Part shown: positions 1-32,000 of the stretch, piece after piece
Layout: each line of letters begins with the position of its first letter
Numbering within the stretch: the first letter of the stretch is position 1
Origin: Candidatus Lokiarchaeum ossiferum
GTDB lineage: Archaea; Asgardarchaeota; Lokiarchaeia; Sigyniarchaeales; Promethearchaeaceae
DNA: 32,000 bases
Assembly (NCBI GenBank): GCA_025839675.1
Contig: CP104013.1
Coordinates: forward strand, 2,310,001 to 2,342,000
Direction of reading: 5' to 3'
The notes under the pieces: generated by a model
The model's database searches: none
Seen by the model: only the letters and a program-made list of their open reading frames with translations
Told to the model about the DNA's origin: nothing
Program-made: the position numbers and the translations under genes

Positions 1-39
1 AGTATGGGAACTGAAAATCACTAAATCATAGAGATTATT

Positions 40-1212
40 ATGTCGAATTCTCTCTTTTTTTTATTTTCGGAAAAAATATCTCCAGAACGATTGGAGTGGA
101 TCTCTTTAATTCAAAATTTCTCCAAAAATACACTGACTATTGGAATTACGGGGGATGCCCTATATTCTTTTACAGATCAAAGCTTATTTCCAGAATGGGA
201 ATCTATAATACGTAACCAAAGATGCAATATTCATCTGGATCAATGGGAGGCAGAAATCCGGGGAATCACGATAAAATCGCTAACAAAAAACTACAAAATT
301 TCTTCCCTTACAAATATTAAATTATCAAAGAATATCAAAATAGGATTTTGGGATGCCATTCTCCAACTTGAAGAATTTAGAAATTTTAAAGATAATTATA
401 TGGGATTTCTCCAAATGAAAGGTCCCTATATGAGCCGTAATTCAGTTTATGCAGTTAATTTCTTAGAATCCTCATTAAAGAATAAAAAAAAAGCTCAATT
501 GTTGTGCTATTTAGATGGAGTTCACACAGGACATATAAATCAAGCACCTTCAGAATTTGAGAATATTGGTAGACTAATTTCCATGTATACAGATCCTCAA
601 ACGCATAACAATCAGATAATGGAAACTCTGGCATGTTCTCGTTGTTGTATCGCTCGAGGTTATGGAGAAATAAACCAGAATAATGAGGAATACAAAGCAA
701 AATCAGTAATTGATGGGTTTCGAATTTGCAATTTAAATGAAATTGTGGATCAATTCGAGCGAAGTTCTCCCATTTTTGCACCGAATGTGGGGATGTGGAT
801 CAATTCCACTGAAAAAAAATTTATTTCTTCCCCCGAAATCTTGTTGATGATGACCCACACCCCATATCAAGAAGAATTTACCTTTGGAGGGTTGTCATTT
901 GCGATGGCTTGTGCAAATCATGGCATTCATGTCTCTATTTTATTTGTTGAAGATGGAATTTATAATCTTGTTGGAGAACACAAAATCCATTCTCAAGATC
1001 ACGTATTCAACATTCAAGAAATCGTAGATGTCACATGGGAAATGGACAAAATCGACTATTACATATACACACCTTCAATATTGAGGAGAAATGTATCAAT
1101 TAATGGATATTTGAATTTTGTAAACCCACTCTCAACTGAGGAATTACAGTTGTTGATTTCGAAACATACAAACCAAGAAAATTCAAATATGGGGAGAATA
1201 ATATTTTTTTAA
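40..1212 (+). CDS. multi-domain DsrE/DsrF/DsrH-like (sulfur-relay fold) protein
   Basis: 390-aa ATG..TAA ORF. The middle region (FLQMKGPYMSRNSVYAVNFLESSL..YLDGVHTG..LACSRCCIARGY) and the C-terminal region (LLMMTHTPYQEEFTFGGLSFAMACANHGIHVSILFVEDGIYNLV..IYTPSILRRNV..RIIFF) each follow the DsrE/TusD-type pattern as I remember it. No search was run. Confidence 0.5.
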   Translation: MSNSLFFLFSEKISPERLEWISLIQNFSKNTLTIGITGDALYSFTDQSLFPEWESIIRNQRCNIHLDQWEAEIRGITIKSLTKNYKISSLTNIKLSKNIKIGFWDAILQLEEFRNFKDNYMGFLQMKGPYMSRNSVYAVNFLESSLKNKKKAQLLCYLDGVHTGHINQAPSEFENIGRLISMYTDPQTHNNQIMETLACSRCCIARGYGEINQNNEEYKAKSVIDGFRICNLNEIVDQFERSSPIFAPNVGMWINSTEKKFISSPEILLMMTHTPYQEEFTFGGLSFAMACANHGIHVSILFVEDGIYNLVGEHKIHSQDHVFNIQEIVDVTWEMDKIDYYIYTPSILRRNVSINGYLNFVNPLSTEELQLLISKHTNQENSNMGRIIFF

Positions 1213-1238
1213 AGGCATTTTCATAAAGGGAAAGAAAA

Positions 1239-1466
1239 ATGGATAAACCTAAAGAAGTTCAAGATTTCACACACTTCACTTGCACAAATCTAATGCTGAA
1301 ACTGAAAATCTTATTAAAAAAATTAAGATCAGGGGAGAATCTACATTTCTTTTCAACTCGAGAACAATATGCTAACATTGAAAAACCGTTCTCCAAAGCT
1401 CCTTATTCCTTTGATGCACAAAAAGTGGAAGATAATACATATCTGATCAAAATTTTTAAGGATTGA
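1239..1466 (+). CDS. TusA/SirA-like small sulfur-carrier-fold protein (CPxP replaced by CTNL)
   Basis: 75-aa ORF 27 nt downstream of the DsrE-like gene. It aligns by eye along its whole length with E. coli TusA (FTCTNLMLKLKILLKKLRSGENLHFF vs [26 protein letters not shown]; C-terminal YLIKIFK vs YRYLIRK). The Cys is retained. Confidence 0.55.
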   Translation: MDKPKEVQDFTHFTCTNLMLKLKILLKKLRSGENLHFFSTREQYANIEKPFSKAPYSFDAQKVEDNTYLIKIFKD

Positions 1467-1551
1467 AAGAAAAATTACAATTAACAATACTGATAAAATA
1501 AAAATCCACAAGATTCACTCGGTTTTTTTCCATCACAATCAAGAATACATC

Positions 1552-1863
1552 TTGTTTTCTTTGAAAAACTCCATTAAAGACTTTTTATACTTTCAAAATA
1601 TGGACAAAACTATTCAAGCGCTCTTTTTTGGAGACAATTTCCAGGAAAAAATTCCCCAAATCATGAAAACACCCGATGAAAATTGCATTGAATGTAATCT
1701 CGGACGCAATATAATTGGAGGAATCTCAAAGGATGGTAATGATCAAGTCGATTTTGGTCTACAACCAGAAGATGCAAATCAAATTCTTCATCTTTTAAAG
1801 AAGCATCCTGCCTTAATTAATTTCAAACCAGACAATTTTGATTTAATATCTGAGGATCAATAA
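1552..1863 (+). CDS. hypothetical protein
   Basis: 103-aa ORF with a TTG start; an in-frame ATG at 1600 (MDKTIQALFFGD..) is the more likely start. TAA stop. Same strand as the DsrE/TusA-like pair. No motif recognised. Confidence 0.4.
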   Translation: MFSLKNSIKDFLYFQNMDKTIQALFFGDNFQEKIPQIMKTPDENCIECNLGRNIIGGISKDGNDQVDFGLQPEDANQILHLLKKHPALINFKPDNFDLISEDQ

Positions 1864-1895
1864 AGATTAAAAAAACCTCCTGCTGATAGACAAAT

Positions 1896-2312
1896 GTGAA
1901 CAATCAAGAAGATTCAACTCAATTTCTTCAAGGTTTTTTAAAAGTTAGTGGTATTCTCGAGATATTCTTTGGGATTGTTATCATTTTTATTGGTCGAATT
2001 ATGCACCAGCTCAATCTTCCTTTCCTTCCTTTCTGGCACTTGTCTTTTGGGTTATCACTGGCAACCATGGGAATCTTACTATACATTTCGGGAAGAGATT
2101 TACAAAGATATCAGATTATTCCTTACATCTCTTGTGGATACCGATTAATTCTTGCAGGTTTCCAAACTTATACCGCAATCACAGTTGTTGAGATTAGAAT
2201 TTTCATGATTTTGGGGGCCATTTTTGACATTGTGTCACCGTTATTTATTTTATATCTACTGGGCAAAAACAATTTCTTGCAAAATGAACAGGAAAAAAGA
2301 AAGAAAAAGTAA
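1896..2312 (+). CDS. small integral membrane protein (about 4 TM)
   Basis: 138-aa ORF with a GTG start, four hydrophobic segments and a Lys-rich C-terminus (EKRKKK). TAA stop. Confidence 0.5.
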   Translation: MNNQEDSTQFLQGFLKVSGILEIFFGIVIIFIGRIMHQLNLPFLPFWHLSFGLSLATMGILLYISGRDLQRYQIIPYISCGYRLILAGFQTYTAITVVEIRIFMILGAIFDIVSPLFILYLLGKNNFLQNEQEKRKKK

Positions 2313-2326
2313 AAAGAAAAATGTAT

Positions 2327-3286
2327 TTACACGTACTTTTGACCACATGTGGAACAAAAGGTCGCATTTTTATCAATTTTGGGGGCACCACAGAAAGAAC
2401 AATGGTCTTCTGACCCACCTAACCCAGAAATTCGGGAAGGATCTACGGCATTTGTTGAAGGTCTAAGCGTCGGAGAATTATTCATACCAGGTTGTTCTTG
2501 CCCATATCTTTGGTGAGAAGGAGAAGAAGTCGTAGCATAGGATGAGAATTGGGGTTGTCCATAAGCCATCGAAGGTTGAGAAAATACTGTTTCTAAAGGA
2601 TATGAGGCTTTTATCAACTTGCCTAATTTCCAAAAACCAAATATGAAAAGAACCTCTCCGAGATTTAATAAAATTAGTCCCCAAATACCAGAAATAGTAA
2701 AAATATAACTCATAATTTCGAGAACCAATGAATAAATTAAACCAATTTTCATTATCAAGAATACTGATTTAGTCGCATCCCCAAGAAAAGGTTTTTCCGC
2801 TTGATTAGGTAAAATCCGAACCCATTTTTCAAGAAATATTATAGAAATAATGGCTAGAGAATTTAAAACCATTGAAAGAATAATTAATACGACATAATTG
2901 GTCACAAATAGAAAAACAATAATATTCAAGAAGATTGTAGAAAGTTCCAACCGGAAGACATTTCGGAGATTAATATCACCAGTTACTTTGGACACATCGT
3001 TCAATTTGACCAAATATCTAACATAAAACACAAACGATATCAAAAGCCCAATAAATGACAGAAAGCCATACAGGAGAATTTTACCCGCTATAGGTCCTAA
3101 GGCTTCCGCAACTGCTTCTTGATCGTTAATATTAGTGGGAATTTCTTCCATTAAAGGAAGCAATTCATTAATGACAATTATACCAAGAACAAGCATAATG
3201 ATACGTGCAATCGCCAACCTTGTTATTGCTATTGCATATTTCGCAATGTTTCTTGGAACTACATCGAGTTGATTTGAAAATGACAT
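2327..3286 (-). CDS. membrane protein with C-terminal zinc-ribbon
   Basis: 319-aa ORF. About 6 hydrophobic helices are followed by a Q/P/S-rich linker and a CSFCGAPKIDKNATFCSTCGQKY (CxxC-x11-CxxC) zinc ribbon. Confidence 0.7.
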   Translation of the reverse strand: MSFSNQLDVVPRNIAKYAIAITRLAIARIIMLVLGIIVINELLPLMEEIPTNINDQEAVAEALGPIAGKILLYGFLSFIGLLISFVFYVRYLVKLNDVSKVTGDINLRNVFRLELSTIFLNIIVFLFVTNYVVLIILSMVLNSLAIISIIFLEKWVRILPNQAEKPFLGDATKSVFLIMKIGLIYSLVLEIMSYIFTISGIWGLILLNLGEVLFIFGFWKLGKLIKASYPLETVFSQPSMAYGQPQFSSYATTSSPSHQRYGQEQPGMNNSPTLRPSTNAVDPSRISGLGGSEDHCSFCGAPKIDKNATFCSTCGQKYV

Positions 3287-3465
3287 TTTATTTTTCCTTA
3301 CGAGATTAGAAGAAGAGGACTTATAATATTTTTTGGATTGATTTTTTTTTGAATCGAAAGCGGTTGGTTATTATTAAGGAAAAGCATTTTTAGAACGAAG
3401 AACAGCATTTCATATCAAAAAATAGTAAAAATGTAAGAAATATAGGGTATCCAAGAAAAAAGAGA

Positions 3466-4233
3466 TTAAATTTCTTCAATTTTCTTCCCATTGTTCCAAA
3501 AATAATCCCACAACTGGCAAATAAACAGAAAAGCAGGATTTTGAGAAGAAGACACATAAAAGCAAGACTCAAAATCAGGATTAGTTTCATTTTTTGGCAA
3601 AAATAATAATGCTTCACCATTATCAGTGATACAGATAGAATATCGAACAAAATCATAGAGACGGGCATCAATAGTTAAACTACTTTTTTCAATCTTATCC
3701 CGCATCGCTACCAAGCTAGGAGGAACAATAAATTCAACAGATATCCCAGCTTTTCCAAAAGGAAAAGGCTGATCAACCATCATCTTTAGCGATTTTTGGG
3801 CTCTTTCAGTAATTTCTTGCATTTTGAACATAACTGGTCCAGTGCCCTTGATGAATACTGCATTTTTTAAAAGAGGGAGATCTGCAAGAAGAAATTCTGG
3901 TAAATCAAGTATGTCATGGAGGGTAAAAATATGCTTAAACTCACAGAAGAAATGTAAAGGTTGAAGGGAATGATGAATAAGTGCCCCATATTTGGTTAAA
4001 GAAATTTGTCGCGATTTAGCATCCTTTTCCAACACGCCTTGATCAAATAACCGGTTAAGATGGCGAGATACTTCAGAATTTGACAGAGCAACTTGAGTTG
4101 CAATATTTGAAAAGTTCGAAGGAGATTTTTGGACGATTGACAATATTTGTAATCGGGTAGGATGACAAATATCTGCCAATACTTGCTTCCATGTGTCTTG
4201 CATCATTTTCTCATGTATGGAAGGATTTACCAA
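3466..4233 (-). CDS. ArsR-type winged-helix transcriptional regulator with FilR1/DUF1724-like C-terminal domain
   Basis: HPTRLQILSIVQKSPSNFSNIATQVALSNSEVSRHLNRLFDQGVLEKDAKSRQISLTKYG is a typical ArsR wHTH. The ~170-aa C-terminal extension resembles the FilR1-type domain. The track start is TTG; the ATG at 4206 (MMQDTWKQ..) is the probable true start. Confidence 0.7.
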   Translation of the reverse strand: MVNPSIHEKMMQDTWKQVLADICHPTRLQILSIVQKSPSNFSNIATQVALSNSEVSRHLNRLFDQGVLEKDAKSRQISLTKYGALIHHSLQPLHFFCEFKHIFTLHDILDLPEFLLADLPLLKNAVFIKGTGPVMFKMQEITERAQKSLKMMVDQPFPFGKAGISVEFIVPPSLVAMRDKIEKSSLTIDARLYDFVRYSICITDNGEALLFLPKNETNPDFESCFYVSSSQNPAFLFICQLWDYFWNNGKKIEEI

Positions 4234-4363
4234 AATTAATGGTTTTTGATCTTTCTTACTTAGTAGGAATATTCATACTTTGTTGGGAATTGCCATGAGT
4301 GAAAGGTTTTTTCTTCAATTGTATTTATATTTGAAGTTTAAACTTAATTAAATTAGAATTACT

Positions 4364-5284
4364 ATGAATCAAACTCAAATTCCTCGCTCCACCCAATCTT
4401 CGGAATCCGTTCTGGATCGTCTGTTCATTGGACTTTTAGCCATTCTCTGTGGGATCATTTTAGCATATCTCTCCATCATGGGACCACTTGGATTCTCCAT
4501 AATGGAACATCATACATCTCCTTCCGCAATTTATCAAACCATTGGCCAAGATCTTGCCAATTTAATCGTTTTAGTTCCACTTCTCATTATAGGTGGAATA
4601 ACTCATATCATGCACAAACCATGTTCCAAGTATTTGCTAATATTGACGCCAATTTACTTGCTCTATATGGCAATTTCTTATACTATTGGGCAAGAATGGA
4701 ATCGAGTAGAGTATACTGGAAACATCGAACAATATTTCTATCAATTCCTAATTTTGATCATCGGAGGATTAATACTCTTAATATATACCTTGTCAAATTT
4801 TGATTTCAATGAATCACCCGATTTCAATCCCAAATCATTGCGAATTTATGTTCTCATATTTTGCTTAGCGCTAACATTTTTTGCTATAATGTGGATTGGA
4901 GAAGTTAATGAAGTATTACTTACAGGCGATACGGTTTCAAATTCTTATAGTTCAGCACCCACAGTATTTTGGGTAATCAGAATTTTTGATCTGGGAATCT
5001 CAATTCCATTAGGGTTCATTAGTGTATTTTTGCTGTTAAGAAATGTAAAGAAATTTTATCCATTGATTTTACTATCCTACGGATTTTTTATTACTATGAT
5101 CACCGCAGTCAACTGTATGGGTTTTGTGATGTTAGCGAACAATGATCCCGAATTACAACCTGGAGGTTTAGTTATCTTCCTTGTTATGGCAATTTTAGCC
5201 TACTCCGGATTTTTCTATTTGATCAAAGATAAAATATATAAAAAAAAACGGATTAGTCAATTGCTGATAGCAATTGACGGCTAA
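4364..5284 (+). CDS. polytopic integral membrane protein (about 8 TM), unknown function
   Basis: 306-aa ATG..TAA ORF, hydrophobic throughout, divergent from the ArsR-type regulator across a 130-bp spacer. Confidence 0.65.
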   Translation: MNQTQIPRSTQSSESVLDRLFIGLLAILCGIILAYLSIMGPLGFSIMEHHTSPSAIYQTIGQDLANLIVLVPLLIIGGITHIMHKPCSKYLLILTPIYLLYMAISYTIGQEWNRVEYTGNIEQYFYQFLILIIGGLILLIYTLSNFDFNESPDFNPKSLRIYVLIFCLALTFFAIMWIGEVNEVLLTGDTVSNSYSSAPTVFWVIRIFDLGISIPLGFISVFLLLRNVKKFYPLILLSYGFFITMITAVNCMGFVMLANNDPELQPGGLVIFLVMAILAYSGFFYLIKDKIYKKKRISQLLIAIDG

Positions 5285-5346
5285 TAGGCATTCAATAACT
5301 ACAATGATGATCGAAAAAGCTAGTGATACTATTGGGTAACGAATTA

Positions 5347-5358
5347 TTTTTTTTTTTT
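5347..5358 (+). terminator. oligo-T tract (12 T), candidate archaeal terminator
   Basis: A T12 run about 60 nt downstream of the 4364-5284 stop. Archaeal RNA polymerase terminates at oligo-T. Confidence 0.4.
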
Positions 5359-5808
5359 GGGCGATAACATTGATACTATGCTATTAGTAAATTTTCGGAG
5401 TTATTGATATCTATTCAGTATAGAATGTCGGCTAGACTGATTGACATCCACATGTGCCACACACCCATTGAATTAACAGAAGTTTAAACTTAAACTCAGA
5501 AAAATGAGTCATATAATGAAAGATGGACAGAAAAGATCTATATTGGCAATTGTACTGAGAAACGGAATAATTGTTAAAATTTTTTAAATTTCAACAATGC
5601 TTTGCTCATCTGATTATCCATATTTCGATAAAGCGGAAGAAATAGTCGAAAGTCGAATCTACATGATTAAAAAGAAAAGAAGTGCCAATTCATCAAGTAA
5701 TTTTACTTATAGGGGTAATTAGGACGTTTGCCAGACCATAGGGATAACTTAAACTGATAATAGAGAATACTTATTAGTTAATAAAGTAAAAAATGATATG
5801 ATACTATC

Positions 5809-6297
5809 ATGCAAAAACAATTTTTAGAAGATATGATTCAAGCGATGAGCGGGGTATGCACTCATATTTCACCAGATGATGCTCTCGTTAATCTTTCCCC
5901 TCAAGAATCTAAGATAAAACCAGAAAATAAGCTCCATTCTTGCTGGGATCTATTACACCATCTCATTGCTTGGCAAAATATCATAATTCAAAATTTAGAA
6001 GGAAAATTTAGAGATTGGTCGAATATCCCCGTAGAGGAGAATTGGCCCACTGAAGAAGATCTCAGCGATGAACAAAATTTCATCAAATTAAAAAACAAAT
6101 TAAAAACTAATGTTGAAAAAATTAAGCAATTATTAGATACAATGGATTTAATGGAATTTGTGAAAATAATAAGTGGAGAGAAAAAAAAACCAGTCACAAA
6201 ATTCAGGTTAATATTAGTTTTTCTTCAACATACATCTTATCATATTGGCCAAATTATAACTACACGCAAACTATTAGGAATTTGGGATGAAGACTGA
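5809..6297 (+). CDS. DinB-superfamily (DinB_2-like) protein
   Basis: 162-aa ORF with the four-helix-bundle His pattern (HHLIAWQNII .. LQHTSYHIGQIITTRKLLG) typical of DinB/YfiT-like proteins. Confidence 0.55.
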   Translation: MQKQFLEDMIQAMSGVCTHISPDDALVNLSPQESKIKPENKLHSCWDLLHHLIAWQNIIIQNLEGKFRDWSNIPVEENWPTEEDLSDEQNFIKLKNKLKTNVEKIKQLLDTMDLMEFVKIISGEKKKPVTKFRLILVFLQHTSYHIGQIITTRKLLGIWDED

Positions 6298-6393
6298 CTT
6301 GATTGACGCATTGATTTCTCTTTCATCATAAAGAAAAATTGGGTTAAGGAAATAAATTAAAACTGTTTGTGGAATTGCAATAAAAAAAAGAAT

Positions 6394-7344
6394 TTAAAAT
6401 TTTTTCTGAAGGAGAAACGTACTATTCATTTTTAAGAGAATATCTTCAATTTTTTCACAAAGATGCGTTCTATCATCTAATAAATGGTTTTTATAAAAAG
6501 ATGTTGAATAAAATCCTTCATTGTTAATTCCAAATTTAACCAATAGATGAAAACTATGGAAAAATATTCGACTGTTGAGAAATCCATTCCGGGATGCAAT
6601 TTTTCCACTATAACTAATCCATCTGTTCGGATATACGTCCCTCACACTTTGAATCCAAGAACTCATTTCATCCATGGCGAGAATCTTTCGCATAAAAATG
6701 ATATAAACAGTCACAGCGATCCGAAAATCTTCATTACAAGTATAGATCTCCTCAATAGGTTCGGTAATTTTGAATTTTATCAACTCTAAGATCTGATTTA
6801 ATTCTTGTTTGTCCATGAACCGATGGCGAGCGAAACCTCCAAATAGATCAGCACCATGAGCAATAGAATGAGCCCATCCCTTATCTACAACGGATCCACG
6901 AGTGTCTTTTTCATCGTGATAATATTGAATGCTGGTTTTTAAATAAGCTAGCAATTGATCTTTTGATAAAAAGGGGATTCGACCTTCAATTTCTTTTAAT
7001 GCGCATTTACTATCAAAATCAATAATAGATTCTAAGATTAATGCTGAAAATGCGCGTAAAAATACAGTATCAGTATTTTGTTCTCCAATTCCGACCAATA
7101 AATTTTTGGCTAAGCGATCCCCCATAATTAGTAATTCTTCATTAGAATAATTCCCTTTCATAATCCATTCATACAGAATCTCTAATGCACCTTCTCGAAG
7201 GTCAGAAACGGGAGAACCCAAGTAATCCATTAAAATTTCAGTTTGCTCTGTAAGCGTTGAATTAGGAAAAACTGCAAATGAGTTTTCCATAATCCATTTT
7301 ATATCTTCAAGTTTCATTGGACAATCTTGTATGTTAATTCTCAA
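6394..7344 (-). CDS. DUF2785-like alpha-helical protein
   Basis: LGSPVSDLREGALEILYEWI..SNEELL..GIGEQNTDTVFLRAFSALIL..DTRGSVVDKGWAHSIAHGADLF matches my recollection of the DUF2785 signature. The track start is TTG; the ATG at 7317 (MKLEDIKW..) is likely. Confidence 0.55.
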   Translation of the reverse strand: MRINIQDCPMKLEDIKWIMENSFAVFPNSTLTEQTEILMDYLGSPVSDLREGALEILYEWIMKGNYSNEELLIMGDRLAKNLLVGIGEQNTDTVFLRAFSALILESIIDFDSKCALKEIEGRIPFLSKDQLLAYLKTSIQYYHDEKDTRGSVVDKGWAHSIAHGADLFGGFARHRFMDKQELNQILELIKFKITEPIEEIYTCNEDFRIAVTVYIIFMRKILAMDEMSSWIQSVRDVYPNRWISYSGKIASRNGFLNSRIFFHSFHLLVKFGINNEGFYSTSFYKNHLLDDRTHLCEKIEDILLKMNSTFLLQKKF

Positions 7345-7445
7345 AAATATTTAAGTTTTTTAAATTTAGAAGAAAAATATTGTAGATGACAATCGAAGGG
7401 TCATTTTTTCATGAACTTTTGTTAATAAGGAAAAAGAAATGATAA

Positions 7446-7970
7446 CTATTGAGATGGAATGACATAATAGAAAAAAATTTGATCAATTCTCTGATCATTT
7501 CCTCCTTCTATAATTTCAGGGATTAACCCAAATTGACGAAATCTGATTTTACTGAAAAATCTTTGGGCTCTCAAATTATCCGCAGATGTATCAACCGTAA
7601 TCAATTTTTTTCCTTGCTGAGAAACCCACTTGCAAACATATTGAAAAAGCTACTGACTTATTCCAGATCCCCGATTTTGAGGTGCAGTGACTACCGCATA
7701 CATATGGTAACCTTTTTTATTCCAATATTCAGTATTTAGAGTCAATGAAGCAATCAACTCTTGTTTGAACTCAGCTACAAAACGAACTTCTAAATTCCCT
7801 CGGGATTTAAAACGAGCATCAGAACTCTGGAGAGCTTTTATTCCTTCTTCATTGTTCATTTTGTCAAAGATGTATTTAACTATCTTTTCAGGATCCGAAT
7901 TGCAATCATACGGTCTTAAAATAACTTTATCATCTTGAAATGGTTGCATATCGGATTTTTGGAATTTCAT
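7446..7970 (-). pseudogene. GNAT-family N-acetyltransferase interrupted by a single in-frame TAG (codon at 7650-7652)
   Basis: Track ORF 7650-7970 ends ..VVTAPQNRGSGISQ-TAG inside GNAT motif A (Q/RxxGxG). The same frame continues for 67 stop-free codons: LFQYVCKWVSQQGKKLITVDTSADNLRAQRFFSKIRFRQFGLIPEIIEGGNDQRIDQIFFYYVIPSQ, which is the rest of a GNAT fold. It ends at TAG 7446-7448. Confidence 0.75.
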
Positions 7971-8054
7971 TCTAAGTTGTGGAAATACATAACTGTTTAT
8001 AAAGTGAGCAGTTCAGTTTGGATTTTAATTAGAAAGAAATTAAAAAATTTGTTT

Positions 8055-9335
8055 TCAGTAATTTCTTGGAACTTCATTATAAGATTCTTCTTGTTCACGA
8101 ATGATGTTTTTTTCCGGTAAGATTTCTCTTTTGGATCTATTTGCCAATTGAAGCAAAATTAAATATGAAAAAGCGCCGATTAATGCAATTACACCGCCAA
8201 AATACCACACCAACTTAGAATCCATATTATCCATTATCAAGCCTGCTAATAGAACACCAAATATTGTAGGAAAAATATGAGCATAGCCAAAAATGGCCAT
8301 ATATCGCCCCCTTTTATCTTCAGGTGCAAAACTCGCTGCCAAAGTTTGAGAGAATGCAGCAATAATAATTTCACCCGAAGTAATTACAAACATCGCAATA
8401 AAGAACATAGGAACGGTAGAAACAAATCCATACATTGCAAAACCAATTGCATAGAGCACAGTCCCTAACGCGATCATTTTTAGGGGTTCAAATTTAGAAA
8501 TCAAACGAGTAACAGGAAATTGTAAAATTACTACCATTAATGCATTCATACTGATTAATAACCCAAAACTGCTTATCGGAAATGCGTATTCTTGTAAAAG
8601 AAAGACGGACAACGAACTATTCATTTGCATGTAAACAAAACTTACCAAAGTGGTTATTGCAACATAAAACATGAATATCCAATCTTTAAACACTTCCTTA
8701 TACCCTCCAACAGTTTCCATTACAGTTTTAACGGGCTCATCTTCAGATAATTGTGGTTTTGTTTCGGGTATTACCAAAAATACTATAATAGCAGTAATCG
8801 AACTTGCCACAGCATCAGCTATAAATAATAACAAATACGATCTTGATGCAAGCAACCCTCCTATGGCGGGACCGATAGTCACAGCTAAATTGGCCATAAC
8901 TCTCAGAATCCCAAAACCTTCCGGTTGATTCTTCGGAGGTAAGAGATCGGCCACCATTGCTTGTTGAGCAGGTCCACCAGCATTTCCAACCAAACCCATA
9001 AATCCAGCCACAATATAAAACCAATTTATATCATTAATTACCCCCATTAAGATACTACTTAATCCGCTTACAACCAAACCAAAAAGGAGCATTTTTTTTC
9101 TTCCAAACTTGTCAGTTAATGCTCCCCCAATAAAATTGCCAAAAAATGAACCAATACCAAAAAGCGAGAATAAAAATCCTACTTCAGTCATCCCAACCTT
9201 GAATTTATCAGTTATATAAATGGCAAAGAAAGGAAATAAAAGGGCACCTCCCACTTGATCAATAAAAGTGGCGAATATTAGCACCCAAAATGTTTTGGGA
9301 AATTTCTGATAGGTATTTTCTAAATTTTTGAACAT
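8055..9335 (-). CDS. MFS transporter
   Basis: About 12 TM; MFS motif A-like GGALTDKFGRKKMLL. ATG at 9335 (MFKNLENTYQKFPKTFWVL) parallels the paralog N-terminus; the track start at 9353 is TTG. TGA stop. Confidence 0.85.
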   Translation of the reverse strand: MFKNLENTYQKFPKTFWVLIFATFIDQVGGALLFPFFAIYITDKFKVGMTEVGFLFSLFGIGSFFGNFIGGALTDKFGRKKMLLFGLVVSGLSSILMGVINDINWFYIVAGFMGLVGNAGGPAQQAMVADLLPPKNQPEGFGILRVMANLAVTIGPAIGGLLASRSYLLLFIADAVASSITAIIVFLVIPETKPQLSEDEPVKTVMETVGGYKEVFKDWIFMFYVAITTLVSFVYMQMNSSLSVFLLQEYAFPISSFGLLISMNALMVVILQFPVTRLISKFEPLKMIALGTVLYAIGFAMYGFVSTVPMFFIAMFVITSGEIIIAAFSQTLAASFAPEDKRGRYMAIFGYAHIFPTIFGVLLAGLIMDNMDSKLVWYFGGVIALIGAFSYLILLQLANRSKREILPEKNIIREQEESYNEVPRNY

Positions 9336-9439
9336 GTTACTTATTACTTCCAAATTTTGATTGTTTATTAAGTGCTCTTAAGATTTACTCTTGAAATTTT
9401 TCTGGTTTTTCATAAAATTATTCTAAGAGAAAAAAAAAC

Positions 9440-10720
9440 TTAGTTACCAGCTTTGACTGGAACTGGATGGAGATTTGTGTCAGAATCGTCCGCTGGTATA
9501 GATAAGTCACACGATGCGCGTGATGTTTTCCATCGATATAATGCTGTATACCCGAACACAGCAACCATTGATGTAATTCCACAAATATACCAAACCCAAT
9601 TTGAATTATATTTTTCCATGATCGTCCCAGTAATCACTACCCCCATGAGGTTTGGAATAAACCACGAAAATCCAAAAACGGCCATATACCTGCCACGTTT
9701 ATCTTCTGGAGCCAATCGAGCAACAATTGCTTCACTCACAGGAGCATTAATCATTTCTCCGACCGTAATTATCACCATTGCAACGAAGAACATGAAAGTT
9801 GAACTCACAAACCCATACATCCCAAATCCAATCGCATAGAGCAAGGTGCCCTCAGCAATAACTTTCAGAGGAGGATATTTAGAGACTTTGCGAGTTAGCC
9901 AGAATTGTGTACAAACCACAATTAGGGCATTCATACTAATTAAATATCCATACATTTGATAGGAGAATCCATGCTCATTTAGGAGAAATATTGACAAAGT
10001 GCTACTCATTTGCATGTATACGAAACCCACGAGACAGGATATAAGCAAAAATATCATATATGGACTATCTTTAAAAACATATTTATAGCCTTTCAAAGTC
10101 TCTATTAAGGATTCAGTTTGTTTTTCTTCCTTTACAGGAGGTTTTGTTTCAGGAATGACCATCAACACCAATATAGCAGTTAGAATACTCGAAATTGCAT
10201 CCCCTCCGAATAAATACATGTAAGATGAGGAAGCTAATAGGCCACCTAAAGCAGGTCCAATTGTTGCAGAAATGTTCATGGAAATCCTAAGAATTCCAAA
10301 ACCTTCCATCTGTTGCTTTTCTGGCAGAAGATCAGCAACCATCGCTTGTTGTGCAGGCATTCCAATATCTCCAAGAGCACCGAGAAGTAATGAAATGATA
10401 TAAAATATGGTAAGATCGTTGATGAAACCCATCAATAAACTTCCTAAACCACTTATTACTAAGCCAAACAACATAATTGAACGTCGACCATATTTATCTG
10501 TTAGCATCCCTCCAAGAAATCCTCCAAAGAGAGCTCCGATAGCGTACATTGAAAACAGTAGCCCTACTTCAATCATAGTAACTTCAAAATGCTCCATAAC
10601 GTAGATAGAATAAAAGGGGAAGAGCATAAATCCCCCTAATTGATCGATGAATGTCCCTAAAACCAATACCCAGAATGGTTTCGGAAATTCTCGATAGGTT
10701 TGCTTCACTTTATTAAACAT
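9440..10720 (-). CDS. MFS transporter (tandem paralog of 8055-9335)
   Basis: Collinear with the neighbour at roughly 55-60% identity by eye (MFNKVKQTYREFPKPFWVL.., GGMLTDKYGRRSIMLFGL, PAQQAMVADLLP, IPETKP). ATG at 10720; the track start at 10729 is GTG. Confidence 0.85.
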   Translation of the reverse strand: MFNKVKQTYREFPKPFWVLVLGTFIDQLGGFMLFPFYSIYVMEHFEVTMIEVGLLFSMYAIGALFGGFLGGMLTDKYGRRSIMLFGLVISGLGSLLMGFINDLTIFYIISLLLGALGDIGMPAQQAMVADLLPEKQQMEGFGILRISMNISATIGPALGGLLASSSYMYLFGGDAISSILTAILVLMVIPETKPPVKEEKQTESLIETLKGYKYVFKDSPYMIFLLISCLVGFVYMQMSSTLSIFLLNEHGFSYQMYGYLISMNALIVVCTQFWLTRKVSKYPPLKVIAEGTLLYAIGFGMYGFVSSTFMFFVAMVIITVGEMINAPVSEAIVARLAPEDKRGRYMAVFGFSWFIPNLMGVVITGTIMEKYNSNWVWYICGITSMVAVFGYTALYRWKTSRASCDLSIPADDSDTNLHPVPVKAGN

Positions 10721-11066
10721 AGTAATCACTTTATTTTTTTTATGAACTTACATCAATTGATGGACATTTTTGTGAGAAAAATAAGGATTAATATCTCCAT
10801 TACTCAGAAAATTACCCACTCAAGATCTATAGATTCACGAATTGAGTGGTGTAGAAGAAGTCAGAAAATTAAATGGAAATTTCACATTTATTCGAATTCT
10901 AATAACATTCACAATTCAGATCTAGCTTGAAATGCAAATTCGATTCATACTGTTTCTAACGAACGTTTTTTTTTAAATGTTTTGTTTTTTTGATGTCCCC
11001 ATTTCCTCAATTGCCAATCTTTGGTCTCTATAAAATTCATTTATTTTTTCACGTAGGTTTAATTCA

Positions 11067-12026
11067 ATGTTAGATATTGGTATTGAAACAGTGAATCTTA
11101 CGAAGACGTATGGGGAACGTTGTGTTGTCGATGAGATCAACTTGAATATAAATAAAGGGCAATTATTTGGTTTTTTAGGACCTAATGGGGCAGGAAAGAG
11201 CACAACCATCAAAATGCTATCGACAATTCTACCTTCTACCAATGGCACTGCAAAGATTTTAGGCTATGATCTAAACAAAGAACGGAAGAAAATTCGTCAA
11301 GTGATTGGGGTATGCCCTCAAGAATTGGTTCTTTATGAATTACTTTCAGCCCGAGAAAATATTGAATTAATCGCTAAAATGTATGGCATTCCTCGTAGTG
11401 TGTATAAAGAGCGAATAGACGATTATCTGGGAAAAATGAATCTTCTCGATAGAGCAGATGATTTGGTCCGCAAATTTTCAGGAGGAATGAAGCGTCGTGT
11501 CAATGTCCTTATGGCCGTAGTCCATGATCCCGAAGTTGTTTTTTTTGATGAACCAAGTGCTGGTTTAGACCCTCAAAGTCGCCGAGTTGTTTGGGATTTC
11601 ATTAAGGATTTTGAAAAGCAAAATAAAACGATTATATTAACAACTCATAATATGGAAGAGGCCGATGACCTTTCTGAAGAATTAGCTATAATTGATCATG
11701 GAAAAATAATTGCTTCAGGTACCCCTCAAAATTTGAAGGGTAAAGCAGGAAATGGGGATATTATTGAATTTCGGTTGAATAGTGATGATTTTCATATTAA
11801 AGATGAGATAGTTTCAACATTAAATGAGATGGAGGATGTGCTTTGGGCAAAATCCTTGGGAAAAGAACGCATCGCATTTTGCTCTTTAGATGGATTAAAG
11901 AAGATTTCGACTTATTATGGATCTCTTCAACTCAAATATAATATAAAAATGAATGACTTAGTTATTCGCCAAAATTCCCTTGAGGATGTATTCTTAGATT
12001 TAACAGGGAGAGATTTACGAAATTAG
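11067..12026 (+). CDS. ABC transporter ATP-binding protein (ABC-2/NatA-like with C-terminal extension)
   Basis: Walker A GPNGAGKST, signature FSGGMKRR, Walker B VVFFDEPSAGLD, H-loop TTHNMEEA. TAG stop, with a TGA 6 codons later. Confidence 0.9.
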   Translation: MLDIGIETVNLTKTYGERCVVDEINLNINKGQLFGFLGPNGAGKSTTIKMLSTILPSTNGTAKILGYDLNKERKKIRQVIGVCPQELVLYELLSARENIELIAKMYGIPRSVYKERIDDYLGKMNLLDRADDLVRKFSGGMKRRVNVLMAVVHDPEVVFFDEPSAGLDPQSRRVVWDFIKDFEKQNKTIILTTHNMEEADDLSEELAIIDHGKIIASGTPQNLKGKAGNGDIIEFRLNSDDFHIKDEIVSTLNEMEDVLWAKSLGKERIAFCSLDGLKKISTYYGSLQLKYNIKMNDLVIRQNSLEDVFLDLTGRDLRN

Positions 12027-12034
12027 AAAGGAGA

Positions 12035-13294
12035 ATGCAAAAGATGATAAATACAATTAAATTAAAAACAAAATTAATCCAATTTGGAACTTTAATAGCA
12101 AAAAACTTGAAAATCACCCTACGAGATAAACAATCACTTATTTGGCTATTTGGCTATCCCCTTTTATGTATGGCAATTTACTCCGTTGCTTTTGGAGCAT
12201 CCGGAAGTCGGGCAAGTTATAATATCATTATTATCAACTATGATGTGAGTGATTCAGCCAATCCAAGTACCGATTTTGGAGCGAACGTTTCACTTATAAT
12301 TACGGATGAATTTCGGGATAACGCAAATCTTTCCCAATCGTTCACTCTTCACGAATCTTGGAAAAATGGCTCTTTGATCACTGAAGAACAAGCCCGAATT
12401 ATGGTGTTAGAAGAATCTATGGATGGTGTTATAATTATTCCCGCGAATTTTTCAGAAGTGATTATAGGAAGTACTTCTTGGTATTCAATGGCCCAACAAG
12501 GTTATTTGGGTGATGGATATGAAAGTTTAGTCAACACCACATTTCCATCAGGCTCTCCAAAATTGGAAATTATCACAACTGCAGATCCCATTACCTCTCA
12601 AATCATCCCCAGTTTATTTGATGGGATGGTAAATAATATTCTGTTGGGGATGAATAATATTTCAGCATTGGAAACGACTCTGGAAATAGGCCCAAAAGGG
12701 CAATCAGTCTCCTTTTTCGATTATTCAGCCCCAGGTTTTGCAATTCTTGGAGTATTGGTGTCTATTTCAAGTTTAACTGCAATAATTTGTACGGAAAAAT
12801 TTGAAGGTATGTTGGATCGTTTGGATACAACACCAGTTAGTCGTTCTATTCTTTTAGGAAGCGCTGGTGCAGCCCAATTCCTATTCTCAGCAATCCAGAT
12901 TGTTGTATTATTTGGAAGTATGTTCATCTTTGGGGTGAATATGTCACCCAAGGTAAATTGGTTACTAGCATTCTTGCTGGCTTTACTCTTTGCTTTTGTT
13001 TGTATAGGTTTGGGATTGATCATTTCAAGTTTCGCCAAAAATGCTCAAGCAGCAGGAAATTTGGCCTGGTTTGTTATCCTACCCATGCAATTTTTAGGCG
13101 GAACGTTCTTTGTGGTAGATGCTGAATTCACTAAAATTATTCCTTCCAAATATGTAAACCAAGCTCTTCGCCAAGTAATTACCTATGGAGCATCTTGGGT
13201 GACGGTTTGGCAAGATCTAGTTATATTACTCGGATTTGGAGTAGTTTTCAACTTACTTGGAATCGTCATCTTCATGAAAAAGAAGAAAATTTAA
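12035..13294 (+). CDS. ABC-2 type transporter permease
   Basis: Starts 8 nt after the ATPase gene. One N-terminal TM, a large extracytoplasmic loop, then 5 clustered C-terminal TMs, as is typical of ABC-2 permeases. Confidence 0.85.
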   Translation: MQKMINTIKLKTKLIQFGTLIAKNLKITLRDKQSLIWLFGYPLLCMAIYSVAFGASGSRASYNIIIINYDVSDSANPSTDFGANVSLIITDEFRDNANLSQSFTLHESWKNGSLITEEQARIMVLEESMDGVIIIPANFSEVIIGSTSWYSMAQQGYLGDGYESLVNTTFPSGSPKLEIITTADPITSQIIPSLFDGMVNNILLGMNNISALETTLEIGPKGQSVSFFDYSAPGFAILGVLVSISSLTAIICTEKFEGMLDRLDTTPVSRSILLGSAGAAQFLFSAIQIVVLFGSMFIFGVNMSPKVNWLLAFLLALLFAFVCIGLGLIISSFAKNAQAAGNLAWFVILPMQFLGGTFFVVDAEFTKIIPSKYVNQALRQVITYGASWVTVWQDLVILLGFGVVFNLLGIVIFMKKKKI

Positions 13295-13309
13295 TTTTTT
13301 TTTTTTTTT
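13295..13309 (+). terminator. oligo-T tract (15 T) immediately after the ABC permease stop
   Basis: A T15 run begins directly after TAA 13292-13294. It overlaps the stop of the convergent kinase gene. Confidence 0.5.
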
Positions 13310-14240
13310 AAAGGTTTCTCAAGAATTCTTGTGGGTTTTGATACCATGACGGGATATGATTTTGGAAACCATCATAGAATTTTACGATGTCTTTAATATT
13401 CTTCAACATGACTTTTACTTCTTGTTCACCAAAGGGTAAAGCCCACGAGAGAGAGCCAATCGCATTGGTGGCAATGTACACAGCCATTAACTGAAAAAAT
13501 AACTCCGGAACACAGTTGTTGAAATACCCGTGAATTTGACCTATAGCAAAGGGAACACTGATTCGCCAAGAAAAAATAATGCGATTAAACTCTTCCCACG
13601 GATCCCCATAATCCATCCGATTAAAATCAATCAATCCCAATTGGTTTGCTTGAGAAATAACCATATTACCTGCATGAAAATCTCCGTGTTGAAGGACTTG
13701 GGCACGATTAGATAATAAAGAAATATTTTTTTGCAAAAAAGTGATGATTTCGGTATCATGTTCAATTTTTATCCCACATTGTTGATATTCATCAATTTTT
13801 AGTTGAATTTTCTGAGAATAATATTGCTCCCAACTTGGATGAGATTCGGGAGCTGTGTGAGAATGGATTTTACGAAGGATTTTCCCCGCTTCAATCCCAA
13901 ATTCATATTGTTGCGATTTGCTAAGAAGGGGAAGAATTTTTTCAGCATCTTCACCTTCAATCCAAGAAAATAAAGAGTAAACATGAGTATTATCATTGGA
14001 TTTCCCAAAATCCAATGGATTAGGAAATGGTAAGTTTAGTTTACTGAGAATGTTCATATTTTCGTATTCCTCACGCTTAGATTGATACTGACACGCGTCA
14101 GCGATACGTAATAGCATCGGTGATCCAGTCTCATTTTCGATGTAAAATTTCTTATCCAGCGACCATCCTTTTGAAATGGGTTGGATGTTCATCCATTTAA
14201 TTTTTCGAGGGATAGTTTCAAGTAAATCTGAATGAAGCAT
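13308..14240 (-). CDS. aminoglycoside/choline-kinase-type phosphotransferase (APH family)
   Basis: Catalytic loop LQHGDFHAGNMVIS (HxDxxxxN) and metal-binding segment LGLIDFNRMDYGDPWEEF. 310 aa. Confidence 0.8.
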   Translation of the reverse strand: MLHSDLLETIPRKIKWMNIQPISKGWSLDKKFYIENETGSPMLLRIADACQYQSKREEYENMNILSKLNLPFPNPLDFGKSNDNTHVYSLFSWIEGEDAEKILPLLSKSQQYEFGIEAGKILRKIHSHTAPESHPSWEQYYSQKIQLKIDEYQQCGIKIEHDTEIITFLQKNISLLSNRAQVLQHGDFHAGNMVISQANQLGLIDFNRMDYGDPWEEFNRIIFSWRISVPFAIGQIHGYFNNCVPELFFQLMAVYIATNAIGSLSWALPFGEQEVKVMLKNIKDIVKFYDGFQNHIPSWYQNPQEFLRNL

Positions 14241-14590
14241 AATATGAACCTTAAAATAATAATAACATGCGCTAAATTGAACTTTTTGCTTTAATCACAA
14301 AATTTATATCACCAGGAGAATACCCATTATGATTTTTTTTATGATTGTTGATATGACAAAAGAACTATTGCAGTTTTACATCTCCAATTTACTACCACTA
14401 AAAATCATTTTTACTACATTATTCACATTTTTTAGCACATCATCCAGCTAAACTCAAATTAACTTATTAACTTTCAAAAAGATTTTACACCCAATGAAGA
14501 TAACTTTGAATAAATGCCAATCCATGAATTCATCCATGAATTTAGGTTCGAAATTTCAATTTATCTTGCATGAAATCTGAGTGAAAATTT

Positions 14591-15613
14591 ATGGAATTAA
14601 AACATAAAAAAATTCTAATTGGGATATTAATTGGTGCCCTGATTGGCAGTGCGAGCATTTTAACAATATCATTATTGAATTCACAAGGAAAAATAGGGTC
14701 TTTCACTGAAATTGGGCAAATTGATACCAATGGAGAAACAATGAACGTCCAAATTCGAGATAATATCGCTTATGTGATTGATACACAAGATGATAATCCA
14801 GGAGGACTAATGCTGATTGATATTAGTGATCCAGAATCACCAGAATTACTTGGCTCATATATTGACGGAGGAATGATTTGGGATTTTGAGCTTCAAGGTG
14901 ACCTCGCATACTTAGCAAATCGTTATGATGGTCTTGAAATTGTGAACATCAGCAATCCGAGTTCAATTCATCGCATCGGTCATTACCGTCCAGGACATGA
15001 AATTTATGATGTTGCAGTTCAAGGAGATTTAGCATACGTTGCAGCATGGGAATTAGGTTTTGAGATATTAAATATAAGTAATCCTACAACACCTACAAGA
15101 ATAAGTAGGCAATCCCTAACCGGAACGTGCATCAATGTTTTCCTGGAAGGGGATGTACTCTATGTGACAGATCATTTGAATACTTATACCAATATAGAGG
15201 CATATAACGTAAGTATTTCCACCACTCCAGCTAAATTAGGAGAATTTATGTTAGAAGCGCATGATTTCTTCTTCCCAATTGTCCATGGAGATTATTTATA
15301 TGTGGCCGATCATGGTTCAACAGGAGATTTGGTAATCCTAAATATTAGCGATCCGACAAGTATTGCTGAAATTGGGAGGTTTAAAGCAAGATCAGAGAGC
15401 TATCCCAACCGAATGTGTTTCAAAGACAACATTTTATATATGAGCGAGTATGAAAAGGGCTTAGTGCTAATCGATGTAACTGATCCGACAGAGCCTACGA
15501 TATTGAACACATACTTCAATGGTGGAGCCGGATATGGTGTAGCTGTGGCAGGTGATTATATTTATTTTGCAGCTCGACATGGAGGATTACAAATTTTGCA
15601 ATACACACCATAA
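14591..15613 (+). CDS. LVIVD-repeat (beta-propeller) protein with N-terminal signal anchor
   Basis: N-terminal TM (ILIGILIGALIGSASILTISLL) and repeated units GLMLIDISDPESPELLGSY / GLEIVNISNPSSIHRIGHY / GFEILNISNPTTPTRIS / DLVILNISDPTSIAEIGRF / GLVLIDVTDPTEPTILNTY / GLQILQY. Confidence 0.8.
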   Translation: MELKHKKILIGILIGALIGSASILTISLLNSQGKIGSFTEIGQIDTNGETMNVQIRDNIAYVIDTQDDNPGGLMLIDISDPESPELLGSYIDGGMIWDFELQGDLAYLANRYDGLEIVNISNPSSIHRIGHYRPGHEIYDVAVQGDLAYVAAWELGFEILNISNPTTPTRISRQSLTGTCINVFLEGDVLYVTDHLNTYTNIEAYNVSISTTPAKLGEFMLEAHDFFFPIVHGDYLYVADHGSTGDLVILNISDPTSIAEIGRFKARSESYPNRMCFKDNILYMSEYEKGLVLIDVTDPTEPTILNTYFNGGAGYGVAVAGDYIYFAARHGGLQILQYTP

Positions 15614-15943
15614 TTATAATCACCTTTTTGCTTTTTTTCTTTGGTTTCAAGGTTTCCCTCTTATTGCTCAATTATCTAGGCATTTTATACAGCTATAATT
15701 CATTTTTATCGCAAAGTTTTAGAGAAATAAATATAGAAATTTAAGAAATCTACGAAAAATGAGGTTAAGAAGTTTATGAAAATATTACCAAACCCCTTGA
15801 AAGATAAAAACCAGATTGTATTTTTGAATGATCAGTTTTATTGAACAATTCTGTTATTTTGAACACATTCTTAGAAAATTCTCATAAAAAATCAATAAAT
15901 ATCTTTGTCACTCACACAAATTTAGGGGAGAATCCCAGAAAAA

Positions 15944-17020
15944 ATGTCTGTACAAGTAAATATTCAATGCCCAAGTTGTGGTTTTCAAAAAAAAATTCCT
16001 GTCTCTGAAGATTATGTTAAAAATAAGGATTCAGGAACCGCAATTATAAAAATACCTATGAATGTGGTCTGTCAACATAAATTCTTTGCCTACATTGATA
16101 AAAATTTTGTTGTTCGAGATTATTTGCTCCCACAATTTGAATTTAATAATTATATGGTCCGGGTAAAAGAAATCCATGACAATAATCTACTGGATATTAC
16201 CAAAACAAACCTCGATTTTGAATATTTACTTAGTATTATATCTGGAACAGATCTCCGATCATTAATATATGCATGCTTTATTGAATCACCCATTATTTTG
16301 ATTGAAAATGACTTCAATCATCAACGGTTTAAACTCCTCGCTTCTATATTAACTTGGGTTTTTCCAAAAATTATTGAAACTTGTTTATTCTTAACTCCTG
16401 AGGAATTTCTAACTTACTCTCAGGAACATCCAGAGAAACTTACCCATTGTACCACCTACAATCTTCCATATAAACTCAGTGTACAAAAACCGTTCTTAGA
16501 TCATCAATCGGAAATGTTGCAAGATCGTCTCGAAGAAATCTGTGTGATAAAATCAAAATCACATTTAATTAAATGCAAGAATAAATTCGACTATCTTTCC
16601 AAATATGCAGAATTTGTTGTTGATTATCCTGAATTTAATGTGGCAAAGCTTGTAAAAATGATGAAGAAAAAATTTCCCGAGCAAAAAGATCTGTTTATTC
16701 CAGAAAATATTCAGCTAATGAGAGATAAAATAAATTTCACTCACATTGTGTCCTTTCCAGATCTTGATCCTTCTGCAAGTATTGGACCGATCTTTATTTG
16801 GAATGATGATATTGGGATTGATCAAATAGAAAATGTCTCCAATATTATTGAAAAATTATGTTTAACTGCGATTTATGAAGCTCACAAAATTTCCTTACAT
16901 AACTTATTGGAAGGATTACAAAAATTCGCCGTAGTGAAGATTGCAAAATTAACCTCAAACTCCTTAATAAAAATTATGGAAAAGTATATAAAAAAGGAGA
17001 AGTGGCTTTTAAAACAGTAA
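15944..17020 (+). CDS. N-terminal C2-CH zinc-ribbon protein with uncharacterised alpha/beta region (DENN-like motif block, tentative)
   Basis: 358-aa ATG..TAA ORF. CPSC (aa 9-12) .. CQH (aa 43-45), then YIDKNFVVRDY. The same module recurs at the C-terminus of 28144-29184. Confidence 0.7.
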   Translation: MSVQVNIQCPSCGFQKKIPVSEDYVKNKDSGTAIIKIPMNVVCQHKFFAYIDKNFVVRDYLLPQFEFNNYMVRVKEIHDNNLLDITKTNLDFEYLLSIISGTDLRSLIYACFIESPIILIENDFNHQRFKLLASILTWVFPKIIETCLFLTPEEFLTYSQEHPEKLTHCTTYNLPYKLSVQKPFLDHQSEMLQDRLEEICVIKSKSHLIKCKNKFDYLSKYAEFVVDYPEFNVAKLVKMMKKKFPEQKDLFIPENIQLMRDKINFTHIVSFPDLDPSASIGPIFIWNDDIGIDQIENVSNIIEKLCLTAIYEAHKISLHNLLEGLQKFAVVKIAKLTSNSLIKIMEKYIKKEKWLLKQ

Positions 17021-17058
17021 TAGAGTTGTTATAAAAATTCTATGGAGAAAATATCAAA

Positions 17059-17382
17059 ATGGATCCAATTCCTCTCTTATCTCTAGTTTGTTCATCAATT
17101 GGAGCAGTTTTATTTGCTATAGCGGTCGTATTTGAATTCAAAATTATTAAGAAATTGAAACAAATTAAAAAGCCTATTTCATGGGCCTTCCTAACCTTCT
17201 TTACTCTCTTCTTTATTTTAGGATATATAGTCAATATTATCAGCATTATTTGGGAACTTGAGATATTGCAACAAGTATTTGGCGCACTCGTCTTCATCTT
17301 TGGCGCCATCTTCCTTTTAATAGTAATTATTGTTAGTTTTCATACATATGGGATGATTTTTGAAGCTGCAGAATCTACTTAA
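17059..17382 (+). CDS. small membrane protein (3 TM)
   Basis: 107-aa ATG..TAA ORF 38 nt after the previous gene, with three clear hydrophobic helices. Confidence 0.55.
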   Translation: MDPIPLLSLVCSSIGAVLFAIAVVFEFKIIKKLKQIKKPISWAFLTFFTLFFILGYIVNIISIIWELEILQQVFGALVFIFGAIFLLIVIIVSFHTYGMIFEAAEST

Positions 17383-17480
17383 CTTCTGAGAGTGTATTGT
17401 TTTTTTAAAATGGGCTGAAAGTTGTTTCAATAGCATAAATGGGTGGAAATCAAAAATAAAAAAAAAAAGACCTTCTAAGA

Positions 17481-17566
17481 TTATTTCTTAATTGGTGCTG
17501 TACAAGGATCAATATCTAAGACCACACCGATAGATACAGTTCGGACCACATCATGAACTGTGACAG
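17481..17566 (-). pseudogene. orphan fragment of the EF-1alpha 3' end (last ~28 codons plus stop)
   Basis: 17492-17565 aligns with 19867-19940 with 15 mismatches in 74 nt (counted by hand). It translates on the minus strand to VTVHDVVRTVSIGVVLDIDPCTAPIKK* versus VAVRDMGRTVSVGVVLDIDPGSAPTKKKA* in the intact gene. Confidence 0.75.
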
Positions 17567-17998
17567 CTAAATTAGTAGAATTTATTTTAGAAGCTTATGA
17601 TTTCATTTTCCCAATTGTCCATGGAGATTATTTATTAGTGGTCGATCATGGTTCAACAGGAGATTTAACAATCCCAGATATTAGTGATTTGACCAATATT
17701 GTTGAAATTGGAAGATTTAAAGTAAGATTAGATAGCCATCCCAACCGAATGTGCATCAAAGACATCACCTTAAATATGGGCTAGTATGAAAAGGGCTTAG
17801 TGCTAATCGAGAAAACCAATCCGACAGATCCAACGTTATTGAACTTGTACTTCAATGGTTGAACCGGATATAGTGTAGCTGTGGGAGGAGATTATTTTAA
17901 TTCTGCATCTCGAAACAGAGGATTACAGATTTTAAATGCACTCCAAATAAAATTCCATTTTGCGTTTTTTTCTTTGGTTTCAAGGATTTCAAACTTAT
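17564..17998 (+). pseudogene. decayed duplicate of the 3' third of the LVIVD-repeat gene plus its 3' flank
   Basis: Collinear with 15229-15668 at roughly 80-85% nt identity by eye. I saw no indels in the coding part. There are two in-frame nonsense codons (TAG 17782-17784 where the parent has GAG; a TGA where the parent has GGA). The downstream TTTGC(G)TTTTTTTCTTTGGTTTCAAGG flank is also copied. Confidence 0.85.
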
Positions 17999-18061
17999 TT
18001 CCGATAAAGTCTATTTTTTCTTTTCCTTATCTTTTTAGGATATTTTTGACTTACTGAACTA

Positions 18062-19564
18062 ATGGAATCTTCGACTTTCTTTGAAATTAAAGCAATTTCA
18101 GATAAAGAAGATCCTATACTTTTAAAACAAGTTGAAGAAAACCATCCACGTTTTTCATCCCTCTCTGAACCTTTAAAACAATTTATTATTATAAAACAAC
18201 TTCATATCGATAGCAGATATAAAGAAGCCATTAAACATCTTGAAGGGTATTTTTCTTCAACAATTCCAGTTGATTTTGAAGAGTACGCATTATTTTTATG
18301 TTGGATAGATGAACTAATAAGTGCAAATCAAATAAACGTGCTTAAAATTAAATTAAAAGAATTTGAACAATATTTCCATGATTTTAAAGGTTCAGAAAAA
18401 GAACAAGATTATTTACGCTGTACATTACTTATTTTCAAAGCATATCTTCAAGTTTTCCAAGGTAATCTTATCGATGCTAAGAATATCTTGCTATCCATTA
18501 AAAAAGACCTTAAAAAACAAAATTTTTTAGTTGAACAAGCCCAAATTTATAATATATTAGCCAGAATAAACTTTTCCCAAGACAAGGTGCCTGAAGCAAT
18601 TTCGATGTTAGAGAAAACTCGAAAAATATATTCAGAATTATCAATTGATAAAGGAATAGCACGCACATTGAATAATATGGCAGTTATTCAACAGAAAAAT
18701 GAAGAATATGATCTTGCAATAACAAGTTTGGAAGAATCTACTCGAATTGCAAGAAAAAGCGCCAATTACAGTTTGATTGCGAGCAATAAAATAAATTTGG
18801 GCAATATTTATTCGAATATCGGCCGGTATCACATAGCGAAGAAAAATTATGAAGACGCATTGAAATTTTTTGATAAGAAAGATGATTTACTCCGCATTGC
18901 AGCAATTTGCACAAATTTAGGCCAGTTATTTATGCGCACAAAGAAGTTTAAAGAAGCAAAACTCTATCTACAAAAGGCGATTTTACTTTTCAATCAATTA
19001 GAGGTTGATTTCCTACAGATAGAACCTTTATACATTTCTTTTTTAATTTCATTAGACTGTAGTAATGAACCGAAAGCGATGGAAATATATTCAAAAATGA
19101 TGGATTTGTGGAATAAATATCCACAAAAAGTTGATCAAACCTATTTAAAGTTAGGTAATTTACTTATGGTGGTACAATTCCAAGAAAAAGCATCAGTCAC
19201 AGAATTATTAGAACTTGTTCTTGAAATGTTTGTAAAAAACAGAATGAAAATCGAATTTCAAATAAATATTTCATCCAGTTTAATCAAAATTATCCGAATG
19301 AGGATAAATAATAATTTAAATTCACCTCGGATTCTAGAATTAAAACCCTATGTTTCACGCTTAACTCATTTAGCTAATAAAACACCGTCATGTTTCATAT
19401 CTATCAATAAATGCCTCTTAGATTGTTATGTCACATATTTTGAGAGAGATCATAAAGGATTAGAAGAAAAAATTCACGAATTGAAAAAATTAAATGCTAA
19501 ACTCCATCTCGATTTTGTGACAAGTGAAATTGAGATACTTGAAAAATCTCTCAATCTTATTTGA
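18062..19564 (+). CDS. TPR-repeat protein
   Basis: 500 aa with consecutive 34-residue TPR-like units (LNNMAVIQQKNEEYDLAITSLEES, NLGNIYSNIGRYHIAKKNYEDALKFF, NLGQLFMRTKKFKEAKLYLQKAI). No NTPase motif seen. Confidence 0.75.
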   Translation: MESSTFFEIKAISDKEDPILLKQVEENHPRFSSLSEPLKQFIIIKQLHIDSRYKEAIKHLEGYFSSTIPVDFEEYALFLCWIDELISANQINVLKIKLKEFEQYFHDFKGSEKEQDYLRCTLLIFKAYLQVFQGNLIDAKNILLSIKKDLKKQNFLVEQAQIYNILARINFSQDKVPEAISMLEKTRKIYSELSIDKGIARTLNNMAVIQQKNEEYDLAITSLEESTRIARKSANYSLIASNKINLGNIYSNIGRYHIAKKNYEDALKFFDKKDDLLRIAAICTNLGQLFMRTKKFKEAKLYLQKAILLFNQLEVDFLQIEPLYISFLISLDCSNEPKAMEIYSKMMDLWNKYPQKVDQTYLKLGNLLMVVQFQEKASVTELLELVLEMFVKNRMKIEFQINISSSLIKIIRMRINNNLNSPRILELKPYVSRLTHLANKTPSCFISINKCLLDCYVTYFERDHKGLEEKIHELKKLNAKLHLDFVTSEIEILEKSLNLI

Positions 19565-19849
19565 CGCTATGAATATACTTGAAGCAAATCTTTAATAAAT
19601 TACTCATCTCAATAAGTTTCAAAAGGTTGAGTACCACCAAAATACTCGTTTTATCCCTATTAATGAAATTGAAATTCATTTTGGTATAAAGTACGTTTTC
19701 TTATTTATAATGCCATGTTAGAAGAGTTTTCTTCCTTTTCTTATCTACTTTCAAAATCTCTCTTTGACTTTTTTAAAATGGTCCAAAAAGCATTCGGCTA
19801 CATTAAATTATTGGAAATAATAAAGAAAAATAAAAAAAAGAAGGGCAGT

Positions 19850-21181
19850 TTATGCCTTTTTCTTAGTTGGAGCACTACCAGGATCGATATCTAAGACCAC
19901 ACCGACAGATACGGTTCGGCCCATATCACGGACTGCAACACGACCTAATTCTGGATATTCTTTGAATTTTTCTAATGGAAATTTCTTAATAGGTTGTAAT
20001 CGAACCATAGCAACATCTCCTTTCTTCAAGAATTGAGGATTGTCTTCTATGACTTGACCAGTTCGTGGGTCGATTTTCTTAATAAGTTCAACGAACTTGC
20101 ATGCAATTTGTGCGGTGTGAGAGTGCACAACTGGACAGTATCCAATAGCTAATGCGGTTGGGTGCCAAATAACAATGACTTGAGCCATAATGGATCCATT
20201 TGGTCGAACGGTACAACATGGTCGAGCGGCATCTGCAACAACAGCACCTCGGAAAATGTCTCGCATGGTCACACCACGGATGTTAAATCCAACATTATCA
20301 CCAGGACCTGCTTCTTGCATGGCTTCGTGGTGCATTTCAATGGATCGTAATTCTCCTACGAATTCACTTGGGGCAACTTGGACTTTCATTCCAACTTTCA
20401 TCATACCAGTTTCGATACGGCCGACTGGGACAACTCCTGCACCCTTGATTTTGTAAACATCTTGGATTGGGATTCGAAGACCTTTGTCGGTTGGTTTAGA
20501 TGGGATAGGCAAGTCGTCTAAAATACCTAAGAGAGTCTTTCCTTTCCACCATTTCATGTTTGGGGATGGTTCAACTAAGTTATCTCCAACGTATGCAGAG
20601 ACAGGAACGAAGTGGACATCTGCTTCAGTGTTGTAACCAACAATTTTAAGGAGTCGGGTAACTTCATCCTTAACTTCATTGAAACGTTCTTCAGAATAGT
20701 TGACGGAAGCGTCATCCATTTTGTTAATAGCCAAAATGATTTTCTTAACACCTAAGGTTTTAGCAAGGAAAGCGTGTTCTCGACCTTGTCCGTTGTCAGC
20801 AATAGCTGCACCAAATTCGGATGTTTTGGCAGAGAATACGAGGATAGCTGCATCAGCTTGACTAGCACCGGTAATCATGTTTTTGACGAAATCGGCGTGG
20901 CCAGGAGCGTCAATGATGGTGAAGTATTTGCTTTTAGTTTCGAATTTTCGGAATGCCAAATCGATGGTAATACCACGTTTTCGTTCTTCTGCGAGTCGAT
21001 CCATGAAATAAGCGAATTTCCAGGATTCTCGATCTAAATCTTGAGCCATTTTTTCCATTTCACGGGCTTCTCGATCAGAGACAGCACCAGATGCAATGAG
21101 AACGTGGCCCATAAGGGTAGATTTACCGTTATCAATGTGTCCGATAACGACTAAGTTCATATGTTCTTTATCTTTTGCCAT
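19850..21181 (-). CDS. tuf: translation elongation factor EF-1alpha (aEF1A)
   Basis: G1 GHIDNGKST, G2 RGITI, G3 DAPGH, G4 NKMD, G5 VSA. Domains II/III are conserved (GRIETG, HTAQIACKF, DPRTG, LGRVAVRDMGRTV). 443 aa, ATG..TAA. Confidence 0.95.
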   Translation of the reverse strand: MAKDKEHMNLVVIGHIDNGKSTLMGHVLIASGAVSDREAREMEKMAQDLDRESWKFAYFMDRLAEERKRGITIDLAFRKFETKSKYFTIIDAPGHADFVKNMITGASQADAAILVFSAKTSEFGAAIADNGQGREHAFLAKTLGVKKIILAINKMDDASVNYSEERFNEVKDEVTRLLKIVGYNTEADVHFVPVSAYVGDNLVEPSPNMKWWKGKTLLGILDDLPIPSKPTDKGLRIPIQDVYKIKGAGVVPVGRIETGMMKVGMKVQVAPSEFVGELRSIEMHHEAMQEAGPGDNVGFNIRGVTMRDIFRGAVVADAARPCCTVRPNGSIMAQVIVIWHPTALAIGYCPVVHSHTAQIACKFVELIKKIDPRTGQVIEDNPQFLKKGDVAMVRLQPIKKFPLEKFKEYPELGRVAVRDMGRTVSVGVVLDIDPGSAPTKKKA

Positions 21182-21492
21182 AATATAACACCTATAGCGT
21201 ATCTTATTAGTGAACCCAACAATACCAAAACCGCTAAATTCAGAATAAGAATTAAAGTCAAAAGTTTTTTATGAAATATATATTCTTGTATTACTTGTGA
21301 TACACGATTGGATGGCCTAATTAATTTCTAAAAGTGATAAACAGCCTTAATTACATCTTAAATTCAATTTAACATCCCAATTATGGTTGTTCCGAAAATT
21401 TAAAACCAATATTCTAAAGAAGCCTTGGAGATAGTAAGTAATCTTTATTTACATATAAAAAAATTTATAAAGGAAAATGACGATTCTATCTC

Positions 21493-22284
21493 ATGGTAAG
21501 CCCAAAAAAAACCACTGTGGTAGGTATCAAGTTAATGGAACAGGAATTTTTTCTTTGGGATTTACTTCGTAATGAATATCAAAAATCATTTTCAGAAATA
21601 ATTACTTCTACGGTTGCCCGATATTTAGAATTAAAAATGGCTACACCAATCACAGATTCAGGACTAATTTTTAAATTAAAGCAGCTTTTTGAAAAAGTAA
21701 AATTTAAGAAAGAAAGCCGAACATTGACTTTTCGAATTAAATCTACCGTCCTAAAAGAATGGGATCGCTTTTGTGAACAAAGATTCATCAGTCGAACAGC
21801 ATTAGTAAAACAAGCTATGAACGGGCGGATTGATCCTGTAATCGGAAGATTTTTAAAATATTCAGACCCCTACATTATTCGTCTTCAGAAAATTCTGAAT
21901 AACATGATTTCGCGGATAGGATTGATGGAATATGAAGACATTGCAGCCATTTTTGAGGGTATAGATAGGACCGTACTAAACCACATGTTAAATACACTGG
22001 AAGAAAAAGGAATCATAGGGAGAAAGGGATGGAACACTTATGTTCCAGCCAACTCTACAGCAGGTATGACGGATGCATTACTTATAGCGGGGAATTTAGG
22101 TCGATTTGTGGAAAGTATGAATGAAGTTTCAGATGATTTCGAGATGTCTGATCATGATAGTTTACTAAATGTAGTGTTTCAATATTTTGAGGCCATTTTT
22201 GCGCGAAAAGGAACAACCCAATTTAATTTTGATGTGCAAAATTTAAGAGAGACTAAAGAACGAATGATTGAATTACTAAAATAA
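21493..22284 (+). CDS. DNA-binding protein with two tandem ribbon-helix-helix-like motifs and a winged helix
   Basis: RHH-like 1: TTVVGIKLMEQEFFLWDLLRNEYQKSFSEIITSTVARYLE. RHH-like 2: RTLTFRIKSTVLKEWDRFCEQRFISRTALVKQAMNG. wHTH: YEDIAAIFEGIDRTVLNHMLNTLEEKGIIGRKG. An A/T-rich TATA-like stretch at 21443-21473 lies just upstream. Confidence 0.55.
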   Translation: MVSPKKTTVVGIKLMEQEFFLWDLLRNEYQKSFSEIITSTVARYLELKMATPITDSGLIFKLKQLFEKVKFKKESRTLTFRIKSTVLKEWDRFCEQRFISRTALVKQAMNGRIDPVIGRFLKYSDPYIIRLQKILNNMISRIGLMEYEDIAAIFEGIDRTVLNHMLNTLEEKGIIGRKGWNTYVPANSTAGMTDALLIAGNLGRFVESMNEVSDDFEMSDHDSLLNVVFQYFEAIFARKGTTQFNFDVQNLRETKERMIELLK

Positions 22285-22334
22285 GTCATTTTTCTGGAGT
22301 ATATTTTAAAGGACAAACTGACTATTGAAAGCAT

Positions 22335-24431
22335 ATGTCGGATGTATCACCCATTACCGAAAAAATAAGAAACATTTTGAAAATCAAGAAAACTAATCCA
22401 AATCAAGCACTTAGTCAATTTGAGCAATTATTATCTTCGTCAGTGAATGAAATGGACGAGATTACTATCAAAGTTGAAATGGGACATATTTATTTTGAAA
22501 ATGAGCAAGAAAATACAGCCAAAAAACAATTTTTAGAAATATATAATTCACCAAATATAAATAATTATGGAAGAATCCGAGCGGATGTCGCCACTACCTT
22601 GGGGAAAATCTTTTTCAATCAAGGCAAAATTATTCAAGCAGAAAATTTTCATAAAGAAGCTTTAGCAATTTGTGAATCAATACAAGATGAAATTAAAAAA
22701 AATGAAATTTTATCGAATTATGCGACAATGCAGATGTTTAGTGGAAAAATGGTTGAGGCGTTTGAAAAAAGTAAACAAATTTTAAATGATTATAGCATTA
22801 ATTCACAAATTGATCCGATTGAAGCGTTCAATATCTCAGGAATATATTATAAATATCATGATGATATCCAAAAATCACTCACTTGCTTTAAACGAGCTGC
22901 AAAGTATGCTTTAGGAGTCAATAAAGTAAGTAAATATTGTTTGATGCAAAATAATTATGCTTATACTTTGATGCATTTAGGAAAATTGCAAGAATCGAAA
23001 AAAATTTTAGAGGAATCCATAAAAATTGCAGTTGACAATAAGGTGATTACCCGTTATCTACTAATGATTTCCTATTGTGAAGTTTTAATACATTTAGGTG
23101 AATTATCATCTGCAAACAAAATATTTGAAGAAATTTTGGAGAAAATCAATATAATTCCAATATCAACTCGCATTGATTTTTTCTTAACCTATGCAAAATT
23201 ACTTGCAATGAAAGGAAATTATGTCGCAGCTATCAAAGAATTGAAAAAAGGGCTGGATTTCATAAATACTAATAAAGTTGAGTTGGATAAATCAGATCTT
23301 GAAATATTATTAGCAGAAATGTATTTTTATTTGGATGATATGGAAAATGCATACGAATATTTAAAAATGGCGGATTCATATGCTTGGAAAAAGAATTACC
23401 ACGCAAATCAAGCCAAAATTGCACTTCTTCGAGCACGAATAACTCAATCTCAGCTTAATTTCAACGAAGGAGAAATGCATCTAATCCATGCTAAAAGATT
23501 AGCAGAGAAATCTAAGGAATTAGAACCCCAATTTACAGCCTTATTACTTTTAGCTCAAAACAATTTACTAAAATCACTAAATTCAAATAAGGAAAAAACA
23601 GAAAAATATCATTCAACGGCCATTGAACTTATCAATATCGCATCAAATTTAGCCAAAAATAACCAAATGATGCCCAACTATATTAAAACACTCATGGTAA
23701 AAGGAATTATTATTTCAAATACTAACCCTGAAGCAGCAAAAGAAGCATTACAAAAATCTATTGAACTTGCGAAAGAATGTGGGATTCTTCGGCAAGCTCG
23801 ATACGCTCAAGATAAACTAACATACCTTACTTCTCAATATAAGCAATTTAGTTCTGAGGAAAAAACGAAAAACAAAGAAGTGTCATTAAATTTAGTTTTA
23901 GAGGAGATTGATCGGGTAGTTTCATTAAAAGCAGGAAAATCAATCTCCGAAGATGACATAAACAATAGTTTTATGTTAGTTTATAAAATTGATGAAATTA
24001 TGGGACCTACTCTTCATAAGTCGTTCAATATAGATCAAGATGACCCCCAATACATGAAAGAAATTTATATGAGTGGGATGCTGTATTCTTCGACCTTAGG
24101 ACAAGGTCAGCATTACCATGAGGGATTATTTGGTCCATTTCCTTTTGGTGAAGGAAATTTACGTTCAATTGTATTTAGTAAAACTATATTTGATCCAAGT
24201 CAAAAGCAGAAACGAAATGCAGAATCAACATATGTACTACTTTGTTTGGTATTTCGTCAAAATATGAGCCCAATTTTTTATGATCGGGATAAAGTAGAAG
24301 GAATATTTCAGAAAAACATTAAGAATGTAGCATATATTGATGATATCAATGCAAAATTTTTAACATCTCTCTCCAATGATATTATGCACGATCTAACAAC
24401 AGATTGGATTAAAAATCAAGAATTTTTCTAA
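22335..24431 (+). CDS. TPR-repeat protein with uncharacterised C-terminal alpha/beta domain
   Basis: 698 aa. About 530 aa of TPR-like helical repeats are followed by a ~150-aa domain (FMLVYKIDEIMGPTLHKSF..GLFGPFPFGEGNLRSIVFSKTIFD..STYVLLCLVF..) with an alternating strand/helix pattern. Confidence 0.75.
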   Translation: MSDVSPITEKIRNILKIKKTNPNQALSQFEQLLSSSVNEMDEITIKVEMGHIYFENEQENTAKKQFLEIYNSPNINNYGRIRADVATTLGKIFFNQGKIIQAENFHKEALAICESIQDEIKKNEILSNYATMQMFSGKMVEAFEKSKQILNDYSINSQIDPIEAFNISGIYYKYHDDIQKSLTCFKRAAKYALGVNKVSKYCLMQNNYAYTLMHLGKLQESKKILEESIKIAVDNKVITRYLLMISYCEVLIHLGELSSANKIFEEILEKINIIPISTRIDFFLTYAKLLAMKGNYVAAIKELKKGLDFINTNKVELDKSDLEILLAEMYFYLDDMENAYEYLKMADSYAWKKNYHANQAKIALLRARITQSQLNFNEGEMHLIHAKRLAEKSKELEPQFTALLLLAQNNLLKSLNSNKEKTEKYHSTAIELINIASNLAKNNQMMPNYIKTLMVKGIIISNTNPEAAKEALQKSIELAKECGILRQARYAQDKLTYLTSQYKQFSSEEKTKNKEVSLNLVLEEIDRVVSLKAGKSISEDDINNSFMLVYKIDEIMGPTLHKSFNIDQDDPQYMKEIYMSGMLYSSTLGQGQHYHEGLFGPFPFGEGNLRSIVFSKTIFDPSQKQKRNAESTYVLLCLVFRQNMSPIFYDRDKVEGIFQKNIKNVAYIDDINAKFLTSLSNDIMHDLTTDWIKNQEFF

Positions 24432-24619
24432 GTTTTTTATTTGTAAATCACATAATTTCTACAATCAACCCTAATAGCGTTAATCGTAGTTTAATTCTAA
24501 ACGATAAGGAATTATTTGTTTCAAAATCATAACCTCAAAGTTAAGGAAAGGTGATAATTTAGACATAATTTTCCAGAAATAGAACGGAATAGATTTTAAT
24601 TTTCTCCCCATTAGTTCAA

Positions 24620-25219
24620 CTAACAATCTTTATCTGTCGTGATTATTCTCTTTGCTTTTATCTTTTCATAAATAATACAAAGCAATCCGATACCAACAAG
24701 AGAATACTCTATAACCACCACAACCCACTTCATTTTTTCTGTTATATTGAGTAAGGGAATAAGAAAAGTAGAGTATGTCCCAGGATTACTGTATATCAAT
24801 ATTGCCCATAGATCTTCAAGAGAATCTAATAAACGAGAAATAATAGTCGCCAGAAATCCTATCAACGGAACATATCGAATTTTGGGGATTTCATGAAGAG
24901 ATATGAGAATGAGGCAATTAATTGAAATGAATAAAATAAAACCTGATACGATAAAAAGATAATCAAGAAAAGACAAGCGAATCACAGCACTCATAACGGG
25001 TTCCCATGCGGTAAGGATTTTATCCACATCAACCCGAGTTTTGGCAGCTTGTAAGTCAGAGGTAGAATAGAAACTCGTTTCAATAATCTTGGTGGTAGGA
25101 ACAAATCCAAAAATAATGATGCCCGAATAAACAAAAAAACTTAAAAAGATAAGAATAACAAATATTTTCTTAGGTTTTGATTTAAGAAAGAGTATGAGTT
25201 GATTGCTGAGATTTTTCAC
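24620..25219 (-). CDS. integral membrane protein, unknown function
   Basis: 199-aa ORF with a GTG start and 4-5 hydrophobic helices. TAG stop followed two codons later by TAA. Confidence 0.55.
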   Translation of the reverse strand: MKNLSNQLILFLKSKPKKIFVILIFLSFFVYSGIIIFGFVPTTKIIETSFYSTSDLQAAKTRVDVDKILTAWEPVMSAVIRLSFLDYLFIVSGFILFISINCLILISLHEIPKIRYVPLIGFLATIISRLLDSLEDLWAILIYSNPGTYSTFLIPLLNITEKMKWVVVVIEYSLVGIGLLCIIYEKIKAKRIITTDKDC

Positions 25220-25716
25220 ATCTAATATAAGATCAAGTGAGAATATAGTCTTTTGTGGAATTCAATATTTCATCAATGCATTTCTCTTAATTTTTTTTAA
25301 TAAGGACCATGTATTCTAAATGGGAACATAAAGGAGAAGGGATTTTATGTCCACCTACAAATTACATGAGAATTTTCTTTTTGTCGAAATTATTGCTCAT
25401 AAGAAATCAGAATGGAGATTATTAAGGACCTAATATTGTGGGAAAAACTTCAAGAAGAAAATTTATCGAAATTAATTTAAGGATTCTGGAAATCCTTTTT
25501 GTTAACCTAAGATTTTTTTTTTGACAAGCTTTTTTCAGATTTTGTGGGAACAAAATTTGTTGATCAGCCTCATACCATGCATATTTTTGTCGCTTTCGAT
25601 GTAAAGATTTAAATATGGAGGAGGTGATTAGGAAAATAAGGGTAACTTAACAAAGATTGAGATCGAGTTTTGTTATCTTTGCGGAGAACTACCAATTTAG
25701 AAAGTAAGTGATTATT

Positions 25717-25983
25717 ATGGCTAAAAAGAAAGCACCAGCAAAAAAAAAAAAAGCAGCTCCTAAAAAAGCTGCAAGTGGAGCCCGAAGCACATATATTGCT
25801 AAAGCCCCCATAAGACGATTAATGAAAGAAGAAGGCGCCGGATTAGTTGCGGAAGAGGCAGTCGTTCTATTAATTGAAGAATTGACAAAAGTTGCCAAAA
25901 ATTTAACAAAAAAAGCAGTGAAAGTTGTCAAGGACGACAAACGCAAACGTGTTACTGCTGCTGATGTAATTGCAGCAGAATAA
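25717..25983 (+). CDS. archaeal histone-fold protein with Lys/Ala/Pro-rich N-terminal tail
   Basis: From ATG 25717: MAKKKAPAKKKKAAPKKAASGARST, then a histone fold alignable to HMfB (IAKAPIRRLMKEEGAGLVAEEAVVLLIEELTKVAKNLTKKAVKVVKDDKRKRVTAADV vs [56 protein letters not shown]). The track start GTG at 25708 is less likely. Confidence 0.85.
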   Translation: MAKKKAPAKKKKAAPKKAASGARSTYIAKAPIRRLMKEEGAGLVAEEAVVLLIEELTKVAKNLTKKAVKVVKDDKRKRVTAADVIAAE

Positions 25984-26162
25984 ACCTGAAACGCACTTTT
26001 TCGGAATTATTCCTTTTTTCATTTCTTGTATTTTTTTCTTTGATCAATTTCAGTTTTTATTCAAGAAAATGGTTTTCTTATTATTGAATCCTTAGAAAAT
26101 AGTGTAAATCTTGCAATATATAGAATGGACTAAGTGAATTATCAAGAACTTTAAAAAAATAC

Positions 26163-26240
26163 CAGGATACCCATGGAGGGTGAGATGGGGGTTCACCATC
26201 CCACCCAGGGGGAAAAGGGATTATAGGTAGAACGGGTCGT
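26163..26240 (-). other. GC-rich hairpin-forming island, copy 1 (candidate structured RNA / 3' element of the small ORF)
   Basis: About 60% GC over ~50 nt (hand count 31/49), against a ~30% background. Hairpin 26178-26188 GGGTGAGATGG / 26196-26206 CCATCCCACCC (10 of 11 bp, 7-nt loop). Homologous to 26616-26700. Confidence 0.45.
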
Positions 26241-26278
26241 GATATTATGGCTGGAATAATCTGAATTGCGAAAAATTT

Positions 26279-26452
26279 CTATTTTTCTAAATGATCTAGC
26301 TCTTCCACAAAAGTCTCGAGAAATAGATCAAAGATTTCTTGGTTAGTTTCTAAATTTTCTATGAAATTATGCGATTTTAAGAGTTCGAAGTATGCCAAAT
26401 AAACGGATGGAGCCGGTAAGTAGTTCTTGTAATCAATGTCAATAGTTACCAT
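26279..26452 (-). CDS. small acidic protein (57 aa), family member 1
   Basis: Not in the track (<60 aa). MVTIDIDYKNYLPAPSVYLAYFELLKSHNFIENLETNQEIFDLFLETFVEELDHLEK, ATG..TAG. Supported by clear paralogy to 26717-26887 and weaker similarity to 30276-30500. Confidence 0.55.
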   Translation of the reverse strand: MVTIDIDYKNYLPAPSVYLAYFELLKSHNFIENLETNQEIFDLFLETFVEELDHLEK

Positions 26453-26615
26453 AGGAAAATCGTCTTCGATTGTATTGTTGATTATTATAAATGGGAGTAA
26501 TTTTTATTATATAATATATAATATCTCAATTCATCCTTATAAATGTTTATTAAAATTTGCCTTTTTTTTTAATAAAACCGCTTTTTTTGAGGAAAATTCA
26601 GATTCAATGAAAAGC

Positions 26616-26700
26616 AAGGGGGGGTTGGTGGGATCTTTTTTCCGCCAATCCCACCGAGGGGCTAAGGGGCGGCACCTTAGATATGAAGGGTTTTGTTCGG
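26616..26700 (-). other. GC-rich hairpin-forming island, copy 2
   Basis: Hairpin 26627-26634 GGTGGGAT / 26648-26655 ATCCCACC (13-nt loop), plus a second stem 26662-26667 CTAAGG / 26675-26680 CCTTAG. Shares ATCCCACC(C/G)AGGGG and the CGGGT..ATGATAAGG/ATATTATGG tail with copy 1. Confidence 0.45.
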
Positions 26701-26716
26701 GTTTTAATGATAAGGA

Positions 26717-26887
26717 TTAAATGAGAATTTCTGATTCATCAGCTATCACATCTAAAAACAAGTCCAACACTTCCTGAGATACTTCCGGATCATCAACAAA
26801 TTGGTGAGATTTGAGTACTTCAAAGTAGCTAAGGTATGTGGAGGGTGTCGGTAAATAGATATTGTAGTCAATAGTTATCTCAGGCAT
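26717..26887 (-). CDS. small acidic protein (56 aa), family member 2
   Basis: Not in the track. MPEITIDYNIYLPTPSTYLSYFEVLKSHQFVDDPEVSQEVLDLFLDVIADESEILI, ATG..TAA. Paralog of 26279-26452. Confidence 0.55.
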   Translation of the reverse strand: MPEITIDYNIYLPTPSTYLSYFEVLKSHQFVDDPEVSQEVLDLFLDVIADESEILI

Positions 26888-27309
26888 AGTTGATCATGTT
26901 TTTAGAGTGAATTGGGTGTGTGTGTGATTAAAATTTCTTTTAACTAAGTATTATATAGTTTTCAACTATATAAATACTTTCATTTTTTTATTATTTTCTT
27001 CAATGCATATTAGTACTAGTTTTTTAGTACTAAATATGTTTAACGACCATCTAACGTGTTTTAATCAGTTTTAATCACTAAAAAAAGAAATTTGCAAATT
27101 TATGAATTTATGAAAATCATTTGTATTACTTTTATTATTTACAATTCAAAAAGCTGAAAATTCAAAAATGAACTATTACTTGTGAGAATGTAAAATAATT
27201 ATTTATCAATAGAATGCAACAATAGGAGATTGATGACCCAATTTTTCTCTCCCTTTGCTTCTAATGTTATTTTTCCTAAAGATGACTAACTTCCACATGC
27301 CAAACCAGA

Positions 27310-28031
27310 ATGATTCCACATAAAAACCTACCAAAGAATTCAATCATATTATGCCTCCTTAGTTTCACAGTAACATGTTATGAAGCTTCCCCCGTAGCCC
27401 AAAAAAAATTGAAACAGGTATGGATGCAGTCACCCTTCTTTTCCCATCTCATGGAATCAGATCATTACCCAAAGCCAAGAAAATGATGACTCGTATGAAT
27501 ATCCATGAACTACTGCGAGCAATCCGTTCAAAAATACAAAAGCCCGTACAATATACAAACACGTTTATATTTATGAACAATCAATGAAAGGTGTAGTTCC
27601 CATTCGGATGGCCGAAGAAGAGTTGGTTGATGGATGTACAACGACTGTTCCTACGATAAAATTCCCTTTTAAAGAGATTTTTGCAGCTAAATTTTTAGGA
27701 TGGTGGGATATCAATCAAAAAAGAATGAGAAACTCTCTTTCTTTAATTAATCTTATTCCTTTGTTATACAAAATCAGTTCGTCAACTCTACCGCTTGGCA
27801 AAATTAGTTGCAAGAGATCTCGATAAAATTCAATTTCCGATCTTAGAATCTCATTCTCAAAAGGACCATGATATCGATCCCATAATTACACAATGGATTT
27901 CAGATGCAACAAGAGGAACAGTTGAAATTTGGTGGTTCAATGAATCAGGTCACACCATGCCTTTAGATGTACAAGGTGCCGAAATTTGTGAAGCAATTGC
28001 TCCATTTCTGAAGAAATTTGCAATGGGTTAA
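27310..28031 (+). pseudogene. decayed alpha/beta-hydrolase (carboxylesterase / monoacylglycerol-lipase-like) pseudogene
   Basis: Pieces in three frames are collinear with Est/YvaK-type esterases. MIPHKNLPKNSIILCLLSFTV matches the HGFTG block, now degenerate. GMDAVTLLFPSHGI matches the YAPxxxGHG block. FIFMNNQ-stop sits where the GxSxG elbow should be. GVVPIRMAEEELVDGCTTTVP follows. Track ORF 27795-28031 carries the C-terminal FPIL..D..SGH block. Confidence 0.6.
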
Positions 28032-28143
28032 ATCTTCGTTTTTAAAACAGAATATAGTGGATACGAATTAGAAAACTTCCATCTCTTCTATTGCTATAAT
28101 TATTAACAAAATCTTTTTTAATTTACAAGATCTATGATTTATA

Positions 28144-29184
28144 ATGCTCTTTCAATTGGAATTTAATCCCTTATTCTACGTAATTCTTGAATTAGGGATT
28201 TTTCTATTAAGTTTTGGGTTCGCTATTGTTGGGGCATTGAAAGTCAAAAAACAAAAGCAAATTTTTAAACTAATTGCGCTGTTATTTTTACTAACTTATA
28301 GTGCTTCGATATTTGTTAGCACCATGATGCGCTACATCCGATACTCAATTGCGATTAATCCATCTTCTATCTATGCCACTAATACTAATTATATTTATTT
28401 ATTGTTAAAAGAAGCCCGATTAAAATATATACTTATTCTATCAGCCAATTTACTCTATTTCATATTTTTCCATTACTATTTATCCCGCCCTCAATCGTTT
28501 GTCTTTCATTTTGGAATAAATATTAGTTCCATTACAATAGTCCTCCATTTTATTCCTTTATTCAGCGAATATTACAAACTATTCCTCAGAATACTTATGT
28601 TCATACAAACTGCTTCCTTAATTCTTCCCATTCTAATAACATCGGTGAAGCTGAAATCAAAAATGCATAACAAACCAAAAAAAGTAGTTCAATCGATTTT
28701 TCTAATTTCTTTATCTTTAATTTCACTTTTAGGGGTAGGTTTACTTGATGCCATCGTGAGTATCATTTTTTCTTGGGAATTTTCCGTATTTTATTATATT
28801 GCTTGGTTACTCGTGTTATTTGCGGAGTTTTTCTTTTTATTCCAGTTTATATTAACCGATTGGAACGAAACTTACACAAACATCTCAAAACAAAATTTAT
28901 ATTTGAATTTTTCGACCAATAAAAATGATCAAATCTTGATGGATTCAAGTTCTCCAATTTCAAAGTATATTTGGATAACGTGTCCAAAATGCAAGGAAAT
29001 GACATTATACCCAATATCAATGTCAACTCGAAAGATAATTAAAACAAATCCATCCGGAATTTCTTCGCTAATGATTCCTCGAGAATATACTTGCGAGCAC
29101 GAATATTTAATTTATATCGATCGGGAGTTCCAAGTCCGATCATATCACGTTCCAAATATCACATTTGACAAAAAGAAGGAGTGA
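28144..29184 (+). CDS. 7-TM membrane protein with C-terminal C2-CH zinc-ribbon module
   Basis: Seven hydrophobic helices by eye (aa 1-245), then ITCPKC (aa 280-283) .. CEH (aa 317-319) YLIYIDREFQVRSY. This is homologous to the N-terminus of 15944-17020. Confidence 0.7.
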   Translation: MLFQLEFNPLFYVILELGIFLLSFGFAIVGALKVKKQKQIFKLIALLFLLTYSASIFVSTMMRYIRYSIAINPSSIYATNTNYIYLLLKEARLKYILILSANLLYFIFFHYYLSRPQSFVFHFGINISSITIVLHFIPLFSEYYKLFLRILMFIQTASLILPILITSVKLKSKMHNKPKKVVQSIFLISLSLISLLGVGLLDAIVSIIFSWEFSVFYYIAWLLVLFAEFFFLFQFILTDWNETYTNISKQNLYLNFSTNKNDQILMDSSSPISKYIWITCPKCKEMTLYPISMSTRKIIKTNPSGISSLMIPREYTCEHEYLIYIDREFQVRSYHVPNITFDKKKE

Positions 29185-29191
29185 AAAAAAT

Positions 29192-29374
29192 TTAGGGGAC
29201 TATTTTTTCAACCCCATATTGGGATAGCCAAGATCTTAACTCCTGTAATTTCAATCTTTTAATATACCGATCCACAGGATCTACAACGGCGCTAAATTTT
29301 TGGAGTAAAGTATCAAATTCACGATTTTTTTCATCAATTTGTGATGTAAATTTGGTTTTTTTTTCATTTTCCAT
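29192..29374 (-). CDS. hypothetical small helical protein
   Basis: 60-aa ATG..TAA ORF, charged and helical in character, convergent with the previous gene. No other support. Confidence 0.3.
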   Translation of the reverse strand: MENEKKTKFTSQIDEKNREFDTLLQKFSAVVDPVDRYIKRLKLQELRSWLSQYGVEKIVP

Positions 29375-29565
29375 ATTTAAAATACCCTCCGAAATGTATC
29401 TTAGTTGATAAAAATGGAGTGTAATTATGATAGAAAACTCTAGCTATATAAATTCGAATGGAAGTCTTAGTCAGAAAAAACCAAATGAAGTCGTAAAAAT
29501 CATGGCAAGGAAAAGAGGATGCTTAATTGAAAAAACAATTAAAAGGTATAAATTGAAATTAAATT

Positions 29566-30216
29566 ATGGAAGAATCTACCTCAATTAATATAAAACGCAT
29601 TAAATATTTGATTTACGCTATCAACATCACGTTTTCACTAACCATTATTTTAGCTTGGATCTTTTATCCGGATACTTATCGCTTTTTTTTTCACTACATT
29701 AGTGAACTTGGGTCCACTACCACAAAATTGGGGACTCCGAATCGCACATCGCAAATCATTTTCACTATAGGAACGATTGTGTCTGGTACAATGGCAATAT
29801 TGATGGCAGAAGAATACTTGAAACTAAAAAATCGAAATCCTTTAAACATTCTTAAGGGTATTTCGCTAATTATTGTCTATTTGGGTGCATTAACAACCAT
29901 TTTTTCCTATGATGTCCCCGCTTTCGAATATGTTCACCGCTTTGGGGCAGGCTTTTTTGTCCTAATGTTATTTATTTATAATGCCCTTTGTCAATTTCTG
30001 AGGTATCAAAATGGAACAAATAAAATTAGTGTAGATACTCAAGAGAGTCGAAATATGACAGGGGATAAAATCTTTCTATTATTTATTCTCTTGTGTTTCG
30101 TGGCCTATTTCCTTGTGGCAATCATCGGATTGGAAGATTACCAACCAATGATTCAAAAAATTGTTTTGATCGTGATTCTCATCAGTAATTTCATTCTCGA
30201 TGATGAGGATTATTAA
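29566..30216 (+). CDS. 6-TM membrane protein (DUF998-like, tentative)
   Basis: 216-aa ORF with six hydrophobic helices. The YISELGSTTTKLGTPNRTSQIIFTIGTIVSG segment resembles the DUF998 S-x-L-G motif region. Confidence 0.5.
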   Translation: MEESTSINIKRIKYLIYAINITFSLTIILAWIFYPDTYRFFFHYISELGSTTTKLGTPNRTSQIIFTIGTIVSGTMAILMAEEYLKLKNRNPLNILKGISLIIVYLGALTTIFSYDVPAFEYVHRFGAGFFVLMLFIYNALCQFLRYQNGTNKISVDTQESRNMTGDKIFLLFILLCFVAYFLVAIIGLEDYQPMIQKIVLIVILISNFILDDEDY

Positions 30217-30275
30217 AACAAATACATCATTTTTTATTTTTAAATATTATCTGGTTCTTAAAATGGAAAAAAAAT

Positions 30276-30500
30276 TTAGATGTAGAGACTTTTTGATGGA
30301 GTATCCAATTCTTTGATTAGTTCCTCTAAGTATTGTGCTTCTTCTTCGGTTAAAGCGAGGTCGTCTGTTTCATTTCTAAATTCTTTTTCTTCATTTAAGT
30401 TCAATTCGCCATGCATGAGATCGATGTAAGTTTCGATAGTATGCATTGAAGGAACAAATTTATCGAAATCAACAACAATTGTGGGTTTAGGATTAACCAT
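30276..30500 (-). CDS. small acidic protein (74 aa), distant member of the 26279/26717 family
   Basis: PTIVVDFDKFVPSMHTIETYIDLMHGE aligns with EITIDYNIYLPTPSTYLSYFEVLKSH, and YLEELIKELD aligns with FLETFVEELD. It lies downstream of, and on the same strand as, 30601-31554. Confidence 0.55.
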   Translation of the reverse strand: MVNPKPTIVVDFDKFVPSMHTIETYIDLMHGELNLNEEKEFRNETDDLALTEEEAQYLEELIKELDTPSKSLYI

Positions 30501-30600
30501 TGGTTTTCAAAATAATAGAGTAAATGCAACTATGTAAAAAAAATCGAGCCCATTATTTGTCATTAATTTCTCCGCAGATGATCATTTATATAGACCACCT

Positions 30601-31554
30601 TTAAATTTGAAGTTCCAAATACCGAACAAATAAGATGAAAAGGCTAAAAACAGAAAATCCTAAGAGGAAATAAAATGGTTTACCTTTTTCTTTTTCGGGA
30701 ATAACTTCTCTGACAATTGTATATAAAATAACCCCTGAGATAAAGGAAAAAAGGATGTATAGAAATTCTAAATTTAGTGAAAAAGCCAGATCAATGACAA
30801 TACCTGAGACTACACCCGTTATTGCTGAGGAAGCTAAAATATATTTACGTTTTCCACTTTGTCCCACAATAATTTCGATATCCAAATCTGAAAAAATGAC
30901 TTGTTTTCCCTCCCGTTTAGAAACTACGGCCATAAAAAAGGCAAACAGGAAAAATAGTATTCCAGATAGAAGATCTACCAACAATAATCCGATTATAATG
31001 AGCCCTATTAAGAAATGATAAAAATATCCTGTAAAAAACTGCAACTCATCCCAATCTTTGTTAATATGATCATGAATTTTTATTTTAGTTGTTTGAATTT
31101 CTGAGCGGATTTGATTTTCTTGAATTTTCAAAGCTTTAGTTGTTTTAGCTAACTCACGCAAAGCATCTGTATGTAGTTCTTCTTCATTTAGTTCATTATT
31201 AATGATGTCATGAATATTATCTTCAACTAATTCCAAAGATTTTTCCTTTTGTACTAATTCCCGAACACGATGTTGGGACTTATATTCAACCCGTTGAAGA
31301 ATTAACTTTTCAGAGATATGAATGAAGGTGAACCCAAGTAACACGAAGAAGTATTCAAACGCGGTTAAATGCAATGGATATACTGGAAGACCTGCCGAAA
31401 TTTCTGGAAGAACGACTTGGAAGAAATATGCAATGGAAATACCTGCAATAAGAGATTTATGAATCCGAACATGATGATGATAAAAATCAACTAAATAAAA
31501 CAACACTCCAAATACTACCGCTAATATCGTAGGAACAATCCATTCTGTAGCCAT
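30601..31554 (-). CDS. membrane protein with central coiled-coil insert
   Basis: N-terminal TMs with a HHHVRIH cluster, a ~70-aa charged helical segment (KSLELVEDNIHDIINNELNEEELHTDALRELAKTTKALKIQENQIRSEIQTTKIK), then 4 C-terminal TMs. ATG at 31554; the track start at 31563 is TTG. Confidence 0.6.
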   Translation of the reverse strand: MATEWIVPTILAVVFGVLFYLVDFYHHHVRIHKSLIAGISIAYFFQVVLPEISAGLPVYPLHLTAFEYFFVLLGFTFIHISEKLILQRVEYKSQHRVRELVQKEKSLELVEDNIHDIINNELNEEELHTDALRELAKTTKALKIQENQIRSEIQTTKIKIHDHINKDWDELQFFTGYFYHFLIGLIIIGLLLVDLLSGILFFLFAFFMAVVSKREGKQVIFSDLDIEIIVGQSGKRKYILASSAITGVVSGIVIDLAFSLNLEFLYILFSFISGVILYTIVREVIPEKEKGKPFYFLLGFSVFSLFILFVRYLELQI

Positions 31555-31608
31555 GTTTCTCAAAGCTAATAGACCTTTTTAGGCTAAAAAATCAATGGTT
31601 ACTCGAAG

Positions 31609-32000
31609 GTGTTTTCCTTGGAATTCAACATTGAAACGTTTTTGAATGATTCACATAATTCGTCTTTTATTTTCTATCCACAAAAAATCAAAAAACCAAC
31701 GGAATTAGACCCAGATTGTTCCATTTTAGAGATAACAATGAAGGATGGAATTTCTATTGGTGGATTATTTTATTTAGGAGAGTCTTCACAACCCACACTC
31801 TTGATGTTCCATGGAAATGGAGAAATTGCAATGGAATATGAGGATATTATAGATCGGTATTTAAAATGTGGAGTTAACTGCGCCATCATGGATTTTCGAG
31901 GTTATGGATTTAGCGATGGAAGGCCAACTTATCTGAAATTAATCCAAGATTCATTACCAATTTATAAAAATATTTCTCAATGGCTTCAGAACCATAAATA
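31609..32000 (+). CDS. alpha/beta hydrolase (BEM46/ABHD13-like), 3'-truncated by the window edge
   Basis: The frame is open from 31588 to the window end: ..SSFIFYPQKIKKPTELDPDCSILEITMKDGISIGGLFYLGESSQPTLLMFHGNGEIAMEYEDII..AIMDFRGYGFSDGRPT... This is the typical HGNxG..D[YF]RGYG.S.G N-terminal half. The start is uncertain (GTG 31609, TTG 31618 or ATG 31738). Confidence 0.75.
   Translation, partial: MFSLEFNIETFLNDSHNSSFIFYPQKIKKPTELDPDCSILEITMKDGISIGGLFYLGESSQPTLLMFHGNGEIAMEYEDIIDRYLKCGVNCAIMDFRGYGFSDGRPTYLKLIQDSLPIYKNISQWLQNHK

Follow-up and report, generated by a model that had tools for sequence, protein, structure and literature searches.

Downstream of two small genes in Candidatus Lokiarchaeum ossiferum, the DNA turns GC-rich, folds into hairpins, and stays open in the frame of each gene beyond its stop codon, which raises the question of whether these islands are read as peptide, as RNA, or as DNA. 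We analyzed the window, a 32,000-nucleotide stretch of contig CP104013.1 with 33% GC, in which an earlier note had described two paralogous minus-strand ORFs, here called genes A and B (Table 1). Every coordinate of the pair was reproduced, with starts 435 nt apart. We consider it probable that the GC-rich islands are copies of a conserved 3'-UTR stem-loop belonging to a Lokiarchaeia-wide family of small proteins, which would work either at the 3' end of the mRNA (in termination or stability) or by binding a factor. As part of the same explanation, the whole unit (promoter, 5' UTR, ORF, and 3' UTR with its hairpin) was probably duplicated in tandem in Ca. L. ossiferum, where the stem became GC-rich, and the open frames past the stops are likely a by-product of stop-poor, C/U-rich composition. 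The duplication and the hairpins as such are far beyond chance. Among the candidates of the earlier note was a structured element in the 3' UTR that had been duplicated along with the gene; it gains support here and extends well beyond the L. ossiferum genome.

Table 1. Features of the locus, in coordinates of the window
Feature	Position	Strand	Details
Tailed histone gene, HLoB type, convergent (context only)	25717-25983	+	Pfam CBFD_NFYB_HMF, E=5.9e-11
T7 tract, candidate terminator of gene A	26153-26159	-	18 nt after hairpin A
Island A hairpin	26178-26206	-	GGGUGGGAUGG - UGAACCC - CCAUCUCACCC, 11 bp with one G.U; arms GGGTGGGATGG/CCATCTCACCC, 7-nt loop (26206-26178)
CAT-N3-ATCAC box, gene A 3' UTR	26239-26249	-	CATAATATCAC
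Gene A, small acidic protein	26279-26452	-	57 aa, pI 4.19, stop TAG 26281-26279
Predicted TATA box, gene A	26537-26545	-	catttataa, sequence reading; AAACATTTATAAGG conserved in L002 and L004
T4 tract, candidate oligo-U termination signal of gene B	26610-26613	-	13 nt after P2
Island B hairpin P2	26627-26655	-	GGUGGGAU - 13-nt loop - AUCCCACC; arms GGTGGGAT/ATCCCACC (26655-26627)
Island B hairpin P1	26662-26680	-	CUAAGG-UGCCGCC-CCUUAG; RNAfold and RNAalifold prediction
TTCAT box upstream of island B	26683-26687	-	CCCTTCATA, conserved in the window, L002, and L004
Gene B, small acidic protein	26717-26887	-	56 aa, pI 4.05, stop TAA 26719-26717
Predicted TATA box, gene B	26967-26976	-	tatttatata, sequence reading

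The proteins of genes A and B share 55% identity over 51 aa (E=1e-20), and dN/dS against the L002 orthologs is 0.09 for gene A and 0.12 for gene B, values that mark the two as paralogous genes under purifying selection. Gene B is annotated as NEF87_001934 in Ca. L. ossiferum. Neither ORF contains an internal stop codon of any kind, and thus no in-frame UGA. Pfam and NCBIfam searches assigned the proteins to no family. Structure prediction, which the earlier note had suggested, yielded an AlphaFold2 model with an N-terminal extended segment and two helices (pLDDT 70-74), for which Foldseek returned 0 matches in the PDB, so that the fold is uninformative on function. Each gene has its own conserved TATA-type promoter and a long 5' UTR. 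For gene B, the presumed transcript would begin with a 5' UTR of ~58 nt after the TATA box, which contains a conserved UUUUAAUCACACACACACCCAAUUCACUC, and promoter and 5' UTR together are 91% identical to L002, compared with 87.5% for the coding sequence. A plus-strand ORF at 26436-26720 (94 aa) spans the promoter and 5' UTR of gene A, is unannotated in L001, and was judged spurious.

The islands had been called the only strongly GC-rich DNA in the window. They are indeed its top two 60-mers, with 65% GC for island B (26614-26673) and 60% for island A (26160-26219), but the wording was slightly overstated, given that a coding segment at 20220-20279 reaches 58%. Both fold, as the note had it, into a hairpin with the same arms (GGUGGGAU/AUCYCACC) and loops of 7 and 13 nt. 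The best 44-nt local fold of island A has -23.1 kcal/mol (z=-6.2 versus dinucleotide shuffles), and its hairpin is kept through compensatory changes in the orthologs L002A and L012; copy A of L004 has no GC island and only a weak AU hairpin. Island B is 86% identical to L002, set against pS=0.37 at synonymous sites. Its hairpin P2, which belongs to the family-wide hairpin, has identical arms and differing loops in L002 and L004. The predicted hairpin P1 reads, in its own register, UAUGG-UCCGCC-CCAUA in L004, a compensatory A-U to U-A change, and is tentatively conserved among what are only three distinct sequences. The whole-region MFE z for copy B is weak (+0.37 in one test, -1.5 in another). 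On the 3' side, L002 and L004 retain the T4 tract of gene B, the candidate terminator, at a distance of 10-13 nt.

Relatives of the small proteins occur across Lokiarchaeia. Genome and metagenome scans with Lokiarchaeum-specific peptide patterns initially found none, and broader alignments were required. An HMMER profile search recovered them in Promethearchaeum MK-D1, Harpocratesius, and other MAGs. Family proteins are typically 47-63 aa long and carry the N-terminal motif MPxIxIDFxxYLPxPxxFYxYFEILKxHxFI, and canonical family genes have a common promoter-proximal palindrome, TTNGAAAT(A/T)TTCCAA. In 17 family 3' regions, we found a stem of 7-11 bp at 35-100 nt after the stop, with a purine-rich 5' arm, a pyrimidine-rich 3' arm, and a loop of 5-16 nt; a UUCAU..AUCAC box and a C-run usually stand before it, and oligo-U is often present within ~20 nt on its 3' side. 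TTCAT is present in most canonical family 3' regions, and the box of gene A fits the family pattern TTCAT-N3-4-(A)ATCAC seen in L009, L013-L017, L019-L021, and L026. A T tract of at least four lies within 25 nt downstream of the hairpin in 10 out of 17 regions, compared with a background of 27% (p=0.006). Within the window, hairpin-plus-T terminators are not general (8 found, 6.6 expected). Seven more distant family loci (L011, L022-L025, L030, and L031) lack such a hairpin. A third L. ossiferum paralog has the canonical ATCACA box and a GGGAAGG/CCUUCUC hairpin. A covariance model based on the MK-D1 clade detects this paralog (E=6e-4) and misses islands A and B, and the islands have no significant sequence similarity to the canonical element, so that their homology to it is based on gene homology, position, and architecture.

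The compensatory changes that the earlier note proposed to look for in homologous loci are present: in the 7-bp core, 105 out of 105 cells pair and five of the seven pairs change on both sides, in an alignment of 15 related sequences registered by hand with artificial anchors and N-padded loops, so that the complete pairing is partly built in. MAFFT by itself did not hold the hairpin arms in register across clades, and the manual register was imposed on it, which biases the pairing percentage. The covariation score of the core is 0.71, compared with 0.36 in shuffles (0 of 500 reach it) and at most 0.27 with the partner slid. Alignment-free folding agrees, with a mean z of -3.4 for the best 44-nt local fold in the 17 family regions, nine of which beat all 60 dinucleotide shuffles. 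Each of the seven wobble cells is G.U when read on the ORF strand, where the opposite strand would have A.C, an asymmetry indicating that the ORF strand is the one on which the element acts as RNA. The element is thus conserved, covarying, and strand-specific: in homologous genes the hairpin is kept at the equivalent place through compensatory changes, as expected of a conserved cis-acting 3'-UTR stem-loop.

We propose that the stem-loop would come to lie at the 3' end of the mRNA or close to it, immediately before an archaeal oligo-U termination signal, where it would define the 3' end or protect the message against 3'-to-5' decay. In addition or instead, stem-loop and conserved box together may form a docking site for a trans-acting factor controlling the gene family. 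Short unstranded Logan contigs from SRR32148621/22/23/25, which are probably the B35 RNA-seq set, cover gene B, island B, gene A, island A, and the histone gene unbroken. They cross the proposed terminators, so termination there would be at best partial.

The open stretches of 65 and 59 codons past the stops are as described, but they are without conservation in relatives, and the assumed stop density of ~8% was too high: we measured 6.2% on the strand and 4.5-5.6% in these C/U-rich 3' regions. Shuffles of each 210-nt region put the two stretches at P=0.026 and P=0.015, unusual yet not extreme. Such figures, with a structured element downstream of the stop, would suit stop-codon readthrough or recoding, in which a hairpin or pseudoknot serves as the signal and C-terminally extended isoforms carry peptides such as PFPPGWDGEPPSHPPW or RPLAPRWDWRKKDPTNPP; the orthologs make this proposal of the earlier note extremely unlikely. 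The next in-frame stop comes after one codon in L002 copy B (TAA TTC TAA) and after seven in L004 copy B and L012, and the hairpin of copy A falls in another frame in L002. Moreover, the two copies use different stop codons, the hairpins lie 64-75 nt from the stop, and the copy B extension runs into the TATA box of gene A, inside which its closing TAA falls. In the family as a whole, the frame stays open for anything between 1 and 119 codons, and no peptide is conserved; the element does not code. In MuLV gag-pol pseudoknot-type readthrough, likewise a structured RNA after the stop with an open frame beyond as in L. ossiferum, the structure is found ~8 nt past the stop and is followed by a conserved protein extension, whereas here the extension is interrupted or frame-shifted in orthologs. 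Equally hard to sustain is the suggestion that stop mutations truncated a formerly longer gene in both copies and left the islands as its remnants: the frames do stay open after both stops in L. ossiferum, but the typically short relatives stop at the homologous position, orthologous islands differ by indels that are not multiples of three, and neither the profile search nor Pfam gave a longer homolog covering the island. The differing codon phases of the 3' hairpin arm in the two copies, to which the earlier note had drawn attention, were a correct clue for RNA over peptide.

An unlikely reading is that stem-loop and box constitute a separate small RNA, processed from the 3' UTR or driven by its own promoter, or that they serve mainly as a regulatory site for a specific protein and not as a 3'-end stabilizer or terminator. 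Within clades, the arms are more conserved in sequence than pairing alone would demand, the UUCAU..AUCAC box is conserved as well, and the promoter-proximal palindrome of the canonical genes suggests tight regulation. In copy B, a kissing contact is conceivable between the P1 loop (CCGCC) and the P2 loop (GGCGG); L002 has the compensatory pair CCGUC/GACGG, but L004 has a mismatch. On inspection, a separate transcript has no BRE/TATA-like element at the right distance; the sole AT-rich stretch, 10-25 nt upstream of the stem, would place the start inside the stem. Complementarity between 5' UTR and 3' element is no better for cognate pairs (-11.7 kcal/mol) than for non-cognate ones (-12.2 kcal/mol), on which ground we also rejected anti-SD pairing between the UTRs. 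The known counterpart is the icaR-type 3'-UTR anti-SD motif of Staphylococcus aureus, which pairs with the 5' UTR. Our element resembles it through a pyrimidine-rich, CCUCC-like 3' arm and flank and a purine-rich, SD-like 5' arm; it gives no cognate-pairing signal, and the CUCC/CCUC resemblance is trivial given the arm composition. An element acting at the DNA level (an inverted-repeat operator bound by a dimeric protein, an attC-like or other recombination site, or a mobile palindrome of the MITE/REP type) is very unlikely. The arms are perfect or near-perfect inverted repeats and the tandem small-ORF-plus-palindrome module is superficially cassette-array-like, yet the arms lie anywhere from 5 to 16 nt apart, too variable for a dimeric operator, and the wobbles, all G.U on one strand, point to RNA. 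Both genes have their own conserved promoters, unlike integron cassettes, and are syntenic in three genomes; no further copies turned up in the 32-kb window, and on reading the islands we saw no attC R'/R'' core sites (RYYYAAC/GTTRRRY). Highly improbable, finally, is that island A is the 3' stem-loop of the convergent histone mRNA, in the manner of the eukaryotic histone stem-loop. The tailed histone gene is convergent with conserved synteny (L002, L004, and L010) and a palindrome can fold on either strand, but hairpin A lies ~195 nt past the histone stop, beyond three T5-T7 tracts, and its G.U pairs become A.C mismatches on the histone strand. In addition, neither island B nor the canonical family hairpins lie next to histones, and in L002 a 225-aa gene separates hairpin A from the histone.

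No Rfam family explains the islands, the outcome that the earlier note had left to an Rfam/Infernal search: Rfam 15 gave 0 matches in the whole window at the gathering threshold, only chance-level matches at E<=10 in 25900-27100 (at most 18 bits, compared with thresholds of 37-55), and 0 matches at E<=1 in five canonical family loci. A tRNA/tmRNA scan found none. G-quadruplexes and i-motifs were discarded on inspection, as the AT-rich canonical elements do not retain the C/G runs, and so were C/D-box and H/ACA RNAs, tRNA-like minihelices, and attC, whose defining boxes are absent on inspection. Bacterial intrinsic terminators and REP-type 3' hairpins offer a closer likeness: a stable 3'-UTR stem-loop shortly before a U-rich tract, expected to define the 3' end and protect it from 3'-to-5' exonucleases. 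Here, in contrast, the U tract is 1-18 nt off the stem rather than abutting it, and the element is confined to one gene family and has a conserved upstream box. A scan for bacterial-type intrinsic terminators (stem, U run 0-2 nt off) reported neither island, the T tracts being 18 and 13 nt away. Archaea terminate transcription by means of oligo-U and aCPSF1/FttA, and no hairpin is required. Archaeal 3'-UTR SECIS elements, a class also discussed for Lokiarchaeota, are likewise GC-rich hairpins in the 3' UTR of archaeal mRNAs, but genes A and B, which end in TAG and TAA, have no UGA to recode, and SECIS models gave no match at E<=10. The histone mRNA 3' stem-loop (RF00032, SLBP-bound) is also a gene-family-specific 3'-UTR stem-loop with conserved flanks that is inherited with gene duplicates; it combines a stem of 6 bp with a fixed-sequence loop of 4 nt and an ACCCA flank directly after the histone ORF, as opposed to 7-11 bp and 5-16 nt here, and gave no match (Rfam Histone3) in our test. 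Our element, moreover, goes with the small acidic-protein genes and not with the neighboring histone gene.

Post-transcriptional control in Asgard archaea is almost uncharted. To our knowledge, no conserved 3'-UTR element has been described from these organisms, and our literature searches found none. The motif now has a defined architecture, covariation support, and a clear strand, and since it is present in both Lokiarchaeia in cultivation (L. ossiferum B35 and P. syntrophicum MK-D1), it is directly testable with the cultures and RNA-seq data at hand. Beyond the motif, the analysis delineates a small-protein family that lacks annotation and whose promoter and UTR signals are conserved, and it disposes of a recoding interpretation that is tempting but wrong. 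By analogy with SLBP, one could imagine, as an improbable extension, that stem-loop and UUCAU..AUCAC box are the recognition element of an RNA-binding factor co-ordinating 3'-end formation, stability, or translation across the family, and that the derived, highly acidic L. ossiferum paralogs (pI ~4.1), which stay beside the gene of the abundant tailed histone HLoB, are partners of its tails whose dosage the element tunes. The supplementary tables of the Asgard histone preprint (bioRxiv 10.64898/2026.07.02.735847) do not mention the locus tags; the C-terminus of the histone encoded here fits the HLoB epitope cited in that preprint.

ORFs A and B, the tandem paralogous small-protein genes, are real genes: both are present as the earlier note described them, with the same minus-strand coordinates and stops, and encode clear paralogs (55% protein identity, E=1e-20). 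L001, a second strain, and L002 and L004, two related MAGs, have orthologs of both in the same tandem order. Compared with L002, A has a dN/dS of 0.09 and B one of 0.12. A separate conserved TATA-type promoter and a long 5' UTR lie ahead of each coding region. The two proteins are very acidic (pI 4.19 and 4.05, respectively) and had no match in Pfam or NCBIfam. The window (33% GC) matches the Ca. Lokiarchaeum ossiferum genome CP163304.1 at 97% identity and Logan contigs of SRR22273277 and SRR3214862x at 100%, which identifies it as chromosomal DNA of an Asgard archaeon (Lokiarchaeia).

Positions of the genes and 3' elements (window coordinates unless a locus is named)
Feature	Position	Strand	Details
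ORF A	26279-26452	minus	57 aa, stop TAG
ORF B	26717-26887	minus	56 aa, stop TAA
Copy A box	26249-26239	minus	CAUAAUAUCAC
Island A hairpin	26206-26178	minus	GGGUGGGAUGG/CCAUCUCACCC, 7-nt loop
T7 after hairpin A	26159-26153	minus
Island B second hairpin, P1	26680-26662	minus	predicted
Island B hairpin, P2	26655-26627	minus	GGUGGGAU/AUCCCACC, 13-nt loop
T4 after hairpin B (P2)	26613-26610	minus
Tailed histone gene	25717-25983	plus	convergent to ORF A; basic N-terminal tail, pI 10.3
Third L. ossiferum paralog	L026 859-1041 (outside window)		adjoins eIF-1A and MBL-fold gene

The 3' regions of this gene family carry a conserved, covarying, sense-strand RNA stem-loop, which was duplicated together with its gene in L. 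ossiferum. In the window, the islands 3' of the two ORFs are the two most GC-rich 60-mers (island B, 26614-26673, 65%; island A, 26160-26219, 60%; a 58% segment within a coding region ranks third), and both fold into the hairpins previously proposed for them. Word-indexed protein searches reached three genomes only, and an exhaustive HMMER profile search gave about 18 further small proteins; the family shares the N-terminal motif MPxIxIDFxxYLPxPxxFYxYFEILKxHxFI. We took family loci from Promethearchaeum syntrophicum MK-D1, Ca. Harpocratesius repetitus, other MAGs and JGI metagenomes, and added the third L. ossiferum paralog. Across 17 family 3' regions, the hairpin lies 35-100 nt past the stop and combines a purine-rich 5' arm with a pyrimidine-rich 3' arm (GGGAAGG/CCUUCCC, GGAAGAGG/CCUCUUCC, GGAGGGAGC/GCUCCUUCC, GGUAAGAUGUG/CACAUCUUACC; the window has GGUGGGAU(GG)). 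The 5-16 nt loop has no conserved sequence, a pyrimidine-rich tail follows the hairpin, and upstream of the hairpin there is usually a C-run together with a box, UUCAU-N3-4-(A)AUCAC. The third paralog has the canonical, AT-rich version (ATCACA box and GGGAAGG/CCUUCUC hairpin). The hairpin is a trait of the wider family, absent in seven more distant loci (L011, L022-L025, L030 and L031).

Since MAFFT did not keep the arms in register, we imposed a 7-bp core register manually. In this hand-registered alignment, all 105 of 105 core cells form standard pairs, a percentage inflated because the alignment was fitted to the structure, and five of the seven pairs show changes on both sides (e.g. pair 3 is U-A, G-C or A-U). 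The covariation score is 0.71 compared to 0.36 +/- 0.04 in shuffles (0 of 500 reach 0.71), and shifting the 3' partner by 1-3 columns lowers it to 0.27 or less. As an alignment-free check, we compared the best 44-nt local fold of each 3' region to 60 dinucleotide shuffles, and found a mean z of -3.4 (copy A of the window, -6.2; copy B, -1.5), with all shuffles beaten in 9 of 17 regions. Moreover, the wobbles, seven cells in total, all read as G.U on the strand of the ORFs, and the complementary strand would have A.C in their place; the element therefore functions as RNA, in the same sense as the small ORFs. The earlier preference for conserved RNA pairing is right. Island B may hold additional structure: P1 shows one compensatory change in L004, and its loop (CCGCC) could pair with that of P2 (GGCGG), a pair that is CCGUC/GACGG in L002 (compensatory) and has one mismatch in L004. 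With only three distinct sequences, we treat this as a lead. In L004 (the DOMB18 MAG), copy A (989-1108) carries a deletion of 4 aa and lacks the GC-rich island; its island site forms a weak AU-rich hairpin instead (TTTATCAG/CTGATAAA, -5.5 kcal/mol).

The earlier note had also considered stop-codon readthrough, or a longer gene truncated in both copies, because the frames stay open for 65 codons after A and 59 after B. These stretches are present, and shuffling the same 210 nt gives chance probabilities of 0.026 and 0.015; the assumed stop density of 8% was too high, being 6.2% on this strand and 4.5-5.6% in these C/U-rich stretches. In L002 copy B, however, the stop is followed by TTC TAA, and in copy B of L004, and likewise in L012, the next in-frame stop comes after seven codons. 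The frame of L002 copy A is open for 39 codons with the homologous hairpin nucleotides in a different frame, and orthologous islands differ by indels whose lengths are not divisible by three. In the window, the TAA ending the copy B extension is part of gene A's TATA box. Proteins of the family usually have 47-63 aa, and the stop falls at a shared alignment position. We therefore reject both readings; the open frames reflect a stop-poor C/U-rich composition.

Nor do known systems account for the element. The Rfam search proposed earlier gave no family match in the window or canonical loci, so the islands are not explained by any Rfam family. Unlike in a bacterial-type intrinsic terminator, the U tract is not adjacent to the stem. 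A SECIS element is ruled out by the lack of in-frame UGA in the ORFs and of a model match, and a histone stem-loop by the wrong strand, the wrong distance and occurrences away from histones. The islands also do not resemble attC sites: the genes have promoters of their own, and inspection of the island sequences showed no core sites. The element belongs to a known kind, in that it works as a 3'-UTR stem-loop specific to one gene family, and as far as our searches show, the family itself is undescribed in Rfam and the literature searched. We regard it as a candidate for a new RNA motif, well delimited and linked to a small-protein family of Lokiarchaeia that lacks annotation; it is directly testable in the two cultivated Lokiarchaeia.

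A T4+ tract follows within 25 nt of the stem in 10 of 17 regions, compared to a 27% background (p=0.006, uncorrected for relatedness). In general, this genome segment is not rich in hairpin-plus-T sites (8 in the window versus 6.6 expected, neither island among them). Short contigs of SRR32148621/22/23/25, which probably represent the B35 transcriptome data cited under SRX27494461-66, start 20 nt inside the predicted gene B transcription start and cover the locus without a gap, from the 5' UTR of copy B across both islands as far as the 5' end of the histone gene. Transcription of the islands is therefore very likely, and the T tracts cannot terminate all of it. We propose, with moderate confidence, that the stem-loop would lie upstream of the oligo-U terminator, at the 3' end of the mRNA or close to it, and may define or protect that end. 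The box is conserved, and so are the arm sequences within clades, which suggests possible recognition by a specific factor; a 3'-UTR-derived sRNA is also possible. Pairing of the element with the gene's own 5' UTR was tested and is unsupported.

In the ORF B 5' UTR (~26944-26888, minus strand), the leader UUUUAAUCACACACACACCCAAUUCACUCUAAAAACAUGAUCAAC is almost unchanged between the window, L002 and L004, and it contains an AAUCAC motif resembling the 3' box; promoter and leader are 91% identical to L002, above the coding region. Just upstream of the TATA box, canonical genes (L026 ~775-790; L013, L015-L017, L019-L021) have a palindrome, TTNGAAAT(A/T)TTCCAA, that is perfect in the third L. ossiferum paralog (TTGGAAATATTCCAA), is absent from window copies A and B, and looks like the operator of a dimeric regulator. 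In several MAGs, the canonical gene is convergent with a conserved oxidoreductase-like gene (SWAKT..I.IHG..G.C.LER; L009 360-704, minus strand, also L014, L017 and L019), annotated in L009 as a 114-aa fragment overlapping the 3' hairpin region.

The C-terminus of the neighboring histone matches the epitope of HLoB, a tailed histone type (RKRVTAADVIAAE). L002, L004 and L010/L012 also have a small acidic ORF next to the histone gene, an arrangement that canonical family members lack. A protein of net charge -9/-11 encoded beside a histone with a lysine-rich tail might be its partner. Two of the presumed RNA-seq contigs (L007 and L008) end at 25721 and 25769, 4 and 52 nt inside the histone ORF, which would fit a leaderless or very short-leader histone mRNA. 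In L002, a gene for a 225-aa predicted membrane protein (1879-2556), absent from the window, is inserted between hairpin A and the histone. Four short overlapping plus-strand ORFs at 27200-28031 (27310-27486, 27420-27587, 27584-27826 and 27795-28031) resemble the fragments of an alpha/beta-hydrolase pseudogene; in L002, the homologous region (DNA identity 76%) has an intact gene for a protein of 260 aa or more (Pfam Hydrolase_4), and the L010 counterpart is 285 aa long.
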